Origin: Lacunisphaera sp.
GTDB taxonomy: Bacteria > Verrucomicrobiota > Verrucomicrobiia > Opitutales > Opitutaceae
Length of the DNA: 64,000 nt
Assembly: GCA_029945855.1 (NCBI GenBank)
Contig: JAQSDJ010000324.1
Span: 40,101-104,100, forward strand
Reading direction: 5' to 3'
The notes beneath the pieces were generated by a model. The model was not told the DNA's origin and ran no database searches. It was given only the letters and a program-made list of their open reading frames with translations. A program made the position numbers and the translations under genes. Below, piece after piece: positions 1 to 64,000 of this stretch (its first letter is position 1; each line of letters begins with the position of its first letter).

Positions 1-93
1 GCCGGTCACGAAACCGAACAGCACGAGTCCGGTAAAAGCCATCAGGAGTTTTTTCCCGATGGACGACTGGAAGAGCGAAGCGAGTAGATTCAT
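1..93 (-). CDS. sdhC: Succinate dehydrogenase cytochrome b subunit, N-terminus (runs off window edge)
   Basis: Minus-strand translation MNLLASLFQSSIGKKLLMAFTGLVLFGFVTG carries the SSIGKKxxMAxTG start typical of this SdhC family; only 31 codons visible. Confidence 0.7.
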   Translation of the reverse strand, partial: MNLLASLFQSSIGKKLLMAFTGLVLFGFVTG

Positions 94-414
94 CGCGTGG
101 ATTTCGGAAGGGAGGTGTCAGGCAGGCTGGAAAGCCAATGGACGGGTCATGTAAACCAACCCGGCCAATCATTGTAAAGGATGCGCGTCTACTGCACGCC
201 GAATCATTAGTGACGCTAAATCCCCCGAGAAGCCCTGCCCGGCCTAATAGTAAGTCCCGTGATTGCGGCTGCCAGCCACAGGATCGGACCATCGGCTGCC
301 CTTCGACCTTGCTCAGGGCCGTGAGTTCGTCGAACCGGGAAGCCGATGCCACCACCCGGGGCGCGGGCGCTGTCGAGCGGCGTCGCTGCCCTGTCCCACG
401 GGCTGCACCCGCCC

Positions 415-1683
415 TCAGCGGGCGAGCGGCTTGAGGAGCGAGAATTTGCCGCTGGCGGCGGGCTGGATGAATTTCCGCCGGAACAGGTTCACCCGCATGC
501 CCTCGCCCAGCGCCGCCGCGAGGGCGTGCTCCAGGCCCTTGGGCGCGGTCTCATCAGCCACATACTGGAAATCCCAGCGGTTGTCCGAGCCCTGCACGAG
601 GCTCCAGTGCCAGCAGGCGAAATTTTCCGGAAAAACCGCGTCAATCTCAAAGGCCGACACGACGCGTCCGTCCGCCGCAAAAAAAAGGTCCCGTTCACGA
701 CCGAGGATCCGGTAGCCTGTGGGCGTGCGGCGTACGATGTCGCCCGTGAAGTAGCGCAGCAGCGGCATCGCCTCGCGGTCGCGGGTCGTCACGTTGATTT
801 GAAAAACATCCGCCAACCCCGCCCGCCACGGCACGAGTTCGACGAAGGCGTTGCCGTCGATCGCTCGCAGATTGTCCTGAAAGGCGTCGCCCACGAAAAT
901 ATAGCCCGCCTCGGTCGAGCCATAGAGATCCACCTGGGCGGCGCCGGGGAAGGTTTCGGCGATCCGCGCGCTGTGCTGCCGGCTGGCCTTGCCGTAGGTG
1001 AGGATGACCGTGCGCACGGTCGGCACGCCGACCCGGCGTTTCTTGAGCGCCCGGGCCAGCAGCGAGAGATAGATGGGCTCGCCCTCGATGACCTCGGGCT
1101 TGAGCGCCTGCAGCTCCAGCGCGATGCGGTCCCACTCGGCCTCAGGGAAGGCGAAGGGATCGCTCGACAGGTTCAGGTAGACGGTGCCGTCAAAATAGCG
1201 GTTCGGGAACGGGTGGTCCTCGTAGGGGCAGAGATTGCTGGAGCAGCCGATGGGCGCGAGCACGGCCTTGCGGTAGGGCCGGTCGACATACTGCGCGAGC
1301 TGCGGGTGCGCGAGGTAGGCGCGACGCAGCTGGGCGTTCCACCAGCCGTCCTCCATCACCACCGTCATCGGCCGGGCCGTGGAGCCGGAGGTGTGCTCGT
1401 ATTCGTATTTTTTCTCGGCCAAGCCGCGCTCGATCTCCGCGTAATCCGCGAAAAAAGCGGTGTGCCCGCGATCGAGGATTTCCTGCTTGGTCAGCACCGG
1501 GATCTCCCGATAGCACGACCACTGCAGCGGATCGGCGTGCAGGGGAAAACGCTGCCCGTAAAGCGGGCTGCGCCGGTAGATGGCGCGAACCTCCTGTTCC
1601 AGCGGCGCCGGCACCCGGCCGTCCGCGCCCGCGCCGAGCGCGTCAGGCGAGTTGGCAAAGGTGGAGGCGGCGTGGGTTCCCAT
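415..1683 (-). CDS. Adenylate-forming enzyme, phenylacetate-CoA ligase / CoF-synthetase-like
   Basis: ANL motifs HTSGST (P-loop), LYGSTEAG, RYFTGD; ATG at 1683 preferred over 1722. Confidence 0.75.
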   Translation of the reverse strand: MGTHAASTFANSPDALGAGADGRVPAPLEQEVRAIYRRSPLYGQRFPLHADPLQWSCYREIPVLTKQEILDRGHTAFFADYAEIERGLAEKKYEYEHTSGSTARPMTVVMEDGWWNAQLRRAYLAHPQLAQYVDRPYRKAVLAPIGCSSNLCPYEDHPFPNRYFDGTVYLNLSSDPFAFPEAEWDRIALELQALKPEVIEGEPIYLSLLARALKKRRVGVPTVRTVILTYGKASRQHSARIAETFPGAAQVDLYGSTEAGYIFVGDAFQDNLRAIDGNAFVELVPWRAGLADVFQINVTTRDREAMPLLRYFTGDIVRRTPTGYRILGRERDLFFAADGRVVSAFEIDAVFPENFACWHWSLVQGSDNRWDFQYVADETAPKGLEHALAAALGEGMRVNLFRRKFIQPAASGKFSLLKPLAR

Positions 1684-1731
1684 GCGGTGCCGGGAGTGAA
1701 CTCCGGGGCGGGCCAATGTCAAACGGACGGG

Positions 1732-2313
1732 CTAGGGCGACTTGGCCTGCTTCAGCTCCGCCCACACGGGGGTAAACAGCAACAGGGCATCCAACACCAT
1801 CGCGTGGGTGATGCCGCCGCGGTAGGCCAGGGCGTAGACCTCGTCCACCGGCTTCGTCATGATCTCGAGCTCCTCGTCGGGATCCCAATCGAGCGGCGCC
1901 GACCGGCGCGCGTCCTCCACCAGCACCAGGTGGCAGCGGTTGTTCTGCATGGCGGGGTTCGGGTGCACGCGGCCAAGCAGCCGGGCCCGGGGGCCCACGT
2001 AGCCCGTCTCCTCCTGCAATTCGCGCAGGCCGGCCGTGACGGCGTCCTCGCCCGGGTCCATCACGCCGCCGGGGATCTCCAGGGAGAATTCATCCGTGCC
2101 GTAGCGGAACTGCCGGACGAGCACGAGGTGCCGCTCGGGCGTGAGGGCGAGCACGTTGACCCAATCGGGCGCGGAGATGACGAAGAAATCCTGATGCTGC
2201 TCCCGATGCGGATGGTGGTAGTCCACGCTCTGCACGTCGAAGATGCGCGTATGGGCCACGGTGCGCGTGCCGAGTTTTTTCCAGCGCTGCGGGACGGGGG
2301 GATGGTCGGGCAT
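1732..2313 (-). CDS. NUDIX hydrolase (ADP-ribose pyrophosphatase-like)
   Basis: Nudix box GGVMDPGEDAVTAGLRELQEETGY; VRQFRY motif. Confidence 0.9.
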   Translation of the reverse strand: MPDHPPVPQRWKKLGTRTVAHTRIFDVQSVDYHHPHREQHQDFFVISAPDWVNVLALTPERHLVLVRQFRYGTDEFSLEIPGGVMDPGEDAVTAGLRELQEETGYVGPRARLLGRVHPNPAMQNNRCHLVLVEDARRSAPLDWDPDEELEIMTKPVDEVYALAYRGGITHAMVLDALLLFTPVWAELKQAKSP

Positions 2314-2407
2314 GGGAAAGCTGCAGAGGGGGTTAACCACGGATCGCCGGGATTATCACGGATGAAATGCCGCTCCGTCCAATTCATCCCGGGCGGCCGG
2401 CGGCGCC

Positions 2408-2444
2408 AAACAAAAACGCCTCCGCGACTTTCGTCGGGGAGGCG
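2408..2444 (-). terminator. Intrinsic terminator after LysM gene
   Basis: CGCCTCC..CGAC/GTCG..GGAGGCG hairpin followed by TTTTTGTTT on the minus strand. Confidence 0.7.
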
Positions 2445-2466
2445 CGGGAATTGTTATCCGGAAGAA

Positions 2467-2994
2467 TTACTTCCGCGGGATGCGGATCTTCTGGCCGACC
2501 TTCAGCTTGGCGGGATCGAGGCCGGGATTCTCCGCCTCGATCGCATCGAGCTTCACGGCGAACTTGCGGGCGACCTTGGCGAGCGTGTCGCCGGAACCGA
2601 TCGTGTAGGTGCCGTCGGCGTTGAGCACGCCGGTCGGGGCGGCGGCGCCACCCTTGGCGGCGGGGGCCGCGGCGCGGGCCTTCTGGGCTTCCTCGATCTT
2701 GGCGATCTTGGCGTTGATCGTGCCGATCTCGGCGCCGACCTGGTCAAAGGTGGTCTGGATGCCCGAACGCAGGGACTTCACGTCCGCGTCGGCCTTCGTG
2801 GCGGTCGCCCGCACATCGCTTTCGAGCGTGGCGATCTTGGCGATCTCCGCATCGTGAGCAGCCACGGCCTTTTGGAGCGTGGAAAGTTTGAAGAGGGCCG
2901 TGATCGAGAGGACCAGGGCGAGACCGCCGGCGATCACGCCAACGAGAGGCAAGATGCTGCCGGAACCATTGCTGTCGCGAGAAAGAGTATCCAT
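2467..2994 (-). CDS. Membrane-anchored coiled-coil protein with C-terminal LysM domain
   Basis: N-terminal hydrophobic helix ILPLVGVIAGGLALVLSITALF, helical stalk, LysM YTIGSGDTLAKVARKF...LKVGQKIRIP. Confidence 0.88.
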   Translation of the reverse strand: MDTLSRDSNGSGSILPLVGVIAGGLALVLSITALFKLSTLQKAVAAHDAEIAKIATLESDVRATATKADADVKSLRSGIQTTFDQVGAEIGTINAKIAKIEEAQKARAAAPAAKGGAAAPTGVLNADGTYTIGSGDTLAKVARKFAVKLDAIEAENPGLDPAKLKVGQKIRIPRK

Positions 2995-3294
2995 TTGTGT
3001 TAAGAGATTGAGGGGACGTGTATAGTGCCGGGTGGTTTGGTGAGGCAAGAAGCAATTATTAACACTTTGCCGGTCGCGGGGATGGAAGACCCTCACCGCC
3101 AGTTGGAAACAACGAGGGGTTCAGAGCTTTAGCCCGGTGACCGGCAGAAACACCGAGCCTGCCTTGCCTGGGAGTCTGAAAGGCATCGTGCCGCCTTTTC
3201 GCGATCATTCGCCCCCACCCGTTTTCCCTGCTGCAATGCCCCCACCAAGATATTTCGATAAATTTCTCCGGCCCTGAGTGTTCCGACGCGGACG

Positions 3295-3323
3295 TTGACA
3301 GAACCCGAAGCCTCGCATCCCAT
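3295..3323 (+). promoter_or_regulatory. Putative sigma70 promoter of tRNA-Pro
   Basis: TTGACA-N17-TCCCAT just upstream of the tRNA; -10 is non-canonical. Confidence 0.5.
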
Positions 3324-3335
3324 CGCTCTTCGTCT

Positions 3336-3412
3336 CGGGGTGTAGCTTAGCCTGGTAGAGCGCCTGGTTTGGGACCAGGAGGTCGCAGGTTCGAATCCTG
3401 TCGCCCCGACCA
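3336..3412 (+). tRNA. tRNA-Pro (UGG)
   Basis: CGGGGTGTAGCTTAGCCTGGTAGAGC..CCTGG-TTTGGGA-CCAGG..GGTTCGAATCC..CCCCGACCA; cloverleaf with anticodon TGG and encoded CCA. Confidence 0.98.
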
Positions 3413-3538
3413 TTTGCCGCCCGGGCTTGGGTGGACCAACGGCATTAAGGCAGGTGATTGTTTGGCCGGAGCCGGAAAAATGTATCGGCATCGCGCCCTT
3501 TTTTCTTCAATGATCCCGGTAGCGACGGGCCCATCTCC

Positions 3539-4195
3539 ATGAGAACTATCCGGCTTGGTCTGTTGCTTCTTTCGCTGCTCGCGTCGGGCGGCGCGTTGAC
3601 CGCTCAATTGGTGGTCTATTCGTTTGGATCGTCTGCCGCGCCCACTTCGGTTGCGTCAGATCTGTCTGCCAGTGTTTTTTCAGGCAGCCTTGGTGCTCCC
3701 ACCACCGGGTCGGGCAACCCGACATATTCTGCGGGAAGTGGCAGCGGCTATTTCACCGCGACGACCTGGACCGGCGTGGCGCCGGGGACCAATTACTTTG
3801 AATTCACCCTGACTCCGGGTTCCGGCTATGGACTTTCACTGGCCTCCATTTCCTTTGGCTACCGTGCCTCCGGGACGGGCCCCACGGCGTTCGCCGTCCG
3901 TTCCAGTGCCGATGTATTCAGTTCCACCCTCGTCTCCGGCACGATCACGAACGACAGCGTCTGGCATTCCACCGGCCCCCTTTCCATCACGTTGTCCAGC
4001 CAGGCCGCGCCCACCACCCTGCGGATCTATGCTTCCGGGACCTCAAACAATCTGGGCACCCTGCGGGTGGACGATGTCACCCTGAGCGGTTCCGTCACCG
4101 CCATCCCCGAAGCTTCGACCTATGCGGCGATCCTCGGCCTGATCGTGTTAGCCGGTGTGCTGCTGCACCGTCGAAGAATGCGGCCGGCCGGCTGA
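3539..4195 (+). CDS. PEP-CTERM sorting-domain surface protein
   Basis: Signal peptide, Ser/Thr/Gly-rich body, C-terminal IPEASTYAAILGLIVLAGVLLHRRR (PEP motif, TM helix, basic tail). Confidence 0.9.
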   Translation: MRTIRLGLLLLSLLASGGALTAQLVVYSFGSSAAPTSVASDLSASVFSGSLGAPTTGSGNPTYSAGSGSGYFTATTWTGVAPGTNYFEFTLTPGSGYGLSLASISFGYRASGTGPTAFAVRSSADVFSSTLVSGTITNDSVWHSTGPLSITLSSQAAPTTLRIYASGTSNNLGTLRVDDVTLSGSVTAIPEASTYAAILGLIVLAGVLLHRRRMRPAG

Positions 4196-4212
4196 GCGGT
4201 TTATTTCAGGCC

Positions 4213-4249
4213 AAAAGAAAGCCCGCCGGATTGGCGGGCTTTTCCTTTT
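4213..4249. terminator. Bidirectional intrinsic terminator
   Basis: AAAAGAAAGCCCGCC-GGATT-GGCGGGCTTTTCCTTTT between convergent genes. Confidence 0.85.
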
Positions 4250-4264
4250 GAAAGGATACTCCGG

Positions 4265-5023
4265 TTACTTGCCCGGAGGCTTCTCCGGCGTGGCGGGCTT
4301 GAAGCTGATGCCGAGGGACGGAGTGTCGGTGGTCGTGCCGACCACGGGCTTGGCGGCGGCATCGGCGGGCAGACTGGCCACGAGGAGGCTCGCGCGCTGG
4401 GCCCACGGGCCGGTGGCCTCGATGACACTGACCTGGGCGGTGAGCTTTTTGACTTCATCGGCCTGGCCCGCCGCGGCAGCGAGGGAGGCGAGATGATAGG
4501 TGGCCTCGGCGCGCGCGGAGGCGAACACCGCGGGATCCGCACTCAGCGCCTTGAGGGCGGCTTCGCCGCCCGCCAGGTCGCCGCCCTGGAGCAGGCTGAC
4601 TGCCGCGCCAAGCTTGGCGCGGCCGAGCAGCGCGTCGTTCTGCAGGCTGCCCGCGGCCTTCTGGTAGGTGGTGGCGGCCGACTTGTAGTCGGCGACGGAA
4701 TATTTTTCATCCGCCACCCGCAGGTAGGCGACGCCGGCCAGTGCGTGGCCCGAGTGTTCGTCGGCAAACTTGGCGAGCCGGTCGGCGCTGTCGCCGGTCT
4801 TGGCGTATTCGGCCTGCAGATCCTTCTCGCGGGCGTGGGCGAAATACTGCCAGCCCTCGCGTCCGGCGATCACCAGGAGCGCGGCGGCGCAGAGCAGGAG
4901 AACGAAATTGCGGTTGCGCGCCCAGAATTCCTGGACGGCGACTTCAAAACCGGGCTCGACGACGGCAGGCTCGACGGGCTTCTCACCGTGGGGGCCCAGA
5001 TGGGTGGGTAAAGGTTGGCTCAT
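4265..5023 (-). CDS. Membrane-anchored TPR-like protein (YfgM-like)
   Basis: FWARNRNFVLLLCAAALLVIAG TM segment followed by Ala-rich helical repeats; ATG at 5023. Confidence 0.65.
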   Translation of the reverse strand: MSQPLPTHLGPHGEKPVEPAVVEPGFEVAVQEFWARNRNFVLLLCAAALLVIAGREGWQYFAHAREKDLQAEYAKTGDSADRLAKFADEHSGHALAGVAYLRVADEKYSVADYKSAATTYQKAAGSLQNDALLGRAKLGAAVSLLQGGDLAGGEAALKALSADPAVFASARAEATYHLASLAAAAGQADEVKKLTAQVSVIEATGPWAQRASLLVASLPADAAAKPVVGTTTDTPSLGISFKPATPEKPPGK

Positions 5024-5183
5024 GAACCGCGCAGATTGGGAGCCCCGCCGCTGCGCCTCAAGGCAAAAGGTAGGGCTAGTCGTCCCTGACGAGCCGCGGC
5101 TCACCCGGAGGGTTCGCCCTACCGCGGCTGCGGCATCCCGCCGCAGAGTCAGCCAAGCCCACCGGCTGGAAGGCCGCGCCCCC

Positions 5184-6038
5184 TCAGTCAAACACCACCG
5201 TCTTGTTGCCGTAGACGAGGATGCGGTTCTCGAGGTGCCAGCGCACGGCCTGCGCCAGCACCGACTTCTCGAGATCGCGGCCCTTGCGGACAAGATCGTC
5301 CACGCCGTGCCGGTGCGTCACGCGCACGACGTCCTGCTGGATGATGGGGCCGTCGTCGAGGACCGCCGTGGCGTAGTGCGCGGTGGCGCCGATGAGCTTC
5401 ACGCCGCGCTCGTGGGCCTGATGGTAGGGCTTGCCGCCGGCAAAGGCGGGCAAAAACGAGTGGTGGATATTGATGACGGGCACGCCGCATTGATCCAGGA
5501 ACTCCGCCGAGAGCACCTGCATGTAGCGGGCGAGCACGATGAACTCCACGCCGGCGGCGCGGAGGATTTCCCGCTGCCGGGCCTCGGCCGCGGGCTTCGT
5601 CGCCGCCGTGACCGGCACGTGGTGGAACGCCAGTCCGTAGTGCCGCGCCGTGTCCGCGAGATCGGGGTGGTTGGAGATCACGCAGGCGAAGTCGCCGGCG
5701 AACTCCCCCGCCGACCAGCGCAGGGCGAGATCGTGGAAACAATGGTCCTCGCGCGAGACGAAGATCGCGCCCTTCGAGCGGTGGCCCGAATGCGCCACGC
5801 GCGCCGCCATGCCGAGCGACGCCGCGAAGGCCTTGAGTTCGGCGACCTCCGCCGGCGCGTCCCCGCTGGCCGGGACCCACTCGATGCGCTGGAAAAACTC
5901 GCCCGCCTCCATGTCGCGGTGCTGGTCGGCGTGGAGGATGTTGCCCTGCCGGGCGTAGATCCACCCGGCCGTCTTGGCGACGAGCCCCGGCTGGTCCGGG
6001 CCGTGCAGCAAGGCGACGAGGGTGGCGGGCGTCTTCAT
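5184..6038 (-). CDS. purU: Formyltetrahydrofolate deformylase
   Basis: N-terminal ACT (GPDQPGLVA), VLARYMQVLS, INIHHSFLPAFAGGKPYHQA, GATAHY, LDDGPII. Confidence 0.96.
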   Translation of the reverse strand: MKTPATLVALLHGPDQPGLVAKTAGWIYARQGNILHADQHRDMEAGEFFQRIEWVPASGDAPAEVAELKAFAASLGMAARVAHSGHRSKGAIFVSREDHCFHDLALRWSAGEFAGDFACVISNHPDLADTARHYGLAFHHVPVTAATKPAAEARQREILRAAGVEFIVLARYMQVLSAEFLDQCGVPVINIHHSFLPAFAGGKPYHQAHERGVKLIGATAHYATAVLDDGPIIQQDVVRVTHRHGVDDLVRKGRDLEKSVLAQAVRWHLENRILVYGNKTVVFD

Positions 6039-6048
6039 GGGCGGGCCG

Positions 6049-9285
<3,237 letters not shown>

Positions 9286-9428
9286 GAGCGTAGATTTCGG
9301 CGAGGCTTGCGGTGCCCCCATGGCGGGGCAAGCGGGAAAGCAGATTATGGCGTGCGGCCCCGCGGCCCCGAGGCGAACATCTCGCGACTTGAGCTTCCGA
9401 CGCCGCCGGACAACGATTTACGCACCCC

Positions 9429-10538
9429 ATGCCCCTCCCCCTCGCCTTTGACCTGCAGGCCTTTGAACGTCCCCGCATCGTGCACATCGCCGAGGCGGCC
9501 CTCACCAGCGAGCCGCGCAGCATCACCACGGCCCGCAATCCCCGGAGCGCCGGGGGCCCGAATGATTTTTCATCGGAAGGCGACTACTGGTGGCCCGATC
9601 CGGCCAATCCGGCCGCGCCTTACATCCAGCGCGACGGGCTCACCAATCCGGACAATTTTGTCGCCCACCGGCAGCTGCTGCTGGGGTTTGTGCGTGATTT
9701 CGGAGCCCTGGCGGCGGCCTGGCGCGTAAGCGGCGACGAACGCTTCGCCGCCGCGGCGGTGCGGCATGCGCACAAGTGGTTCGTCGATCCCGCCACGCGC
9801 ATGAACCCCCACCTGCTCTACGCGCAGGCCATCAAGGGCCGCAGCACCGGCCGGAGCATCGGGGTGATCGACACCCTGCACCTCGCCGAGGTCGCCCTCG
9901 GGATCGAGGCGTTGCGCGGCTCGAAGTCCCTCGCGCCGGCCGAGGACGCCGCGCTGACCGGCTGGTTCCGCGACTACCTGCAGTGGCTGACGACGCATCC
10001 CTACGGCATCGACGAGAGCAAGGCCGAGAACAACCACGGCACGTGCTGGACGCTGCAGGCCGCGTGCTTCGCCCGCCTCACCGGCAACGCGGCCGTGCTC
10101 GCGGATTGCCGGCGGCGGCTGCAGGAGGTCCACCTCCCCAACCAGATGGCGCCCGACGGCGGCTTTCCGCGCGAACTGGCGCGCACCAAGCCCTACGGCT
10201 ACTCGATCTTCAACCTCGACGTGATGACCGGCCTCGCGGTCGTGCTCTCGACGCCGGAAGAGAACCTCATGACGTGGTCGCTGCCCGACGGGCGCAGCCT
10301 CGTGCGCGGGGTGGAGTTCCTCGCGCCGTTCCTCGCGGACAAGGCGAAGTGGCCGAAAAAGCCCGACGTGATGTATTGGGCCGACTGGCCGGTGCGGCAG
10401 CCGGCGCTGCTCTTCGGGGCGCGCGCGACCGGGCGGCGCGACTGGCTGGAGTTGTGGCAGCGGCTGGAGCCCGATCCGCAGGTGGAGGAGATCCGGCGCA
10501 ATTTCCCGATCCGCAACCCGGTGCTGTGGGTGCGGTGA
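9429..10538 (+). CDS. Alginate lyase family (PL5-like) protein
   Basis: GVIDTLHL, ENNHGTCW, ELARTKPYGYSIFNL motifs typical of the Alginate_lyase family; no obvious signal peptide. Confidence 0.8.
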   Translation: MPLPLAFDLQAFERPRIVHIAEAALTSEPRSITTARNPRSAGGPNDFSSEGDYWWPDPANPAAPYIQRDGLTNPDNFVAHRQLLLGFVRDFGALAAAWRVSGDERFAAAAVRHAHKWFVDPATRMNPHLLYAQAIKGRSTGRSIGVIDTLHLAEVALGIEALRGSKSLAPAEDAALTGWFRDYLQWLTTHPYGIDESKAENNHGTCWTLQAACFARLTGNAAVLADCRRRLQEVHLPNQMAPDGGFPRELARTKPYGYSIFNLDVMTGLAVVLSTPEENLMTWSLPDGRSLVRGVEFLAPFLADKAKWPKKPDVMYWADWPVRQPALLFGARATGRRDWLELWQRLEPDPQVEEIRRNFPIRNPVLWVR

Positions 10539-10543
10539 GCCGG

Positions 10544-10574
10544 GCTCCCACGGCGAGGTGGCACTCCGTGGCTC
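10544..10574. repeat. Degenerate REP-like palindrome (GGAGCCACGGCGACC family)
   Basis: CCACGG...CCGTGG inverted repeat; reverse complement resembles the units at 25369-25428. Confidence 0.45.
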
Positions 10575-10641
10575 TGGAACTTGGAGCGCGGGCGACTTCT
10601 CCCACGACAACCAGCGCGTTGAGGGTAACTTGCCCCACCCC

Positions 10642-11898
10642 TCAAACCAGCCGGCTGATGTCGATCTTGAGGGCGGTGGCGGCGCGGCGCTTGTCGCCTT
10701 GGCAGGCGTTCAGCACGCGGGCGATATATTGCTTCTCCTGTCCGGCGAGGTAATCGGCCAGGGCCGGCCAGTCGTTGAGCTCGTGGATGCGCAGGGGCAG
10801 CTGTTCCGAGGTGATGACGCGGGTCTCGGTGGTGGTGACGACCTGTGAGACCACTTGGGTGAACTCGGCGAGGTTGCCCGGCCAGCGGTAGGCGCAAAGG
10901 GTCGCGAGGGCGTCATCGGTGAACTCAACCTGCTTGGCGTCAAACTGCGGGTTCGCGGTCCGGCCGGCGACGTCCTTGAGGAGGGCCGGGATGTCCTCGA
11001 GCCGCTCGCGCAGGGAGGGCAGCTGCACCGGCAGGGAGGCGACGCGATAAAACAACTCCTCGTTGAAATGGCCGTTCTCGGACAGTTTCTCGAGATCCTC
11101 CTCGGTAGCGCAAACGAGGCGGAAATTGTGGGCGTGGTTGCGGAGGACGGAAACCAGCTCAGCCTGCGCCTCCTTCTGCAGGCTCTGGAGGTGGAGCAGG
11201 AACAGGGTGCCGCCCTTGGCCGCCTGGACCCAGGTCCCGCCCGAGCCGTTCTGCCCGAGCAGGCCGGTGCGCAGACTTTCCATCGAGCTCAGGCGGCAGT
11301 CGATCGGCACCAACGGGCTGCCGGCGGGCGTGCCGGCGGCGTGGAGCAGCTCCGCCGCGATCTCGTGGCCGCTGCCCAACTCGCCGGAGATCAGGATCGG
11401 GGTGTGGGCGTGGGCGAGCTTCTTGAGCTGGGCGATGAGCCGCTTGACCTTCGGGCTGACGCCCACGAAGCGCGCCTCGAAGTCGCCGGCCTTGGCCGAG
11501 GGAGAGGCGCCCGTGGCCTCGCGCTCGGCGACCGTGCGCTTGAACTCCATGCCGCGCTTCAGCGCCTGCATCAGCTCGTCCACCTTGAAAGGCTTCTGCA
11601 GGTAGTCGAAGGCGCCGAACTTCAGGGCCGAGATCGCGCTCTCGGTGCTGGCGTAGGCGGTCATGATGATGATGACGGCCGCCGGATCGTAGAGCTTGAG
11701 CTGCTTGAGCAGCGTGATGCCGTCCATCGGCTTCATGTCGATGTCGGCCAGCACGAGGTCGAACTTGTCCGCCTTGTAGCGGACGAGGGCCTTCTCCCCG
11801 TCGGTGGCGAACGCGGTCTTGTAACCGGTCGGCTGGATGACGGCCTCGAGCATCTCGTGGATGGAGACCAGATCGTCGACGATGAGGATGGAAGGCAT
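10642..11898 (-). CDS. NtrC/PilR-like response regulator with degenerate AAA+ domain
   Basis: Receiver (ILIVDD, LADIDMKP, YLQKP), AAA+-like core (LPSLRERLEDI, WPGN), short Fis-type HTH; catalytic motifs altered. Confidence 0.88.
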   Translation of the reverse strand: MPSILIVDDLVSIHEMLEAVIQPTGYKTAFATDGEKALVRYKADKFDLVLADIDMKPMDGITLLKQLKLYDPAAVIIIMTAYASTESAISALKFGAFDYLQKPFKVDELMQALKRGMEFKRTVAEREATGASPSAKAGDFEARFVGVSPKVKRLIAQLKKLAHAHTPILISGELGSGHEIAAELLHAAGTPAGSPLVPIDCRLSSMESLRTGLLGQNGSGGTWVQAAKGGTLFLLHLQSLQKEAQAELVSVLRNHAHNFRLVCATEEDLEKLSENGHFNEELFYRVASLPVQLPSLRERLEDIPALLKDVAGRTANPQFDAKQVEFTDDALATLCAYRWPGNLAEFTQVVSQVVTTTETRVITSEQLPLRIHELNDWPALADYLAGQEKQYIARVLNACQGDKRRAATALKIDISRLV

Positions 11899-11964
11899 GA
11901 AAAGGGGACGGTGAGCTTGCGCCCGCCGGAGCGGGCACGCAAGTGGCTTTAAGCAACCCGGGGG

Positions 11965-13104
11965 TTATTGCAGACCGCCGGCCACCGCACCGAGTTGGAA
12001 GATCGGCAGGAACATGGCCATGACGATGCCGCCGACCACCACGCCGAGGAAGACGATGAGCAGCGGCTCGATCAGCGAGGTGAGCGCGGACACGGTCGCG
12101 TCGATCTCGGTGTCGTAGAAGTCGGCGATCTTGTTCATCATGCCGTCCACGTTGCCGGTGGTTTCACCGGCTTTGACCATGTGCTTCATCATGGGCGGGA
12201 AGAAGGTGTTGACCGCCATGATGTCCGAAACCTGGCCGCCCTGGCTGACGTGCTTGGCGATCTCGGTGCAGGCGTCCTCGACCTGACACTTGCCGCTGGC
12301 GGAGGAGACAATCTCCAGCGTGCGCAGGATCGGCACGCCCGAGCGCATCAGCGTGGCGTAGGTGCGGCAGAAGCGGGAGAGGGCGATCTTGTGCACCAGG
12401 TTGCCGAAGATGGGTGCCTTGACGAGAAACTGGTCCTTCTGGCGGCGGCCGTTGGGCGTCGCGACATATTTGCTGGTGAAGAAAAAGATTCCATAGGCGC
12501 CGAGACCGAGGGCCCACCACCAGGCCTTCATGAAGTCGCTGAGGTCGATGAGCATCTGGGTCGGGGCCGGCAGCTTGGCGCCGAAGTCCGCGAACATGGC
12601 GGCGAACACCGGGATGACGAAGATCAGCAGCACGTTGACCAGGGCGACCGCCAGGCCGATGACCGCGATCGGGTAGGTCATGGCCGACTTCACCTTCTTG
12701 GTCAGCTTGACCGTGGATTCGAAGTAGCCGGCCACCTTGCCCAGGATCTCAGCCAGGCCGCCGGACGCCTCACCGGCCTCGACCATGGAAATGAAGAGAT
12801 TGGGGAACGCCTTGGGAAACTTTTTCACCGCCGAGGAGAAGGAAGTGCCGGTGGAGATATCGTTGCGAACATCGCGGATCACGATGCGGAAAACCTGGTC
12901 CTCGGTTTGGTCCTGCAACGCCTCCAAGCAAGAGACGAGGGGCAGGCCGGCCTGCAGCAAGGACGCCAACTGGCTGGTAAAGAGGGAGAGCTCGGAGAGA
13001 TCGAGCTTGTAGGACTTTGCTTTCTTCTCGAGGGCCTTCTGTTTGGCCAACGCTTGGGCCGCCTTGACGCTGGACTGGGGTTTGGATGCCGCTGAAGTCG
13101 CCAT
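11965..13104 (-). CDS. Type II secretion system F / type IV pilus platform protein (PilC-like)
   Basis: FTSQLASLLQAGLPL, AGEASGGLAEIL, AMTYP, TLMRSGVPIL, GETTGNVD, IEPLLIVFLG...AMFLPIF. Confidence 0.93.
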   Translation of the reverse strand: MATSAASKPQSSVKAAQALAKQKALEKKAKSYKLDLSELSLFTSQLASLLQAGLPLVSCLEALQDQTEDQVFRIVIRDVRNDISTGTSFSSAVKKFPKAFPNLFISMVEAGEASGGLAEILGKVAGYFESTVKLTKKVKSAMTYPIAVIGLAVALVNVLLIFVIPVFAAMFADFGAKLPAPTQMLIDLSDFMKAWWWALGLGAYGIFFFTSKYVATPNGRRQKDQFLVKAPIFGNLVHKIALSRFCRTYATLMRSGVPILRTLEIVSSASGKCQVEDACTEIAKHVSQGGQVSDIMAVNTFFPPMMKHMVKAGETTGNVDGMMNKIADFYDTEIDATVSALTSLIEPLLIVFLGVVVGGIVMAMFLPIFQLGAVAGGLQ

Positions 13105-13226
13105 ATGGCGACGAGATATGTGCATTCCCCCAGCGCGGGCAATCCCTTTTACTGTTCCGACGGCGTTGGATCCGCGAACAAAAGCTTGAATGGCCGCCCG
13201 GCGGGGACACGCTGCCCAACGATCAT

Positions 13227-13300
13227 GCGGCTATAGTTTAATGGTAAAACTCCTGCCTTCCAAGCAGGTATCGTCGGTTCGATTCCGACTAGCCGCTCCA
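13227..13300 (+). tRNA. tRNA-Gly (UCC)
   Basis: GCGGCTATAGTTTAATGGTAAAAC..CCTGC-CTTCCAA-GCAGG..GGTTCGATTCC..AGCCGCTCCA; anticodon TCC. Confidence 0.97.
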
Positions 13301-13437
13301 GCCTTCGCCGAGCGGAGCGAGGACGAAGGCTGCCGGCCGCCGGCCTTGCGCAGGACGCCATTTCACTCCCATGCGCACCCCGAGGGGTTACGGCTGGCAG
13401 GCCAGCCAAGGCTGCCGCCCGCAGTATTGGCGAAGGC
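13301..13437. repeat. Structured repeat element abutting tRNA-Gly 3' end
   Basis: Perfect 9-bp terminal inverted repeat GCCTTCGCC/GGCGAAGGC, internal direct repeat AAGGCTGCCG (13326, 13408), hairpin GGCTGGCAGGCCAGCC. Confidence 0.55.
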
Positions 13438-13487
13438 AAGCTTTGCACTCACACAGCCGCTTGTGTTTCAGCTTTTTTTGACCGGCT

Positions 13488-14384
13488 TCAGAGCATGAAA
13501 TAGTTTTCTTCCATCCCGAGGAACCGCCGGCTGGGCGGGGCATAGACCACGCGCCAGACATCCGCGTAACGGGTCCAGGGACCGGGCACGGGACCGTCGT
13601 AGACCAGCTTGAGCTCCGCCGTGGCCCGGGCCGGCGAACGCAGCCGCTCGAGAAACAGCTCATGGCCTTCATCGAGGGCGAAGAACAGGCTGCGGCGCTC
13701 GAGGGGATGCGCCGTGGCGGGCAGTTGGTCGCGGATCCGGCCGGCATGACTGAGGGCGAACCGGGCCACAACCTGCGCATGCCGCTCCATCTCGATCGCC
13801 GCCTTTCCGCAGGCGGTGTCGAAATCCATTGCCGCCCCGTGGCCGTAGGCGACAAAGCCGGCCTCGGTCCGCTTGAAGAGGATCACCGTGATCCCCGGGG
13901 CCGGCGAGCAGATGGTCGCCGCCCGCATGCCGGGCCAGCGGGTTTCGGACTCGCGGGCGGTCAGCCGCCCCTCCCACCAATTCAGCAGGTTGAACCGCTC
14001 GGCTGCCTCCATCAAGGCGACCTGCCGCGCCTGCCGGCGCCACAGACCCGGAAACGCCGCCAGCCCGTTGCTGGACGGGTCGACATCAAAGCCATATTTG
14101 TGGCGTTCGGGGCCTTGATGCATTTCCCAATGGGCCCAACGCTCCATCGCCTCGGAGATGGCCTTGAACCGCGCCACCATGGGCGACGCGTCGGTGCCGC
14201 TGCCGTTCGCCCGGCTGTAGAGCGAATTACCGTCCCGTTTGCCCGCCAGCTCGCCGATGAGATAGGCGTTGGCCAGGAAACGGCGCTCGCCCAGCACCTG
14301 GGTATCCGCGATTTCCAATCTCTCGATCGGACCGCCCGCGGTCACCAGCACATTCCGATAACGATATGCGGCCAGGCTAAGCAC
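13488..14384 (-). CDS. Compact YcaO-like protein
   Basis: GSGT..A..KAISEAMER, SSNGLAA, ALMEAAERF, GHGAAMDFDTACGKAAIEMER and C-terminal RVVYAP match the ordered YcaO motifs; GTG start 16 nt after the peptide ORF. Confidence 0.8.
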   Translation of the reverse strand: MLSLAAYRYRNVLVTAGGPIERLEIADTQVLGERRFLANAYLIGELAGKRDGNSLYSRANGSGTDASPMVARFKAISEAMERWAHWEMHQGPERHKYGFDVDPSSNGLAAFPGLWRRQARQVALMEAAERFNLLNWWEGRLTARESETRWPGMRAATICSPAPGITVILFKRTEAGFVAYGHGAAMDFDTACGKAAIEMERHAQVVARFALSHAGRIRDQLPATAHPLERRSLFFALDEGHELFLERLRSPARATAELKLVYDGPVPGPWTRYADVWRVVYAPPSRRFLGMEENYFML

Positions 14385-14400
14385 GACGGCTCAAGCGGGC

Positions 14401-14589
14401 TTATTGACCGGTCTCGGGCGTGAAGGCGCAGAACATGACGCAGCCTTCGCAAGGTTCGGCCGACACAAGGACCTTGTTCGAAATGCTGCCCTTGTGCATC
14501 GGATCAAATTTTTCCGCGGCGCCGGTGAGGCCGACATTGAGAAGCAGGCTCGAAGCGAGCCCGGTGAGGGTGTTGTTGATTGAGTTCAT
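14401..14589 (-). CDS. 62-aa Cys-rich peptide, candidate RiPP precursor
   Basis: MNSINNTLTGLASSLLLNVGLTGAAEKFDPMHKGSISNKVLVSAEPCEGCVMFCAFTPETGQ; co-directional with and directly upstream of the YcaO-like gene. Confidence 0.65.
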   Translation of the reverse strand: MNSINNTLTGLASSLLLNVGLTGAAEKFDPMHKGSISNKVLVSAEPCEGCVMFCAFTPETGQ

Positions 14590-14637
14590 CGGCGGCAGTA
14601 TCGCGAAAAAGGCCCGCACAACCGATGCGCAAAACCG

Positions 14638-14681
14638 CCTGAAATGGAGGCGATTCAGGTCGGTCACGCGTGTCACGACCT
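14638..14681. promoter_or_regulatory. Candidate operator palindromes in the divergent peptide/kinase promoter
   Basis: CCTGAA-N10-TTCAGG (14638-14659) overlapping AGGTCG-GT-CACGCGTG-TCA-CGACCT (14657-14681). Confidence 0.35.
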
Positions 14682-14748
14682 CACCTAAAGCAAGGTTTCA
14701 GAGAAAGTTGCTGCGGTGCCGCTGATTAAGCTATTTATCAATGATCCA

Positions 14749-17700
14749 GTGAGCACCGCCGTCCACAGCCCCCGAGCCATCTTGCTGGTCGTGTATTTCG
14801 GATTGGCGTGCCCTTCGTTGTTTGGTTCCTGGGTTAACAAGACAACCGGGCTGCCGTTGGTGGAGAATTTTTCCACCAAGGAATTCGGGCTAGGTGAGAC
14901 CAAGTTGGTCGTCCTACAGGATATCTACGGACGACTGTTTGTCGGCGGACAAGGCTTGCAGGTGTTCGACGGGCAGTCGTGGCGAACCTATCCCGTGGGC
15001 GCCGGTTATTCGCTGATGTCCCTGGCATTCGGACAAGGTAACCGGCTATGGGCCGGGGCGGTCAACGAAGTCGGATACTTTGATGAGGAATCCGTGGGAA
15101 CCTTCAAATATCATTCGCTCGCTTTCCGTCTTCCCAAAGAGCAACTGCCCGTGGGGGAAGTCTTCGGCTGCGCTCAGGTCGGACGCGTGGTTTATTTCGT
15201 CTGTCGGGATAAAATCCTGCGCTGGGATGGCGAAGCCTTCCAGGTCCATTCATTCGCGACCAAAAACCGTCTATATCCCATGAGTCTGGGTGATGAATTT
15301 TGGGTTCAACACGTGGAAACCGGGCTGTATCGGCTGACCGAGGAAGGGGCCCAGCTCGAACTCCCGGCGAACGCCCTGCCAATGGCCGGGATACTCGGAC
15401 TGGTCAAAGATGATGGAGGTATCCTGGTTGCGAGCGGCTACGGACTATTCCGGCCGGGAACGCCGCCCCTCCGGATATCCGACGACCCGCTGACCCGGCA
15501 CATTTCGGACAACCGGCTCTCATCCTTTGCCCCCCTGCCGGGCGGCAACTATGCTTTGGGCACGGTCAACGGCGGCTTGGTGATTGCCAGCAAGGATGGG
15601 CGACCCTTGCGAATTTTGGATACCAGCGACGGCTTGCCCGCCCGCTTTGCGTATTCGTTCCAAACTGACGCCAACGGTTATCTTTGGTGTGCCACACCGA
15701 GCGGGATAATGAACCTCGAGGGCTCCGGGCAGGTAAGTGTGTTCAATGCTCTCAACGGATTGAAAGGCAAGGTTGTCCAATTCATCCGACTGCCCGATTC
15801 CAGGTTGTTCGCCATCACGATGGAGGGAGTCTACCAATTATCCGAAACCCAGACAGATGGAGGGCATTTCCAACCATTGCCGCCGCTCACGGCCACCTAC
15901 AAGCACCTGCTGCCGGTGTCCGGCGGCCTGGTGCTGATGCGCCATGGCGGGGTGGACTTTTATAATGGTTCGACGGTGCGGACAATTCTCCACCTCGACG
16001 GCAATGGCGTGTATTTCGCCATGGCCGCCCGGGCCGAACCCAAAACCCTGTTCATCCTTGAGAACAGAGGTTTATCCCGACTGGTGGAACAATCCGATGG
16101 GGCTTATGCCTACGAACATCTGATGAAGCTGCCAGACTTCGTGCAGTCGATGCATGAGGATGCCAACGGCCGGCTCTGGCTCGGCACCATCGGCGAAGGC
16201 GCGTTCATCTACGACCCGGTCGCCAAGCAGCTCTCCCTCCTCAAGCATCCCGAGACGGGGCACCCCATGTCAGGGCCGGTTTCCATCATCGGCACAACCC
16301 AGGGCATTTTGGTTTTTGCCAACGGCCAGGTGCTCAAGGCCGGGAACGACGGATCACACCTGAAGATCTTGAGTGGCACACCCACGATCAATCCGCTGGT
16401 GATAGTCCCGGCTCCCAACGGACAGGATCTGCTGGTCACCTTTCGGCACATCGCCCCCGCCGACGATTCCACGCAAGGCTTGGGCGTGCTGACCGTCGCA
16501 GCGTCAGGGCAGACCCAGTGGCGCGAATTGGACGTGCCGGCGCTAAACACGGTTGGATTCGTGAACACAATTGCATTCACCGAGGAAAACGGACGGCAGA
16601 TTCTCTGGGTGGGCGGCAATAATGGCGCCCTGCGGCTGGATTACGGTGCACTTAACCCGGTGCAAAGCCCCTCCACGCCGTTCATCCGGCTGGATACGCA
16701 GAATGCGGGATTGGTTTCCGATGCGGACGGTTTTTCGTTCCATTTCAAAAGCCATCATCTGAATTTCCATGTCTTCACGGGCGACCATGTCCGAAGCAAG
16801 GACTGGCTGCTGCAGTCGCGCCTGGCCGGCAGCGAATGGTCGGCCCCGGCGGCGCGGCGCGCGTTTGAATTCAGCAACCTGTCCGAGGGTGACTACCGGT
16901 TCGAGGTCCGCACCGTCAACGCCGCCGGCCTGGCCAGCGAGCCCGCCGTGTTCGCCTTTCGCATTTTGCCGCCGTGGTATCGCTCCACCTGGGCCCTGCT
17001 CGGCTACGCCGCGGCGCTCGTCCTGACGGTCCTGGCCGTCATCCGCATCCGCGAGCGCCGGATCCGCGAGCGCAACGAGGAACTGGAGGGCCTCGTCACG
17101 GTCCGCACCGCCGAGCTGGTGAAGGCCAACGCCGCGAAGGACGAATTCCTCGCGGGCATCAGCCACGAGATCCGCAACCCGATGAACGGCGTCATCGGCA
17201 TCGCCGACAATTTCCGCACCGAAAGCCTCGACCCGGAAAGCCGGCGCAAGTTCGGCCTGCTCCGCCAGTGCGCCACGCACCTGTCCTCGCTGCTGGAGGA
17301 CATCCTGGACTTTTCCAAGGTGCAGGCCGGCGCCGTCGAGATTGAGGCCAGGGTTTTCAACCTGCCCGAGCTGATGGACTCGATCACCGCCATGACGGCC
17401 GCCGAGAGCGAGAAGCGCGGCATCCCCGTCGAGATCGCGGTCTCGCCCGCCGTGCCCGCGCTCCTGGTCGGCGATCCCAAGCGCATCCGGCAAATCCTGC
17501 TGAACTTCGTCAGCAACGCCCTGAAGTTCTCCGGGCGCGGCCAGGTGAGTGTCACCGTCTGGTGCAAGCACCTGCAGCCCGGCTCCACGGAGGTCATTTT
17601 CGCGGTATCCGACGAGGGGCCCGGCATCTCGCCGGAGGAACAGCAGCGGCTCTTCACCCGGTTTGAGCGCGGCGCCGCCGCCCAGCAGGGCCGCGTGCCC

Positions 17701-18621
17701 GGCACCGGCCTCGGCCTGGCCCTCTGCAAGGGCCTCGCGGAAAAAATGGGCGGCCGCATCTGGCTGGAAAGCGAACCAGGCCAGGGCTCGTGCTTCTCGT
17801 TCAGCGCGCCCTTTGCAATTGCCGAGCCCGAGGGCGCCCCGGCCGCCGCCGCCGCCCCCGCCGCTCCGGTCCAGCCGAAAGCGGCGCTGGTCGTGGATGA
17901 CCAGGAATACAACCGCATCGTCCTGGCGGACCTGCTCGAGACCCTGGGCTTTGCCGTGCAGAGCGTCGGGGACGGCACCGCCGCGCTCGCGCTGGCCGAG
18001 CGCGAGGACTTCGACGCGGTTTTCCTCGATTTCAACCTGCCCGGCCTGAGCGGCGTGGACGTGGCCCGCGCCATCCGCGCCCTGCCCAACCGGTCTGCCG
18101 CGGCGGTCATCCTCGCGACCACCGCCTTCAGCACGCCGGAAAAACGCAGCCAGTGCCTGGCGGCCGGCATGAACGCCTTCATCGGCAAGCCGGTGACGAT
18201 GGAGCGGCTGCGGAAAGCCCTGGCCGGCACCATGCCCGGCAGCGCGGTGCCGGTCCCCGCGGCGCCCCGTCCGGCCGTTGACGGGCTCGCCAACCTGCGC
18301 CTGCTCGCGCAAAGGAAACAGGCTTCCTTCGCCGAGGAACTGGCGCTCTACCTGTCCGAGCTCGACGTCGATTTCGACCAGCTCCAAGCCGCCGTCCGGG
18401 CGGAAGATTCCACCGGCACCGCCCGTTGCGCCCACTCGCTCTACGGCCGCTGCGCCTTCATCGCCGAGCGGACGCTCGAGCAGGCGCTGCGGGCGGTCGA
18501 GGCGGACGCCGCCACCGGTCACTGGGACGAGGTGCGCCGGCAGCTGGCCCCGCTGTCCGCCCAGGTGGCGGAGCTGCGCGCCCGGCTTACTTCTTCCGCC
18601 CCAACTGCTCCACCCGCGTGA
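14749..18621 (+). CDS. Hybrid sensor histidine kinase (beta-propeller, Y_Y_Y, TM, HisKA, HATPase, REC, HPt)
   Basis: FSNLSEGDYRFEVRTVN (Y_Y_Y), PWYRSTWALLGY TM, SHEIRNPMNG H-box, NALKF/DEGPGI/GTGLGL boxes, VVDD..FLDFNLPG receiver, AHSLYG HPt; start uncertain (14716 or 14749). Confidence 0.92.
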   Translation: MSTAVHSPRAILLVVYFGLACPSLFGSWVNKTTGLPLVENFSTKEFGLGETKLVVLQDIYGRLFVGGQGLQVFDGQSWRTYPVGAGYSLMSLAFGQGNRLWAGAVNEVGYFDEESVGTFKYHSLAFRLPKEQLPVGEVFGCAQVGRVVYFVCRDKILRWDGEAFQVHSFATKNRLYPMSLGDEFWVQHVETGLYRLTEEGAQLELPANALPMAGILGLVKDDGGILVASGYGLFRPGTPPLRISDDPLTRHISDNRLSSFAPLPGGNYALGTVNGGLVIASKDGRPLRILDTSDGLPARFAYSFQTDANGYLWCATPSGIMNLEGSGQVSVFNALNGLKGKVVQFIRLPDSRLFAITMEGVYQLSETQTDGGHFQPLPPLTATYKHLLPVSGGLVLMRHGGVDFYNGSTVRTILHLDGNGVYFAMAARAEPKTLFILENRGLSRLVEQSDGAYAYEHLMKLPDFVQSMHEDANGRLWLGTIGEGAFIYDPVAKQLSLLKHPETGHPMSGPVSIIGTTQGILVFANGQVLKAGNDGSHLKILSGTPTINPLVIVPAPNGQDLLVTFRHIAPADDSTQGLGVLTVAASGQTQWRELDVPALNTVGFVNTIAFTEENGRQILWVGGNNGALRLDYGALNPVQSPSTPFIRLDTQNAGLVSDADGFSFHFKSHHLNFHVFTGDHVRSKDWLLQSRLAGSEWSAPAARRAFEFSNLSEGDYRFEVRTVNAAGLASEPAVFAFRILPPWYRSTWALLGYAAALVLTVLAVIRIRERRIRERNEELEGLVTVRTAELVKANAAKDEFLAGISHEIRNPMNGVIGIADNFRTESLDPESRRKFGLLRQCATHLSSLLEDILDFSKVQAGAVEIEARVFNLPELMDSITAMTAAESEKRGIPVEIAVSPAVPALLVGDPKRIRQILLNFVSNALKFSGRGQVSVTVWCKHLQPGSTEVIFAVSDEGPGISPEEQQRLFTRFERGAAAQQGRVPGTGLGLALCKGLAEKMGGRIWLESEPGQGSCFSFSAPFAIAEPEGAPAAAAAPAAPVQPKAALVVDDQEYNRIVLADLLETLGFAVQSVGDGTAALALAEREDFDAVFLDFNLPGLSGVDVARAIRALPNRSAAAVILATTAFSTPEKRSQCLAAGMNAFIGKPVTMERLRKALAGTMPGSAVPVPAAPRPAVDGLANLRLLAQRKQASFAEELALYLSELDVDFDQLQAAVRAEDSTGTARCAHSLYGRCAFIAERTLEQALRAVEADAATGHWDEVRRQLAPLSAQVAELRARLTSSAPTAPPA

Positions 18622-19279
18622 GGCCGTTGACGATGGCGTAGTGGATCAGCTTCGGCGTCGTGTGGACGTCGAGCTTGGTCATGATGTCGCGGCGCCGCGA
18701 CTGCACCGTGGCGGGGCTGATGTTCAGCACCGTGGCGATCTCCTCGTCGGTCTTGGATTCGCCGATCATCGAAAGGATGCGGGTCTCGTAGTCGGACAGC
18801 ACACGGATAAACGCCTTGGGGTCGCGGCGGATGCTGGCGCTCGATTCGTTCACGATCGGGGTGTAATAGACACGGCCCGCGAGCACCGCGTGGATCGCCT
18901 CCGTCAGCACCTCCCGGCGCTGCTCGTTCTTGTCCACGAAGCCGTGCAGCCCGATCCGCTGCACCTGCAGCATCGTCCACGGGTCGCGGTGCGAGGAGAT
19001 GGCGAGGATCTTCACCTCGGGCAGCTCGTCGAGGATGGTCTTCGCCAGCTCCAGCCCATCGCCATCGGGCAGCGAGATGTCCAGCAGCACCAGGTCCGAG
19101 CGCTGCGCGCGGATGGCGGCCAGCCCCTCCCGGCAGGTGCCGCAGAGCTGCACCACCTCGAGCCCGAGGTCCCGGCAGTGGAAGTTGAGGAATTCCGCCA
19201 CCAACCGCTGGTCCTCCACCACAATCACGCGGCCGAGACTCGGTCGGTCTCCAATTCCATTTCCGGATTGTGGCTCCAT
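18587..19279 (-). CDS. NarL/LuxR-family response regulator
   Basis: VIVVEDQ..LVLLDISLPDGDG receiver; LSDYETRIL..EIATVLNISPATVQSRRRDIMTKLDV HTH. Confidence 0.93.
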   Translation of the reverse strand: MEPQSGNGIGDRPSLGRVIVVEDQRLVAEFLNFHCRDLGLEVVQLCGTCREGLAAIRAQRSDLVLLDISLPDGDGLELAKTILDELPEVKILAISSHRDPWTMLQVQRIGLHGFVDKNEQRREVLTEAIHAVLAGRVYYTPIVNESSASIRRDPKAFIRVLSDYETRILSMIGESKTDEEIATVLNISPATVQSRRRDIMTKLDVHTTPKLIHYAIVNGLTRVEQLGRKK

Positions 19280-19401
19280 GGTATTGGCTCGTCTCATTGC
19301 ATCGGGGCGCGCAAAAGATATTTCAACGCATGGCGCCACCGGGGGATTTCTCTTCCCCGCGGCTTGCTTCATGTTGTTGTTTTTGGCCCGGATTGCTCAC
19401 G

Positions 19402-20121
19402 ATGAATATCATTTTGTTTCGCCCTCACGAAGTCGAGCTTCCCCTGTCCCGACACGATCCCCGCGCGCGACATATCCTCGATATCTTGCGCCGGCGGCCG
19501 GGCGATACTTTTGATGCCGGGTTGATCAACGGCCCGCGGGGCCGCGGCACCCTCGTCTCCGTCGAGAACGAATTACTTTTAATCACGTTTGTGTGGGGTG
19601 AATTCCCTCCTCCGCCCTGTCCGCTTACGTTGGTGATCGGCCTGCCCCGCCCGCAAACCGCCCGCGATATTTTGCGCGACGCGACCACGCTGGGGGTCGC
19701 GGCACTGCATTTTGTTTGCACCGACAAGGGCGAACCCAGCTACGCCCGCAGCAAGCTCTGGCAGGACGGCGAATGGGAACGCCACGTCATCACCGGGGCA
19801 GAGCAGGCCTTTTGCACCCGGGTGCCCGAGGTCACGCACGGGCTTGCACTCGCTGAAATTCTCGCCGGCCTTCCGGCTGGTTCCACCCGGATTGCGCTCG
19901 ACAACTACGAAGCCCCGGTGGCCCTCGGCACTGGTCCTTTGACCGGCAGCACCTCAGCCGTGCTGGCGCTCGGGGCCGAGCGCGGCTGGTCGGAGGTCGA
20001 GCGCGAACGGCTGCGGTCGGCGGGCTTTGCCTTCGCCCACCTCGGCCCGCGCGTGCTGCGCACCGAGACGGCGTGCATCGCGGCGATCACCCTGCTCAAG
20101 GCGCGGCTCGGCTGGACCTGA
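19402..20121 (+). CDS. rsmE: 16S rRNA m3U1498 methyltransferase
   Basis: HILDILR, LPRPQTARDIL, ITGAEQA, LGAERGWS, LGPRVLRTETA SPOUT motifs. Confidence 0.88.
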   Translation: MNIILFRPHEVELPLSRHDPRARHILDILRRRPGDTFDAGLINGPRGRGTLVSVENELLLITFVWGEFPPPPCPLTLVIGLPRPQTARDILRDATTLGVAALHFVCTDKGEPSYARSKLWQDGEWERHVITGAEQAFCTRVPEVTHGLALAEILAGLPAGSTRIALDNYEAPVALGTGPLTGSTSAVLALGAERGWSEVERERLRSAGFAFAHLGPRVLRTETACIAAITLLKARLGWT

Positions 20122-20665
20122 AGATGCAGGCGGTCGGCTGCCGGCCGCCCTTGCCGAGGCGCTTCACGCACGTCCAGTCGGGCGGAGCCAGTTCGATCTC
20201 GCCCGGCATCTCGAACACGACGAGCGGATCAACTCGTTCCTTGAGGAGCTCCGTGAGCCGCACAAAAAGCTTCGGCCCGACCTCACGGATGATCTCGTAG
20301 GGCGGATCGATAAATACGAGGTCCGGCACCGCGGTGAGCACCACACTCGTGGCGTCGGCCGTGACAATCTGCACGCCCCCGATGTCGCGCCCGAGGCTCT
20401 TGCAGACGGCCGCGAGATTCTGGCGGATGAATGCGGCGGTGCGGTCATCCCGCTCCACAAACACCCCGCCCGCGGCGCCGCGACTGAGCGCTTCAAGCCC
20501 GTAGGCGCCGCTGCCGGCGAAAAGATCCAGAAACTGCGTGCCGGGCACGCGCGCCGCCAGACTGGAGAAAACGGCCTGCCGCAGCGCGTCCGTCGCCGGT
20601 CGGACCGCATCGCCCTTGGGCAGCGCCAGCGGGATGCCGCGCGCCTGTCCGCCGGTTATACGCAT
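20096..20665 (-). CDS. rsmD: 16S rRNA m2G966 methyltransferase
   Basis: MRITGGQARG, VRPATDALRQAVFSSL, LDLFAGSGAYGLEALSRGA, FIDPPY. Confidence 0.93.
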   Translation of the reverse strand: MRITGGQARGIPLALPKGDAVRPATDALRQAVFSSLAARVPGTQFLDLFAGSGAYGLEALSRGAAGGVFVERDDRTAAFIRQNLAAVCKSLGRDIGGVQIVTADATSVVLTAVPDLVFIDPPYEIIREVGPKLFVRLTELLKERVDPLVVFEMPGEIELAPPDWTCVKRLGKGGRQPTACIFRSSRAAP

Positions 20666-20873
20666 GGCGACCTCCGGATGCAGACCGGCCATTGGCCCGG
20701 CCCGCCTGCAAACCCGGCATCTAATTTGGGAACACTTGGTGCTCTAAGCGGTTGTAACATAGCATTTGCACGGCGACCAGAGGCGGCTAATCTCCACCCC
20801 TGTCGTTGTGAGGCTGGCCACCTAACTGGCTTCCACCACGTGCGAAGGCAATGCCTTACCTAGTTCACCAAGC

Positions 20874-22334
20874 ATGTTTTCCCGACCCACAGTCTGGCTG
20901 ATTCTCGCTGCGCTCGTCGCAGCGACACCCCTGTGCGCGGAGGAGCAGAACGCCTGGCCGCTGTCCGTGCGCCAGACCCGGCCGGACGGCACGCTCGAGT
21001 CGGGCCAGTATGTCGGCCCCCTTTTCTTCACCAAGAACACCCCGACCGGAGCCCTGCAGGGTTTCCGGCCTTTTCTGCTCCAGGCCCGGGCGGAGGATAA
21101 GGAGAGCGACTATTTTCTCTATCCCCTCTTCACCTGGGAAAGGCAGCCCGGGTTCAGCTCCTTCAGTTTCTTTCAGCTGATCAACCGCCGCCGGACCGCG
21201 GAGACAGGCCAGCCGGAGGTGCGCGGCTTCGACGTCTGGCCGTTCTATTTTTCCAAGGAGACCGGCGACCCCGCATCGACCTATCACGCCCTCCTGCCGG
21301 TCGCCGGCACGATCAAGCAGCGTTTCGGCAAGGACCGCCTGACCTGGTATGCCTTCCCGCTGTATTTCAACACCGACAAGGCCGGCATGGAGATCACCTC
21401 CGCGCCGTGGCCGTTCCTGCGCTTCATCGACGGGGCGGGCCACCACGGCTTCGAGTTCTGGCCGCTCTTCGGGCACCGGGCCCGGGCCGATGACTACGAC
21501 AAGCGGTTCTGGCTCTGGCCGCTGTTCTACAAGCAGTCGACCCAACTCGGCGAACCGCAGCCCACGGTTCGGATTGGCGCCCTGCCCTTCTACACCCGCG
21601 ACACCGGCCCGGGCTTCGTCAGCGAAAACTACGTCTGGCCCTTCTTCGGCTACACGCACCGGACCGAGCCGGTCCGCTACGACGAGCAACGCTACCTCTG
21701 GCCCTTTCTCGTCCAAGGCCGCGGTGCGCAGCGCACCGTCAACCGCTGGGCGCCGTTCTACACGCACTCCACCTACAAGGGCTACGACAAGACCTGGATC
21801 GTCTGGCCCCTCTACCGCCACGGGGAGTGGCAGGACGCGGGCATTGCCCAGGAAAGGAGCCAACTGCTCTTCTTTCTCTACTGGTCGCAAACCCAGCGCA
21901 GCCTCACCAATCCCGCCGCGGCGCCGGCGCACAAGACCCATGTCTGGCCGCTGCTCAGCGTATGGAACAACGGTGCCGGCCGCCGGCAGGTGCAGTTCCT
22001 CAGTCCGCTCGAGGTCTTCTTCCCGACCAACGAGCCCATCCGCCAGCTCTACACCCCGTTCTTCGCGCTCTACCGCTATGACCGGCAGAGCGACACGGCC
22101 TCGCGCCACTCGCTGCTCTGGAACGCCATCACCTGGCGGCGCAGCGCCACCGACCGGGAATTCCACCTCGGCCCGCTGTTCAGCGTGAACTCCGGCGTGG
22201 AGGCCAAGCGCATCGCGCTCCTCCGCGGCGTGCTCGGTTGGCAACGCCGGCCCGGCGAGGCCCGCGGCCGGTTCTTCCTGTTCGATTTTGCCCGGAAACC
22301 AGCTACCAAGGCTACCGCCATCCCGTCGCCATGA
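20874..22334 (+). CDS. Exported protein with about 17 aromatic-Pro (WP-F/L) repeats, coupled to the MCE operon
   Basis: Signal peptide; repeats such as YPLF, WPFY, WPFL, WPLF, WPFF, WPLY; stop overlaps the next ATG (ATGA). Confidence 0.75.
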   Translation: MFSRPTVWLILAALVAATPLCAEEQNAWPLSVRQTRPDGTLESGQYVGPLFFTKNTPTGALQGFRPFLLQARAEDKESDYFLYPLFTWERQPGFSSFSFFQLINRRRTAETGQPEVRGFDVWPFYFSKETGDPASTYHALLPVAGTIKQRFGKDRLTWYAFPLYFNTDKAGMEITSAPWPFLRFIDGAGHHGFEFWPLFGHRARADDYDKRFWLWPLFYKQSTQLGEPQPTVRIGALPFYTRDTGPGFVSENYVWPFFGYTHRTEPVRYDEQRYLWPFLVQGRGAQRTVNRWAPFYTHSTYKGYDKTWIVWPLYRHGEWQDAGIAQERSQLLFFLYWSQTQRSLTNPAAAPAHKTHVWPLLSVWNNGAGRRQVQFLSPLEVFFPTNEPIRQLYTPFFALYRYDRQSDTASRHSLLWNAITWRRSATDREFHLGPLFSVNSGVEAKRIALLRGVLGWQRRPGEARGRFFLFDFARKPATKATAIPSP

Positions 22335-23089
22335 ACCACCTGACCGCCATTTTCGGCCACATCGGGGGCACCCTGCTCCTGCTCGTGAGCTCCGTGAAAT
22401 TCATCGGGACGCTGCCGCGCCAGCGGGCGCGCTTCATCGAGCAGTGCTACCTCATCGGCTACACCTCCCTGCCCATCGTCACCATCCTGAGCTTCTTCAT
22501 CGGCAGCGTGCTCGCGCTGCAGAGCGGCTACAGCATGGAGAACTTCGGCGCCAAGCAGTTCATCGGCACCCTCGTCGGCCTCACCATGGCCCGCGAGCTC
22601 GGCCCGGTCATGGTGGCCATCCTCATCGCCGGCCGCGTCGGTTCGGCCGTCACCGCCGAGCTGGCCTCGATGAAGGTCTACCAGGAGATCGACGCCCTCA
22701 CGACCATGAACATCCCGCCCGAGCGGATGCTCGTGCTGCCGCGCCTGGCCGCGATTCTGGTCATGATGCCCGTGCTCGCGATCATCGCCAACCTCTGCGG
22801 CTGGTATGGCGGCGCCCTCGTCTGCCAATACACCCATTCCATCTCCGTCGATTCCGAATCCTACTTCATCGCCCTGAAAACCTACATGAAGCCGAAGGAC
22901 ATCATCGACGGCCTGGTCAAGGCCGAGGTCTTCGGTTTCGTGATCATCCTTGTCTGCTGCTACATCGGGCTCAACACCCGCGGCGGCCCGCGCGAGATCG
23001 GCGCCTCCGTAACCAAGGCCGTCGTCGCCTCGCTCATCCTCATCCTGGTGCTCGACTACTTCGTCACCAAAGCCCTCCTCTTCGCATGA
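22331..23089 (+). CDS. mlaE: MlaE-family ABC permease
   Basis: RELGPVMVAILIAGRVGSAVTAELASMKVYQEIDAL, RGGPREIGASVTKAVV. Confidence 0.9.
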   Translation: MNHLTAIFGHIGGTLLLLVSSVKFIGTLPRQRARFIEQCYLIGYTSLPIVTILSFFIGSVLALQSGYSMENFGAKQFIGTLVGLTMARELGPVMVAILIAGRVGSAVTAELASMKVYQEIDALTTMNIPPERMLVLPRLAAILVMMPVLAIIANLCGWYGGALVCQYTHSISVDSESYFIALKTYMKPKDIIDGLVKAEVFGFVIILVCCYIGLNTRGGPREIGASVTKAVVASLILILVLDYFVTKALLFA

Positions 23090-23889
23090 CCGCCCCCGCC
23101 GCTTCCTCTTATACCGCCTCCCCCTTCGTCGGCCGGACGTTTGGCGTCACCGTGGCCGGGCTGAACAAGAACTTCGGCCGGACCGCGGTGTTGAAGGACA
23201 TCAACCTCGAGGTGAAGCCCGGGGAGATCTTCTGCATCATGGGCCCCAGCGGCTCCGGCAAGACCGTCCTGCTCAAGCATATCGCCGGGCTCGAGCACGC
23301 CACCAGCGGCGAGGTCCGGATCGGCGAGTTCGACGCGGCCGACCCCGAGACTCGCAACAAGGTCCACCTCGCCCTCGTCTTCCAGGCCGGCGCGCTCTTC
23401 AACTCGCTTTCCGTCTACGACAACCTCGCGCTCTATCCCCGCGAACACCGCCAGTGCAACGAGGCCGGCATCCGCGAGCGCGTGCTGCACGCCCTTTCGA
23501 TCCTTTCGCTGGAAAAAGCCGCCAACAAGTTCCCCTCCGACCTCTCCGGCGGCATGAAGAAGCGCGTCGCCATCGCCCGCGCCCTCGTGATGGAGCCCCA
23601 GCTGCTCCTCTACGACGAGCCCACCTCCGAGCTGGACCCGGTGATGTCGGCCACCCTCACCGAGATCATCGCCACGCTCCGCGAGCAGACCGCCGTCACC
23701 AGCATCGTGGTGACCCACGACCGCGACCTCGCCTTCAATATCGCGGACCGTGTCGCCTTCATGATGGACGGACGCATCCAGGGTGTCGGCCCGCGCGCTG
23801 ACTTCAAGACGCCCGCCGACCCCGTCATCGCCAACTTTCTCAACCCGGTCATCGACCTCAAGAATCCTCGCTTCAAACAACTGGAGTAA
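23086..23889 (+). CDS. mlaF: MlaF-family ABC ATPase
   Basis: GPSGSGKT Walker A, LSGGMKKRVAIARAL, LLYDEPTSELDP; ATGA coupling. Confidence 0.9.
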   Translation: MTAPAASSYTASPFVGRTFGVTVAGLNKNFGRTAVLKDINLEVKPGEIFCIMGPSGSGKTVLLKHIAGLEHATSGEVRIGEFDAADPETRNKVHLALVFQAGALFNSLSVYDNLALYPREHRQCNEAGIRERVLHALSILSLEKAANKFPSDLSGGMKKRVAIARALVMEPQLLLYDEPTSELDPVMSATLTEIIATLREQTAVTSIVVTHDRDLAFNIADRVAFMMDGRIQGVGPRADFKTPADPVIANFLNPVIDLKNPRFKQLE

Positions 23890-23894
23890 CCGCC

Positions 23895-24887
23895 ATGAAC
23901 AACACATCACAAACCATCCGCGTGGGCCTCTTTTTCCTGCTCGGCCTCGCGCTTGCCTGGATCACGTTCGAGTCGCTCAACGGCGGCCACCTCTTCAAGC
24001 CGCGGGGCTACACCCTCGTGGCCGGCTTCGCCAACCTGAAGGGCCTCAAGACCGGTGACGAGGTGCGCATGGCCGGCGTCAAGGTCGGCGCGGTCCAGCT
24101 CACCCGCCTCGCGCCCAACCGGGTCGAGGCCCTCCTCACCATCGAGCCCGGCGTGCAGATCCCGGCCGACGCGGTCGCCAGCGTCGAGCAGTCCAGCCTG
24201 CTCGGCAGCAATTACCTCGGGGTGACCTTCGGCACCCCCGGCGGGCCGCTCCTCAAGGACGGCGAGGAGATCAAGACCAAGCCGACCGTCGACATGAGTG
24301 AGGTCATCAGCCAGCTCGGCACGCTCGGCTCCAAGCTCGAGCAGGTCATCGGCGAGATCGGCAAGTCCATGGGCACCGGCGGCGAAGGCGGCGGCATCTT
24401 CTCGCGCATCGACAAGCTCGTCACCGACAACGGCCCCAAGCTCACCGAGAGCATCAGCAACCTGCAGGACATCACGGCCAAGATCAAAAACGGCGAGGGC
24501 TCGATGGGCAAACTCATCAACGACCCGAAGCTGCACGACGAGCTGCTCGCCGGCGTGAGCGAGATCAAGCTCGCCGCGGCCGACGCCCGCAGCTTCATGA
24601 GCGACACCAAGGGCATCGTGGCCGACGTCAAGAGCGGCAAGGGCACGCTCGGCGTGCTGCTCTACGACGACGCCACCGCCACCAGCATCAAGGTCAAGGC
24701 CAAGAACCTCCGCGAGCTGTCCGACAAGATCAACGGCGGCCAGGGCACGCTGGGCAAACTGCTCGCCGACGACACCATGTATCGCGACCTGCAGGGCGTG
24801 ATGAAGAAGGCCGACCGCGCCCTCGACGGCATGGGCGATTCCGGCCCGATCACCGCGGTCGGCGTCGTGGCCGGCGCGTTGTTCTGA
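23895..24887 (+). CDS. MCE/MlaD-family protein with long helical extension
   Basis: TM helix, GLKTGDEVRMAGVKVG, SSLLGSNYL, three GxGT/SLGxL helical repeats. Confidence 0.9.
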   Translation: MNNTSQTIRVGLFFLLGLALAWITFESLNGGHLFKPRGYTLVAGFANLKGLKTGDEVRMAGVKVGAVQLTRLAPNRVEALLTIEPGVQIPADAVASVEQSSLLGSNYLGVTFGTPGGPLLKDGEEIKTKPTVDMSEVISQLGTLGSKLEQVIGEIGKSMGTGGEGGGIFSRIDKLVTDNGPKLTESISNLQDITAKIKNGEGSMGKLINDPKLHDELLAGVSEIKLAAADARSFMSDTKGIVADVKSGKGTLGVLLYDDATATSIKVKAKNLRELSDKINGGQGTLGKLLADDTMYRDLQGVMKKADRALDGMGDSGPITAVGVVAGALF

Positions 24888-24902
24888 TGATGGTTTCTGT
24901 CC

Positions 24903-24963
24903 GGTAGGGCGAATCGTCCCGATGAGCCGTCGACTCCGGCTCGTCCGGAAGACTCGCCCTACC
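24903..24963. repeat. REP-like doublet, GTAGGGCGA family (copy 1)
   Basis: GGTAGGGCGAATCGTCCCGATGAGCCG...CGGCTCGTCCGGAAGACTCGCCCTACC; related copies at 50114 and 51514. Confidence 0.85.
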
Positions 24964-24970
24964 CTCCCCA

Positions 24971-25354
24971 ATGACACTTGTTCTCCAGCTCCTTCCGGGC
25001 GAATTCGCCGTCTGCCGGCTGGCGCCCGCCGCGCCGGTCCCGGCCTGGGCCGGCTCCCCGGTCTTCAGCTCCGTCACCCGCACAGGCGACGAGCTTTCGA
25101 TCGTTTGCCCCGCCGCCCAAGTGCCGGTGGACGTGAAGCACGAGGCCGGCTGGCGGGTGCTGAAAATCCAAGGCCCCTTCGCCTTCACGGAGACCGGCAT
25201 CCTCGCATCCGTGCTGGCGCCGCTGGCCGCCGCGAAAATCGGCATCCTCGCCACGGCGACTTTCGATACCGACTACGTGATGGTGAAGGCGGAGCGGCTT
25301 GAAGACGCCCTGCACACCCTCGCGGCCGCCGGCCACATGGTGCGCCGCGGCTAG
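24971..25354 (+). CDS. ACT-domain protein (ACT_7/DUF2241-like)
   Basis: SVTRTGDELSIVC, GPFAFTETGILASVLAPLAAAKIGILATATFDTDYVMV. Confidence 0.85.
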   Translation: MTLVLQLLPGEFAVCRLAPAAPVPAWAGSPVFSSVTRTGDELSIVCPAAQVPVDVKHEAGWRVLKIQGPFAFTETGILASVLAPLAAAKIGILATATFDTDYVMVKAERLEDALHTLAAAGHMVRRG

Positions 25355-25368
25355 GCCGAATATTTCAT

Positions 25369-25428
25369 GGAGCCACGGCGACCTCGCCGTCGTTCGCGCG
25401 CCAACCGCAGCGGGGTCGCTGCGGCTCC
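25369..25428. repeat. REP-like doublet, GGAGCCRCRGCGACC family
   Basis: Inverted units GGAGCCACGGCGACCTCGCCGTCG and (revcomp) GGAGCCGCAGCGACCCCGCTGCGG between convergent genes. Confidence 0.7.
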
Positions 25429-25483
25429 AGTAAGCAGAGTGCCGCCAGTTTTCATTCTGCGTGTGAATTAAGCGGGCTAAGCC

Positions 25484-25990
25484 TCAGGGTTGGGGCTTGC
25501 GGCGGTAAAGCCCGTCGAAGGCGGTGGTCCAGGTCTTGCCGTCATCCTTGGACTGCTCCCAGTGCTGGCGCACGGTGCCGTCGGCGTTGGGCGTCCAGGT
25601 GATCTTTTCCTGGAGATGACGTCCGCGCACGTCATGCGCGCCGGTGAGCACCATGCCACCGTCCACGAGGCCGCCGCTGAGCTCGAGCACGCCGCCGTCA
25701 CTGCCCACCCAGAATTGCTGCCACTGCTTCCGCGCGGGATTGGAGGCATTCAGGCTCTGTCCGGAGAAACCCTTCGCGCCGGTCCAGTTTTCGAGCAGGC
25801 CGGCGTGGCCGGCAATGGGCTCGATCCGGTTGGCGCCCGCCGGCTGTCCGTCCGGCGTGGTCACATTCCATTCACCGATCCAGAAATCAAACTGGCAGGA
25901 CTCGGGGGGCAAGGGCGGGGGCATGGCCGGTTGCGCGGCGGCGGAGGTTAAGAGAAGAGCAAGGCAGACCAAGGTGCGGCCGTATTTCAT
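25484..25990 (-). CDS. Secreted beta-rich hypothetical protein (DUF1579-like)
   Basis: Signal peptide; QFDFWIGEWNV ... ITWT ... VRQHWEQSKDDGKTW..FDGLY pattern. Confidence 0.7.
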   Translation of the reverse strand: MKYGRTLVCLALLLTSAAAQPAMPPPLPPESCQFDFWIGEWNVTTPDGQPAGANRIEPIAGHAGLLENWTGAKGFSGQSLNASNPARKQWQQFWVGSDGGVLELSGGLVDGGMVLTGAHDVRGRHLQEKITWTPNADGTVRQHWEQSKDDGKTWTTAFDGLYRRKPQP

Positions 25991-26082
25991 GGATCATGTC
26001 TGGCCGCCAACTCCCGGGCCTCAATCCCACTGTGATGGGGGGACAATTTTCCCGGCCCAAGCGGTCCGGGGTTGCGGTCAGG

Positions 26083-26119
26083 AAACAAAAAGCCCCGGTG
26101 GCTTGCGGCCAACCGGGGC
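26083..26119 (-). terminator. Intrinsic terminator after TBDR 1
   Basis: GCCCCGGT...ACCGGGGC stem with a T-tract on the minus strand. Confidence 0.7.
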
Positions 26120-26144
26120 GGAAGCTTTTCATTCCGTCGTTCGC

Positions 26145-29111
26145 TTAGAATTTGTATTCGGCGGAGATGAGGAACGTGCGGCCGACCGGGTCGTAGGCGC
26201 CCGTGTCCACCGAATCGTTCGGGAACGTGTCCGGGAGCTGCGGCGGCATCTCGTTGCCCAGGTTCTTGACGACGAGCGACACGTGCAGGCCGTTCAGGAT
26301 CTTCAGGCGGGAATGCTCGAAGCGGTAGCCCACGCCGAGGTCGAAGGTGGCATACTGTTCAGCCGCCGTCTTGCCGGATTGCTCGTCCGGGGCCTTGACC
26401 TTCGGGATGTAGCGGGCGCTGGTGAAAACGTCCCAGTTGCCGCGTTTCCAGGCTCCCTGGACATAAGCGGTGTAACGCGGGATCGTGCCTCCGGTGACCG
26501 TCGCACGGCCGCCCAGTTCCTCGCCGCTGAACTCATAGCCGAGCCAGTAGGCGACGTTGGCCGACACGTCGATCAGCCCGAGGGAACCGACCTCCCACTT
26601 GTAACGGGTGGTGAAGTCGATGCCCGAGGCGCTCTGGGAGGCGATGTTCACGAGCGGACGCTCCAGATAGATGGCGTCGATGTTGCCGGCCACCTGGCCG
26701 GCCGCGGTGATGGGCGCACCGTCCGCCCGGAAGCCGTCGATGCGGGCATCATAGACGGATTTGCCGTTGAGCGGATTGATGAAGTTGCCGACGGTATTGT
26801 TCGGGCCGGCGTTTTGCGCCAGATAAGGCGAGGCCGCCCCGTTGTCCTCGAGGTCCTGCAGGATATCCTGCGAGGCGATGACGCCGACGATATCCTTCTC
26901 CTTGATGTCCCAATAGGTGAGTTCCGCCGAAAACCCCTTGAGGGCCTTCGGGGACCAGACCACGCCGAAGGTCAGGGCCTTCGAGTGGGCGGGCTTCAAA
27001 GAGGGATTGTTGCCCCCGCGGATCTGCGCTTGCCCGATCACGTAGTTGCCGGGTGCATCGGTCGCCCCATGCGGCAGCAGGTTGACCTCGGGCGTAAAGC
27101 CGACGTCGCTGGGCCCGACAAGCTGGTAGAGCGTGGGGGCGTTGAAGGATTTGCCCCAGGTGCCGCGGATGGCGAACTCGTCGTTGAACGGCAGCCAGCG
27201 GAACGTGATCTTCGGCACGAGCGGATCGTCGGTGTCGCTGTATTTCTCGTAGCGGGCCGCGACGTCCAGGTCGAACGTGTGCGCCCAGCCCAGATTCTGC
27301 TTGGGGGCAGCGAGCGGAATAAGGGCCTCGATGAAGCCGGCCTGCACGTCGCGGGTGGCCTTGAACGGATTGACCGAGGTCGCCCCGGTCCAACCGATGT
27401 TGCCGTATTCATCCGGCACGGAGTTCAGGTCGGCCGTGCCCTCGAGCGTGTCGCGCCGGACCTCGGAGCCGAGCACGACGGTCACGTCGCCGCTGTCGAG
27501 CGCGAAGGCCTTGTAGACCAGGCGGCCGTCCCAGCTGCGCAGGCCGCTGGTGAAATTGTTATAGCCCGTGCCCACGAAATTGGCCGCGGCGACGGCGGCC
27601 GGGGGGATGCTGGCCTGGAAGATGTTGATCGCCCCGTCGCCGAGGGGGGAGATGCCGGCGGCGGCCAGGAGCTTGGCGGAGTCGATGACGCCGGGATTGC
27701 GGTAGGCCAGGTCCGAGGTGTTCAGGTTGACGGCCGTCTCAAAGGTGAGGCGGTCGTTGATCTTGCCGCGGAAACCGGCGACCAGGCGCATGAACATGGT
27801 GTCATACTCGTAGACGCGCGGGTTGTTCACGAAGCGGTTGCGCACGCGCAGGGTGTTGGCGAACGGGTTGTCCGGCAGCGTGCCGTTGACGTTGAACGTG
27901 GAGACCGCCCCGATCGGCTGCGCGTTGATCTGCGACTTTGTCTTGATCTGGGAGGCCAGCAGGTCGCCGAAGAACTCCACCTGGTCGGAGATTTTATGGT
28001 CGAAGGTCACCATCGCGCCCATCGAGTCGCGCTCCTGGAGGATGGTCACATAGTTGGCCAAATTGAAGGCGACTTGCGCCGCCTCCGCCGAGGTGCCACT
28101 GCCCAATTCACCGGAACCGAAGCCGATGACGCCGGCGCCGGCCGTGGTGGCCTTGCCCCAGTAGACCGCCGTGCTCCCGACCGGCCCGAAGTAGGCCTTG
28201 CCGTCGGGTGCGGTCGGGATCGCCGCGAGGGCGGAGGTCGCCGTGGTGGGGCTGACGAAGGTGATCGTGGGCTTGACCGCGCCGACCGGCGGGGCCGGGT
28301 AGGCGGGATTCAGCACGAAATAATTGGCGCCGAAGTTGATGACGCCGCCATAGCTGGCGGTGCCATACTGGGGGTTCGAATACCCGCGTTCGAACTGATA
28401 CATGGGATCCTCGTGGGCCCAGCCGCCGGCGATGGTGATGTTCGTCTTGCCGCTGCTGGCGCCGGTGACGAAGTTGCCGCCGAACCTCGCCGTCTTGCCC
28501 GGCTGGTCGGAGAACTCATAATGTCCGCCCACGGCCGAGCCGCTGTAGTCGCTCTTGGACTTGATGTTGATCACGCCCGAGGTCGCGTCGGAACCGTAGG
28601 TCGCCGAGGCGCCGTCGAGCAACACCTCGATCGAGTCGATGGCGGCGAGGGGAATGATGTTGAGGTCCACGAACTGGTTGCCGCCCGTGCCGGTGATCGG
28701 GGAGGCCGCGGCACGGCGACCGTTGATCAGCGACAGGGTGGTCAGGTTGCGGAGCGACGCCTGGGAACCGCCGCCGGTGGAGCCGGAGCCGGTGTTGGCG
28801 TTGTTGGAGCCGATGTTCGTGTTGCCCTGGAACTGCGGGATGGCCTTTTTCAGGACTTCCAGCGCGTTGGTGGTGATGCCGGTCCGCACGATGTCGTCGT
28901 TGGTGACGACCGACACGGGCTGGGCGATGGCATCCGCCGCCATGGGAATATAGGAACCGGTGACGACGAACTTCTCGAGTTTCATGGCTTCGTCATTCTG
29001 GCCGGCCGGTAGGGAGGTCTGGGCAAACGCGGCGGTGGCCGCGGATACAGTCAGGGAGAGCGCGAGCAGTCGCGTCAGCCCCCGGTTGCGGGGAGTGCGT
29101 GTTGAGTTCAT
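26145..29111 (-). CDS. TonB-dependent receptor (type A)
   Basis: Signal peptide, KLEKFVVTGS TonB box, plug LINGRR..DGASATYGSDA, C-terminal EYKF. Confidence 0.95.
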   Translation of the reverse strand: MNSTRTPRNRGLTRLLALSLTVSAATAAFAQTSLPAGQNDEAMKLEKFVVTGSYIPMAADAIAQPVSVVTNDDIVRTGITTNALEVLKKAIPQFQGNTNIGSNNANTGSGSTGGGSQASLRNLTTLSLINGRRAAASPITGTGGNQFVDLNIIPLAAIDSIEVLLDGASATYGSDATSGVINIKSKSDYSGSAVGGHYEFSDQPGKTARFGGNFVTGASSGKTNITIAGGWAHEDPMYQFERGYSNPQYGTASYGGVINFGANYFVLNPAYPAPPVGAVKPTITFVSPTTATSALAAIPTAPDGKAYFGPVGSTAVYWGKATTAGAGVIGFGSGELGSGTSAEAAQVAFNLANYVTILQERDSMGAMVTFDHKISDQVEFFGDLLASQIKTKSQINAQPIGAVSTFNVNGTLPDNPFANTLRVRNRFVNNPRVYEYDTMFMRLVAGFRGKINDRLTFETAVNLNTSDLAYRNPGVIDSAKLLAAAGISPLGDGAINIFQASIPPAAVAAANFVGTGYNNFTSGLRSWDGRLVYKAFALDSGDVTVVLGSEVRRDTLEGTADLNSVPDEYGNIGWTGATSVNPFKATRDVQAGFIEALIPLAAPKQNLGWAHTFDLDVAARYEKYSDTDDPLVPKITFRWLPFNDEFAIRGTWGKSFNAPTLYQLVGPSDVGFTPEVNLLPHGATDAPGNYVIGQAQIRGGNNPSLKPAHSKALTFGVVWSPKALKGFSAELTYWDIKEKDIVGVIASQDILQDLEDNGAASPYLAQNAGPNNTVGNFINPLNGKSVYDARIDGFRADGAPITAAGQVAGNIDAIYLERPLVNIASQSASGIDFTTRYKWEVGSLGLIDVSANVAYWLGYEFSGEELGGRATVTGGTIPRYTAYVQGAWKRGNWDVFTSARYIPKVKAPDEQSGKTAAEQYATFDLGVGYRFEHSRLKILNGLHVSLVVKNLGNEMPPQLPDTFPNDSVDTGAYDPVGRTFLISAEYKF

Positions 29112-29191
29112 TCGTTTGCTTGTGTGTGTTGGAAGCCGGGGCAGTGACCCTGCCCCGCTTATGACACCGATTAGTCGCGCTATTGCGCACC

Positions 29192-29278
29192 GGCTCAATG
29201 GCCGTGCGACCAGCCTGCAAGCGGGCGATTCCAGCCGCAGTCCCCGTGGGCCAAGTCACCATCCGGCCGCCCTGAAGC
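29192..29278 (-). promoter_or_regulatory. 87-bp regulatory module upstream of TBDR 1 (duplicated at 32156-32242)
   Basis: Blocks GGCTCAATGGCCGTGCGACCA, GCGATTYCAGCCGCA, CCATCCGGCCGC, TGAAGC with identical spacers 12/19/2 in both copies. Confidence 0.75.
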
Positions 29279-29365
29279 ATGGACTGTCCCGGCCGGCGAC
29301 CGGTGCTGATTCCGGTCGCGATCTGGTCGCATCGCACCGGACAGGCCGGGGGACAGGCGGGCATG

Positions 29366-29394
29366 AAAAAGGCGCGCCCCGTCGGGCGCGCCTT
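29366..29394 (-). terminator. Intrinsic terminator after TBDR 2
   Basis: GGCGCGCCC-CGTC-GGGCGCGCC stem with TTTTT on the minus strand. Confidence 0.8.
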
Positions 29395-29414
29395 GGCGAG
29401 AGCATTTTCAGCGG

Positions 29415-32078
29415 TCACCAATCCTTCGAGAGGCGAACGTAGACGAACGCCGGTTCCACCCAGTTGGTGTTTTCGTTGACCAGCTTGCTGTCGGAGAGAT
29501 CGATCGGCGGCACATCGTTCAGGACATTGCGCACGCCCACGGTGATCGTGCTGCGCTTCCAGCCCTTGAACGCCACCTGCGGACTGAGGATCCACTGGCC
29601 CTTGATGCGGGCGACCTGGAAGTTGTCATTGTAGGGCCCGATGTAGTTCGCATACAGCGCGGCCGACCAGTCGCCCTTGTTCCAGGCGAGCGTGGCGCTG
29701 CCGCGGAACTGCGGGAAGCTGTATTCGCCATCGAGGTCGATCAGGTTGCCCTGGGCGTCCGTGATGTCCTGGTTGTCAACATAGGTGGCGGAGAAGTCGG
29801 CGCGAAACTGTCCCCACCGGTTGCGCGGCAGCACCCAGCGGACGTTGAAGTCGTAGCCCTCGTAATTGCCCTCGCTCAGGTTCTGCCAGGTCGTGAGCAC
29901 GCCGCTGATGGTGCCGACGGTCTCGCCCGGCGTCGGGGTGTTGCGCACCACGAGATGGGCGAAGCCCGGATTGGCCAGGATCTGCGCGGCGGTCAGGCGG
30001 TTGATCAGGTTCGACTGCTCGAACTTGAAGAAATCCGTGCTGAGGGAGAGCTCGCGGAAGATACTGTCCTTCTGCCGGGCGAAGGGCTGCAGGACGAGGC
30101 CGCCGTAGATCACCTTGGTTTCTTCGGGCTGCAGGTTGACATTGCCGCCGCCAAACTGGCGGATCTGCGTGCGCGGATCGTTCGGCCGGAGCGGATCCGC
30201 GAGGGTGTTGGACGTGAAGCTCGTGCTCACGCTCGTGTAGAGGAACGACAGGTTGGGTGCGAGGAACGACTCGCCGTAGGAGCCGCGGATCAGCACCTCC
30301 GGGATCGGCCGGAAGATCGCGGCGAATTTCGGCTTGGTGGTGGTCCCGAAGTCGCTGTAATCCTCGTGGCGGGCGGCGATCTGAAACTCCAGGGAAACAT
30401 TCCCCTGCTTGTAAGCCGGGATGGCGAGCTCCGCGTAATAGGACTTGAGCCGGCGGTCGCCAAACGTGTCCGAACCGGCGCCGCCCCCGACGAGCTGGCT
30501 GTCGCGGTTCAGTTGCGTGCCCACGTTCTCCATGCGCTCCGTGCGCAGTTCCGCGCCCACCGCCAGGCTCAGCTCGCCGGCCGGCAGGGTGAAGAGCGGG
30601 CCGGAGGCGCTCAGGTCGGCGGACCGCACCTCGAACTCATCGTGGTTGGGATTCGTGATGCGGAGGTAGTTGATGATGTCCGGATCGTTCGGCCCGAACG
30701 GATTGGCATACTTGACCACGCCGTTCAACAGCACCCCGTTGAAGGCGTTCTGCACGAGCCGGTCGGAGCTGGAGTTGCGATCGAGCTGGTCGATGGTGTT
30801 CTTGGAGAAAAGGAGCGCTCCCGTCCACGTCCACTCGGAGCCGGGGATCTTGCCGTCGAAACCCGCGACCATGCGCGGCGAGTCCGACGTGGTGTCCTTG
30901 ATGCGGCGGCCCAGCTCGGACATGCGCCAGCGGAGATCGACGATGTTCTGGCCAAAAGGATTGTAGGGATTGTGCGCCGGAAACAAGCCGGTGCCGCCCG
31001 GTGCGTCACCGATCTCCTGCGAAGAGCTGTAGGGCGTAGCGGCCGCGTCGATGTCGATCTCCGACCGGCGGAAGGAAAGATCGATGAACCCGGTGAGGTT
31101 CTCGTTGTAGTCATAGGTCGCCCGCGTATAAAAGCCGAAGGCGCGTTCCGTCGGGGTGAAGCCGACATCCTCCTGAAAGTTGTAGAGCGGGGTGATGTTC
31201 ACGGCGTTGGCCAGGGCCGGATTGGTCTGGGGGGTGCGGAAGGACGCCCGGCCGTTGGCAAACTGCGGCAAACCCACCAGGCCGCGCACGCCGGCGATGG
31301 GCGTCGACGTGCTCCGCTGGTCGAAACCGCCGTAAGGCGTTCCGTCCGACTCGTCGGTGTAGTCGAGATCGCTGCCGCTGATGGCGGCCCGATCCCGGTA
31401 ATCAAAGGTCGTGATCAGCGAGAGCTTGCCCGCCTGGGTGCCGAGGATGAGGAAGATTGATTTCTCCGCCGAGTCCGTGTTCAGCGTGTTGCCAAACGAC
31501 ATCTCCGTGGTGGCGCCGGTGTAGTTCCGCTTCAGGTTGACGTTGATCACGCCGGCCACGGCATCGGAACCATAGATGGCCGAGGCTCCGTCCTTGAGCA
31601 CCTCGATGGAGTCGAGGGCGGCCGTCGGGATGCTGTTGAAATCGAACACCGTCTGGAAACCGTTGAAACCGGACGAGGCGTAGGGGGCGGCGCGACGGCC
31701 GTTGATGAGCACCAGGGTGTTGTTGTTGCCCAGTCCGCGCAGGTTGAAGGAACTGAGGCCGGGGGTGAAACTGGTGCCGGCATCCGTGGAGACCAGCGAC
31801 TGACCGCTGATTGAAGGCATGGCCCGCATCGCGTCACCCAGCGTGGTGAATCCGGTGGCCTTGAAATCGGCCTCGCTGATGCGCACGACGGGCTGGGGCG
31901 TTTCGGCGTCGATGCGCTTGATGCGGGAACCCGTGACGGAAAAGGTCTCGAGTTTCAGTTTCTCGGCGGCCGCCTCTTCCGAGGTCTGGGCCAATGCGGC
32001 GGTGGCCGCGAATACTGTCAGGGAGCGCGCGAGCAGTCGCGCCAGTCCCCGGATACGGGGAGTGCGGTTTGAGTTCAT
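29415..32078 (-). CDS. TonB-dependent receptor (type B)
   Basis: KLETFSVTGSRIKR, plug NLRGLG..LINGRR..LKDGASAIYGSDAVAGV, C-terminal SKDW. Confidence 0.95.
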   Translation of the reverse strand: MNSNRTPRIRGLARLLARSLTVFAATAALAQTSEEAAAEKLKLETFSVTGSRIKRIDAETPQPVVRISEADFKATGFTTLGDAMRAMPSISGQSLVSTDAGTSFTPGLSSFNLRGLGNNNTLVLINGRRAAPYASSGFNGFQTVFDFNSIPTAALDSIEVLKDGASAIYGSDAVAGVINVNLKRNYTGATTEMSFGNTLNTDSAEKSIFLILGTQAGKLSLITTFDYRDRAAISGSDLDYTDESDGTPYGGFDQRSTSTPIAGVRGLVGLPQFANGRASFRTPQTNPALANAVNITPLYNFQEDVGFTPTERAFGFYTRATYDYNENLTGFIDLSFRRSEIDIDAAATPYSSSQEIGDAPGGTGLFPAHNPYNPFGQNIVDLRWRMSELGRRIKDTTSDSPRMVAGFDGKIPGSEWTWTGALLFSKNTIDQLDRNSSSDRLVQNAFNGVLLNGVVKYANPFGPNDPDIINYLRITNPNHDEFEVRSADLSASGPLFTLPAGELSLAVGAELRTERMENVGTQLNRDSQLVGGGAGSDTFGDRRLKSYYAELAIPAYKQGNVSLEFQIAARHEDYSDFGTTTKPKFAAIFRPIPEVLIRGSYGESFLAPNLSFLYTSVSTSFTSNTLADPLRPNDPRTQIRQFGGGNVNLQPEETKVIYGGLVLQPFARQKDSIFRELSLSTDFFKFEQSNLINRLTAAQILANPGFAHLVVRNTPTPGETVGTISGVLTTWQNLSEGNYEGYDFNVRWVLPRNRWGQFRADFSATYVDNQDITDAQGNLIDLDGEYSFPQFRGSATLAWNKGDWSAALYANYIGPYNDNFQVARIKGQWILSPQVAFKGWKRSTITVGVRNVLNDVPPIDLSDSKLVNENTNWVEPAFVYVRLSKDW

Positions 32079-32155
32079 GCGTTGCTTGGGTGTTGGGAGC
32101 CGGGCCGGTAAATCCGCCCTGCTTATGGCCTCAAGTTGTCGCCCAATGCGCCGCG

Positions 32156-32242
32156 GGCTCAATGGCCGTGCGACCATGCTACAACCACGCGATTTCAGCC
32201 GCATGCGACGGCGACCGGAACGCCATCCGGCCGCGATGAAGC
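32156..32242 (-). promoter_or_regulatory. 87-bp regulatory module upstream of TBDR 2
   Basis: Second copy of the module at 29192-29278, about 80 nt upstream of the ATG in both cases. Confidence 0.75.
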
Positions 32243-32261
32243 TCAAAAAAATCAGCCCAGC

Positions 32262-33062
32262 CTACAAATGCGCCTTGAGATCATGCACGAAGGTGCGGCT
32301 GACCTTCAGTTTGGCGCCATTCGTCAGCTCCACCGTGTATTCGCCATAAAGCGCGGGGCTGGCCTTCTTCATGTGCCGGAGGTTGACGATCGTCGAACGG
32401 TGGATGCGCACAAAATGCGCCGGGTCGAGCTTCTCCAGCATCCGGTGCAGCGACATGCGGACGAAGCGCGACTTGTCGGTCGAGTGCAACCGCACGTAGT
32501 CGCCGTCCGACTCGATCCACAGGATGTCCCCGGGGGCCATCACGTGGATCTCGCCGTCGCAGCGGATGAAGAGGCGGCCGTCGCCCTCGCGCGGCTTGGG
32601 GGCGGCCTCCGCATCGGCGCGCAGGCGCTGCATCGCCGCCATGACCTCGTCGAGCCGCCGGGCCAACCCCTGGCGATCGTGGTCGCGCACCGCGGCCTTG
32701 GCCCGGCTCAGCGCCTCGGCGAAGCGGGCGCGGTGGAAGGGCTTGAGCACATAATCCACCGCCTGCACCTCGAAGGCCCGCAGCGCGAAATGATCATAGG
32801 CGGTGACGAACACGACGTGGGGCAGCAGCTTGGCGGGAATTTTTCCCAGCACATCGAAGCCGGTCAGGCCGGGCATCTGCACGTCGAGAAAGAGGAGGTC
32901 GGGCTGGAGCTGCTTGATGGCTTCGACCGCCTGGGCACCGGTGCCACACTGGGCGACGATCTGGATCTCGGGGTCGGACTTGAGCAGGGCCTCGACGTTT
33001 TCGCGGGCGAGCACCTCGTCGTCGACGATGAGGGTGCGAATGGTGGCAGTTGTGGTGTTCAT
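32262..33062 (-). CDS. LytTR-family response regulator
   Basis: LIVDDE..LFLDVQMPG..FVTAYD..VLKP receiver; FVRIHRSTIVN LytTR domain. Confidence 0.96.
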   Translation of the reverse strand: MNTTTATIRTLIVDDEVLARENVEALLKSDPEIQIVAQCGTGAQAVEAIKQLQPDLLFLDVQMPGLTGFDVLGKIPAKLLPHVVFVTAYDHFALRAFEVQAVDYVLKPFHRARFAEALSRAKAAVRDHDRQGLARRLDEVMAAMQRLRADAEAAPKPREGDGRLFIRCDGEIHVMAPGDILWIESDGDYVRLHSTDKSRFVRMSLHRMLEKLDPAHFVRIHRSTIVNLRHMKKASPALYGEYTVELTNGAKLKVSRTFVHDLKAHL

Positions 33063-34198
33063 GGGGAAACGGTCTGGAAAGGCAGGATGATCTCGGCGCG
33101 CACGCCGTGCGGGGCTTGGTCGCGCAGCCGGAGGCGGGCGTCGTCGCCATAAAGCATCTGCAACCGGGTGACCGTGCTCTGCACGCCGATGCCACGGGCG
33201 AGCTCGGCGTCATCCTTCGGCAGCGGCGGCCCGTCGTTGTAGACGGTCAGGAGCAGGCGCGTGCCGTCGCGGGCCGCGCTGATGCGCAGGACGCGGGCGG
33301 CGGGATCCTTGGAAATGCCATGCTTCATGGCATTCTCCACCAGCGGCTGCAGGATCAGGCCCGGCACCTGGGCGGCCAGGCACTGCGGCGCGATGTCGAA
33401 CTCGACCCGCAGGCGGTCCTGGAAGCGGATGCTCTCGATGTCGAGATAGCGGTGGAGGAATTCCAGCTCGTGCTCGAGGGTCACGCGGGCCTCCTGCTTG
33501 TGGTCGAGCGAGCGGCGCAGCAGCTCCCCCAGCCCGGCGACCACATCCTCGGCCTCGCGGGTGCGATGGTTGCGGATCAGGCTGGTGATGGAGTTGAGCG
33601 TGTTGAACAGGAAATGCGGATGCAGCTGCATCTTCAGGGCGTCGAGGCTGGCGCGCACCAGCCGGGTCTCGAGCTGGGCATTGGCGACCCGCAAGGCGCC
33701 GGTCAGCCGCTGGCCGGCCCGCCACTCCCGATAAAAGCTGAAGGCATACAGGGCGAAGATCAGGAGCAGATAGACGAGGGCCGGCGTATAGTTCCAGCCT
33801 CCCAGCCAGCGTAGATCCTGCACCATCACGGGCAGGTAGCCGGCCGGCAGGTGGTTCGCCAGCAGCATCCGGCCACCGGCCAGAATGATGAACAGGCCGG
33901 TGATGAGCACCGCCGTGAGCCCGTGTAAGATGACCGCCCAGGGCCAGCGTCGGTCCACCAACGACAGATTTTTCTGCAGCCACAGGCCGGCCGGAACCAG
34001 CACCCACCAGAGGGCCGACAGCGGCCAGCTGTTCAGCTTGGTGTCGCGAAAACTGGCCTGGGGCTCGCCGGCCAGCCAGGGCCAGGCATCCCCCAGCAGG
34101 ACCGCGCCCAAGCCGATGGTGCCCGCCAGCCAGACCGAAAGCCAGATCCGCCCGTCGCGCCACCAAAGGACCGGGTCGATGCTGTCGCCGTTGGTCAT
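33059..34198 (-). CDS. LytS/YehU-type membrane histidine kinase
   Basis: Several TM helices, LKMQLHPHFLFNTLNSI, LQPLVENAMKHG; ATGA overlaps at both ends. Confidence 0.93.
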   Translation of the reverse strand: MTNGDSIDPVLWWRDGRIWLSVWLAGTIGLGAVLLGDAWPWLAGEPQASFRDTKLNSWPLSALWWVLVPAGLWLQKNLSLVDRRWPWAVILHGLTAVLITGLFIILAGGRMLLANHLPAGYLPVMVQDLRWLGGWNYTPALVYLLLIFALYAFSFYREWRAGQRLTGALRVANAQLETRLVRASLDALKMQLHPHFLFNTLNSITSLIRNHRTREAEDVVAGLGELLRRSLDHKQEARVTLEHELEFLHRYLDIESIRFQDRLRVEFDIAPQCLAAQVPGLILQPLVENAMKHGISKDPAARVLRISAARDGTRLLLTVYNDGPPLPKDDAELARGIGVQSTVTRLQMLYGDDARLRLRDQAPHGVRAEIILPFQTVSP

Positions 34199-35847
34199 AG
34201 CCGGGGGCCCGGATTGGAGTTCATCGTCGCGGTCGTTTCCAGCCGGAGTCGTTTGAGCGACTGGCGGGCCAGCGGGTCGGCATACCAACCCTGCACCTCG
34301 GCGGCCAGCAGGGCTTGTCTTTGCTCGAACATCATCGGCACCGCCGGCACGGCCTCCATGGCCAGCCTCTCCGCCTTTTCCAGCAGACTGAGCCGCTCGG
34401 CCCCGGTCTTGCGGTTGGCTTCGTTCATGAGCCGGGCAAACTCCTTGTCGCTCCACTTGGTCTCGCTGTATTCGGCCGGCCAGAGGAAACCGCTCAGCAG
34501 GTCGCCGGCATCCGGGACGGTGGCGATCAGGTTGCCATAGAGCACATCGTATTCGCCGATGGGGGTCATGCGTTGGGCCCGCACGGAGGCCGGTTCGTAG
34601 ATGATATGGGTGCGCACCCCGAGTTCCCGATACCAGCGTTCGGTCCAGTCGGGGGGATAGGGATCCGGCTTCATCCAGAGCGGCAGCGACATTTCCAAGA
34701 TCGGAAACCCCCGGCCAGCCGGGTATCCCGCGTCCGCCAGCAGACGCCGCGCCTCCTCGCCATCCTCCCGCAACAGCACCAATCCGGTGCGACCGGGCAT
34801 GTCCGGCACCCAAGACCAGGCCGGCGTCATCCGGCCGGGATTGAACCTGGCAATGGGACCCGCGCGGTCCAGCGCCAGCGCCAGCGCCTGGCGCACCCGG
34901 ACATCCCGCAAGGGTCCGCGGTTCACGTTGAAAGCGATCGAATTCACCGCCAGCACCAACTCGGTCTCTTTGCGAACCGCACGGTTGGTGGGCGACGGCC
35001 GGTCCTCCCCTAGCGCAGGCGAGACCACGTCCACCACCCCCGCCGCCAGCAGCAATGGCGCCACCGACGTGTTCGCCCGGATGAAACGAACGCCCGCGAG
35101 CCGGACTTCGGCGCGGCCATGATAATACGGGGAGGCCTGCAGGCGGTAGCCCGTGGCATTGGCTTCGCGCAGGCAGAACGGGCCGTTGGTCACCAGGCTC
35201 CCCGGATCGTCGACATAGGCGTTGCCGGCCAGGGCCTGCGCGCCGTCACGATGCAAGGGGGCCAGCAACGGGTCGGCCAGTTCCGCCACCAAGGTGGACC
35301 GGACCTGGGCCAGCTCCAACCGCAGGGTGAGCAGGTCGATCGCCTTCACCCCGATTTGCTCGGGATCCGTCATGGTCTGCCGGTGGAAGGCCTCGGCGTT
35401 CTTGAGCGCGAACAGCGTCTGGGCCACATCCATGCGCTGGCGCAACAACCGCCGCCAGCCGCGCTCGAAGTCCTGCGCTGTCACCGCGTCCCCGTTGCTC
35501 CAGCGCGCGTCGGCCCGCAGCTTCAGGGTCAGCGCCAAGCGGTCCGGTGACCACGACCAGCTCTCCGCCGCTGCCGGCCGCGGCTCGCCCGTGGCCGGAT
35601 CGCATTCCACCAAGGGCTCCCACAGGCAGAGGATGAAATGATTGTGCGCCGAGACCGGAAAGGTCCGCTGATGCGGGTCGGGCAGCAGTTTCTGGGCATA
35701 GGCGACCCGCAGCACGTCGGCCTCCTCCGGAGGACGCGGCAAGACCGGTAGCGACTGTCTCGGCCCCAGAAAAATCATCGCCATCAACCCGCCCAGCGAC
35801 AGCAAAGCCAGGCTGATCCACCAATGGAGGCGGGGGGTCGTAGTCAT
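34195..35847 (-). CDS. OppA-like family 5 solute-binding protein, N-terminal membrane anchor
   Basis: LWEPLVECD..PAAAESWSWS..LKLRADARWSNGDAVTAQDF signature; RVRQALALALDR; no lipobox seen. Confidence 0.9.
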   Translation of the reverse strand: MTTTPRLHWWISLALLSLGGLMAMIFLGPRQSLPVLPRPPEEADVLRVAYAQKLLPDPHQRTFPVSAHNHFILCLWEPLVECDPATGEPRPAAAESWSWSPDRLALTLKLRADARWSNGDAVTAQDFERGWRRLLRQRMDVAQTLFALKNAEAFHRQTMTDPEQIGVKAIDLLTLRLELAQVRSTLVAELADPLLAPLHRDGAQALAGNAYVDDPGSLVTNGPFCLREANATGYRLQASPYYHGRAEVRLAGVRFIRANTSVAPLLLAAGVVDVVSPALGEDRPSPTNRAVRKETELVLAVNSIAFNVNRGPLRDVRVRQALALALDRAGPIARFNPGRMTPAWSWVPDMPGRTGLVLLREDGEEARRLLADAGYPAGRGFPILEMSLPLWMKPDPYPPDWTERWYRELGVRTHIIYEPASVRAQRMTPIGEYDVLYGNLIATVPDAGDLLSGFLWPAEYSETKWSDKEFARLMNEANRKTGAERLSLLEKAERLAMEAVPAVPMMFEQRQALLAAEVQGWYADPLARQSLKRLRLETTATMNSNPGPRL

Positions 35848-36018
35848 GGTGTTACGCCGGTAGTAATCCCGGTTCCCGAGCCAAGGCAATGCGCCGTTGC
35901 ACCACAACCCGGGTGCGCTCCGGCTCCACGCCGGCGCGACGAAGCGCCAAAAACGAGCGCCCAGACCCACCGTGGCGGTGTGACTGGGCGCGAACTTTCG
36001 CCGATCCGGCGCGGGGAC

Positions 36019-37245
36019 TTAGGTTTTCGGGCCGCCCTGGGCGTAGTAGCGCGCGCGGAGGCGCAGGCCGTTCAGCCGGATGAAGCCGGTCGAGTCGCTC
36101 TGGTTATACCAGCTCTTCACGCCTTCCATCGACGCGATCTTCATGTCGTAGAGCGAATACTTCGACTTGCGGCCGCAGGTGATGATGTTGCCCTTGTAAA
36201 GCTTCAGCCGGACGGTGCCGGCGACGTGCTTCTGCGACTCGTCGATGAGGGCCTGCAGCGCCTCGCGTTCGGGGGCGAACCAGAACCCGTAATAGACCAG
36301 CTCGGCGTATTTCGGGATCAGCGAGTCGCGCAGGTGCATGACCTCGCGGTCCATGGTCAGCGACTCCACCTGGCGGTGCGCCTGCATGAGGATGGTGCCG
36401 CCGGGGGTCTCGTAGACGCCGCGCGACTTCATGCCGACGAAGCGGTTCTCGACGAGGTCCACGCGACCGATGCCGTGCTTGCCGCCGAGTTTGTTCAGCG
36501 CCTTCAGCACGCCGGCGGGAGAAAGCTTCTGGCCGTTCACCGCCACGCAGTTGCCCTGCACGAAATCGAGCTCGACGTATTCGGCCTTGTTGGGCGCGTC
36601 CTCGGGCGAGACGGAAAGCTTGAACATGCCCTTGTTCGCCTGGGTGGTCGGATCGAACCACGGATCCTCCAGGATGCCGGCCTCATAGGAGATGTGCAGG
36701 AGATTCCGGTCCATCGAATACGGCTTCTTGAGCGAGGCCTCGACGGGGATGCGGTGCGCGCGGCAATACTCGATCATCTCGGCGCGGCCGGGAAATTCCT
36801 CGCGGAACTTGTCGATCTTCCACGGGGCGACGATCGAGAGGCCGGGCGCGAGGGCCATGTAGGTCAGCTCGAAGCGGCACTGGTCGTTGCCCTTGCCGGT
36901 GGCGCCATGGGCGACCGTGTCGGCTTTTTCCTTCCGGGCGATGTCGATCTGCGCCTTGGCGATGAGCGGCCGGGCGATCGAGGTGCCAAGATAATACTGG
37001 CCCTCGTAAATGGCATTGGCCCGGATCATCGGGTAGATGAAGTCGCGGGCGAATTCCTCGACCAGATCGAGGGTGTAATGCTTCGAGGCCCCGGTCTTTT
37101 TGGCCTTGGCGGGCAACCCTTTAAGCTCCTCCTCCTGACCGATATCCGCGGCGAAGGTGACGATCTCGGCGTCGTAAGTTTCCTTGAGCCATTTAAGTAT
37201 GACGGAGGTGTCCAGACCTCCTGAGTAGGCGAGCACGATCTTCAT
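36019..37245 (-). CDS. argG: Argininosuccinate synthase
   Basis: [48 protein letters not shown]. Confidence 0.99.
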
Positions 37246-37365
37246 GGTGAGGCGGAAGTGTTGATATTCGCGGTATCCGCGCAAAGTAAAAAACGGGTAT
37301 TTACGTCCTAATTCCTCCTCGGGAATTGCCTTTTGCCCCGTGGTTGCGAACATCCGGGCATACGC

Positions 37366-37848
37366 ATGAGGCGCACCCAACAGCGGTTCGGTCCCTCTAC
37401 CACGCCGGGATTCACCCTCGTGGAAATCATGATCGTCGTGGTCATCATCGGCCTGCTGGCCGCGCTCGCCATCCCGGCTTTTCAACGAGTGCGCATGGCT
37501 TCGGAAAACAGCCGCATCGCGAATGATTACCGGATCTTCGCCCAGGCGTTCGAAATCTACAACACGCAGAACGGCGGTTGGCCGGCCAATGTCGGCCCCG
37601 GGGTCATCCCGCCGGGCATGGCGGGTGATTTCAAGGCCGACGTCTGGCAGAAGGCGACCGCCGTCGGCGGCCGTTGGAACTGGGACAAGGGCCTCAACGG
37701 CTTCACCGCCTGCATCTCCATTTCCACCTTCACCTGCCCGGATTCGCAACTGATCGCGATCGACGCGAAGCTGGACGACGGCGATCTCAACACCGGGAAT
37801 TTCCGGAAAACCCAGCCGACCCGGGTGAGCCTGATTTTAGAGGAATAG
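37366..37848 (+). CDS. Type IV pilin / pseudopilin
   Basis: Prepilin cleavage motif [25 protein letters not shown]. Confidence 0.92.
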
Positions 37849-37854
37849 GCGGGC

Positions 37855-38790
37855 TCAGGCGCGATGGCGGGCGAGCATGGCGAGGATGGCCTTCTGGACG
37901 TGCAGGCGGTTTTCCGCCTCGTCGAAGATCACGCACCGCGGATGGTCGAGCACCGCCTGCGTCACTTCCTCGCCGGCATGGGCCGGCAGGCAGTGCATGA
38001 AAAGCGCATCCGGTTCCGCCGCGGCAAAAAGCTTGGCCGTCACCTGGAAAGGCAGGAGCCGCTGGCGCCGCTCCGCCGCCTCGCTCTCCTGCCCCATGCT
38101 GGTCCACACATCCGTGTAGACGAGGTCGGCGCCGGCGACCGCCTCATAGGGGTCGCTGGTGAAATGGAAACTGCCGCCCGCCTGCGCCGCCAGCGCACGG
38201 ATCTCCGGGCCGGGTGCGGCACCGGCCGGCCCCCCCAGGGAAACCTTCAGGCCGAACAGGGCCGAGCCCAAAATCCAGGAGTTCGCCATGTTGAAGCCGG
38301 TGTCGCCGAGGAACGCCACCTTGCGCCCCGCAAGCGAGGCCAGCAGGTCGCCCGACGGTCCGGCCCACCGCTCCGCGGCGGTGAAAACGTCCGTGTAGAT
38401 CTGGCAGGGATGGAGAAAATCGGTCAGCGCATTCACCACCGGCAGGCCGCCGTGCGCCGCCAGTTCCTCCACGTCGGCTTGCGCGTAGGTGCGGACCACA
38501 AGGCCGTGCACAAAGCGCGCCAGCACCTTGGCCGTGTCCGCGATGGTCTCGCCGCGACCGATCTGGATGTCGTTGGTGTTGAGAAAAAGCGGATTGCCCC
38601 CGAGCTCGTGGATGCCGACCTCGAACGACACGCGGGTGCGCGTGCTCGATTTCGCGAAGATCATCGCCCAAGTCTGGCCGGCGAGCGGTTGTTCGTGCCC
38701 GCCGCGCCGCTGCTTGAAGTGCCGCGCCAGCGCCAGGATTTCCGCCGCCTCGGCGCGGGAAAAATCGGTCTCCTTGAGAAAATGCCTCAT
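37855..38790 (-). CDS. argF: Ornithine carbamoyltransferase
   Basis: KSSTRTRVSFE, HPCQ, YTDVWTSMG, FMHCLPA. Confidence 0.97.
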   Translation of the reverse strand: MRHFLKETDFSRAEAAEILALARHFKQRRGGHEQPLAGQTWAMIFAKSSTRTRVSFEVGIHELGGNPLFLNTNDIQIGRGETIADTAKVLARFVHGLVVRTYAQADVEELAAHGGLPVVNALTDFLHPCQIYTDVFTAAERWAGPSGDLLASLAGRKVAFLGDTGFNMANSWILGSALFGLKVSLGGPAGAAPGPEIRALAAQAGGSFHFTSDPYEAVAGADLVYTDVWTSMGQESEAAERRQRLLPFQVTAKLFAAAEPDALFMHCLPAHAGEEVTQAVLDHPRCVIFDEAENRLHVQKAILAMLARHRA

Positions 38791-40019
38791 GATGCGGCGG
38801 ATTGATTTTTCCTGGCCAGAACCGACCGGATGATGGCCGTGGCCCGGTCGAGGTGCTCCTGGGTGGCGATCAATGGCGGCAGCAGGCGGATGGTGTTGGT
38901 CCCGGCGGACGGCGCCAGCAGGCCCGCCTCCCGCAAGGCCGTGATATAGGCCGGAGGTTCGCCGTGCATCAGGAGCCCGAGCATGTAGCCCCGGCCCGTG
39001 ACCGCCTTCACCTGTTGCGGGAAATCCGTGACGAGCCGGTCCAGCTCGGCTTTCCACGCCGCGCCGTTGGCCTGCACCTTCTGGAGGATGTTGTCCCGCT
39101 CGAAGACATCGAGCACCGCCAGCGCCGCCGCGCACGCCAGCGGCGTGCCGCCGAAGGTCGAGCCGTGCGAGCCAGGCGTGAAGAGTTCGGCGTGCTTCTC
39201 GGCCGCCCAGATCGCGCCCATGGGATAGCCCCCGCCGAGGCCCTTGGCCATGCCGATGGCGTCGGCCCGCACGCCCGAGTGCTGGAACGCATAAAAGGTC
39301 CCCGTGCGGCCAAGGCCGCACTGCACCTCGTCGAGCATGAGCAGGAGGTTGTGCTGGTCACACAACTGCCGCAGCCCCCAGAGGAATTCATCGGTGCAGG
39401 GCGTGATGCCGCCCTCGCCCTGGATGGTTTCCAGGAAAATCGCCGCGGTGTCCTCATCCACGAGGTCGGCAAAGCTCTGCAGGTTGTTCAGTTCGCCGAA
39501 AGCGAAGCCGGGCAGCATCGGCCGGAAACCCTTCTGGATCTTCTCCTGCGGCGTGGCGCTCATGCCGCCGAAAGTGCGGCCGTGAAACGCGTTTTTCGCG
39601 CAGATGATCTTGAAGCACTTGCCTTCCGCCCCGGCCTTGCGGACGCCGTGCAGCCGGGCGAGCTTGATGAGGCCCTCGTTGGCCTCGGTGCCGCTGTTGC
39701 AGAAGAAGACCCGGCCCGGGCCGGCCCGCTGCACGAGGCGGCGCGCCAGCTCGCCCTGGTTCGGATTGCGGAAGAGATTGCTGCAGTGGATCAGCTCTCC
39801 GGCCTGCCGGCGGATGGCCTCGACCCACACCGGATGGCAGTGTCCGAGCGCCGCCACGGCCACGCCGGACGTGAAGTCAAGATACTCCCGGCCGGTGTCG
39901 TCCCACACCGAGACGCCCTGCCCGCGCACGATCGTGAGCGGCGGACGGCCGTAGTTCTTCATGACATAGGCGTCGTAAAGCTCGGCGGTGTTGGTGCGGA
40001 CGATGGAGGGCTGGCTCAT
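38787..40019 (-). CDS. argD: Acetylornithine aminotransferase
   Basis: FCNSGTEANE, FHGRT, IQGEGG, DEVQCGLGRTG, MAKGLGGG, HGSTFGG; arg-operon context. Confidence 0.93.
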   Translation of the reverse strand: MSQPSIVRTNTAELYDAYVMKNYGRPPLTIVRGQGVSVWDDTGREYLDFTSGVAVAALGHCHPVWVEAIRRQAGELIHCSNLFRNPNQGELARRLVQRAGPGRVFFCNSGTEANEGLIKLARLHGVRKAGAEGKCFKIICAKNAFHGRTFGGMSATPQEKIQKGFRPMLPGFAFGELNNLQSFADLVDEDTAAIFLETIQGEGGITPCTDEFLWGLRQLCDQHNLLLMLDEVQCGLGRTGTFYAFQHSGVRADAIGMAKGLGGGYPMGAIWAAEKHAELFTPGSHGSTFGGTPLACAAALAVLDVFERDNILQKVQANGAAWKAELDRLVTDFPQQVKAVTGRGYMLGLLMHGEPPAYITALREAGLLAPSAGTNTIRLLPPLIATQEHLDRATAIIRSVLARKNQSAAS

Positions 40020-40087
40020 GTGAAATGAAGGCGGGAGTCTACGAGTCGTGACACCAAATGCACGCGCACAATGCGCCGGGCACCGGT

Positions 40088-40969
40088 TCAGCCGTGCACG
40101 ATTTCAGTGCCTACACCTGTGTCGGTAAAAATCTCCAGCAGCAGGCTGTGCGGCATCCGGCCGTCGATGAAATGCACCCGCTGCACGCCTTCCTCGAGGG
40201 CGCGGACGGCGCTCTGCACCTTGGGGCGCATGCCCTTGTCGATAATACCCTTCTTCTTCAAGCCGTCGACCTCGCTCACCTTGACGGTGGAGATCAGCGT
40301 GTCGGGATTCTTGAAATCGGCGAGCAGGCCGGGCACGTCGCTCATGTAGACGAGCCGGCGGGCGCGCAGGGCGCTGGCCACGCGGCCGGCCACGAGATCC
40401 GCGTTCACGTTGTAGGGTTTGCCGTCGAGGCCCTCGGCCACCGGCGAGATCACGGGCATGTAGCCGTCGGCGATCTCCTTCTTGATCATCTTGACCTTCA
40501 CCTCGGTGACATCGCCGACGAAGCCGAGGTCGATCGGCTGGCCGTCGTCGTCCACGGTGAGTTTCTCGCAGACGATCACGCTGTCGCCAGGCATGCCCTT
40601 CGGGTTGGCGCGGACCGCCGTGAGCGTGTCGCACACGTCCTTGTTCACGACCTCGTCGAGCGTCTTCTTGACGATGGCGATGGTCGCCTCGTCGGTGACG
40701 CGCAGGCCGTTGATGAAATTCGGCTTCAGGCCGGCCCCGTCCATCGCGCGGCTGATGGCCTTGCCGCCGCCGTGCACAACGACGACATTGATGCCGACGG
40801 CCGCAAGGAAAGCGATGTCCGTGGCCACCCGGCGGCGCATGGTCGGGTCAGGATCATCCATGAAGCTGCCGCCGTATTTGACGACGAAGGTCGAGCCGCG
40901 GAAATCATGGATGTAAGGCAGCGCCTCGTGCAACACGCGCGCCTTGGCGATGATCTCGGTGACGTCCAT
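40088..40969 (-). CDS. argB: Acetylglutamate kinase
   Basis: [33 protein letters not shown]. Confidence 0.97.
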
Positions 40970-40977
40970 GGCGGGGT

Positions 40978-42117
40978 TCAGAGATTCTCGTGCACGACCT
41001 TCGCCGGCGGAAAGCCGTTGAACCAGGTCGCGGAGGCGTGGCTGTAGGCGCCGATGTTGACGCTGTAGACGAGGTCGCCGCGCTGGAGGTCGGGCAGGTT
41101 CTCGGCCATTGAGACGACGTCGAGCGCGTCGCAGGTGGGGCCGAAGACGGAACAGATGCTGGTCGGGCCCTTCTTGAACGAGTGGATCGGATACTTGCAG
41201 TGGTCGAAGATGATGCCTGAGTAGGTGTGGTAGACGCCGTCGTTGATGTAGAAGCTCGTCTTGCCCTCGCGCACGACCTTGCCGATGACCGACGAGATGC
41301 TGGTGCCGCACACGGCGGCGAGAAAACGTCCGGGCTCGGCGAGCACCTGGATGTTTTTCGGGAAAAGGCGGTCGAGCTCGGTGTTGATCACCTTGGCCAG
41401 CTCGGGGAACGGCCGCACCGAGGAGTCATACGGCGCCGGGAAACCGCCGCCGATGTCGAGCAGGTTCATCTTCGTGTAACCGCGGTCCTTGGCCTCCTGG
41501 AAGATGTTGGCGGTGAGGCTGAGCGCCTGGACGTAGTTCTCGAAGTTGGTCGTCTGGCTGCCGACGTGGAAGCTGATGCCCTCGACGGTCAGGCCGAGCC
41601 GGTCGGCCTCGAGGATGAGGTCCACCGCCTCGCCCGGCAGGGCGCCGAACTTGGACGAGAGCTCCACCATCGCGCCGGTGTTCGGCACCTTGAGGCGCAG
41701 CGCGAGGCCGGCGTCCGGCGCGTGCTGCTTGATCTTGTGGATCTCCTCGAGGTTGTCGAAGGTGACGAGCGGCTTGTATTTGTTCAGCTGCTCGAGCGTG
41801 TCCGTCGGCTTGGTCGGGTTAGCGTAGATGATCTTGTCCCAGATCCACTGCTGGCGCTGCTTCGCCGGCATCTGCTTGATGTTGTCGTAGACGATCTTGA
41901 ACTCCGGCATCGAGGCGACGTCGAAGCTCGCGCCCTCCTTGAAGAGGGTGCGCACGATCAGCGGATCGGGGTTGGCCTTGACCGCGTAGTAGACCTGGAT
42001 GCGCGGCAGGTGCCGGCGGAATTCCCGGTAGGCCTTCCGCAGGGCGTCATGGTCGATGACGAACAGCGGGGTGCCGTGTTGCTGGGCGAGTTGCTGGAGG
42101 CGGGTCTTCGTGATCAT
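40978..42117 (-). CDS. Fold-type III PLP decarboxylase (ornithine decarboxylase-like)
   Basis: YAVKAN (PLP Lys), SFHVGSQ, LDIGGGF, AEPGR, GPTCD. Confidence 0.92.
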
Positions 42118-42127
42118 GGGCGGCGCG

Positions 42128-43585
42128 TCACCCGGCGTCCGTCACCAGGAAGTTCTTGAACTGCCACGGATCCTTCCGGTCGAGGTCGGGCTTGTGGTAA
42201 CCGTCGAAGGTCGTGTCGCGGCTCTGCAGCGGGGTCCAGTCCGAGGGCGTGGAGATCCACTTGCCGAGGTAGGGCTTCGCGATCTTGAGGATGTAATCAT
42301 GCGGCAGCTCGTCGGCGACGACGACCCCCTGCTCGGGATTTTCGATCATCCACATCGACGCGGCGACGACGGAAATGGCGACCTGCATGGTGGTGGCGTT
42401 CTGGTGCGGGACCAGGCGGCGGGATTCCTCGATGCTGAGATCGGAGCCGACCCACCACGAGTTGTAGTCGTGGCCCATGATCAGCGCGCCGAGGATGTCG
42501 GAACCCTTGGTGATCTCGTCGTTCATGATGCGCTGGTTCTCGACGAGGCGGTAGTTGTAGCCACGCATCTCGTTGAGCGAGGCGATGGCCTCGTCGCAGG
42601 GGCAATAGGCGTAATGCATCGTCGGGCGGTAGACGGCCTTGCCGTTCTTCCAGACCGTGAGCTTGTCGGAGATGGTGAAGGCCTCGCCGTGGCGGACGAC
42701 CATGCCGAGGATGTTGTAGTTGGGCACCCAGGTGCGGACCCAGGTGTTCATGCCCATGCGGGCGAGACAGATCTGGTTGCGCGGCCCTTCCGTGTGCTCG
42801 AAGGCGTGCGCCGGGAGCGTCTTCTCGTGCGTGCCCCAGCCCATTTCGGCGGTCGTGGTGCCTTCCTCGCGGAAGCCCTCGATGCTCCAGGTGTTCACGA
42901 ACTCGTCCACTTCCTTCGGCTGGTTCGTGATCTGGGTGTCGCGCTCGGAGCAGTGGATGACCTTCACCCCCAAGGTGTGCGCGAGGTGGTTGAACTGGCG
43001 GGTCGCGATGAGGCCGGCGATCTTCTCGGCTTTCTTGCCCGCGGCCTTCCCGTCCTTGATGAGCTTGTGGCCGATGTCGATGAGGCCCTGCTTGACGAAA
43101 TGGGAGATGAGGCCGGGGTTGGCGCCGTGCTCGATGACGGCGGACGGGCCCTTGGTCTGCCACTTGGCGGTCATCCGCCGCAGGTTCATGTGGCGGTAAT
43201 AAAGCGTCTTCTTGGTCGGATGGGCGTTGGCGCCGTGCGCGTAGGGATCCCAGAGCTCGGTCGAGGTGTTGATATACTTCACGCCGTGGTCGTGGCACCA
43301 CTGGAGGATCTCGCAGGCGTCGATGTTCCAGGCGAGGTCGATGAGCAGGTCGCCGGGGCCGACATGCTTCGCGAGCAACGCGCCCATGTTGGCCTCGGTC
43401 ACGCGGTCGCGCACATAACGGACACCCTGCTTGATCCAAGGCGCGAGCTTGGCCTTGCGATCCGCAAAATCCATCACCGTGACATTCTTCGCCGGCACCT
43501 GGAGGTGCTTGAAGAGAATGGGCAGGGTGCATTCGGCCACGGCGCCGTAGCCGACGAACAGGATCTTGTTGGGGAATTTGAGCAT
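42128..43585 (-). CDS. hss: Homospermidine synthase
   Basis: Rossmann GYGAV, HGANPGLISHF, NTWSIEGF, HGEAFTIS, YRPTMHYAYCPCD, QNATTMQV. Confidence 0.93.
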   Translation of the reverse strand: MLKFPNKILFVGYGAVAECTLPILFKHLQVPAKNVTVMDFADRKAKLAPWIKQGVRYVRDRVTEANMGALLAKHVGPGDLLIDLAWNIDACEILQWCHDHGVKYINTSTELWDPYAHGANAHPTKKTLYYRHMNLRRMTAKWQTKGPSAVIEHGANPGLISHFVKQGLIDIGHKLIKDGKAAGKKAEKIAGLIATRQFNHLAHTLGVKVIHCSERDTQITNQPKEVDEFVNTWSIEGFREEGTTTAEMGWGTHEKTLPAHAFEHTEGPRNQICLARMGMNTWVRTWVPNYNILGMVVRHGEAFTISDKLTVWKNGKAVYRPTMHYAYCPCDEAIASLNEMRGYNYRLVENQRIMNDEITKGSDILGALIMGHDYNSWWVGSDLSIEESRRLVPHQNATTMQVAISVVAASMWMIENPEQGVVVADELPHDYILKIAKPYLGKWISTPSDWTPLQSRDTTFDGYHKPDLDRKDPWQFKNFLVTDAG

Positions 43586-43750
43586 GATTTGTGACGAGGT
43601 GTTGCGGAGATAACGACAGGCGCGCGCGCAAATGAAACGGCGTCCCGTCAAATTATTTGTGAGGAAATGTGGGGGCGATTCGCGGGCGACTGCAAGCGAT
43701 TATTGAGTGACAAACCGGTGGCGGACGGAGCCCACAACAGATCGGTTGAG

Positions 43751-43811
43751 GTGGGTCGGGCTTTACGCCCGACATGAAGCCGCGACCTGTCGGGGATAAA
43801 CCCCGACCTAC
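43751..43811. repeat. REP-like doublet, GTAGGTCGGG family
   Basis: GTGGGTCGGGCTTTACGCCCGACA and inverted TGTCGGGGATAAACCCCGACCTAC between argJ and hss. Confidence 0.8.
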
Positions 43812-43828
43812 AAAACTCCGCCCTCGCT

Positions 43829-45061
43829 TCACTCGCTCTTGTTGTAGTTCACGTAACCCTCGGTGAGGTCGCTCGCGAGCAGGCGGAACGTCGCCTTCCC
43901 GAGGTGGAGGTTCAGTGTGATGGTGAAGCGGCGGGCCTTCACGATCTCCTTCCACTTCGGCTTGAGCTCGGGATGCGGCTTGCCGGCGGTCATTGCCGGC
44001 GTGTCGTTGTAAAGGATGTCCAGCTTGGCCTCGACCAGCTTGGCGCCCGCGTAGCCGGCGGCGTCGGCCAGGCGGCCCCAGTTCGGGTCCTCGCCATACC
44101 AGGAGGATTTTACCAGCAGCGAGTTGCCGATGGCGCGGGCCACCTTCTCGGCGTCCTCGGCGGAAGCCGCGCCGTTGATCCGGAGCTCGACCACCTTGGT
44201 GATCTTCTCACCGTCGGAGACGATCTTCTCGGCCAGCGCCTCGCAGGCCTTCCAGACCGCCTCGGCGAACAGCACGCGCAGCTCGCGCGGACTCTTGTCG
44301 CCGACGCTGACGCCGGAGTGGCCGTTGGCCAGCATGAGCACAGTGTCGTTGGTGCTCATGTCGCCGTCCACGGTGATGCAGTTGAAGGTGCCGGCGACGG
44401 CCTCGGAGAGCGTCTTTTGGAGGAAGCTGCGCGGCACGGAGAAATCCGTCGCGAGGAACGCCAGCATGGTGGCCATGTTGGGCTGGATCATGCCCGCGCC
44501 CTTGGCGATGCCGGAGACGAAGTGCTTCTTGCCGTCGTAGGTGAAGCTCACCGTGACGGTCTTCGCCCGGGTGTCGGAGGTCAGGATGGCGTCGGCGGCC
44601 TGCTTGCCGTGCGCGGGGGTGCGGCCTTTCTCGCTGACCGCGCGCTCGAGGCCCTTGAGGAGCCGGGGCATCGGCATCGGCTGGCCGATGCGACCGGTCG
44701 AGCACACGAAGAACGAGGCAGGCTTGAAGTTGAGCGAGGCGGCGGCGCGCTGCGCGGTCAGCTGGGCGTCGCGCAGGCCGTCGGGGCCGGTGCAGGCGTT
44801 GGCGTTGCCGGAGTTGGCGATGATGCCGTGGAACGGCCCGCCCTCGGCGAGGTGCTTCTGGTCGAGCAGCACCGGGGCGGCCTTGACGGCGTTGGTCGTG
44901 AAGGTGCCGGCGGCGGTGCAGGGACGCAGGGAGAAGATCAACGCGAGGTCGAGGCGCTTGAGGTCGTGCTTCTCACGGATGTCGCAGGGCACGCCGGCGC
45001 ATTCGAAGCCGGGCACATCGGTGAGGCCGGCGCTATCCAGGGTAACGGTGAGTTGGGTCAT
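43829..45061 (-). CDS. argJ: Bifunctional ornithine acetyltransferase / acetylglutamate synthase
   Basis: NSGNANACTG, CSTGRIG, KGAGMIQPNMATML, DGDMSTND, DPNWGR. Confidence 0.97.
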   Translation of the reverse strand: MTQLTVTLDSAGLTDVPGFECAGVPCDIREKHDLKRLDLALIFSLRPCTAAGTFTTNAVKAAPVLLDQKHLAEGGPFHGIIANSGNANACTGPDGLRDAQLTAQRAAASLNFKPASFFVCSTGRIGQPMPMPRLLKGLERAVSEKGRTPAHGKQAADAILTSDTRAKTVTVSFTYDGKKHFVSGIAKGAGMIQPNMATMLAFLATDFSVPRSFLQKTLSEAVAGTFNCITVDGDMSTNDTVLMLANGHSGVSVGDKSPRELRVLFAEAVWKACEALAEKIVSDGEKITKVVELRINGAASAEDAEKVARAIGNSLLVKSSWYGEDPNWGRLADAAGYAGAKLVEAKLDILYNDTPAMTAGKPHPELKPKWKEIVKARRFTITLNLHLGKATFRLLASDLTEGYVNYNKSE

Positions 45062-45098
45062 TGAGGGGAAAGGGTCCGGCGCGGCGCGCCGGACGGCA

Positions 45099-46130
45099 TC
45101 AGGCGAGCCCGGCGGTCTCAGGGAAGCCGCACCAGAGGTTCATGATCTGGACGGCCTGGCCGCTGGCGCCCTTCATGAGGTTGTCGACCGCGGAGGTGAT
45201 CACGAAGTTGCCCGTCCGGGCGTCGTGGACGGCGGAGATGTCCACCCGGTTGGTGCCGGTGACATGGGCGGTGTCGGGCGTCTCGCCGGTGGGCAAAATC
45301 GCGACGAAGGGCCGGCTGGCGTAGGTCGCGCGCCAGGCCGCGTAGAGCGACTCGATGGTGGCGCCTTTCGCCGCGGGCACGGTGATGGTGGTGGCGATGC
45401 CGCGGCGCATCGGCGCGAGGTGCGGGTTGAACTGCACGATGATTGGCGCGCCGGCGGCGAGGGAAAGCTGTTCCTCGATCTCGGAGATATGCCGGTGCTT
45501 CAGCAGGCCGTAGGCCTTGGCGCTCTCGGTGCGCTCGACGTAGAGATACATCTCGTCGAGTTTCTTGCCGGCGCCGCTGACGCCACTGAAGGAGTTCACG
45601 ACAATGTGTTCGCGCGCGACAACGCCGGCCCGGAGCAGCGGCACAAGCGGCACGAGGGTGCTGGTCGGGTAGCAGCCGGGGGCGGCGGCGAGCTTGATCT
45701 CGGACTTCCACTTGGGATCCGTCAGCTCGGGCAGGACGAAGCGCGCCGAGGGCAGCAACCCGGGCGCGTGGTGCGCGCCGTAGTATTTCTCGTAGGTGGC
45801 GAGGTCGGCCACGCGGAAGTCGGCACTGAGGTCGATGACCTTGCGGCCGGCCGGCACGAGGGCCTGCGCGAAGTCGGCGGCGGCACCGTGCGGCAGGGCC
45901 AGGAACCACACGTCGATGTCCTTGCGCGCCGCGAGGGCGGCGGCGTCGGAGTCGATGAACCTGAGCTGCTCGGCCGCGGTCCCGCGCAGGGCCGGGATCA
46001 GGGAAGCGAGCGGCTTGCCCGCATGCTGGCGGGAGGTGACCGCGGTCAGTTTGACCTGCGGATGACCGAGGAGGAGCTTGACCAGAACTTCGCCGGAGTA
46101 ACCCGACGCGCCGACGATGCCGACATTCAT
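45099..46130 (-). CDS. argC: N-acetyl-gamma-glutamyl-phosphate reductase
   Basis: VGASGYSG, LALPHG, DLSADFR, PGCYPT, SGVSGAG, DNLMKGASGQA. Confidence 0.98.
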   Translation of the reverse strand: MNVGIVGASGYSGEVLVKLLLGHPQVKLTAVTSRQHAGKPLASLIPALRGTAAEQLRFIDSDAAALAARKDIDVWFLALPHGAAADFAQALVPAGRKVIDLSADFRVADLATYEKYYGAHHAPGLLPSARFVLPELTDPKWKSEIKLAAAPGCYPTSTLVPLVPLLRAGVVAREHIVVNSFSGVSGAGKKLDEMYLYVERTESAKAYGLLKHRHISEIEEQLSLAAGAPIIVQFNPHLAPMRRGIATTITVPAAKGATIESLYAAWRATYASRPFVAILPTGETPDTAHVTGTNRVDISAVHDARTGNFVITSAVDNLMKGASGQAVQIMNLWCGFPETAGLA

Positions 46131-46188
46131 TTCAGGGAGCGGTAGAATTATGAATTCCCCGGGGGGAATCGAGAAGTTTCGTGAGGAC

Positions 46189-46223
46189 AAAAAAGAAGCG
46201 GAGGCCGTGGGGCGCTCCGCTTC
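46189..46223 (-). terminator. Intrinsic terminator after rpsI
   Basis: GAAGCGGAG...CTCCGCTTC stem followed by a T-tract on the minus strand. Confidence 0.8.
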
Positions 46224-46246
46224 GGGTGAGTCGTGATCCAGTCCGG

Positions 46247-46649
<403 letters not shown>

Positions 46650-46652
46650 GGG

Positions 46653-47081
46653 TTACTTTAAAACAACAGGGTTCTGGGCCGCGTGATCGTGGGTGGCGCC
46701 CGGGAAGACGCGGAGTTTGGTCAGCATCTTGGCCGCCAGGCGGTTCCGCGGGAGCATACCTTTGACGGCCTGCATGATGATAAACTCGGGCTTCTTGCGG
46801 CGCACGTCGGTGAGCTTGCGATACTTCTCGCCGCCGACGAAGCCGGAGAACGACATGTATTCGGTGGTCTCTTCCTTCTTGCCGGTGAGGACGATCTTGC
46901 TCGCGTTGATGACGACGACGAAGTCGCCGGTGTCGACGTGGGGCGTGTAGGTGGGCTTGTGCCGGCCACGGAGGATGTTGGCGGCTTTAACAGCGAGACG
47001 GCCCAGCACCTGCCCTTCGGCATCGATCAGATGCCATTTGGCGGGCTGCTTGGTCTCATTCTTGGCCAGATAGGTTTTCAT
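46653..47081 (-). CDS. rplM: 50S ribosomal protein L13
   Basis: WHLIDAEGQVLGRLA, KPTYTPHVDTGDFVVVINA, AVKGMLP. Confidence 0.99.
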   Translation of the reverse strand: MKTYLAKNETKQPAKWHLIDAEGQVLGRLAVKAANILRGRHKPTYTPHVDTGDFVVVINASKIVLTGKKEETTEYMSFSGFVGGEKYRKLTDVRRKKPEFIIMQAVKGMLPRNRLAAKMLTKLRVFPGATHDHAAQNPVVLK

Positions 47082-47097
47082 TTGCGGAAAGGGGCCA

Positions 47098-47126
47098 AAG
47101 GGAAGGTTTTCGGCATGCCCTGTCAA
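47098..47126 (-). promoter_or_regulatory. Putative sigma70 promoter of rplM-rpsI
   Basis: TTGACA-N17-TCCCTT on the minus strand, same architecture as the tRNA-Pro promoter. Confidence 0.55.
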
Positions 47127-47330
47127 CCCCGAACCCTTCACATTTCTGAAATCAGCCGCCGGAGCGGCTTAACCCCTCGAAAATCGAGGTTTACAGCGGT
47201 CACCGCAAGGGAAACTCCCCCGCCAAAGCAGGTTTTGACCGCGGGCGACGGCGATCCGGCGAAACACATTGAAATAGCCGGGCAATGATGTGTTGGTTTG
47301 GCTACCGTCGTCGGATAAATCTCCCGCCCC

Positions 47331-47714
47331 ATGAACCGTCATCTTCACTGGATCACCCTCGCCGCCGGAATTCTTGGTTTTGCCGGGGTAGCGCTGGGGG
47401 CTTTCGGCGCCCACGCGCTCAAGGAGACCCTCACGGCCCGGGGCTCGGTCGCCACCTGGCAAACCGCCGTGCTTTACCACCTCATCCACGCGGTGGCCCT
47501 GCTCGCCTTGGTCGGAATTGCGGGCGGCTGGACCAATGTCCGCTGGATCGGCGTCTGCTGGAGCGTCGGCGTGGTCCTGTTTTCCGGATCGCTCTACTGG
47601 CTGTCCTTGGGCGGCCCAAAAATCCTCGGCCCCGTGACCCCGCTCGGCGGACTGGCCTTCCTCGCCGGCTGGCTGCTGGTGGCCTGGAACGCCTTCCGTC
47701 AATCCAGAGAATGA
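47331..47714 (+). CDS. DUF423 (YgdD/TMEM256) membrane protein
   Basis: GAFGAHAL, YHLIHA, LFSGSLY, GPVTPLGG. Confidence 0.9.
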   Translation: MNRHLHWITLAAGILGFAGVALGAFGAHALKETLTARGSVATWQTAVLYHLIHAVALLALVGIAGGWTNVRWIGVCWSVGVVLFSGSLYWLSLGGPKILGPVTPLGGLAFLAGWLLVAWNAFRQSRE

Positions 47715-49156
47715 AGCTGCCGCCGCCCCTGCTCGCCGCCCTCTCCGCCCTGCGTTCCGCGGGCGGACGGCCGCTGCTGGTCGGCGGCTGCGTGCGCGAC
47801 TGGCAGCTCGGGCTCGAGCCGAAGGATTTCGACATCGAGGTCTACGGGCTGGATTACGAAGCGCTGGGCCGGGCCCTGGGACCGTTCGGCCCCACCGACG
47901 TCGTCGGGCGCAGCTTCGGCGTGCTGAAGGTCCGGCTGGAGGGCGCCGAATACGATTTCAGCCTGCCCCGCCGCGAGTCCAAGACCGGCGCCGGCCACCG
48001 CGGCTTTGCCGTCGCGCCCGATCCGGCGCTGACCGAGGCCGAGGCGGCCGCCCGCCGGGACTTCACGATCAACGCGATGGCCTACGACCCGTTCGCCCAC
48101 CGCGTGCTGGATTTCCATGACGGCGCCGGCGACCTGCAGAAAAGAATTTTGCGGCACACCGGCCCGGCCTTCACCGAGGATCCGCTGCGCGTGCTGCGGG
48201 CGTTCCAGTTTGCGGCGCGTTTCGACCTGACGCTCGCCCCGGAGACGGCCGCGCTCTGCCGCTCCATCAGCGACACCTACGCCGAGCTGGCCATTGAGCG
48301 CGTCTGGGGCGAATGGGACAAGTGGGCGACCAAGGCCGTCAAGCCCTCCGCCGGCCTCCTCGTGCTGAAGCAAAGCGGCTGGCTGCGGCATTTCCCGGAA
48401 GTGGCCGCGCTCGACGGCGTGCCGCAGGAGCCCGAATGGCACCCCGAGGGCGATGTGTTCGTCCACACCTGCCATTGCCTCGACGCCCTGGTCGGCCTGG
48501 CGACGTGGCGCGAAAGTCCGGCCGAGGCCCGGCGCCTCCTCTCCTTCAGCGTGCTGGCCCACGACTTTGGCAAACCCGGCACGACCAAGCAGGCGCTGCG
48601 GCGCGGCAAGCTGCGCTGGGTGAGCCCCGAGCACGAGGCGGCGGGCGGGCTGCCCGCGGAAACCTTCCTGCAGCGCATCGGGGCGCCGCTGGAACTGGTC
48701 AATTTTGTGCGGCCGCTCGTGATGAATCATCTCTTGCACCACCAGGGCGGCCTGGTCGTCCGCGACACCACCGTCCGCCGGCTGGCCCGCAAGATCGAGC
48801 CCGCCACCATCGACCAGCTCATCGCGGTGATGCAATCCGACCACCTCGGCCGGCCGCCGCTGGTGCCCAACGAGACCGTGGTGCGCCTCGGTCACCTCCG
48901 CGACGCCGCGCGCCGGCTCGCGCTCGAGCATGCCGCCCCAAAGCCCGTGGTGCAGGGCCGCCATCTCATCGCACTGGGCCTGGCGCCCGGGCCGCAGTTC
49001 AAACCGGTGCTTGATGCGGCGTTTGAATCGCAACTGGACGGCGCCTTCGCCGACGAGGACGGCGGCCTCGAGTGGATGCGAAACTATTTGCGGGCCCACC
49101 CCACGGTTTTAGCCTCAACCCAGCATCCCACGCATGAACCATCCCAACCAACTTGA
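47711..49156 (+). CDS. cca: Class II CCA-adding enzyme with HD domain
   Basis: [25 protein letters not shown] loop, [25 protein letters not shown]; ATGA overlap. Confidence 0.85.
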
Positions 49157-50084
49157 GCAGCTGAAGCAGTTCACCAAGGTCGTGGCCGACACCGGTGACT
49201 TTGCCAGCATGAAGGAATACGCGCCGCAGGACGCGACGACCAACCCCAGCCTCATCCTCAAGGCCGCCGCGATGCCCGGCTACGCGCACCTGCTGGACCA
49301 GGCGGTCAAGGACGCCGGGGCGACGGCCACCACCGCGCAGGTCATCGACCGCCTGCTGGTCCTCTTCGGCGCCGAGATCCTCCAGATCGTGCCCGGCCGC
49401 GTCTCGACCGAAGTGGACGCGCGCCTGTCGTTCGACCGCGACGGCTCCATCGCCAAGGCCCGCGAGATCATCGGCCTTTACGAGAAAGCCGGCCTGCCGC
49501 GCGAGCGCATCCTCATCAAGCTCGCCGCCACCTGGGAGGGCATCAAGGCCGCCGAGTTGCTCCAGCGGGAAAAGATCAACTGCAACCTGACCCTGCTCTT
49601 TTCGTTCGCCCAGGCGGTCGCCTGCGCCGAGGCCAAGGTGCAGCTCATCTCCCCTTTCGTCGGCCGCATCCTCGACTGGTATAAGAAAAACACGGGCCAG
49701 GACTACGCCCCCGCCGAGGATCCGGGCGTGAAGTCGGTCACCGAGATCTACACCTATTACAAGAAATTCGGCCATGCCACCGAGGTCATGGGCGCGTCCT
49801 TCCGCAACAAGGGCGAGATCACCGAGCTCGCCGGCTGCGACCTGCTCACCATCAGCCCGCCGTTGCTCGGCGAGCTCAAGGCCGGGACCGAGCCGCTCGT
49901 CCGCAAGCTCGATCCGGTCAAGGCGCAGGCCGCGGACTTGCAGCCGGTGACCTTTGACGAAAAAAGCTTCCGCTTCGCGTTGAACGAGGACGCCATGGCC
50001 ACGGAGAAAACCGCCGAGGGTATCCGCGTCTTCGCGGCCGACATCGTGAAGCTCGAGCAGCTCATCCGCCAGAAGCGCGGCTGA
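49134..50084 (+). CDS. tal: Transaldolase
   Basis: [56 protein letters not shown]. Confidence 0.98.
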
Positions 50085-50113
50085 GCCATTTAGCATGCGC
50101 GTATTAGCATTCT

Positions 50114-50177
50114 GGTGGGGCGAATCCTCCGAATGAGCCGTCCCGCGCTTCAGCTCGTCGAGACGACTCGCCCTACC
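50114..50177. repeat. REP-like doublet, GTAGGGCGA family (copy 2)
   Basis: GGTGGGGCGAATCCTCCGAATGAGCCG...GCTCGTCGAGACGACTCGCCCTACC. Confidence 0.8.
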
Positions 50178-50208
50178 CGCAACAGCCAAAACATTGACCG
50201 ACTCCTGC

Positions 50209-52173
50209 ATGGCCATTCCCTCCCCCGTGAGAACCCCGATTCGCGCCTTCCAGTGGGATCTTGCGCGGCAGGTTGAGCGGCTGGATTTCCTCAAAGCGCT
50301 CCTGCCCCGGTATGCGGCATGGGGTTACGAGGAACTCTACCTGCACCTTGAGGACGCGGTGCACTACCCCAGCCTGCCGGGCATCGGCCGCGACGATGCC
50401 TACACCTATCAGGAATTGGGCGAGCTCGTGCTGGTCGCGGCGCAGAACGGCATCCGCGTCGTGCCGATCGTCAACCTGCTCGGGCACACCCAGTATCTGA
50501 TCAAGCACCCGGAATGGCGCGACCTGAACGAGCTGCGCGACGAGCGCGGCCGGCCATTGGAAACCGGGCAGATCTGTCCGCTGCATCCACGCACCATGGA
50601 AATCGCGGACAAGCTGCTGCGCGACGTGGCGCCGTATTGCACCGCGGGCAAGATCCACGTCGGCCTCGATGAGTCGTTCCACCTGGGAAAATGCCCGCGC
50701 TGTCGCGAAGAGGTCGCCCGGCTTGGGCTGGGCGGGCATTTCGCCGGGCACGTGAACCGGCTGCACGCGCTGTGCACTTCGCTCAACCTGTCGATGGGCC
50801 TATGGGCGGACATGCTGTATTTCACGCCCGAGGCCATTCCCCTGCTGCCGCGCGGAATCACGGCCTACGACTGGTATTACTACCCGTTCAACCGCAAACC
50901 CCGCGTGGAGTTCTTCAATTTCGCCGAGCGCGACCTGCTGCCCGCGCTGCGGCAGCAAGGCATCGCCTATTACGGCTGCCCGATGAACGGCTCGTTCCGC
51001 CATGAGCCGCTGCCGGTGTTCGGCGACCGGCTGGCCAACATCCGCTCCTGGTGGCAACGCTGCACCGCGGTCAAGGCCGAGGGTTTTCTGGTCACTTCTT
51101 GGGAGCCGCAACGCCTCGCGCTGGAGACGACCACGCTCGTGGATGCGGCCGCGGCCAACCTCTGGCGGGAACCGGACGCGGATGACGCCACCGCGATGCT
51201 GGCCCGCGGACTTGAACGGGTTTTCCCCACCAAGAGCCCGCGCGACCTGGCGCGCACGCTGTTGGCGGCGGACGAATGCGCTTTCGCCGGATACGCCCGC
51301 TGGCAGATCAACGACCGCTGGGATGTCCTGGCCGGCAACGAGGGATTAAAAACCTACGAGCATGAGCGGAAGTTTTTCACGCGGCTCAGCCGGACGAAAC
51401 TGCCGGCGCCGCTGGCCGCCAGCGTGGCGTTCCGGCTTTATCTGGCCGAGCGCGATGTCTTCGTACGGCAGGCGGCCCGGGATGTGTTCAAGCTAAGACG
51501 GATCATCACAAAGGGTAGGGCGAACCGTCCCGGTGAGCCGCGGCTCGGCGGGGAAGCCTCGCCCTACCTGAAGCAGATGCAAGCGACCGCAGCCAATTTT
51601 GCCCTCGCTCTAAAGGCGGGGCGCAAGGCGGCGCAGGCCCTGTGGCGGCAGAGCCGTGATCCGCAGGCTCTAGGCCCGAACGAAGCCGTGCTGGACGTCG
51701 ACGAACGCCGGCTGGCCGACTGGCGGGCGTGGCTGAAGCGCGTCGCCCGAAAGCCGGAGCTGGTGTGGCAGGCGACGCCCGTGTGCGGCGCGTGGCAGCT
51801 GCAGTTCATGGTGCACAACTTCGCCCCGGCGGTGCAGAAGGTGATCGTCGAGCAGCAGGACGAAACCGGCGCCTGGCGCGAACTGGCCGGACGCTTCACC
51901 ATCGAGTTCCGGGCCGCCGCGGCCCGGCCGCACAGCAAGTTGAAGCGGGAATTCACCGTGCCGGCGGATTCATCCGACGCGCAATTGCGCATCGCCGTGC
52001 GCGGCGTGGGCCAGGTGGCGGTCACGCACGCCGTCCTGACCAACGGAGTCGAAAGCCGGCGGTGCCGGACTTACGCGCAAAGAAAAATCCTCGGCCGGCG
52101 GGCCCCGGGCCGGGGCTTTCCGTCGTTTGACTGGACGGGAAACACCGGCGCGGTGATATTGCGTTTCGCCTAA
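50209..52173 (+). CDS. GH20-like (hexosaminidase-type TIM barrel) glycoside hydrolase, no signal peptide
   Basis: QWDLAR, YLHLED, PIVNLLGHTQY, IHVGLDESF (DE catalytic pair), LWADM; extra C-terminal domain. Confidence 0.7.
   Translation: MAIPSPVRTPIRAFQWDLARQVERLDFLKALLPRYAAWGYEELYLHLEDAVHYPSLPGIGRDDAYTYQELGELVLVAAQNGIRVVPIVNLLGHTQYLIKHPEWRDLNELRDERGRPLETGQICPLHPRTMEIADKLLRDVAPYCTAGKIHVGLDESFHLGKCPRCREEVARLGLGGHFAGHVNRLHALCTSLNLSMGLWADMLYFTPEAIPLLPRGITAYDWYYYPFNRKPRVEFFNFAERDLLPALRQQGIAYYGCPMNGSFRHEPLPVFGDRLANIRSWWQRCTAVKAEGFLVTSWEPQRLALETTTLVDAAAANLWREPDADDATAMLARGLERVFPTKSPRDLARTLLAADECAFAGYARWQINDRWDVLAGNEGLKTYEHERKFFTRLSRTKLPAPLAASVAFRLYLAERDVFVRQAARDVFKLRRIITKGRANRPGEPRLGGEASPYLKQMQATAANFALALKAGRKAAQALWRQSRDPQALGPNEAVLDVDERRLADWRAWLKRVARKPELVWQATPVCGAWQLQFMVHNFAPAVQKVIVEQQDETGAWRELAGRFTIEFRAAAARPHSKLKREFTVPADSSDAQLRIAVRGVGQVAVTHAVLTNGVESRRCRTYAQRKILGRRAPGRGFPSFDWTGNTGAVILRFA
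51514..51568. repeat. REP-like doublet, GTAGGGCGA family (copy 3), in frame inside the GH20-like CDS
   Basis: GGTAGGGCGAACCGTCCCGGTGAGCCG-CGGCTCGGCGGGGAAGCCTCGCCCTACC, translated as GRANRPGEPRLGGEASPY. Confidence 0.85.
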
Positions 52174-54086
52174 GGCGCGGCCGTCGGCACGTGCTGCTTG
52201 AGGAAGGCATCGATCCGCTTGTAGAAGGCGATGCGCTTCTCCTCCATGCGGAACCCGTGGCCCTCGTCCTTCTCGATGATCAGCTCGTAGGGCACATTGG
52301 AACGCTTGAGGGCCCGCTCGATGTCATAAGCCTGGTCGATCGTGACCCGGGGGTCGTTTTTGCCGTAGGCCATCAGCAGGGGCACGCGGACGCGTTCGGC
52401 AAAATGCACCGGTGAAGTGTCATGAACACGCTTCCTGTCCGCGCTGTCCCCGGGATTGCCCAACCGGGTATGGCGCCAGTGCATCAGGTCCGCCGGCATC
52501 GCTTTGGGAATGAGATTATTGATGTCCACCACGCCGACGTAATTGATGCCCGCGCAATAGAGTTCCGGAGTGTAGACCAGCCCGGCCATCGTGGCATAGC
52601 CGCCATAGCTCGCGCCGGCGATGAGCACGCGCTTCGGATCGGCCAGTCCCTGATCCACGGCCCATTTCACGCCATCGGAAAGATCGTCCTGCATCTCCAA
52701 CCCCCATTTCTTGAAGCCGGCCGCCTCGAACCATGCGCCGTAGCCACCGGAGCCGCGAAAATTGATCTGCAGGACGGCGTAGCCGCGATTGGCGTAGAAC
52801 TGCACTTCCGGATCGTAGCCCCACATGTCGCGTGGACCGTAGGGGCCGCCATGCGGATGGATGATGAGCGGCAGGTTCTTCGCATCGCGCCCGACCGGGA
52901 GGGTCAGGTAACCGTGCAGCGTGAGGCCGTCGCGGGCCTTGAAGACGACCGGCTTCTTCGGCGCCATCTGCGCGGGGTCGATAGCCGGCTTGATGACGGC
53001 GAGTTCGCTGACCTGCTGGCGCTTCCGGTCATAGATATAAAAAACCCCGGGATCGCGGTCGCTATAGGAATAGAAAATGATCTTGGAGCCATCCTCGGCG
53101 AACTGCACGGGCTGGTGCACCGTGTCGGGCAGCGCCTTTTCCATGCGGCCGTGAATCGCCTTCATCTCCTCATCGAGCCAGTGGAAGCGGCGGCGGTCGG
53201 CCTCATACTGGATACCGACGACCTTGTCTTTGGATTCATCATAGATGATCGCATTCACATCGTCGGTGTGGATGTCGTAGGTGTCGTCGGCGAAGACCAG
53301 TTCGCCCATGGTTTTCGTGGCCGTGTCGTAGCGGTAGATCGCCCGGGTCTTGCGCCCGATGTCGGAAGAGACAAAGAGCGTTCGATTGTCGCCGTCGAAG
53401 GCGATGGGCGTCCAACCCTCGTGATCGAACGGGTAGGATGTGAGCTCCTGCCATTCCTCCAGGTTGGCGTCGCGATACAGCACCTTGTTGATTTTAGTCA
53501 CGTTGTCGGAAACCATCGCCACCCGGACGACGTTTTTGTGGTCGATCACGTAGTCTTCCACATTGCCGGGTGCCCGGGCAATCGGCGGCGACAACTTGCC
53601 GGTCTTTAGATTCATGAGAGCTACGTCCCACCAGGTCCGGTAGGTGATACCGGCCAGCACGAGAAAATTCTTCGGATCATCGGGCAGTCTTTTCTTCAGG
53701 CGGACCGACCGGTCAAACGGCAGGGTCACTGCTTCCGAACCGTCCGGATTGACGGCATAGATCTGAAACTGCTCCTTCCCCTTGTCATCCACCCCGAAAA
53801 GGATGCGATTGTCACTGGCCCAAAAGGGCGAAGTCGCCTGCTGGTCCTTGAAGCTGCTCAGCAGGTTCTTGGCGCCCTTTTCCAGGTCGATGACCGCGAG
53901 GTTCTGCCGTCGCTCGTAGGGAACGAGGCAGAGGACTTTCTTGCCGTCCGGGGAGAACTCCAGGTTGGAGATCGTGGGGTTCTGGAACAGGGTCTCGACC
54001 GGGATCTCTGGGGGGACCGCCGGGGCGGCCGAAACCGTGAGCGCGAGCGCTCCGGCGGCGACAATTGTAGCGAGGGTGATTTTCAT
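52170..54086 (-). CDS. Exported S9-family (prolyl oligopeptidase-like) peptidase
   Basis: Signal peptide, PHGGP, NFRGSGGYG, GASYGG nucleophile, NDPRV, EGHGF. Confidence 0.95.
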   Translation of the reverse strand: MKITLATIVAAGALALTVSAAPAVPPEIPVETLFQNPTISNLEFSPDGKKVLCLVPYERRQNLAVIDLEKGAKNLLSSFKDQQATSPFWASDNRILFGVDDKGKEQFQIYAVNPDGSEAVTLPFDRSVRLKKRLPDDPKNFLVLAGITYRTWWDVALMNLKTGKLSPPIARAPGNVEDYVIDHKNVVRVAMVSDNVTKINKVLYRDANLEEWQELTSYPFDHEGWTPIAFDGDNRTLFVSSDIGRKTRAIYRYDTATKTMGELVFADDTYDIHTDDVNAIIYDESKDKVVGIQYEADRRRFHWLDEEMKAIHGRMEKALPDTVHQPVQFAEDGSKIIFYSYSDRDPGVFYIYDRKRQQVSELAVIKPAIDPAQMAPKKPVVFKARDGLTLHGYLTLPVGRDAKNLPLIIHPHGGPYGPRDMWGYDPEVQFYANRGYAVLQINFRGSGGYGAWFEAAGFKKWGLEMQDDLSDGVKWAVDQGLADPKRVLIAGASYGGYATMAGLVYTPELYCAGINYVGVVDINNLIPKAMPADLMHWRHTRLGNPGDSADRKRVHDTSPVHFAERVRVPLLMAYGKNDPRVTIDQAYDIERALKRSNVPYELIIEKDEGHGFRMEEKRIAFYKRIDAFLKQHVPTAAP

Positions 54087-54136
54087 CAGTGTGTTGGAGA
54101 ATGAATCAATGGGTCCGCGACCAAATAGTCAGCCGC

Positions 54137-54167
54137 AAAAAAACGGGCTCCCCGTGAGGGAAGCCCG
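54137..54167 (-). terminator. Intrinsic terminator after TBDR 3
   Basis: CGGGCT..AGCCCG stem plus a T7 tract on the minus strand. Confidence 0.7.
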
Positions 54168-54193
54168 TGGAAGTTTTCTGCTGGTCAGTTCGC

Positions 54194-56851
54194 TTAGAAT
54201 TCCTTGCGGACGCGAACGTAGATGAAGCGGCCCATGGCGCCGGCGCCGTAGGTGTTCGGATCAAAGCTCGCCGTGTCGTAGCCGTTGAACGGCGGCAATT
54301 TGTCGAGGAGGTTGTTCACGCCGACGGTGAGCGTCGCGCCGAGGAAGCCACGGTAGCTGAAGGAACCCGAGAAAAGGGTGTAGGCACCCTCGTCCCAGCC
54401 CGCCGCCGTGTAGCCATCGTTGAAGTATTTGCCGATGTAGTCGGCCCCGAGCGAGGCGCCGTAAACCTTATAGCGCCAGCTCACGCTGGCCGTGCCGCGC
54501 CACTTCGGGTTGTTGTAGAGACCGACGTTGTCGAAGTAACCACCGCCCAAGCCGGAATCGGAACCGATCTCCAGGATGCGGGTGGCTTCGGCGTTGAAGA
54601 TGTAGTCGCCGAAGCGGGTGTTGTTCAGGCGGTAGTTCACGCCGACATCAAAGCCGCGGTAGATCTGCAAGGCCGCAGGATTGTTCGAGGGCACGGAATC
54701 GATGCGGGTGATCGGGCCGTCGGCGCCGTCACGCACGATGGCGTTCGGGAACTGGATGCGACCCTGCTCGGAGAGCAGGAAGTTCGCGCTCGGGGTCACG
54801 ATGACCTGGTTGATGCGGAACTTGAAGTAGTCGACGTTGATCGAGAAGTTCTTGATGCCGCCGATGTCTTCCACCACGACGCCGTAGTAATTGCTCTCGG
54901 CGGTCTCGGGCAGCAGGTTCGGATTGCCACCGGTGACGATGCGCTGTTGCTGCGGGGGATCCTGCAGCCGGAGCGGGTCCTGCAGCACGGTGGAGGAGAA
55001 GCCGATGGTCTGGGAGGCGTAGAGCAGGCCGAGCGCGGGCGCCTGGAAGGACTCGGAATACGAGCCACGGAGGAGCACGCTGGCGAACTTCGTCTTCGGG
55101 AGGGTGACCTTTGCGGCGATCTTGGGCTTGGTCGTGTTGCCGAAGTCGCTGTAGCGTTCATGGCGGACCGCACCCTGCAGTTCGAGGAACTTGGTGATGG
55201 GGGCGGTGACTTCCGCGTAGAACGAGGACACCTCGCGCCGGCCGGTGAGCGGGAGACCGCCGCCGGAGCCGAGGTAGGGGGCGGTGTCGGGATTGGTGAC
55301 GAGTTCTTCCTTGCGATACTCAGCCCCGGCCGCGAAGCCGAGTTCACCGGCCGGCAGGTCATAGAGCGAGCCGGAGACGTTGGCGTCAAAGGTGGTGTTC
55401 TCCGCGCGGTTGGAAGCGGTGGAGGTGGTGAACAGGGCGTTGGCGAGGTTCGGGTTCGAGGACGGGCCGAACGGGTTGAAGAACGAACCGACGAACCCGG
55501 TGAGCGTGCCGTTCAAGGCCGACTGGAAGGTCGAGGCGCGGATGGCATTGCGCGAGATCGTGGTCACGCGGTTCATGCCGTAGGAGGCGGCGGCCTCCCA
55601 GTCCCACTTCTGCATGACCGTGCCCTTGAGGCCGACGATGGCGTTGGCGGCCAGCGACTCGGTGTCAAACTTGCGGACGGGGCCGAAGCTGGTGCGGGCC
55701 AGGAGCGTCGTCACGGCAATGCCGAACGGATTGTAGGGGCTGTTGGCCGGCAGGGAGAGACCTTCCGTCGGGAAGTTGATCACGCCCGGGGTGAACGCGT
55801 AGAACGTGAAGTTGTCGCTGTAGGTGAACTTGGCGAAGGCCTTCAGGTTCTCGTTGATGTCATGTTCAATCTCGGTGAAGGCGCTGTTGTAGAAGTAGGC
55901 CGGATAGCGCTGGTAGGTCTGCACGAAATCGTAGCGGTTCACGTTGGTGACCGCCGTGACGCGGCTGAAGTCGCCGAGCGTCGGGCTGGCGAGGAGGGTG
56001 CCGCCGTTGACCACGAGGGTGCCGCTGGCCGGCAGGCCGAGCTGGGTGCCGAGGGCGGCGTTGATCGTGATGTTCGCCGGGAAGTTCAGCGAAGAGTTCT
56101 GGTTGATGCCGCGGCCGCTGGCGCTGTAGTCGGTGCTCTTGATGTCGTAGTCGCGCAGGAAGTTCGAGTTCGAGCTCTTGAAGTCGAGCGCGGTCATGAT
56201 GCGGGTCTTGCCGGTGCCGCTGCCGGCCACGAGGCTGACCTGCTGGGTGCCGGTGTCATGGCCCTGGGTGTTGCCGTAGTAACCGCTCAGGGACAGGCCG
56301 GAGTAGTTCTTCTTCAGCTTGATGTTGAGCACACCGGTGATGGCGTCGGAACCGTAGATGGCGGAGGCACCGTCCTTCAGGAACTCGACGCTGTCGATCG
56401 CGGCGGCCGGGAGGCTGTTGAAGTCAAACACGGAGCGGTTGCCGCTGTTCGTGAGCGCGTAGGGGACCGCCCGGCGGCCGTCAATCAGCGTCAGGAAGCG
56501 CTGTGAACCGAGACCGCGGACATTGGTCGTCGCGGCGCCGCGCAGGAAGCTGGCGGTCTGGTAGATCGAATTGGCCGCGCCGGTGTTGAACGGCAGGCTC
56601 TGGATGAAATCACCAATGTTGGTGTAACCCTTGGCCTCGATGTCCGCCGCGCTGTAAGCGACTACGGGGGCCGGGGTCTCGATGTCGCGGCGCATGATGC
56701 GCGAACCCGTGACCGAGAATTTCTCGAGCGTGACCGTATCGTCTTTCTTTTCGGTAGCAGCGGTGTCTTGCGCCACTGCGGTGCTGATCAGGCCGAGGCT
56801 CGCGACCAAGGAAAGCGCGGCCAGCCAATTCCTTACGGAATACATGTTCAT
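54194..56851 (-). CDS. TonB-dependent receptor (type B)
   Basis: TLEKFSVTGSRIMRR, LKDGASAIYGSDAITGV, C-terminal RKEF. Confidence 0.95.
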   Translation of the reverse strand: MNMYSVRNWLAALSLVASLGLISTAVAQDTAATEKKDDTVTLEKFSVTGSRIMRRDIETPAPVVAYSAADIEAKGYTNIGDFIQSLPFNTGAANSIYQTASFLRGAATTNVRGLGSQRFLTLIDGRRAVPYALTNSGNRSVFDFNSLPAAAIDSVEFLKDGASAIYGSDAITGVLNIKLKKNYSGLSLSGYYGNTQGHDTGTQQVSLVAGSGTGKTRIMTALDFKSSNSNFLRDYDIKSTDYSASGRGINQNSSLNFPANITINAALGTQLGLPASGTLVVNGGTLLASPTLGDFSRVTAVTNVNRYDFVQTYQRYPAYFYNSAFTEIEHDINENLKAFAKFTYSDNFTFYAFTPGVINFPTEGLSLPANSPYNPFGIAVTTLLARTSFGPVRKFDTESLAANAIVGLKGTVMQKWDWEAAASYGMNRVTTISRNAIRASTFQSALNGTLTGFVGSFFNPFGPSSNPNLANALFTTSTASNRAENTTFDANVSGSLYDLPAGELGFAAGAEYRKEELVTNPDTAPYLGSGGGLPLTGRREVSSFYAEVTAPITKFLELQGAVRHERYSDFGNTTKPKIAAKVTLPKTKFASVLLRGSYSESFQAPALGLLYASQTIGFSSTVLQDPLRLQDPPQQQRIVTGGNPNLLPETAESNYYGVVVEDIGGIKNFSINVDYFKFRINQVIVTPSANFLLSEQGRIQFPNAIVRDGADGPITRIDSVPSNNPAALQIYRGFDVGVNYRLNNTRFGDYIFNAEATRILEIGSDSGLGGGYFDNVGLYNNPKWRGTASVSWRYKVYGASLGADYIGKYFNDGYTAAGWDEGAYTLFSGSFSYRGFLGATLTVGVNNLLDKLPPFNGYDTASFDPNTYGAGAMGRFIYVRVRKEF

Positions 56852-57013
56852 AGTTTGGTTTGTGTTGTGTTGACTGACTGACCGCGGAAAAAACGCGGTC
56901 CTCTGACTAGGTTCGGCGACTAGACATGCCGGTGTGGGGAGTATCAAGCAAATAATCCGGCCGGCCAAATCCCGGCGGGCCAGCCTTTAGTGGCGGAATC
57001 CGTCGCCCCTCCC

Positions 57014-57047
57014 AAGAAAAAGGCGGCCCGGGTGACCGGGCCGCCTT
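57014..57047 (-). terminator. Intrinsic terminator after TBDR 4
   Basis: GGCGGCCCGG-GTGA-CCGGGCCGCC perfect stem plus a T-tract. Confidence 0.85.
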
Positions 57048-57072
57048 GAAGCTGAAACAGGACGGGACGTGC

Positions 57073-59856
57073 TTAGAACTTGAAGCGGACGTCCATGAAG
57101 ATCAACCGACCGATCGGATTATAGGTCGAGATGTCGCCATTGGACTCGGTGAACGTGCTGCCGGCCATCGGCATGGCTTCGTTGAGCACGTTGTTGGCGC
57201 CGATGCGGACGGTCGCGCCACTGAGCATCTTCCACTCCGAACCGAAGGTATACGAACCCGAGATATCGAAGGAGTGGTAGGCCTCGACTTGGGTGTCAAA
57301 GGCAACATCCGTTTCCGCCGGGTCGGCGCTGGCGTCATCCACCGAGGGAATATAGGTCCAGCCGAGGGTGCCGCGCCACTTGCCGCGGCTCCAGTTCACC
57401 GACGTGTAGGTCTGCCACTTGGCGATGGTGCCGTTGAAGTTCGTGGCATAGCCGGCCGTCTCGAACTCAGGCTCGCTCGGGAGGGTCTGGGCGATGTATT
57501 TGTCGTAGTAGGTGCCGGCGAGGCTCATGTCGAACTTGCCCAGAGCGTCCGAGTTCCAGGTGTAATCCACCTTCATGTCGATACCCGCCAGGTGCTGCTG
57601 GGCGATGTTGACCAGCGTGTCCGTGACGTAGATGTCGTCGATCGAACGGTTGCCGATCTGGCCGGCGGCCGTGATCTTGGCGCCGTTGACGAATTGCGAG
57701 GTGTCGCTGGCGGGCCCGATGCGGACGAAATTGGCATAGGCCGAGGCGGTGCCGAGCAGTTCCACGTCCTGCAGGATGGTCTCCGAACCGATGGTGGAGA
57801 TCAGGTCGGTCTGCTTGATGTCGAAGTAGTCCAGCGTGAGGGACAGGCCCTTGACGGCCTTGGGCGACCAGACGAAGCCGAAGGTGTAGTTCTTCGAGCG
57901 GGAAGGCAGCAGGTTCGGGTTGGCGCCGGAACGGGCATTGGCCTGGCCGACGATACGCGCACCGCCACCCAGGCGGGCCAGGCTCAGGGAGTCGGTGAAG
58001 CCGATGCCACCGGGCCCGAACAGGTTGAACAACGTGGGTGCCGAGAAGGATTTCGAATAGGTCGCGCGCACGGCGAACTGGTCGTCCACCGGCAGCCAGC
58101 GGAGCGAGAACTTCGGCACGAGCGGGTCGTCAGTGTCGCTGTAGATTTCCTTGCGGGCGGCCATCTGGAGCTCGAGGAGGTGGGCGCCCGTCTTGTGGTC
58201 GTCGCCGCCGAAGATCGGAATGCGCACCTCGGCGAACGCCGACTTGATGTTGCGGCCGGAATTGAACGGATCGAGGGTCGTCGCCGAGTCCCAGCTGAAG
58301 GTGGCGGACTGACTGCCGCGGTCGGCCGTCTGGTTCAGCGTCTCCTCACGGTATTCCACGCCGGCGGCGAAACCGAGCGGGCCGGCGGGGAGGTCGAAGA
58401 CCTCGCCCGTCACGCGGGCGTCGTAGGTCAGCAGGGTGGAGGTGGAGGTGCCGAGGGCCGTGCCGAACATGCCGGAGGACTCGACCGCGCCAGCCGCCTG
58501 CTGGCGGGCGAAGTAGTTGATCTGACCGGCGGCCACCACGGCGACACGGGTCGCGGTGTCGATCACGCCTTCGTTGCGGTATTGCTGCTTGATGATGTTC
58601 TTGTTGGCGCCGGTTTCCCAGGTGTAGCCGTTGCCGAAGGAACCGCGCAGACCGAGCACGCCGCGGAGGCTGTCCGTGTCGTAGTAGTATTGGCGGGGAT
58701 GGTCGACGAAGCGGTTGCGCGCGCGCGCGGCCACGTCAAACGGGTTGAGCGGGTGGGTGGCCGGGGCGGTGGTGTTGGTCGGCTGGGCGTTCAGTTGGGA
58801 GAACGTGCCCGTCTGCGTGTAGAGCATGTCGCCGAACAGGGTCATCGAATCGTTCACCTTGTGCTCGAAATTCAGCGTGACGCTCTTGCGCTCGTTGCGG
58901 AGCAGCACCGTGACCGCATTGGCGAGATTGAACGAATACTTGCCGTCGGCGCCGTAGAGCGGGCCAAAGGTGAGGGCCGTCTGGTTGACCGGAATGTAGA
59001 TGCCAGCAGCGACCAGGGCGGCAACCGACTGGTGCGTGCCGGTCGGGGGCGCATTGAGGCCGGGCTTCAGGACGTAGAACTGGCCGGCGATGTCGACGAC
59101 ACCAGCGAAGCTGGGGGTGCCGTAGGCCGGATTGCTGAAACTGCGCTCGAACTGCCAGAGCGGATCAGCGGAGGACCACTCGGCCGCCATCGTGATCGAG
59201 GTCTTCTCGGTGCCCGTGCCGCCGACGACGGAGAACTTGCGCTGGGCATACTTGCCCTGGTTATCGGTGAAGCCGTAGTAGCCATTCACCTCAAAGCCCT
59301 TGTAGTCATGCTTGAGGATGATGTTCACCACGCCGGAGACCGCGTCCGTGCCGTAGAGGGCGGAGGCGCCGTCCTGCAGGATCTCGATGCGCTCGATGGC
59401 GGAGACCGGGATCAGGTTGACGTCGACATACTGGAAGCCACCGGACGACAGGATCGGGGCATACGCCGCGCGCCGGCCGTTGATGAGCACCAGAGTCTGC
59501 GTGTTGCGGAAGGCCAGAGCCGAACCGCCACCCGTCGAACCGCTGGAAATATTGGCGTTCGAGTTGCCCAAGTTGCCGTTGCCGCTGAACTGCGGGGCGG
59601 CCTTGCGCAGGATCTCAAGCACGTTGGTGGTAACACCGGTGTCCTCGATGGCCTGGGCATTCAGGACCGTGACCGGGATGGCGGTGGAAATGCCGGCCAT
59701 CGGGATGTAGGAACCCGTAACGACAAACTTGTCGAGTTTCAGCGCCTGAGCACTGGCTGCGGGCTGCTGGGCAAAAGCGGCGGAGGCCGCGAACAGTGAA
59801 AGCCCGACGCCAAGCAGCGCCAAAGGCTTCCGTAGACTTACGGAGCTATTGTTCAT
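57073..59856 (-). CDS. TonB-dependent receptor (type A)
   Basis: KLDKFVVTGSYIPMA, LINGRR..QDGASALYGTDAVSGV, C-terminal RFKF. Confidence 0.95.
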   Translation of the reverse strand: MNNSSVSLRKPLALLGVGLSLFAASAAFAQQPAASAQALKLDKFVVTGSYIPMAGISTAIPVTVLNAQAIEDTGVTTNVLEILRKAAPQFSGNGNLGNSNANISSGSTGGGSALAFRNTQTLVLINGRRAAYAPILSSGGFQYVDVNLIPVSAIERIEILQDGASALYGTDAVSGVVNIILKHDYKGFEVNGYYGFTDNQGKYAQRKFSVVGGTGTEKTSITMAAEWSSADPLWQFERSFSNPAYGTPSFAGVVDIAGQFYVLKPGLNAPPTGTHQSVAALVAAGIYIPVNQTALTFGPLYGADGKYSFNLANAVTVLLRNERKSVTLNFEHKVNDSMTLFGDMLYTQTGTFSQLNAQPTNTTAPATHPLNPFDVAARARNRFVDHPRQYYYDTDSLRGVLGLRGSFGNGYTWETGANKNIIKQQYRNEGVIDTATRVAVVAAGQINYFARQQAAGAVESSGMFGTALGTSTSTLLTYDARVTGEVFDLPAGPLGFAAGVEYREETLNQTADRGSQSATFSWDSATTLDPFNSGRNIKSAFAEVRIPIFGGDDHKTGAHLLELQMAARKEIYSDTDDPLVPKFSLRWLPVDDQFAVRATYSKSFSAPTLFNLFGPGGIGFTDSLSLARLGGGARIVGQANARSGANPNLLPSRSKNYTFGFVWSPKAVKGLSLTLDYFDIKQTDLISTIGSETILQDVELLGTASAYANFVRIGPASDTSQFVNGAKITAAGQIGNRSIDDIYVTDTLVNIAQQHLAGIDMKVDYTWNSDALGKFDMSLAGTYYDKYIAQTLPSEPEFETAGYATNFNGTIAKWQTYTSVNWSRGKWRGTLGWTYIPSVDDASADPAETDVAFDTQVEAYHSFDISGSYTFGSEWKMLSGATVRIGANNVLNEAMPMAGSTFTESNGDISTYNPIGRLIFMDVRFKF

Positions 59857-60060
59857 AGTTCTAGTGTGTGTTGTGTTAGTAAGAAACCACCAGCTGACCG
59901 GCTAATTTCTTGCGGCGGATGCTGCATTTTCAGCGCCGAGTATCAATGATTATTCTCGACGTTGTAAAAACCGGCCGGTTAGACGGCGACCTGATGGCCG
60001 GCCCAAGCGGAACTTTTAGTCCGTTTGACTCGGACCCTTTGTCCGCCAATCTGCGGGGCC

Positions 60061-62064
60061 ATGCACCACCTGTGCCGTCCGGTTTCCTGCATCACCCGCA
60101 TTCTTATTACTGCGCTCGCGCTGATTTGCGCCGGCAGTCTCCACGCAGCCAATCCCCCTGCCGTGCCGGTGGAAGCTTTCTTCGCCGAGCCGGATGTCCG
60201 CTCGCTCCAGGTCTCGCCCGACGGCCAATACCTGGCGTTCCTCACCACGCTCGGGACCGGCAAGGTGGGCATCGCGCTCATGCATCTCGACACTGGAAAG
60301 GTGGAGCCGCTCGTCGGCGCCAAGGACGAGAACATCGAGTTCTATTTCTGGAAAGGCAGCGAGTGGATCGTCTATGGCGGCGACCTCGGCGGCAACGAGT
60401 CGGCCGCCCTGCGTTCCATCAGCATCGGCAAACGCAAGGTCGTGGCGCTGGCCGAGTCGTTCCGCGAGCGCTACTCGGACCGCGCCAACGAGGCGGGTAT
60501 CATCGACCAGCTCCGGTTCGATCCCTACCGTATCATGATCCAAGGCATCAAGAGCGTCGGCAGCTACAATTTCGGCGTGTGGCTGCTCGATGTCCGCACC
60601 GGCGAGCGACGCGCGGTCGGCAGCTATGATCCGAAGGACGACACGCAGGACCTCGCCGTGGACAACCACGGGGTGATCCGCGGCCGCAGCTATCTCTACG
60701 GGGACAAGGTCGTCTTCGAGGTGCGGCCTGAAGCGGACAGCGGCTTCGTCAAGGTCGCGGAATTTCCCGCCAACAACCCCCAGTGGCGGTTCGACCGTTT
60801 CACGGCGGACAACGAGAACCTCTATCTCATCAGCACCGCACAAACGGACACGGGGGCCCTGCACGCCCTGAACCTCCGCACCCGCCAGCTCGGCCCCGTG
60901 CTCTTCCACAATCCGGCGGGAGAGATCGAATCCGTGCTGACCTCCTGGGACCGCAGCAAATTCTACGGCGTCAGTTACGAGACCGACAAGTCTTACTACC
61001 ACTTCGCCGACCCGGGCCGCACGGACCTGCAGCAGAAGATCGACGCCTCGCTGCCCGGCACCCACAACCGCATCACCAGCAGTTCCGCGGATGAGAAGAT
61101 CATGGTGGTGTTCGCCGCCAGCGACCGCGATCCCGGCACCTACTATCTGCTCAACCTGCGCTCGCCGGCCCTGATGATGATCGGCAAGTTCAACCGGCGC
61201 ATCAATCCCGCCAACATGCAGCCCATGGTGCCGGTCTCCTATCAGTCGCGCGACGGGCTGACCATCCACGGTTACCTCACCCGGCCGGCCGGCACGGAGG
61301 GCAAGGCCGGACCGTTGATCATCCATCCGCACGGCGGGCCGTTTGGCGTGCGCGACAGCTGGGATTTCAACCCCGAGGTGCAGCTGCTGGCCAACCGCGG
61401 CTACAGCGTGCTCCAGATCAACTATCGCGGTTCCGGCGGCTACGGCTACGGCTTCATGAAGGCCGGCCAGCGCGAGTGGGGCGGCAAGATGCAGGACGAT
61501 CTGTCCGACGGCGTGCAGTGGGCGGTGGCGCAAGGCATCGCCGACCCCCAGCGCGTGGCGATCTACGGCGCCAGCTACGGTGGTTACGCCGCCCTTGCCG
61601 GCGTCACTTTCACCCCCGAGCTGTATTGCTGCGCCGTCAACTATGTCGGCGTCTCCGACCTCGGCCTTATCACCAGCTGGGCCCGCGGCCGCTTCGGCCG
61701 GGGCAACGACATGTTCTACCGCGAGTGGGTGGGCGATGACAAAACCTACAAGCACGACCGCTCGCCGGTGAATTTCGTCGAGCGCATCCGGGTGCCCACA
61801 CTGCACGCCTACGGCTTCAACGATCCCCGGGTGGAGATCGAGAACTGGACCCGCCTGGAGGCCCGGCTCAAACAATTCAACAAACCTTACGAAGTCATCA
61901 TTCAAGGCGACGAGGGGCACGGCTTCCGCAACGAGGCCGGCCGGATCGCCTATTACGCCCGGCTGGAGGCCTTTCTCGCGCAGCATCTGGCCGGCGGCAA
62001 CCCGTCGACACGGCTTGCCCCGATGGAAATCCTGGAAATGCCCGCCAAGGAAAAATCCCACTGA
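60061..62064 (+). CDS. Exported S9-family peptidase
   Basis: Signal peptide, PHGGP, NYRGSGGYG, GASYGG, NDPRV, EGHGF; start at 60061 tentative. Confidence 0.95.
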   Translation: MHHLCRPVSCITRILITALALICAGSLHAANPPAVPVEAFFAEPDVRSLQVSPDGQYLAFLTTLGTGKVGIALMHLDTGKVEPLVGAKDENIEFYFWKGSEWIVYGGDLGGNESAALRSISIGKRKVVALAESFRERYSDRANEAGIIDQLRFDPYRIMIQGIKSVGSYNFGVWLLDVRTGERRAVGSYDPKDDTQDLAVDNHGVIRGRSYLYGDKVVFEVRPEADSGFVKVAEFPANNPQWRFDRFTADNENLYLISTAQTDTGALHALNLRTRQLGPVLFHNPAGEIESVLTSWDRSKFYGVSYETDKSYYHFADPGRTDLQQKIDASLPGTHNRITSSSADEKIMVVFAASDRDPGTYYLLNLRSPALMMIGKFNRRINPANMQPMVPVSYQSRDGLTIHGYLTRPAGTEGKAGPLIIHPHGGPFGVRDSWDFNPEVQLLANRGYSVLQINYRGSGGYGYGFMKAGQREWGGKMQDDLSDGVQWAVAQGIADPQRVAIYGASYGGYAALAGVTFTPELYCCAVNYVGVSDLGLITSWARGRFGRGNDMFYREWVGDDKTYKHDRSPVNFVERIRVPTLHAYGFNDPRVEIENWTRLEARLKQFNKPYEVIIQGDEGHGFRNEAGRIAYYARLEAFLAQHLAGGNPSTRLAPMEILEMPAKEKSH

Positions 62065-62157
62065 GCGAGCCTGGCCCGGCGTTTGTTTCCCCCGGCGGAG
62101 TCGTTTGACTCCGCCGGTTTCGCGTCCGACCCTCGCGCCCTCCCCTTCCCCTTGGCC

Positions 62158-63474
62158 ATGACGCTCAACCCGACCCACGATCCTGCGCGCCTCAGCTGGC
62201 TCGAGTCCGCCCATGCCGCAACGACGGATTTTCCGCTGCAGAATCTGCCCTATGGTGCGTTTCGCCGGGCAGTGGCTTCGCCCGCGCTCCTCGGTGTGGC
62301 GATCGGCGACCGCATCCTCGATCTCCACGCAGCCGCCGCCGCCGGCCTGCTGCCCGGCACCGTCGCCGCGGCCTGCCAGCAGCCCACGCTCAACGCGCTG
62401 ATGGCCCTCGGCGCGCCCGCCTGGTCCGCCCTCCGCGCCCGCCTGAGTGCACTCCTTGGCGCCGATTCGTGTCCGGCCGGGGCGCTGCGCGACCGTGTCG
62501 CCGCGTGTCTCGTGCCCATGCGTGAGGTCACGATGCTCCTGCCCGCGGCGATCGGCGACTACACGGATTTCTACGCTTCCGTTTTTCACGCCACCAACGT
62601 CGGCGCGATGTTCCGGCCCGGCCAGCCGCTGCTGCCCAACTACAAGTGGGTGCCCATCGGCTATCACGGCCGGAGTTCGTCGATCATGGTCAGCGGCATG
62701 CTCGTCCGCCGGCCGCACGGCCAGACCCGGGCCGCGACGGAAGGATCGCCGGCCTTCGGTCCCAGCCAAAGCCTCGACTACGAACTCGAACTGGGGGCCT
62801 TTGTCGGCCCGGGCAACCAGCTGGGTGAACCCATCCCGCTGGCGTCGGCCGCCGACCAGCTTTTCGGCGTCGTGCTGCTCAACGACTGGTCGGCGCGCGA
62901 CATCCAGTCGTGGGAATACCAGCCCCTCGGGCCGTTCCTCGCGAAAAATTTCGCCACCACGATTTCTCCGTGGGTGGTCACCCTGGAGGCACTTGCCCCG
63001 TTCCGCGTCCCGGTCTTTTCCCGGCCGGCGGCCGACCCGGCCCCCCTGCCCTATCTCAGCGACCCGGGCGACGCCACGCTCGGCGGCCTTGATCTCCACT
63101 TGGAGGCCTGGCTCCTCACGCCGCGGATGCGCGCGACCGGCGCACCGCCGCACCGGCTGTCCGCCGGCAATTTCCAAAAAATGTATTGGACGCTCGCGCA
63201 GCTGCTGACGCATCACGCCAGCAACGGCTGCAACCTGCGACCGGGCGATCTGCTCGGCAGCGGCACCGTCTCGGGCGAGACGAAGGATTCGCGCGGCTGC
63301 CTGCTCGAACTGACCGCGCGCGGCACCGAGCCAATCCATCTGCCCGACGGCGAGACCCGCGGCTTTTTGCAGGACGGGGACGAAATCATCCTGCGCGGTC
63401 ACGCTGAGCGCGCCGGGGCGCGGCGCATCGGGCTCGGCGAATGCCGGGGCCTCGTGGTGCCGGCCGCGGATTGA
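62158..63474 (+). CDS. fahA: Fumarylacetoacetase
   Basis: FPLQNLPYG, GDYTDFYAS..HATNVG, PIGYHGRSSS, LDYELE, LNDWSARDIQ, PLGPFLAKNF, GSGTVSG. Confidence 0.95.
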   Translation: MTLNPTHDPARLSWLESAHAATTDFPLQNLPYGAFRRAVASPALLGVAIGDRILDLHAAAAAGLLPGTVAAACQQPTLNALMALGAPAWSALRARLSALLGADSCPAGALRDRVAACLVPMREVTMLLPAAIGDYTDFYASVFHATNVGAMFRPGQPLLPNYKWVPIGYHGRSSSIMVSGMLVRRPHGQTRAATEGSPAFGPSQSLDYELELGAFVGPGNQLGEPIPLASAADQLFGVVLLNDWSARDIQSWEYQPLGPFLAKNFATTISPWVVTLEALAPFRVPVFSRPAADPAPLPYLSDPGDATLGGLDLHLEAWLLTPRMRATGAPPHRLSAGNFQKMYWTLAQLLTHHASNGCNLRPGDLLGSGTVSGETKDSRGCLLELTARGTEPIHLPDGETRGFLQDGDEIILRGHAERAGARRIGLGECRGLVVPAAD

Positions 63475-63550
63475 CGGCACCCCGCCTTCGCGGACCGGGC
63501 GTTCGTCGCTGCCGGCTCGCCTCTCGGCGGTCCCGAGACAAACTGCGTCC

Positions 63551-64000
63551 ATGAACAAACGCATTGTCATCGGTCTGTTCCTCGCCGTCCTGTCCGCCTT
63601 GACCCCCGCGCAGGCCGCGCCCGACAAGGAAAAGCTCAAGGCCGAGGTCGCCGCCATGGAGGACGCTTTCTGCGCCATGGCCAAGGCGCAGGGCATCAAT
63701 GCCGCCTTCGCGCATTTCGCGGCGCCCGATGTCGCGTTCATCGACACCGATCCGCGGAAATTCCGCGGCCCCGCCGCCGTGCAGGAGCGCATGGGGCCCG
63801 ACCAGCCGGGCGTGTCACTCACGTGGTCAGCGTATTTCACCGACGTCTCGGACGACGGCACCCTCGGCTACAACTACGGCCGCTTTGAATCTCGCCGCCC
63901 CGGGCGCGACGGCCAGGAAGTCGTGCGCGGCGGCTGGTTCCTGAGCATCTGGAAACGCCAGCCCGACGGCGCCTGGAAATACGTCATGGACACCGGTGTC
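63551..64000 (+). CDS. Exported NTF2-like / DUF4440 protein (runs off window edge)
   Basis: MNKRIVIGLFLAVLSALTPAQA signal; SDDGTLGYNYG and FLSIWKRQPDGAWKYVMDTG motifs; absent from the ORF track because it has no stop in the window. Confidence 0.8.
   Translation, partial: MNKRIVIGLFLAVLSALTPAQAAPDKEKLKAEVAAMEDAFCAMAKAQGINAAFAHFAAPDVAFIDTDPRKFRGPAAVQERMGPDQPGVSLTWSAYFTDVSDDGTLGYNYGRFESRRPGRDGQEVVRGGWFLSIWKRQPDGAWKYVMDTGV

Follow-up and report, generated by a model that had tools for sequence, protein, structure and literature searches.

The comQXPA system of Bacillus subtilis, with its ComX peptide, and the staphylococcal agrBDCA system share one cassette logic, in which a precursor, a modifying enzyme, a membrane histidine kinase and a response regulator are encoded together and co-inherited. 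ComA is a NarL/LuxR-type regulator, and the com and agr cassettes are auto-regulated from their own promoter region. The peptide and the sensor part of the kinase are polymorphic in these systems, the transmitter and regulator are conserved, and the maturase of agr and comQXP co-varies with the peptide. A four-gene block in the window analysed here (a 64,000-nt stretch of a Lacunisphaera sp. contig) follows the same logic, is likewise encoded together and co-inherited, and may have a similar polymorphism pattern, with a variable sensor and peptide core and a conserved transmitter. The block differs from com and agr in that: (i) the putative maturase belongs to the YcaO superfamily, whereas com and agr use an isoprenyl transferase or a membrane peptidase, (ii) this maturase co-varies with the peptide, but not in every case (e.g., the L045 and L048 alleles are 94% identical), (iii) the leader resembles a Sec signal and there is no dedicated exporter, (iv) the receptor candidate is a periplasmic double propeller of ~715 aa rather than a set of polytopic membrane helices, and (v) the hosts (Opitutales and Bdellovibrionota) are diderm.

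Further likenesses are found among ribosomally synthesized peptides (RiPPs). In nisin (NisRK) and subtilin (SpaRK) clusters, a modified peptide is sensed by the two-component system of its own cluster and induces that cluster (cited in PMC10352776). Lantibiotic clusters include transporter, protease and immunity genes and their peptide is an antibiotic, whereas none of these genes is present here. Stand-alone YcaOs that have no E1-like or Ocin-ThiF partner are described for bottromycin (BotC/BotCD) and streptamidine (PMC8442711), and trifolitoxin has one thiazoline formed from a Gly-Cys near the C-terminus (PMC8816728). The mini-YcaO of the block is partner-less like the bottromycin and streptamidine enzymes, and the single thiazoline of trifolitoxin resembles the lone Cys that is conserved towards the end of most cores in this family. 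Unlike the described partner-less YcaOs, which are ~100 residues longer, the mini-YcaO is marginal in Pfam, has no Foldseek match to YcaO and resides in a cluster devoid of other tailoring genes. In bufferins and oxazolins, Sec-type signal peptides replace the classical leaders, a feature called highly unusual for bacterial RiPPs (PMC12452194). These peptides share with the cassette Cys-containing cores and, putatively, a Sec-type leader and a periplasmic site of action. The bufferin modifying enzyme is instead an MNIO with a DUF2063 partner, of another superfamily than the mini-YcaO, the bufferin cores are conserved metal-binding motifs rather than hypervariable, and the clusters are not known to have a linked hypervariable kinase. 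The sensor of the block has the periplasmic fold of the Bacteroides hybrid two-component sensors (two beta-propellers and Y_Y_Y); by contrast with these proteins, its kinase lacks a fused AraC-type DNA-binding domain and instead has Hpt and a LuxR regulator that is encoded separately, no polysaccharide-utilisation locus adjoins it, and the sensor is hypervariable between close relatives. No description of a system that combines a peptide, a mini-YcaO, a kinase and a regulator of these types was found in the literature searched.

Organization and conservation of the locus

A tRNA-Gly(tcc) gene (13227-13300, + strand; ARAGORN and Rfam) marks one edge of the site into which the module is inserted. 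The block that follows includes a mini-YcaO ORF of 298 aa (13488-14384, - strand), a precursor peptide ORF of 62 aa from its ATG (14401-14589, - strand), a hybrid sensor histidine kinase of 1301 aa (14716-18621, + strand) and a LuxR/NarL-family response regulator (18587-19372, - strand). The YcaO start lies 16 nt past the end of the precursor ORF, with both genes in one operon, while the convergent regulator and kinase genes overlap tail-to-tail by 35 nt. The block is flanked by pilC/T2SS-F and a sigma54-type regulator on one side and by rsmE on the other. Transporter, protease, dehydrogenase, E1-like/ThiF and TfuA genes were not found within the four genes, nor were SusC/D-like or glycoside hydrolase genes, and no immunity, transporter or polysaccharide-utilisation gene was found in any locus examined. 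The first-pass annotation, which had described these four genes at these positions and in this order as a self-contained block with no transporter, protease or immunity gene, is thus borne out.

Peptide, YcaO and orthologous kinase occur together in 18 of 18 carriers among 41 relatives examined, and 22 of the 41 lack all three. The same arrangement is seen in every locus with at least 2 kb of upstream sequence among the best 80 of 315 GTDB loci, and the linkage extends to other families of the Opitutales, an order of soil and water bacteria, in which the position of the regulator differs. A synteny check set beforehand therefore came out as conserved, and this recurrence argues that the arrangement is no chance juxtaposition. 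In a clade of Bdellovibrionota, a homologous leader-bearing peptide and mini-YcaO are encoded beside an exported family-5 (oligopeptide-type) binding protein in 6/6 loci; a kinase adjoins them in 3/6 and none is adjacent in the other 3/6, which counts against a signalling role. The peptide-YcaO-kinase(-regulator) linkage is thus general in Opitutales loci with enough flank, but the tie to a kinase does not extend to half of the Bdellovibrionota loci. Two relatives differ at the site. In one (G016), the same tRNA-Gly is followed directly by rsmE. In the other (G009, a complete genome), only the kinase and regulator genes come after it, and the genome has no peptide or YcaO gene; a kinase can therefore be kept in the absence of its supposed ligand, and this genome also counts against the signalling reading.

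Precursor peptide

The layout of the small ORF is that of a RiPP precursor: it is short, lies beside a modifying enzyme and joins a conserved leader to a variable core. Its codon pattern supports translation. The leader (MNSINNTLTGLASSLLLNVGLTGAAEKFDPM; 14497-14589, - strand) is followed by a variable tail with three Cys (ending ...AEPCEGCVMFCAFTPETGQ; 14404-14496, - strand). In 79 of 81 loci, a leader HMM detects a homologous ORF directly 5' of the YcaO gene. The gap to YcaO is 0-90 nt, at times with overlap, also in the second phylum. Leaders have a hydrophobic stretch and then the pattern G-[LF]..A-[EQD]-x-[LF]-D. In leaders of the Bdellovibrionota clade, position -3 is often Lys.

Where two loci have the same leader sequence, 1-6 codons differ synonymously and none non-synonymously (L106 and L112, a near-identical pair, have the same leader codons throughout). 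Leader changes are mostly synonymous, and codon differences overall are 790 synonymous to 359 non-synonymous. Five precursors (L059, L061, L067, L074 and L093) carry 2-5 tandem cores, often with K/R in front, that are identical in protein sequence and differ only synonymously. Each multi-core precursor makes one core sequence in many copies, and this sequence differs between genomes. By these codon patterns, the 62-aa precursor is a real gene, with purifying selection on the leader and on the repeated cores of relatives, and with a hypervariable C-terminus. Cys is present in 76/87 Opitutales precursors, often as P-C-x-aromatic; it is absent in the other 11/87 and in most Bdellovibrionota precursors, which counts against the signalling reading, and no universally conserved residue was found in the precursor tails.

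The leader looks like a Sec signal: an n-region and an h-region can be recognised, and small residues occupy the area in which cleavage would be expected. K/R is found near the N-terminus in 74 of 87 precursors, D/E is absent from the first 22 residues in 85 of 87, the hydrophobic core is strong (mean best 12-residue hydropathy of 2.1), and a small-x-small motif occurs in 55 of 87 leaders, all of these being heuristic signal-peptide features. The idea that Sec export could stand in for a dedicated transporter and protease is supported by this leader.

Mini-YcaO

The mini-YcaO matches Pfam YcaO (PF02624) with 27.3 bits against a cut-off of 25.7, a marginal match that covers HMM positions 111-181 only. 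Within the family, 86 of 96 diverse members match YcaO at E <= 0.01 (best E of 2e-12), and different members match co-linear pieces of the models (HMM 2-33, HMM 110-234 and TIGR03604 186-277). Alignment to E. coli YcaO by hhalign (probability 45%, E of 2e-4) places E126/E129/R130 at E199/E202/R203 and K194/E198 at R286/E290. The first motif, SEAMER, is assigned as the counterpart of E. coli E75/E78 by inspection and by the HMM 2-33 match of one member. Across the 96 sequences, conservation is complete or at least 90% at S77, E78, E81, R82, E126, E129, R130 and E198. In relation to the Pro-rich (PxPxP) C-terminus of azoline-forming cyclodehydratases, the mini-YcaO of the block has PVPGP at residues 265-269, ~30 residues before the end; only G268 and W270 are invariant across the wider family.

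The AF2 model of the mini-YcaO has a pLDDT of 96.5. Foldseek against the PDB gave no match at E <= 0.001, and its 50 best matches, headed by dsRBD-like structures, included no YcaO; the same search gave strong matches for the kinase sensor. A profile search of PDB sequences likewise found no YcaO. The protein of 298 aa is a bare cytoplasmic domain, with no RRE or partner domain in the protein and no RRE or partner protein in the block. The components that accompany azoline-forming cyclodehydratases (E1-like/Ocin-ThiF partner, fused RRE and often a flavin dehydrogenase) are missing from the block and from distant loci. TfuA (PF07812), the partner of thioamide-forming YcaOs, was not found in the whole genome; since some thioamide-forming YcaO enzymes work without TfuA, thioamidation is still conceivable. 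The gene thus belongs to a ~300-aa mini-YcaO family, and what survives of its YcaO label is that of a probable remote and minimal member of the superfamily, with a marginal Pfam match and aligned ATP/Mg motifs but no YcaO among its structural matches.

Hybrid kinase and its sensor domain

The kinase includes Reg_prop, Y_Y_Y, HisKA, HATPase_c, REC and Hpt domains (Pfam and NCBIfam), with hydrophobic segments at residues 21-40 and 757-779. These segments bracket a predicted periplasmic sensor of two beta-propellers and Y_Y_Y (residues 41-756; 14836-16983, + strand). The cytoplasmic phosphorelay part (17134-18579, + strand; Pfam) comprises HisKA (17134-17331), HATPase_c (17470-17817), REC (17887-18222) and Hpt (18340-18579). 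The AF2 model of the sensor (pLDDT 90.2) matches the Bacteroides proteins BT4663, BT3049 and BT4673 (4a2l, 3v9f and 3ott) with E ~1e-27 and TM up to 0.73, at 16% sequence identity. The only solved relatives of the sensor are thus Bacteroides hybrid two-component sensors, which counts against peptide sensing; BT4663, the one of these with a known ligand, senses a glycan (heparin).

The sensor is exceptionally variable, and its mosaic breakpoints, at the membrane junction, are clear and sharp. Compared with close relatives, it is 38-50% identical and the kinase core 73-83%, and the G+C content of the sensor is 56-60% compared to about 70%. L045 and L048 share 85-95% of their nucleotides in the regulator, the kinase core, the leader/promoter part, YcaO and pilC but only 46-65% in the sensor, and identity also dips at the peptide core. 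About 10 control pairs of kinase orthologues taken from these two genomes mostly keep 80-100% identity over their whole length. In L061 and L067, the transmitters are 91-98% identical and identity drops sharply to ~50% at the TM2 junction.

The co-variation of peptide and sensor that had been expected is seen in part. Among 23 locus pairs with kinase-core identity of at least 85%, core similarity follows sensor identity best (Spearman 0.76, compared to 0.58 for YcaO). Partial Mantel tests against the sensor are no more specific for the peptide core (r 0.22-0.34) than for the leader (r 0.36-0.41), and this signal may reflect shared descent or evolutionary rate. Counter-examples include L045/L048 and L052/L056, in which the sensors are far apart (42-54% identity) and the cores are only moderately different. 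The sensor thus roughly tracks the peptide core, and the co-variation tests fit specific co-evolution and shared descent alike.

Regulator and divergent promoter

The response regulator has REC and GerE HTH domains (Pfam and NCBIfam) and a probable true start at 19279, as alignments with homologues set in only at residues 11-47. A divergent promoter region (14590-14715) serves both the peptide-YcaO operon and the kinase gene and has conserved blocks in an alignment of 23 close loci. Within it, a palindrome, ACCT-N6-AGGT (consensus CACCTnnnnTTAGGTG; 14683-14696), lies ~100 nt 5' of the peptide ATG and is kept in 23/23 of these loci; ACCTNNNNTTAGGT is found just twice in the 5-Mb genome. A scan of 14590-14715 for consensus sigma70 elements found nothing. 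The palindrome is a candidate operator of the LuxR-type regulator.

Proposed mechanism and alternatives

Because the peptide tip and the outer domain of the kinase change fastest, the locus has the look of a peptide signal that the cell makes itself, that comes with its own receptor and that is as yet undescribed. Tentatively, and with somewhat less than even probability, the four genes may form a signalling cassette, an auto-inducing loop with strain-specific peptide/receptor pairs. For this cassette, we infer the steps of modification, export, binding and regulation as follows. The 62-aa precursor would be translated and its conserved leader recognised by the partner-less cytoplasmic mini-YcaO, which would spend ATP on the activation of a backbone amide of the variable C-terminal core; for cores with Cys, the likeliest product would be a thiazoline. 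The leader may double as a Sec signal peptide, in which case general Sec and signal peptidase would replace a dedicated exporter and protease, and further trimming of the core may fall to housekeeping proteases. Once periplasmic or released, the peptide would be sensed by the neighbouring kinase through its hypervariable double propeller, the HisKA-REC-Hpt phosphorelay would activate the LuxR-type regulator, and this regulator would bind the palindrome in the divergent promoter to drive both operons. The outcome would be autoinduction, with peptide/receptor pairs as pherotypes.

The two-component system may instead merely control production, such that the kinase senses an external cue (glycan, envelope or metal stress) and induces a YcaO-made periplasmic or secreted peptide with another job (antimicrobial, metal binder or surface-active factor). 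Several points favour this explanation, which is nonetheless rather unlikely: the sensor fold is that of BT4663, BT3049 and BT4673, regulatory two-component systems are common in RiPP clusters, the relative with kinase and regulator has no peptide or YcaO, the co-variation tests are unspecific, and bufferins set a precedent as Sec-leader Cys RiPPs that act in the periplasm (PMC12452194). A fixed cue would, however, leave unexplained both the sharp mosaic breakpoints and a sensor nucleotide identity of ~50% where other kinases are at 80-100%. The lack of any immunity, transporter or polysaccharide-utilisation gene in all loci and the added peptide-type binding protein of the Bdellovibrionota version also speak against it, and tandem cores that are identical per genome and hypervariable between genomes suit a specific signal better than a metal binder.

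MgrB, a small membrane protein that acts on PhoQ, is the model for an explanation in which the peptide is a cis-acting modulator, either an uncleaved inner-membrane signal anchor or periplasmic, whose modified tail would act as a feedback connector by binding the sensor in its own cell. Such a connector would account just as well for the co-diversification of peptide and sensor, the divergent promoter permits strict co-expression, the small-x-small cleavage motif is found in just 55/87 leaders, and the -3 residue is often Lys in the Bdellovibrionota clade. Multi-core precursors of 2-5 identical units, often preceded by K/R, suggest instead the release of several small peptides, and the orphan receptor of G009 is easier to explain with a ligand from other cells; a cis-acting role is improbable. 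The small ORF may also not be the substrate at all. YcaO of E. coli acts with RimO on S12 and archaeal YcaO acts on McrA, and the mini-YcaO may similarly modify another protein or be an inert scaffold in the signalling pathway. The remote YcaO homology, with Foldseek and the PDB profile search finding no YcaO, the lack of an RRE or partner protein, and tails devoid of a universally conserved residue would fit this explanation. It is nonetheless very improbable, given a precursor gene 0-90 nt 5' of YcaO in 79/81 loci and in a second phylum, and Glu/Arg positions for Mg/ATP binding that are (near-)invariant across 96 diverse members.

Implications

The signalling cassette, extended to both phyla, would represent a diderm family (Opitutales and Bdellovibrionota) of strain-specific pheromones that use a partner-less mini-YcaO and Sec export, are read in the periplasm by a propeller-kinase or by an orphan family-5 binding protein plus kinase, and have recombining pherotype alleles; this wider reading is doubtful at present. 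If true, a double-propeller domain of the BT4663 type would serve as a peptide receptor rather than a glycan receptor.

Organization and Distribution of the Peptide-YcaO-Kinase Module

The block follows a tRNA-Gly gene (13227-13300, + strand) and is composed of: (i) an ORF for a 298-aa mini-YcaO protein (13488-14384, - strand), (ii) an ORF for a 62-aa precursor peptide (14401-14589, - strand), which ends 16 nt ahead of the YcaO start, (iii) a gene for a 1301-aa hybrid kinase (14716-18621, + strand), divergent from the peptide-YcaO pair, and (iv) a LuxR/GerE response regulator gene (18587-19372, - strand, probable start at 19279), which is convergent with the kinase gene and overlaps it by 35 nt. 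The tRNA and all four genes are thus laid out as in the first-pass annotation. Hydrophobic segments of the kinase at residues 21-40 and 757-779 place residues 41-756 in the predicted periplasmic portion. The flanking genes are unrelated: rsmE borders the block at one end, and pilC with a sigma54-type regulator gene at the other. No transporter, protease, dehydrogenase or partner gene is found within the block, and TfuA is not found anywhere in the whole genome. A classical azole/azoline antibiotic cluster is rejected, as the dehydrogenase, partner, transporter and immunity genes are absent from every locus. The G+C content is 55-60% between 14400 and 16800, a stretch that spans the peptide gene, its promoter and the sensor-coding region of the kinase gene, compared to 65-69% in the YcaO gene and about 70% in the kinase core; for the sensor and peptide gene taken by themselves, it is 56-60%.

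The YcaO gene occurs in 18 of 41 relatives, and the synteny search proposed with the first-pass annotation finds the divergent kinase in all 18 carriers, together with the regulator where the contig permits. Mini-YcaO relatives are encoded at 315 loci in GTDB species genomes. With one exception, the best 80 of these 315 loci are labelled Opitutales (Lacunisphaera, Oleiharenicola, Opitutus and Didemnitutus, including the cultured Oleiharenicola lentus) and, among these 80, the kinase is present wherever the upstream sequence extends over 2 kb or more. The family is detected in 31 of 401 genomes of an even sample of the phylum, and all 31 belong to Opitutales. A 4-kb contig binned as 'Candidatus Eisenbacteria' (L042, JAWXBZ010000149.1), which encodes a Lacunisphaera-type precursor and a YcaO 77% identical to that of the window, is probably a mis-binned Opitutaceae contig. 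In other Opitutales families the YcaO-kinase pair is retained while the position of the regulator varies, which argues for selection and not frozen synteny.

When the sensor domain is used as the query, an orthologous kinase is recovered in all carriers with contigs that reach far enough; the sole clear non-carrier with such a kinase is a complete genome of the same genus (G009). Here, the kinase and regulator genes lie between tRNA-Gly and rsmE (L166, G009:C1:1004000-1016000), an interval with no trace of the peptide or YcaO. In a further genome (L168, G016:C41), no gene separates tRNA-Gly from rsmE. The tRNA-Gly site thus occurs in three forms, with the full module, with the receptor alone or empty, which makes the module an accessory element of a tRNA site.

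Promoter Region

The divergent intergenic region includes a palindrome, CACCT-N6-AGGTG (14683-14696), that is kept in 23 of 23 aligned loci and may serve as an operator of the LuxR-type regulator. A degenerate remnant of this palindrome adjoins the kinase-regulator pair of G009. The core pattern has only two copies in the 5-Mb genome, the second of which (ACCT-N4-TTAGGT; 2502-2515 of the extracted locus L147) is just upstream of hlyD. No palindrome regulon is claimed, since this is the single other site and a reversed control pattern also has one genomic match. The same locus (L147 936-3636, - strand; G000:C67 at about 43500-46250, in the window's own genome) encodes an ABC ATPase and an HlyD-family protein; the 91-aa ORF that comes after them has a leader of the double-glycine type (MKELNILELTVIDGG, followed by YIGPDG...), and the group resembles an export cluster for a class-II bacteriocin or pheromone. 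Scans of the block reveal only the tRNA with Rfam and no sigma70-like promoter by consensus. A short hairpin with a T-run (14613-14633, - strand) precedes the start codon of the peptide gene by about 25 nt, within a block conserved among close relatives (AGGyyyTTTT...).

Mini-YcaO Enzyme and Precursor Peptides

The window protein has a marginal and partial Pfam YcaO match (27.3 bits against a cut-off of 25.7) and only a weak, SagD-type match in NCBIfam; a genome-scale Pfam YcaO search of its own genome misses the gene and finds no further YcaO. The family includes 420 clusters at 50% identity, with lengths nearly all of 285-310 aa. Pfam YcaO matches are detected in 86 of 96 diverse members (best E 2e-12), with different members matching co-linear parts of the model. 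Alignment to E. coli YcaO by hhalign (probability 45%, E 2e-4) pairs SSNGLAAF..EAAER with SNGMSAG..EVFER, such that E126/E129/R130 correspond to E199/E202/R203 and K194/E198 to R286/E290. These mini-YcaO residues, as well as S77/E78/E81/R82, are invariant or nearly so across the 96 sequences. A Foldseek search of the PDB with the AF2 model (pLDDT 96.5) returns no YcaO and only weak dsRBD-like matches, the family profile finds nothing relevant among PDB sequences, and tblastn finds no match in plasmids. The enzyme is therefore described as a YcaO-superfamily protein of a remote and minimal kind; the ATP/Mg site is apparently intact, and neither the structural nor the profile search of the PDB confirms the fold.

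Immediately 5' of the YcaO gene, a leader HMM identifies a homologous small ORF in 79 of 81 loci, the other two having less than 170 nt of upstream sequence. The precursors begin with M-(K/N)-x-I.., continue through a hydrophobic stretch (..SSLLL..VG[LF]) and an A-[EQD]-x-[LF]-D-P motif, and end in a hypervariable tail of 20-40 aa. Cysteine is present in 76 of 87 tails and C-x-[FWY] in 48. One clade has two precursor genes in tandem. In a two-precursor locus (L105), the precursors are separated from YcaO by a stretch of about 550 nt (1285-1840) that holds an unrelated ORF of 103 aa; the gap is about 90 nt in sister loci. Judged from codon differences, the leader is under purifying selection; precursor pairs with identical leaders have only synonymous codon differences, and the overall count is 790 synonymous versus 359 non-synonymous. 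Tandem core units, 2-5 in number, are found in the precursors of five loci (L059, L061, L067, L074 and L093), including three copies of AFTETVCNF in L061 and five of SSAFSELPCQFS in L067. The five L067 copies are identical in protein sequence with synonymous variation at 10 of 12 codons, a pattern that points to a unit of about 10-13 residues, uniform per genome and differing among genomes, as the selected product. By simple criteria, the leader resembles a signal peptide of the Sec pathway, which could explain the missing exporter and protease. Sec-type leaders are described as very uncommon among bacterial RiPPs, with proof for bufferins only (PMC12452194).

Sensor Hypervariability and Partial Co-variation with the Peptide

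The periplasmic sensor has 38-50% identity to close relatives, compared to 73-83% for the kinase core, 68-84% for YcaO and 70-87% for the regulator. Between the loci L045 and L048, nucleotide identity is 85-95% over the regulator, kinase core, promoter and leader, YcaO and pilC, and 46-65% over the sensor, with a dip at the peptide core. About ten other kinase orthologue pairs of the same two genomes are mostly 80-100% identical over their full length. Two complete modules on two contigs of the MAG GL140_5_metabat_305 (L061 and L067 of G010) are 91-98% identical in the transmitter up to a sharp break near TM2, and about 50% identical over the sensor and peptide (protein identity of 97% for the transmitter, 45% for the sensor and 65% for YcaO). 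Either gene conversion between paralogues or the joint binning of two co-occurring strains accounts for this pair of modules.

The peptide/sensor co-variation that the first-pass annotation put forward as a check is borne out in part. Core similarity best follows sensor identity (Spearman 0.76 versus 0.58 for YcaO) in 23 non-independent pairs with kinase-core identity of at least 85%; L045/L048 and L052/L056 are partial counter-examples. The partial Mantel correlation of core with sensor is positive and significant, but that of leader with sensor is equally positive, and the test is thus rejected as specific evidence for a core-sensor link.

Bdellovibrionota Version of the Module

Distant mini-YcaO members (33-45% identity) are encoded on AT-rich contigs, some named Pseudobdellovibrio or Bacteriovorax. 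In these Bdellovibrionota, a leader-bearing small ORF is followed by an exported family-5 solute-binding protein and then directly by mini-YcaO, an order that holds for all 6 loci with a visible binding-protein gene. The leader (MKK, a hydrophobic stretch and VGLxK[LIF]ADx[IF]D) is homologous to that of Opitutales, and the tails are Gly/Asn-rich and frequently without Cys. A histidine kinase is adjacent in only 3 of the 6 loci; the kinase link is thus not absolute. In the window itself (32262-35970, - strand), the genes of a LytS-like kinase and a LytTR regulator are preceded by that of an orphan binding protein of family 5 (591 aa). This OppA-like protein (34195-35970) is rejected as kin of the YcaO-linked binding proteins, as the match of 24% over 144 aa is generic family similarity.

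Proposed Function

The module may form an auto-inducing loop in which the adjacent kinase would detect a peptide modified by YcaO and exported through Sec, and in which peptide/sensor alleles would form pherotypes. This reading, every biochemical step of which we infer, is put forward tentatively. The best comparative argument for perception of the product in the periplasm is the independent linkage of the peptide-YcaO pair to kinases and to a peptide-type periplasmic binding protein. The sensor fold, on the other hand, is the chief indirect evidence against sensing of a peptide. An AF2 model of kinase residues 41-760 (pLDDT 90.2) matches the periplasmic domains of BT4663, BT3049 and BT4673, sensors of Bacteroides hybrid two-component systems (HTCS; E ~1e-27, TM up to 0.73), which confirms the beta-propeller and Y_Y_Y architecture first read from the sequence. 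The only ligand of the BT4663-type fold known to us is a glycan. Unlike HTCS proper, the window kinase is without AraC output, combines an Hpt domain with a separately encoded regulator, and is not near a polysaccharide-utilisation locus.

Alternatively, the two-component system may only regulate a peptide with another function, which is somewhat less likely than the loop. That the peptide instead acts in cis as an MgrB-like modulator of the kinase is improbable, and it is very improbable, with the precursor ORF so regularly 5' of YcaO, that the peptide is not the substrate of this enzyme. The auto-inducing loop is closest in logic to comQXPA, agr and nisin-type auto-induction, while the family of the maturase, the way of export, the kind of receptor and the host envelope all differ. 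Modified-peptide quorum sensing is textbook knowledge in Gram-positive bacteria; to our knowledge, it is almost unknown among diderm bacteria. No description of a YcaO-peptide-kinase module was found in the literature searched.

Cultured carriers (Oleiharenicola lentus, Cerasicoccus arenae and Coraliomargarita sp.) make the question directly testable. Even a conservative reading defines an uncharacterised, minimal YcaO family of about 300 aa with a matching precursor family. If the auto-inducing loop is true, YcaO would be a new type of maturase for signalling peptides and a second enzyme class with Sec signal peptides as RiPP leaders, a sensor fold hitherto tied to glycans would gain a peptide ligand, and a pherotype system would be present in abundant, little-studied Verrucomicrobiota of soil and freshwater as well as in predatory Bdellovibrionota.

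What the first reader, a model, noticed from the sequence alone, without database searches (positions are those of the whole stretch)
14749..16860. Sharp GC step inside the kinase gene: swapped sensor domain?
Seen (hand counts): 27/60 GC at 15241-15300 and 28/60 at 16741-16800, versus 48/60 at 16801-16860 and 42/60 at 17041-17100. The step falls near the Y_Y_Y domain, so the sensor and the neighbouring peptide region look foreign or fast-evolving while the kinase core looks native. Established: staphylococcal agr has a hypervariable block covering the peptide and the receptor sensor domain. Inference: an analogous specificity cassette exchanged by recombination.
Basis: partly seen in the sequence, partly recalled or inferred. 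Interest (0 to 1): 0.62.

Follow-up and report, generated by a model that had tools for sequence, protein, structure and literature searches.

The report
Swappable sensor cassette inside a kinase gene
The sharp GC drop inside this Verrucomicrobial sensor-kinase gene marks the edge of a roughly 2-kb sensor module that related bacteria carry in very different versions and exchange by recombination, the pattern known from strain-specific peptide signalling loci of Gram-positive bacteria.

Summary
All four hand counts are exact. In the 1301-aa hybrid kinase (14716-18621, +), third-codon-position GC steps from 0.70 to 0.90 at codon 693 (nt 16795). GC1 and GC2 do not step there.

The step coincides with a recombination junction at codon 694/695. 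Against the closest relative, synonymous divergence is 1.3 in the sensor and 0.09 in the rest. Pairs with a shared history give a ratio of 1-2.

Six syntenic loci are 85-98% identical on both flanks but only 55-70% identical across 14650-16797. Sensor and kinase trees of 40 loci conflict at five or more supported points, and every AU test rejects congruence.

One relative shows a clean 3-kb replacement covering the upstream peptide gene plus the sensor. The sensor has lower GC3 in all 42 orthologous loci. Six other kinases with periplasmic domains and a propeller paralogue in this genome lack the step.

The neighbouring 62-aa peptide has a conserved leader and a hypervariable Cys core.

The ligand is unproven. 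This scan has noted similar AT-rich signal-plus-sensor cassettes on other DNA.

The parts
14650..16797 (+). Hypervariable, low-GC3 sensor cassette. It comprises part of the divergent promoter region, the signal/TM1 anchor (residues 20-37) and the two-propeller periplasmic sensor (codons 1-694).
   Evidence: Nucleotide identity is 55-70% here against 85-98% in both flanks, versus six syntenic loci. Block limits against L031 are codon -22 to 707, and the right limit against L030 is codon 695. GC is 0.579. dS is 1.3 against 0.09-0.20 outside.
16795..16800 (+). Junction where the GC3 changepoint (codon 693) and the recombination breakpoint (codon 694/695) coincide, at the start of the Y_Y_Y domain.
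   Evidence: The codon-level alignment shows 6-15 mismatches per 10 codons up to codon 699, then 1-4.
14716..18621 (+). Hybrid sensor histidine kinase, 1301 aa. Order: Reg_prop propellers, Y_Y_Y (about 688-750), TM2 (759-778, nt 16990-17049), HisKA (807-872), HATPase_c (919-1034), REC (1058-1169), HPt (1209-1288).
   Evidence: Pfam; PDB sequence hits 4A2L and 3V9F; TM positions.
14401..14589 (-). 62-aa RiPP-like precursor gene. The leader (14497-14589) is conserved. The Cys-containing core (14404-14496) is hypervariable.
   Evidence: Present upstream of the kinase in 36 of 42 loci. Core identity dips to 50-64% while the leader stays at 86-98%. Tandem multi-core versions occur in L011, L014 and L049.
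13488..14384 (-). Compact 298-aa YcaO-like gene. It is conserved backbone in the window's group. Its first ~100 codons share the lowered GC3.
   Evidence: Pfam YcaO 27.3 bits (cutoff 25.7), partial. SagD E=1e-3. Identity is 72-96%. GC3 is 0.75 in the first 100 codons and 0.85 in the rest.
18587..19372 (-). Convergent NarL/GerE-type response regulator, the likely partner. Conserved backbone.
   Evidence: Pfam Response_reg plus GerE. Nucleotide identity to relatives is mostly 88-97%, falling to about 73% at 19200-19399 in the more distant loci. Syntenic in all fetched contigs.

Best explanation
The GC step is the right-hand edge of an allelic input cassette of about 2.15 kb. The cassette comprises the promoter-proximal region, the membrane anchor and the two periplasmic beta-propellers of a hybrid histidine kinase. 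Lacunisphaera-like Opitutaceae carry this cassette in many deeply diverged versions on an otherwise conserved backbone. That backbone runs YcaO-like gene, peptide leader, then (after the cassette) Y_Y_Y-TM-HisKA-HATPase-REC-HPt and a NarL-type regulator.

Shown: the alleles are far older than the backbones they sit on, because their synonymous sites are saturated. They are moved between backbones by homologous recombination. The crossovers fall in the conserved flanks. The right-hand one falls at or near the propeller/Y_Y_Y domain boundary, so functional chimeras result.

Inferred: the alleles are kept by balancing or frequency-dependent selection on what the kinase recognises. The most likely ligand is the product of the adjacent hypervariable-core peptide, matured by the YcaO-like enzyme. 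That would give strain 'dialects' as in agr or comQXP.

Inferred: the low GC3 is a by-product. Alleles about 60% identical cannot recombine with each other inside the block. The block therefore escapes the GC-favouring force (biased gene conversion or efficient selection) that holds the recombining backbone at GC3 0.87-0.90. It settles about 0.14 lower. Occasional passage through lower-GC congeners adds to this.
For: Junction and step coincide. The GC3 changepoint is codon 693. The divergence changepoint is codon 695 against L030 and is visible codon by codon.

Synonymous divergence. For window versus L030, sensor dS is 1.32 and cytoplasmic dS is 0.09, a ratio of 14. L032/L033 gives 13.7, L034/L035 gives 11.7 and L011/L049 gives 7.5. 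Congruent pairs give 1.0-2.2. L035 against L036 or L012 gives the reverse, 0.6-0.7.

Mosaic structure. L035 is 95-100% identical to L034 everywhere except about 3 kb. There it is 43-70% identical to L034 and mostly 80-91% identical to L036/L037.

Protein pairs. Among 111 proteins, pairs at least 93% identical in the kinase half are 41-86% identical in the sensor. P0010's sensor is 80-87% identical to a clade whose kinase is only 72-74% identical.

Trees. Five or more supported conflicts exist, and nine AU tests all reject congruence.

Selection. dN/dS is 0.13-0.33 in sensors in all but one pair (L014/L044, 0.48), so they are functional and under purifying selection.

Composition. Sensor GC3 is below cytoplasmic GC3 in all 42 loci, with median difference 0.14. 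It tracks host GC3 with slope 0.70. The HPt domain is as divergent as the sensor (44-53% identity) but keeps GC3 0.82-0.91. Other periplasmic kinase domains in this genome do not dip. Polarised synonymous changes show an S->W excess, not W->S, so the block is not ameliorating upward.

Peptide. The leader is conserved and the core is hypervariable. Core identity follows the sensor and not the kinase: partial r is 0.44 (p=0.0005) against -0.01.

Literature. Recombining bacterial genes have higher GC3 (PMC4450053).
Against: Peptide-sensor coupling is loose. The window and L034 share a near-identical core (0.77) but have sensors only 54% identical. L032 and L038 have sensors 86% identical but cores only 56% identical. 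Peptide class maps almost equally well on both trees, with 11 changes against 13. Physical linkage alone could produce the Mantel signal.

Reg_prop/Y_Y_Y sensors of solved structure bind glycans, not peptides (own knowledge of BT4663; sequence hit).

The gBGC explanation for low GC3 is untested. Terminal-branch changes are AT-biased in both halves.

Most comparison sequences are metagenome contigs or MAGs.
Confidence: 0.75

Rival explanations
1. The cassette is a niche-adaptive environmental sensor, not a pheromone receptor. The propeller alleles would recognise different periplasmic glycans or other external ligands, as HTCS sensors do, and would be exchanged because strains exploit different substrates. 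The adjacent peptide would be regulated output or unrelated.
For: The sensor is homologous to the BT4663-type periplasmic domain (4A2L, 3V9F), which binds glycans (own knowledge). An alginate lyase gene lies 4 kb upstream. Peptide core and sensor are sometimes decoupled, and parsimony is nearly equal on the two trees.
Against: No variable catabolic or transport genes accompany the variable sensor; the flanks are conserved. The peptide core is the only other hypervariable segment in the locus. It was co-transferred with the sensor in L035. It follows the sensor in the L011/L049 and L014/L044 conflicts.
Confidence: 0.3
2. There was a one-off horizontal acquisition of a low-GC sensor from a foreign donor in this genome, followed by slow amelioration (a classical chimeric gene).
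For: Sensor GC3 of 0.70 lies at about the 1st-2nd percentile of this genome's genes. One relative (L058) has sensor GC3 0.43 against 0.77, which does look like an import from a low-GC congener.
Against: The dip is present in all 42 orthologous loci. All sensor relatives in 5.8 billion proteins are alleles of the same gene family, and the nearest is 61% identical. There is no W->S excess as amelioration would require. Synteny is conserved.
Confidence: 0.05
3. The sensor diversified rapidly in place, by relaxed or positive selection or local hypermutation, without recombination. Lower GC3 would simply follow from lower conservation.
For: The sensor is less conserved than the kinase core at the protein level (37-49% against 59-72%).
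Against: dS, not just dN, is 7-14 times higher in discordant pairs and equal in congruent ones. Reciprocal discordance exists: P0010/L035 has a sensor more similar than its kinase. AU tests reject congruence. dN/dS is 0.13-0.33 in all but one pair. HPt is equally divergent but GC3-rich.
Confidence: 0.03
4. The dip is a generic codon-usage property of exported or periplasmic domains (slow translation for export or folding), or an assembly chimera.
For: The boundary lies near the periplasm/membrane transition. Pooled over eight orthologues the GC3 rise is spread over codons 695-790.
Against: Paralogue L003 has 0.88/0.89. Six other periplasmic-domain kinases differ by -0.02 to +0.08. In the window the step sits 65 codons before TM2. 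The pattern recurs in single-contig genomes (G009, G068). In the L035 mosaic, the flanks of the donor-like loci are only 63-89% identical, too low for k-mer chimeras.
Confidence: 0.05

Closest known systems
Bacillus subtilis comQXPA pherotype locus
   Same: The modifying-enzyme gene, pre-peptide gene and sensor kinase gene are adjacent, with a GerE/LuxR-type response regulator. The kinase's N-terminal sensor is highly variable while its cytoplasmic domain and the regulator are conserved (PMC4008528). The variable block is distributed incongruently with strain phylogeny.
   Different: ComP's sensor is a multi-pass membrane domain, whereas here it is a ~700-aa periplasmic double beta-propeller. 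ComQ is an isoprenyl transferase and is itself polymorphic, whereas here the enzyme is YcaO-like and conserved. The genes here are divergent or convergent, not co-directional. The kinase is a hybrid with REC and HPt. The phylum is Verrucomicrobiota (diderm). No functional pherotypes have been shown.
Staphylococcal agrBDCA specificity groups
   Same: The hypervariable region spans the signal-peptide gene and the sensor part of the receptor kinase, with conserved kinase and regulator. Alleles are discrete (PMC10482373).
   Different: There is no sequence homology to AgrB, AgrC or AgrD. In agr the variable block is contiguous and includes part of agrB. Here a conserved leader separates two variable segments and the enzyme is not variable. 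Cross-inhibition is untested.
Bacteroides hybrid two-component system sensors (BT4663, PDB 4A2L/4A2M; 3V9F)
   Same: The periplasmic Reg_prop propellers plus Y_Y_Y domain are followed by TM, HisKA, HATPase and REC.
   Different: There is no C-terminal AraC-type DNA-binding domain. Instead there is an HPt domain and a separate NarL-type regulator. No SusC/D or PUL context is present. Allelic hypervariability with cassette exchange is, to my knowledge, not described for HTCS.

Membership tests
Polymorphic signal-receptor ('pherotype') locus, agr/comQXP kind (defined by evolutionary pattern) | Hypervariable block limited to the receptor's sensor part, with conserved kinase core and regulator | tested here: met
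   Identity is 55-70% at 14650-16797 against 85-98% in the flanks. The kinase half is 96% identical and the sensor 54% identical to P0003.
Polymorphic signal-receptor ('pherotype') locus, agr/comQXP kind (defined by evolutionary pattern) | Variable block has a different history from the backbone (recombinational exchange or ancient alleles) | tested here: met
   dS ratio is 7-14 in discordant pairs against 1-2 in congruent ones. L035 is a mosaic. AU tests give p from 8e-4 to 6e-75.
Polymorphic signal-receptor ('pherotype') locus, agr/comQXP kind (defined by evolutionary pattern) | The mature-signal part of an adjacent precursor gene is hypervariable and co-varies with the sensor | tested here: inconclusive
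   The core is hypervariable and the leader conserved. Partial Mantel r=0.44, p=0.0005, and co-transfer occurred in L035. However, there are decoupled pairs, the parsimony counts are 11 against 13, and linkage is a confounder.
Polymorphic signal-receptor ('pherotype') locus, agr/comQXP kind (defined by evolutionary pattern) | The processing enzyme's specificity region is variable too (AgrB, ComQ) | tested here: not met
   The YcaO-like gene is 72-96% identical across the window's group. Only its first ~380 nt were carried along in the L035 event.
Polymorphic signal-receptor ('pherotype') locus, agr/comQXP kind (defined by evolutionary pattern) | Allele-specific activation of the kinase by its cognate signal | not testable with these tools
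   Needs reporter assays with cognate and non-cognate peptide-sensor pairs.
agr or comQXP by homology | Sequence homology of the receptor sensor and enzyme to AgrC/AgrB or ComP/ComQ | tested here: not met
   Pfam shows Reg_prop, Y_Y_Y, HisKA, HATPase_c, REC and HPt. There is no AgrB, AgrC or polyprenyl-synthase hit.
HTCS-type Reg_prop/Y_Y_Y sensor kinases | Reg_prop repeats plus Y_Y_Y periplasmic domain followed by HisKA-HATPase-REC | tested here: met
   PDB hits 4A2L and 3V9F at E=3e-11.
HTCS-type Reg_prop/Y_Y_Y sensor kinases | Fused C-terminal AraC-type HTH output domain (one-polypeptide system) | tested here: not met
   The C-terminus is an HPt domain. A separate GerE regulator lies downstream.
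YcaO-dependent RiPP cluster | YcaO domain enzyme next to a leader-core precursor with Cys/Ser/Thr in the core | tested here: inconclusive
   YcaO scores 27.3 bits against a cutoff of 25.7, with a partial match only. SagD gives E=1e-3. The precursor pattern is clear in 36 loci, including multi-core forms.

The most novel reading that the evidence does not exclude
This is a peptide-pheromone quorum-sensing system with pherotypes in a diderm phylum (Verrucomicrobiota). A YcaO-modified, Cys-containing RiPP would be read in the periplasm by a double beta-propeller sensor. Peptide core and propeller would diversify together as strain dialects. The GC3 trough would be a general compositional signature of such balanced cassettes that do not recombine internally.
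Probability: 0.3. Interest if true: 0.85.

Novelty: new variant of a known kind. Interest (0 to 1): 0.68.

Why it matters
Hypervariable signal-receptor cassettes are textbook for Gram-positive peptide quorum sensing. They are hardly documented in diderm bacteria or for periplasmic beta-propeller sensors.

This locus makes a concrete, testable case. It offers a defined swap junction (codon 694/695, a natural domain boundary), dozens of natural sensor alleles on near-identical kinase backbones, and an adjacent hypervariable-core peptide as candidate ligand.

It also gives a clean natural experiment on what sets GC3 in a GC-rich genome. Two halves of one gene share expression level and synonymous rate, yet hold different equilibrium composition across 42 lineages. 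That points to recombination-linked forces rather than expression or mutation rate.

In practice, an intragenic GC3 step at a sensor/kinase boundary appears to be a usable search signature for such cassettes.

Tried and rejected
1. My crude gene calls gave many apparent GC3 steps. These were false N-terminal ORF extensions, for example upstream of gyrB. A six-frame coding-score filter removed them.

2. I tested whether lower conservation explains lower GC3. This was rejected, because HPt is as divergent as the sensor but GC3-rich.

3. I tested for a generic periplasmic-domain effect. This was rejected.

4. I looked for upward amelioration of a foreign insert. There is no W->S excess.

5. I searched 5.8 billion proteins for the donor of the window's own sensor allele. 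The nearest is 61% identical, so the allele is unsampled elsewhere.

6. I mapped peptide Cys-pattern classes onto the two trees. The counts of 11 and 13 changes are uninformative, and the classes are noisy.

7. The two-breakpoint scan for L032 against L033 locked onto an indel artefact far upstream. That pair was judged from dS and the trees instead.

8. Tortosa 2001 (PMC94899) is not held.

10. I did not run structure prediction. The protein exceeds the size limit, and domain limits were clear enough from Pfam and PDB sequence matches.

Full report
**Observation.** The four 60-base hand counts are exact. The region lies in one ORF, 14716-18621 (+), of 1301 aa. It is a hybrid sensor kinase. 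Pfam finds Reg_prop and Y_Y_Y in the N-terminal two thirds, followed by HisKA, HATPase_c, Response_reg and HPt. The periplasmic part matches the solved HTCS sensors 4A2L and 3V9F.

Codon-position analysis shows the step is at synonymous sites. GC3 goes from 0.697 to 0.900 at codon 693 (nt 16795), with LLR 43 and a support interval of codons 683-700. GC1 and GC2 have only weak changepoints, about 270 codons further on.

The assembly is 5.0 Mb and 65.9% GC. Names on homologues place it in Lacunisphaera/Opitutaceae. Its median gene GC3 is 0.87 and its 1st percentile is 0.68. The kinase half is therefore typical and the sensor half extreme.

Many apparent steps in other genes were false N-terminal ORF extensions. 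After removing them, this gene has the strongest internal step among long genes whose two segments both look coding.

**What the step is.** I searched 5.8 billion proteins with the kinase half. This returned relatives 96%, 91% and 85% identical in that half. Their sensors are only 54-61% identical.

I fetched their contigs. Synteny is identical in all of them: sigma-54 regulator, PilC/GspF-like gene, 298-aa YcaO-like gene and small ORF on one strand; the kinase on the other; then a convergent GerE regulator, rsmE and so on.

Sliding nucleotide identity to the window is 85-98% on both sides. It falls to 55-70% only between about 14650 and 16797.

Against the closest relative (L030), dS is 1.32 in the sensor and 0.09 in the rest. 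The transition is visible codon by codon at 694/695. That is the GC3 changepoint.

The control matters. Pairs whose two halves share a history give a dS ratio of 1.0-2.2. The difference in codon bias therefore cannot create a 7- to 14-fold excess. One lineage shows the reverse ratio, 0.6-0.7.

**Exchange, not only divergence.** L035 is 95-100% identical to L034 over 10 kb, except for about 3 kb. That stretch covers the first ~380 nt of the YcaO-like gene, the peptide gene, the intergenic region and the sensor up to about codon 745-758. There L035 is 43-70% identical to L034 and mostly 80-91% identical to L036 and L037.

Among 111 full-length proteins, pairs at least 93% identical in the kinase half range from 41% to 86% in the sensor. 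P0010's sensor is closer (80-87%) to a clade than its kinase is (72-74%).

Trees of 40 loci, from species representatives of the genus plus metagenome contigs, conflict at five or more well-supported points: L035; window/L031; L033; L011/L049; L014/L044. For each, I took the clade seen in one half and tested it on the other half. All nine AU tests reject it, with p from 8e-4 to 6e-75.

Right-hand junctions fall between about codons 594 and 758 in different pairs. This is the end of the propellers and the Y_Y_Y domain. In the window the junction sits at the start of Y_Y_Y, 65 codons before TM2.

The sensors are functional. dN/dS is 0.13-0.33 in all but one pair (L014/L044, 0.48). The window's own allele has no relative closer than 61%.

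**Composition.** Sensor GC3 is below cytoplasmic GC3 in all 42 orthologous loci. The difference ranges from 0.03 to 0.35, with median 0.14, and is 0.20 in the window. Sensor GC3 follows the host's value with slope 0.70.

The dip is not a protein-conservation effect, because HPt is as divergent as the sensor yet has GC3 0.82-0.91. It is not a periplasmic-domain effect. Paralogue L003 has 0.88/0.89, and six other kinases differ by -0.02 to +0.08. It is not an insert ameliorating upward, because polarised synonymous singletons show an S->W excess in both halves, and the implied equilibrium is lower in the sensor in five of six groups.

I therefore infer a lower standing equilibrium in the block. 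The most economical cause runs as follows. Alleles about 60% identical cannot recombine with one another inside the block. They therefore miss the recombination-linked GC-favouring force documented for bacteria (PMC4450053). Occasional passage through low-GC congeners adds to this; L058's sensor has GC3 0.43. This step is inference.

**Neighbouring peptide.** Divergent from the kinase lies a 62-aa ORF (14401-14589, -). It has a conserved leader (MNSINNTLTGLASSLLLNVGLT..AEKFDPM) and a hypervariable core ending in C..C...C.FTPE.GQ.

An HMM built from it finds the gene upstream of the kinase in 36 of 42 loci. Three of these have tandemly repeated cores. At fine scale, the core drops to 50-64% identity while the leader stays at 86-98%.

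Core identity correlates with sensor identity when kinase identity is controlled (partial r 0.44, p=0.0005). It does not correlate with kinase identity when sensor identity is controlled (-0.01). In the L035, L011/L049 and L014/L044 conflicts the core type goes with the sensor.

There are clear exceptions, however (window/L034 and L032/L038). A parsimony comparison is uninformative, and linkage is a confounder.

The adjacent 298-aa protein has only marginal YcaO/SagD similarity.

Earlier notes of this scan (e1-5235305, e1-5235304) read this gene set as a modified-peptide signalling cassette. My data add evidence of allelic diversification and exchange. They do not show that the peptide is the ligand.

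**Comparison with known systems.** The pattern matches B. subtilis comQXPA, which has a variable N-terminal ComP, a conserved cytoplasmic domain and a GerE regulator (PMC4008528). It also matches the staphylococcal agr hypervariable region (PMC10482373).

It is not a homologue of either. The sensor is an HTCS-like periplasmic double propeller, the kinase is a HisKA hybrid with HPt, and the enzyme is YcaO-like and not variable. It also lacks the AraC output domain of true HTCS.

The scan has reported AT-rich cassettes covering signal genes plus only the sensor half of a kinase on other DNA (e1-5269773, e1-2459009, e1-5051690 and others). I did not test those.

**Limits.** Most comparison sequences are MAGs or metagenome contigs. 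Against a chimera: the pattern recurs in single-contig genomes, and in the L035 mosaic the flanks of the donor-like loci are too divergent for k-mer chimeras.

**Verdict.** The ligand and the cause of the low GC3 remain inferences.

Noticed in passing
L011, L014, L049 (upstream of the kinase; peptide ORFs listed): In three species the precursor peptide carries tandemly repeated cores: KSSAFSELPCQFS x5, AEGCTWVCNF x2 and AAFCDTVCNF x4. This is a multi-core RiPP-precursor layout.
   Followed up: partly
window 14716-15279: The public gene call for this kinase is 1113 aa (P0002). It starts at an internal Met (residue 189) and so drops the signal anchor and first propeller blades. Orthologues align from residue ~22 and the frame is open, so the long form is right. 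The atypical composition probably misled the caller.
   Followed up: partly
L021-L025 (G014, G017, G005, G015, G004): Low-GC members of the genus (locus GC 0.53-0.57) carry a 572-617-aa kinase 46-53% identical to residues ~750-1301. It has only two TM segments and a short loop in place of the propeller sensor, and no peptide gene. The same kinase core therefore also exists without the sensor.
   Followed up: partly
L058 (G069:C36): This locus has sensor GC3 0.43 against cytoplasmic GC3 0.77, by far the largest step in the family, with aberrant amino-acid make-up. It looks like a recent sensor import from a low-GC congener.
   Followed up: no
G010:C66 and G010:C136: One genome holds two full-length copies of the kinase (59% and 55% identical to the window's). 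This is either a true duplication with two sensor alleles or strain heterogeneity in the bin (contamination 3%).
   Followed up: no
G000:C128:8584-12396 (L002): A paralogous propeller hybrid kinase has low GC3 throughout (0.71/0.72) in a locus of GC 0.595. This is a whole-gene compositional outlier, unlike the half-gene step here.
   Followed up: no
G000:C12:4389-10709: A 2106-aa PEP-CTERM surface protein shows an internal GC3 step (0.59 to 0.82 at codon 634). It is the only other large step with long segments on both sides.
   Followed up: no
window 18587-18621: The kinase and the convergent GerE response-regulator ORF overlap by 35 bp at their 3' ends. The same overlap is seen in all syntenic contigs.
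   Followed up: no
window 16891-17190 (codons 726-825): GC3 peaks at 0.94-0.96 immediately downstream of the junction, higher than in the rest of the kinase half (0.82-0.94). This would fit frequent heteroduplex or conversion tracts at the cassette edge.
   Followed up: no

Follow-up and report, generated by a model that had tools for sequence, protein, structure and literature searches.

REPs with a GTAG or CGTC tag occur inside genes in many bacteria, as described by Di Nocera, De Gregorio and Rocco in 2013 (BMC Genomics 14:522; PMC3733652), and mostly in Opitutus terrae, for which Additional file 3 of that study holds 70 entries, including HrpA, a WD40 protein and helicases. In this bacterium, which belongs to the same family as the organism treated here, the GTAG hairpins occur single or as dimers, are read in frame as in the case presented below, and provide 7-30 extra residues in known proteins (PMC3733652). 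Among the entries is Oter_0701, a 'glycoside hydrolase, family 20' of 652 aa with a GTAG-19 REP at residues 457-465 (AGGAPAL). Thus, the in-frame habit of REPs was already published for Opitutaceae in 2013, and an earlier note on the DNA analysed here, holding that such coding-region palindromes are known from Rickettsia and otherwise rarely reported, is outdated in that respect, as the 2013 study lists many bacteria.

The element studied here is a REP doublet inside a GH20-like gene of Lacunisphaera sp. By residue numbering, the REP of Oter_0701 and the studied element occupy approximately corresponding positions in two GH20 proteins of similar length, and one ortholog of the studied gene (G045) carries the same AGGAPAL peptide in its loop. 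In addition, the host genes of O. terrae and of the studied genome overlap, comprising HrpA, a WD40 protein, helicases and glycoside hydrolases. The encoded peptides are different, being GRANPPDEP.../VGRVVPDEP... in the studied genome versus VAGVADPG, VGPALAAG and GTGVPPV for GTAG-17/18/19 of O. terrae, and the studied REP family is absent among the O. terrae families listed in PMC3733652.

Other systems share some of these features. The RPEs of Rickettsia (Ogata et al. 2000, via PMC3733652) are also palindromes lying in frame in many functional genes, where they form tolerated surface segments. Their host, however, is an obligate intracellular alphaproteobacterium, compared to a 5-Mb Opitutaceae genome here. 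RPE-1 is also longer, of about 100-150 bp; the likeness is one of behaviour only, and the studied element is not filed as an RPE. Regarding the architecture, the REPIN-RAYT system (Bertels and Rainey 2011, PMC3116915; E. coli TnpA-REP) has in common with the studied family two inverted REPs with a spacer, a dispersed distribution at high copy number with near-identical master copies, and Y1 transposase genes flanked by GTAG REPs in the same genome. Classical REPINs are extragenic, whereas about 20% of the doublets of the studied family (15/73) are intragenic, which is an unusually high share. MITEs are comparable as well, being small and non-coding with inverted ends and many copies, but the studied element shows no target-site duplication, and its ends are GTAG-tagged hairpins, not insertion-sequence-derived.

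A GTAG-tagged doublet and its family

The window, meaning the whole stretch of 64,000 nucleotides that was analysed, comes from contig C324 of a 5.0-Mb genome (65.9% G+C, 330 contigs), whose placement in the Opitutaceae follows from named orthologs (Lacunisphaera, Opitutus sp. GAS368). Its features are collected in Table 1. The element reads GGTAGGGCGAACCGTCCCGGTGAGCCG followed by CGGCTCGGCGGGGAAGCCTCGCCCTACC, two arms that abut in inverted orientation; both ends carry G+GTAG, and the hairpin next to each GTAG tag is a short imperfect palindrome. Position 51514 is a first codon position of the host ORF, and the element encodes GRANRPGEPRLGGEASPY, its final C being the first base of the next Leu codon. 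As RNA, it reaches -39.8 kcal/mol (z = -3.9), with 0/200 shuffles equally good. An Rfam search around the GH20 gene returned nothing relevant, the sole match being a chance s2m (E 0.37). As read from its sequence, the element is a GTAG-type REP doublet, a REPIN-like miniature mobile element.

Table 1. Positions of the GH20-like gene, the in-frame element and related copies, counted from the first letter of the window.
Feature	Position	Strand	Remarks
Fourth family copy in the window	5069-5123	+	arm-pattern match
Intergenic copy	24903-24963	+	begins 16 nt after the stop at 24887
Intergenic copy	50114-50177	+	main ATCCTCC/GTCG subfamily; follows the transaldolase stop (50084) and precedes the GH20 gene
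GH20-like glycoside hydrolase gene	50209-52173	+	654 aa from ATG; PF00728, homologs, AF2, Foldseek
In-frame REP doublet (REPIN-like)	51514-51568	+	55 nt; sequence, family alignment, hairpin, translation
Left REP unit	51514-51540	+	G + GTAG tag + small hairpin GGCGAACCG-TCC-CGGTGAGCC
Right REP unit, inverted	51541-51568	-	reverse complement GGTAGGGCGAGGCTTCCCCGCCGAGCCG; minus-strand arm match 51552-51568

The homology to two intergenic copies, on which the earlier note had built its reading, is borne out by the family alignment, where the element shares with the copies at 24903 and 50114 the invariant ends GGT.GGGCGAA and CTCGCCCTACC; the neighbouring stop codons and, for the second copy, the position before the GH20 start confirm that both are intergenic. 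In the window, the arm pattern has 8 matches compared to 0.53 expected, a number reached by 0/100 shuffles, and over the whole genome the exact 17-mer pattern has 151 matches versus 0 for the reversed control. A genome census by a seed-and-score scan counted 189 half-sites with the architecture of the left unit, distributed over many contigs, forming 73 inverted doublets and 43 unpaired units, with doublet length modes of 64-65 and 92-94 nt. The family is mostly extragenic, as 58/73 doublets lie outside long high-GC3 frames. When doublets were oriented, the outer G/C was invariant in 43/43, and the flanks of these 43 held no target motif beyond the invariant G...C and neither a direct repeat nor a target-site duplication.

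The subfamilies differ through paired changes of the inner stem (TCC/GGA vs CCG/CGG). The studied copy belongs to a subfamily that is minor in its own genome (arms ...GAACCGTCC / ...GAGGC.TCC) and dominates in other genomes, e.g., G054 and G027. Among the oriented doublets of the genome with GAACC-type arms, 3/5 are intragenic, as would be expected if copies in frame are not easily deleted. Overall, the REP family occurs in 15/61 genomes surveyed (14/60 genera). A 'Type B' hairpin was also considered as a family of this genome, where the strict pattern gave one copy only, and it is not claimed as such.

Regarding mobility, the genome has six Y1_Tnp (PF01797) genes, three of which show the classical REPtron layout, with GTAG REPs of their own families, other than the studied one, on the flanks. 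None of the six in this 330-contig assembly is a cognate RAYT flanked by the studied family, which is a further difference from the REPIN-RAYT system. The cognate RAYT may be missing from the assembly, because the latter is fragmented. Judging from the REP/RAYT literature (PMC3116915, PMC8266576), mobilisation of the family would be of the RAYT type.

The host protein and the predicted loop

The host ORF spans 50194-52173 on the plus strand, with the ATG at 50209 as its likely start, and it is indeed an open GH20-like frame containing the element, as first proposed from the sequence. Residues 17-208 match PF00728 Glyco_hydro_20 (E 1.9e-11; 44.4 bits vs a cut-off of 22.3), the Asp-Glu pair D154-E155 in HVGLDESFH is invariant across 87 sequences, and the protein has more than 1200 homologs at E below 1e-10. 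Its layout comprises an N-terminal (beta/alpha)8 catalytic domain, a C-terminal helical domain and a terminal beta-sandwich, and the synteny, with a transaldolase upstream and an S9 peptidase downstream, is common with relatives. No truncation precedes the element: the frame stays open for 200 codons past it, GC3 is 0.80 upstream of the element and 0.86 downstream, and the structure model is confident in the C-terminal domains, which are conserved. On this reading of the frame, the host gene is intact.

An AlphaFold2 model, built on an alignment of 87 sequences, has a mean pLDDT of 85.8 and a pTM of 0.87. It shows a helix at residues 400-435, a coil at 436-449 and a helix at 450-479, so that the location between two helical segments holds in the model as well. 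The insert corresponds to residues 436-453 in ATG numbering, with pLDDT values of 68-73 within it versus 93-98 around it. The best Foldseek matches are streptococcal GcnA (2epn) and GH20C (5a6b), with E about 1e-16, both of which combine a catalytic barrel with a C-terminal helical domain. The insert is predicted to lie at the tip of a hairpin formed by two helices of the C-terminal helical domain, outside the catalytic domain, and would be away from the active site.

The assembly is fragmented and many REP copies stand at contig ends, which could raise the suspicion of an artefact: the assembly might be a chimera with its junction at a repeat, a repeat free of stops might have fused two adjacent genes, or the ORF might be a pseudogene. 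Such an origin is hardly credible, considering that the junctions are identical in three independent assemblies (L008, L009 and the window), that each element-free ortholog is one ORF of 631-660 aa and remains colinear on either side, that GC3 is high on both sides of the element and that one confident predicted fold spans the site.

Presence, absence and history of the segment

In a MAFFT alignment of 120 homologs, 68-91% identical, approximately 110 orthologs are without the segment and about 10 have it in a recognisable form. The two closest relatives, P0002 (91%) and P0003 (88%), possess the same 18 residues and, in their DNA, the same element at the same nucleotide position. The segment is present in a long form in P0006 and P0022 and with 8 extra residues in P0039; P0058 and P0083 have half an element, and P0042 and P0064/72 decayed forms. 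At the DNA level, the 55-nt element recurs at the identical nucleotide in L008 and L009; L011 and L012 have a form of 93 nt, with a spacer matching that of the 92-94-nt doublets in the studied genome, and L014 has the left REP only. The element is absent in L007 (P0004, 84%), which has 33 nt fewer. The loop was also read through tblastn anchors in genus representatives of the family, 34 of which have the gene. It was readable in 27, and 0/27 has the segment, whether or not the genome contains the REP family; the anchored segment measures 35-54 residues in 25/27, versus 48 in the query, the outliers having 87 (G045) and 17 (G047). Orthologs from REP-free genomes carrying the same segment were not found.

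It is very probable that a REP doublet inserted in frame here and survived as an 18-residue loop, most likely as a neutral or nearly neutral passenger. A GTAG-type doublet would have inserted into the GH20-like gene of an Opitutaceae lineage, landing in phase and stop-free within a permissive, length-variable loop of the non-catalytic C-terminal helical domain, and it would have survived because of exactly these properties. Transcribed and translated with the gene, it would produce a Gly/Pro/Arg-rich loop of 18 residues, most likely without a function of its own. The insertion would be old, with decayed same-length copies at the same site in distant orthologs, and recombination would then have exchanged alleles with and without the element. 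The notion of an insertion tolerated as a new protein loop, already put forward in the earlier note, agrees with an untruncated gene and with most orthologs being without the segment. The gap expected at this position is likewise present in most of them, but not with the expected size of approximately 18 aa, as the net gain relative to uninserted orthologs is 9-14 residues (27-42 nt).

For a 55-nt element, this net gain means that a deletion or replacement of the target must be assumed, and about 7 ancestral loop residues (ARPEAGLH-type) are in fact missing at the element site. The length bookkeeping misfits a simple insertion and counts against the explanation preferred here, as does the failure to find a RAYT flanked by the studied family, a target-site duplication or a target motif. 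The same two observations would be expected if the segment arose in place, with loop codons rewritten towards the REP by gene conversion onto an older remnant and no fresh transposition. A faint likeness to parts of the element exists in the uninserted allele CCCGTCCGGAGGCC...CTTCACC, near-consensus arms are found in old lineages, and RlmN of G000 vs G029 has the same 'replacement' pattern. Nevertheless, rewriting in place is rather improbable, as the likeness of the uninserted loop is weak (about 62% over 24 nt in a gene of 66% G+C, by our own count), the length does increase, and a donor or conversion tract is lacking.

Regarding the descent of the inserted doublet, P0002, P0003 and P0006 rank 1-3 in identity over the 45 residues after the insert, so that the insertion is common to them by descent. 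In a gene tree built with the loop masked, P0004/P0005 are nested within the carrier clade (supports 0.93-0.98), and the identity of P0004 to the query falls from 98-100% in the N-terminal two thirds to 60-75% from the loop on. This drop demonstrates, at the level of sequence comparison, that P0004 is a mosaic and that alleles with and without the element were exchanged via recombination. In P0003, the arms are identical at 49/55 positions (89%) versus 156/180 (87%) in the flanks, and the element has 3 changes that are non-synonymous and 2 that are synonymous, which break pairs and are not compensated; by these counts, the element of the near clade drifts like its own flanks. In addition, decayed copies occur at the same site in P0042, where 55 nt remain at about 71% identity, and in P0064, where the decay has gone further; the insertion is therefore probably old.

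The comparison is different for P0022 and P0039. The former matches the query at 53/55 positions of the arms, 134/180 of the flanks and 33/60 third codon positions, and the latter at 27/28 of the right arm, 119/180 of the flanks and 25/60 third positions. Their arms are therefore 96% identical to the query, compared to 42-55% at flanking third positions, near saturation when the chance identity at the GC3 of the host is taken as about 0.4 (our own estimate), and, in the flanks, non-carriers are at least as close to the query as these two. Both contigs contain further family copies, and L012 (P0022) has an intergenic copy between transaldolase and GH20, like the window at 50114, with near-identical arms and an unrelated spacer. 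An old insertion followed by neutral drift fails to explain this mismatch between arms and flanks; re-insertion at the same nucleotide, homogenisation by gene conversion and constraint on the arms are the candidate explanations.

Recurrent site-directed insertion at the same nucleotide, independently in the query clade, P0022, P0039 and P0058, would make this site a hot spot. The carriers scattered on the gene tree would agree with it, as would the flanks just described, the near-consensus arms (53/55) beside them, the unequal spacers (2 nt, 39 nt or an extra 24 nt), and the additional copies in the P0022 and P0039 contigs. A hot spot is still unlikely, since the 43 oriented doublets have neither a target motif beyond the outer G...C nor a duplication, and the gene is insert-free in the family-rich G055 (225 matches), G002, G027 and G030. 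Moreover, P0042 and P0064 have decayed copies of unchanged length at this very site, which point to one old event, and within-gene recombination is demonstrated by the P0004 mosaic.

Selection would be involved if the intragenic doublet had a function of its own, be it as an mRNA hairpin acting on decay or the speed of translation, as a DNA site for gyrase, IHF or RAYT or as an adaptive loop. This is improbable: most orthologs are without the element, it decays with no compensatory changes in P0003, P0006, P0042 and P0064, the same family occupies unrelated places in 15 unrelated genes, unrelated palindromes are found in the same loop in other lineages, and there is no match to an Rfam family. 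The strong hairpin, the arms kept in P0022 and P0039 despite saturated synonymous flanks and the retention of the element in frame in several lineages weigh on the other side.

The neutral passenger remains the preferred reading, to which a tentative addition may be made. Perhaps, in Opitutaceae genomes where the family is active, the in-gene copy is kept at, or returned to, the family consensus and is not simply a decaying passenger, considering the 53/55 identity between orthologs with saturated flanks versus about 71% in other lineages. If true, either the element would have to re-insert at exactly this nucleotide, or a translated segment would undergo concerted evolution through gene conversion, perhaps mediated by a RAYT, and a mobile-element population would continuously dictate part of a protein sequence. 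Orthologous in-gene copies would then be a natural system for measuring REP turnover.

Further in-frame copies and permissive loops

An element was considered intragenic when it lay wholly within a long frame with a GC3 of at least 0.8 on both sides, which is the case for 16/73 doublets and 2 single units. One doublet (C185:11780) was set aside, as the gene probably starts only downstream of it. This leaves 15 doublets and 2 singles, which are in frame in 15 conserved genes, and the scan of all coding sequences places the studied element as one of at least 17 in-frame copies in the genome. The hosts with PDB matches are RlmN (6fz6), TatD, an acyl-CoA carboxyltransferase and AlaRS. Pfam identifies a DTW-domain protein, an FMN-dependent dehydrogenase (FMN_dh) and an Amidase, in all of which the envelope spans the insert, as well as a DUF255 thioredoxin-domain protein, a sugar kinase-like protein, HrpB and the studied GH20 gene, and a reading of the sequence adds HrpA, Mfd with two doublets, a WD40 protein and a large glycoside hydrolase. 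The comparison of RlmN with 6fz6 gives a clean 22-residue gap exactly at VGRVVPDEPKSRVAHPEDSPYP. For AlaRS, which has a single REP, the best PDB alignment stops short of the site, and only frame and GC3 speak for this case. Regarding the reading phases, two of three are used at the 5' end (GRA..., VGR...), as the third gives TAG, and all three at the 3' end (...SPY, ...ALP, ...RPT).

The loop of the GH20 protein has other palindromic inserts in other lineages: a hairpin encoding RPASFAKATKPKE (8 homologs; DNA in L010), GGTRPPDGFSP / SGGARPPGG-type segments in 5 homologs, KAGGAPALP in G045 and NSQLSTLNSQL in G003. Similarly, at least six unrelated palindromes are found in the RlmN loop among 30 genomes of the family, including the same REP family as the studied element in G029, VAGVADPG... 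of the O. terrae GTAG-17 type in G027, and TGTCACGTAATACGTGACA-type hairpins in G024, G028 and G052. These repeated hits are read as survivorship in tolerant loops rather than targeting, because neither a target motif nor a duplication is present and REP-rich genomes, such as G055, have a GH20 gene without insert.

Compared to the 2013 study, new here are the absence of the segment across about 150 orthologs, the modelled structure around the insert and the unequal conservation of arms and flanks. The case extends what was described for O. terrae to a further lineage and a further REP family. The same permissive loops, namely, the GH20 helical hairpin and RlmN, are repeatedly colonised by unrelated palindromes across the family. 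For annotation, peptides of the GRANPPDEP/VGRVVPDEP type in Opitutaceae proteins are best taken as repeat-derived loops and not as motifs. The mismatch between arms and flanks offers a small, testable lead on the homogenisation of REP populations. Altogether, with 15 host genes in one genome, this is a clean and well-controlled case of selfish DNA as part of proteins.

Recombination and doublet variation around the GH20-like gene

P0004 (locus L007), an ortholog of the window GH20-like gene (50209-52173), shares 98-100% amino acid identity with it in the N-terminal two thirds, the highest among the relatives in this portion, and only 60-75% from the loop through the C-terminus. The P0004 gene is a recombinant, mosaic gene, with the REP site lying within the breakpoint region. 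Upstream, the transaldolase-GH20 spacer carries a doublet both in the window and in the contig of P0022, an ortholog 75% identical to the window GH20; the arms of these two doublets are near-identical, although their spacers are unrelated, and the gap between both genes comprises only 27 nt in the closest relatives (L008).

Repeat-derived segments in other genes

The RlmN loop, extending from the radical-SAM cysteine motif to LRN(I/L)V, contains unrelated palindromes across Opitutaceae genera, and its minimum length among loci L046-L075 is 22 residues (G017 and G040). In addition, several segments of the HrpA-like gene are of repeat origin.

Coordinates and types of the repeat features (G000, 5.0-Mb genome containing the window; other G, other Opitutaceae genomes; C, contig of G000; L, fetched locus)
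Feature	Location	Sequence or type
Intergenic doublet	window 50114-50177; L012:395-480	
RlmN loop	C74:32338-33414 (L046); L047-L075	
RlmN palindrome	G000, G029	REP family studied in the GH20 gene
RlmN palindrome	G027	VAGVADPG dimer, like GTAG-17 (Opitutus terrae REP family)
RlmN palindrome	G024, G028 (two copies), G052	TGTCACGTAATACGTGACA-type hairpins
RlmN palindrome	G019, G026, G043	other hairpins
RlmN tract	G058	A-rich, heptamer-like
HrpA-like gene	C133:9872-14089	
HrpA-like, REP doublet	aa 212-232	one copy
HrpA-like, composite doublet with nested hairpin	near C-terminus	GRANPSAAAKAMADRPDEPEGPARRDGSPHP
HrpA-like, further segment		two copies, GVGAVA(L/P)NG...AVEGNRPYQ
Second GTAG family	C33, C80, C99, C117, C121, C148, C149, C170	GTAGGGCGGGATCGCTGATCCCGCC...GGCGGGATCAGCGATCCCGCCCTAC
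Doublets with common flanks	C66:24679, C74:15533, C114:17001, C140:5389, C207:1060, C209:33	GACGG.GTCGGCAG ... CC.TTGAGCCCCCG
Doublets with nested hairpin	C46:104, C104:23055, C104:29520, C133:13914	TCCGCC.T.GCCA.GGCTATGGCGGA
Y1_Tnp (RAYT-like) loci	C151:16800-17600, C151:10500-10560, C125:23880-24640 (L005, L001, L003)	flanking REPs GTAGGGGCGCGCCTTGTGCGCGCCC, GTAGGGGCGTCCCTTGTGGACGCCC, GTAGGTCGGGGTTTATCCCCGAC

Doublet classes and REPtrons of the genome

A second GTAG doublet family is also abundant in G000. Because six REP doublets share extended flanks, these copies belong either to a repeat that is longer than the doublet itself or to a segment that was duplicated recently. Some doublets bear an extra hairpin nested in one arm; this hairpin is similar to the RPASFAKATKPKE-coding one that other lineages (L010) carry in their GH20 loop. 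Regarding the transposases, three Y1_Tnp genes are each flanked by their own GTAG REP family; these loci are classical REPtrons, different from the REP family of the GH20 gene.
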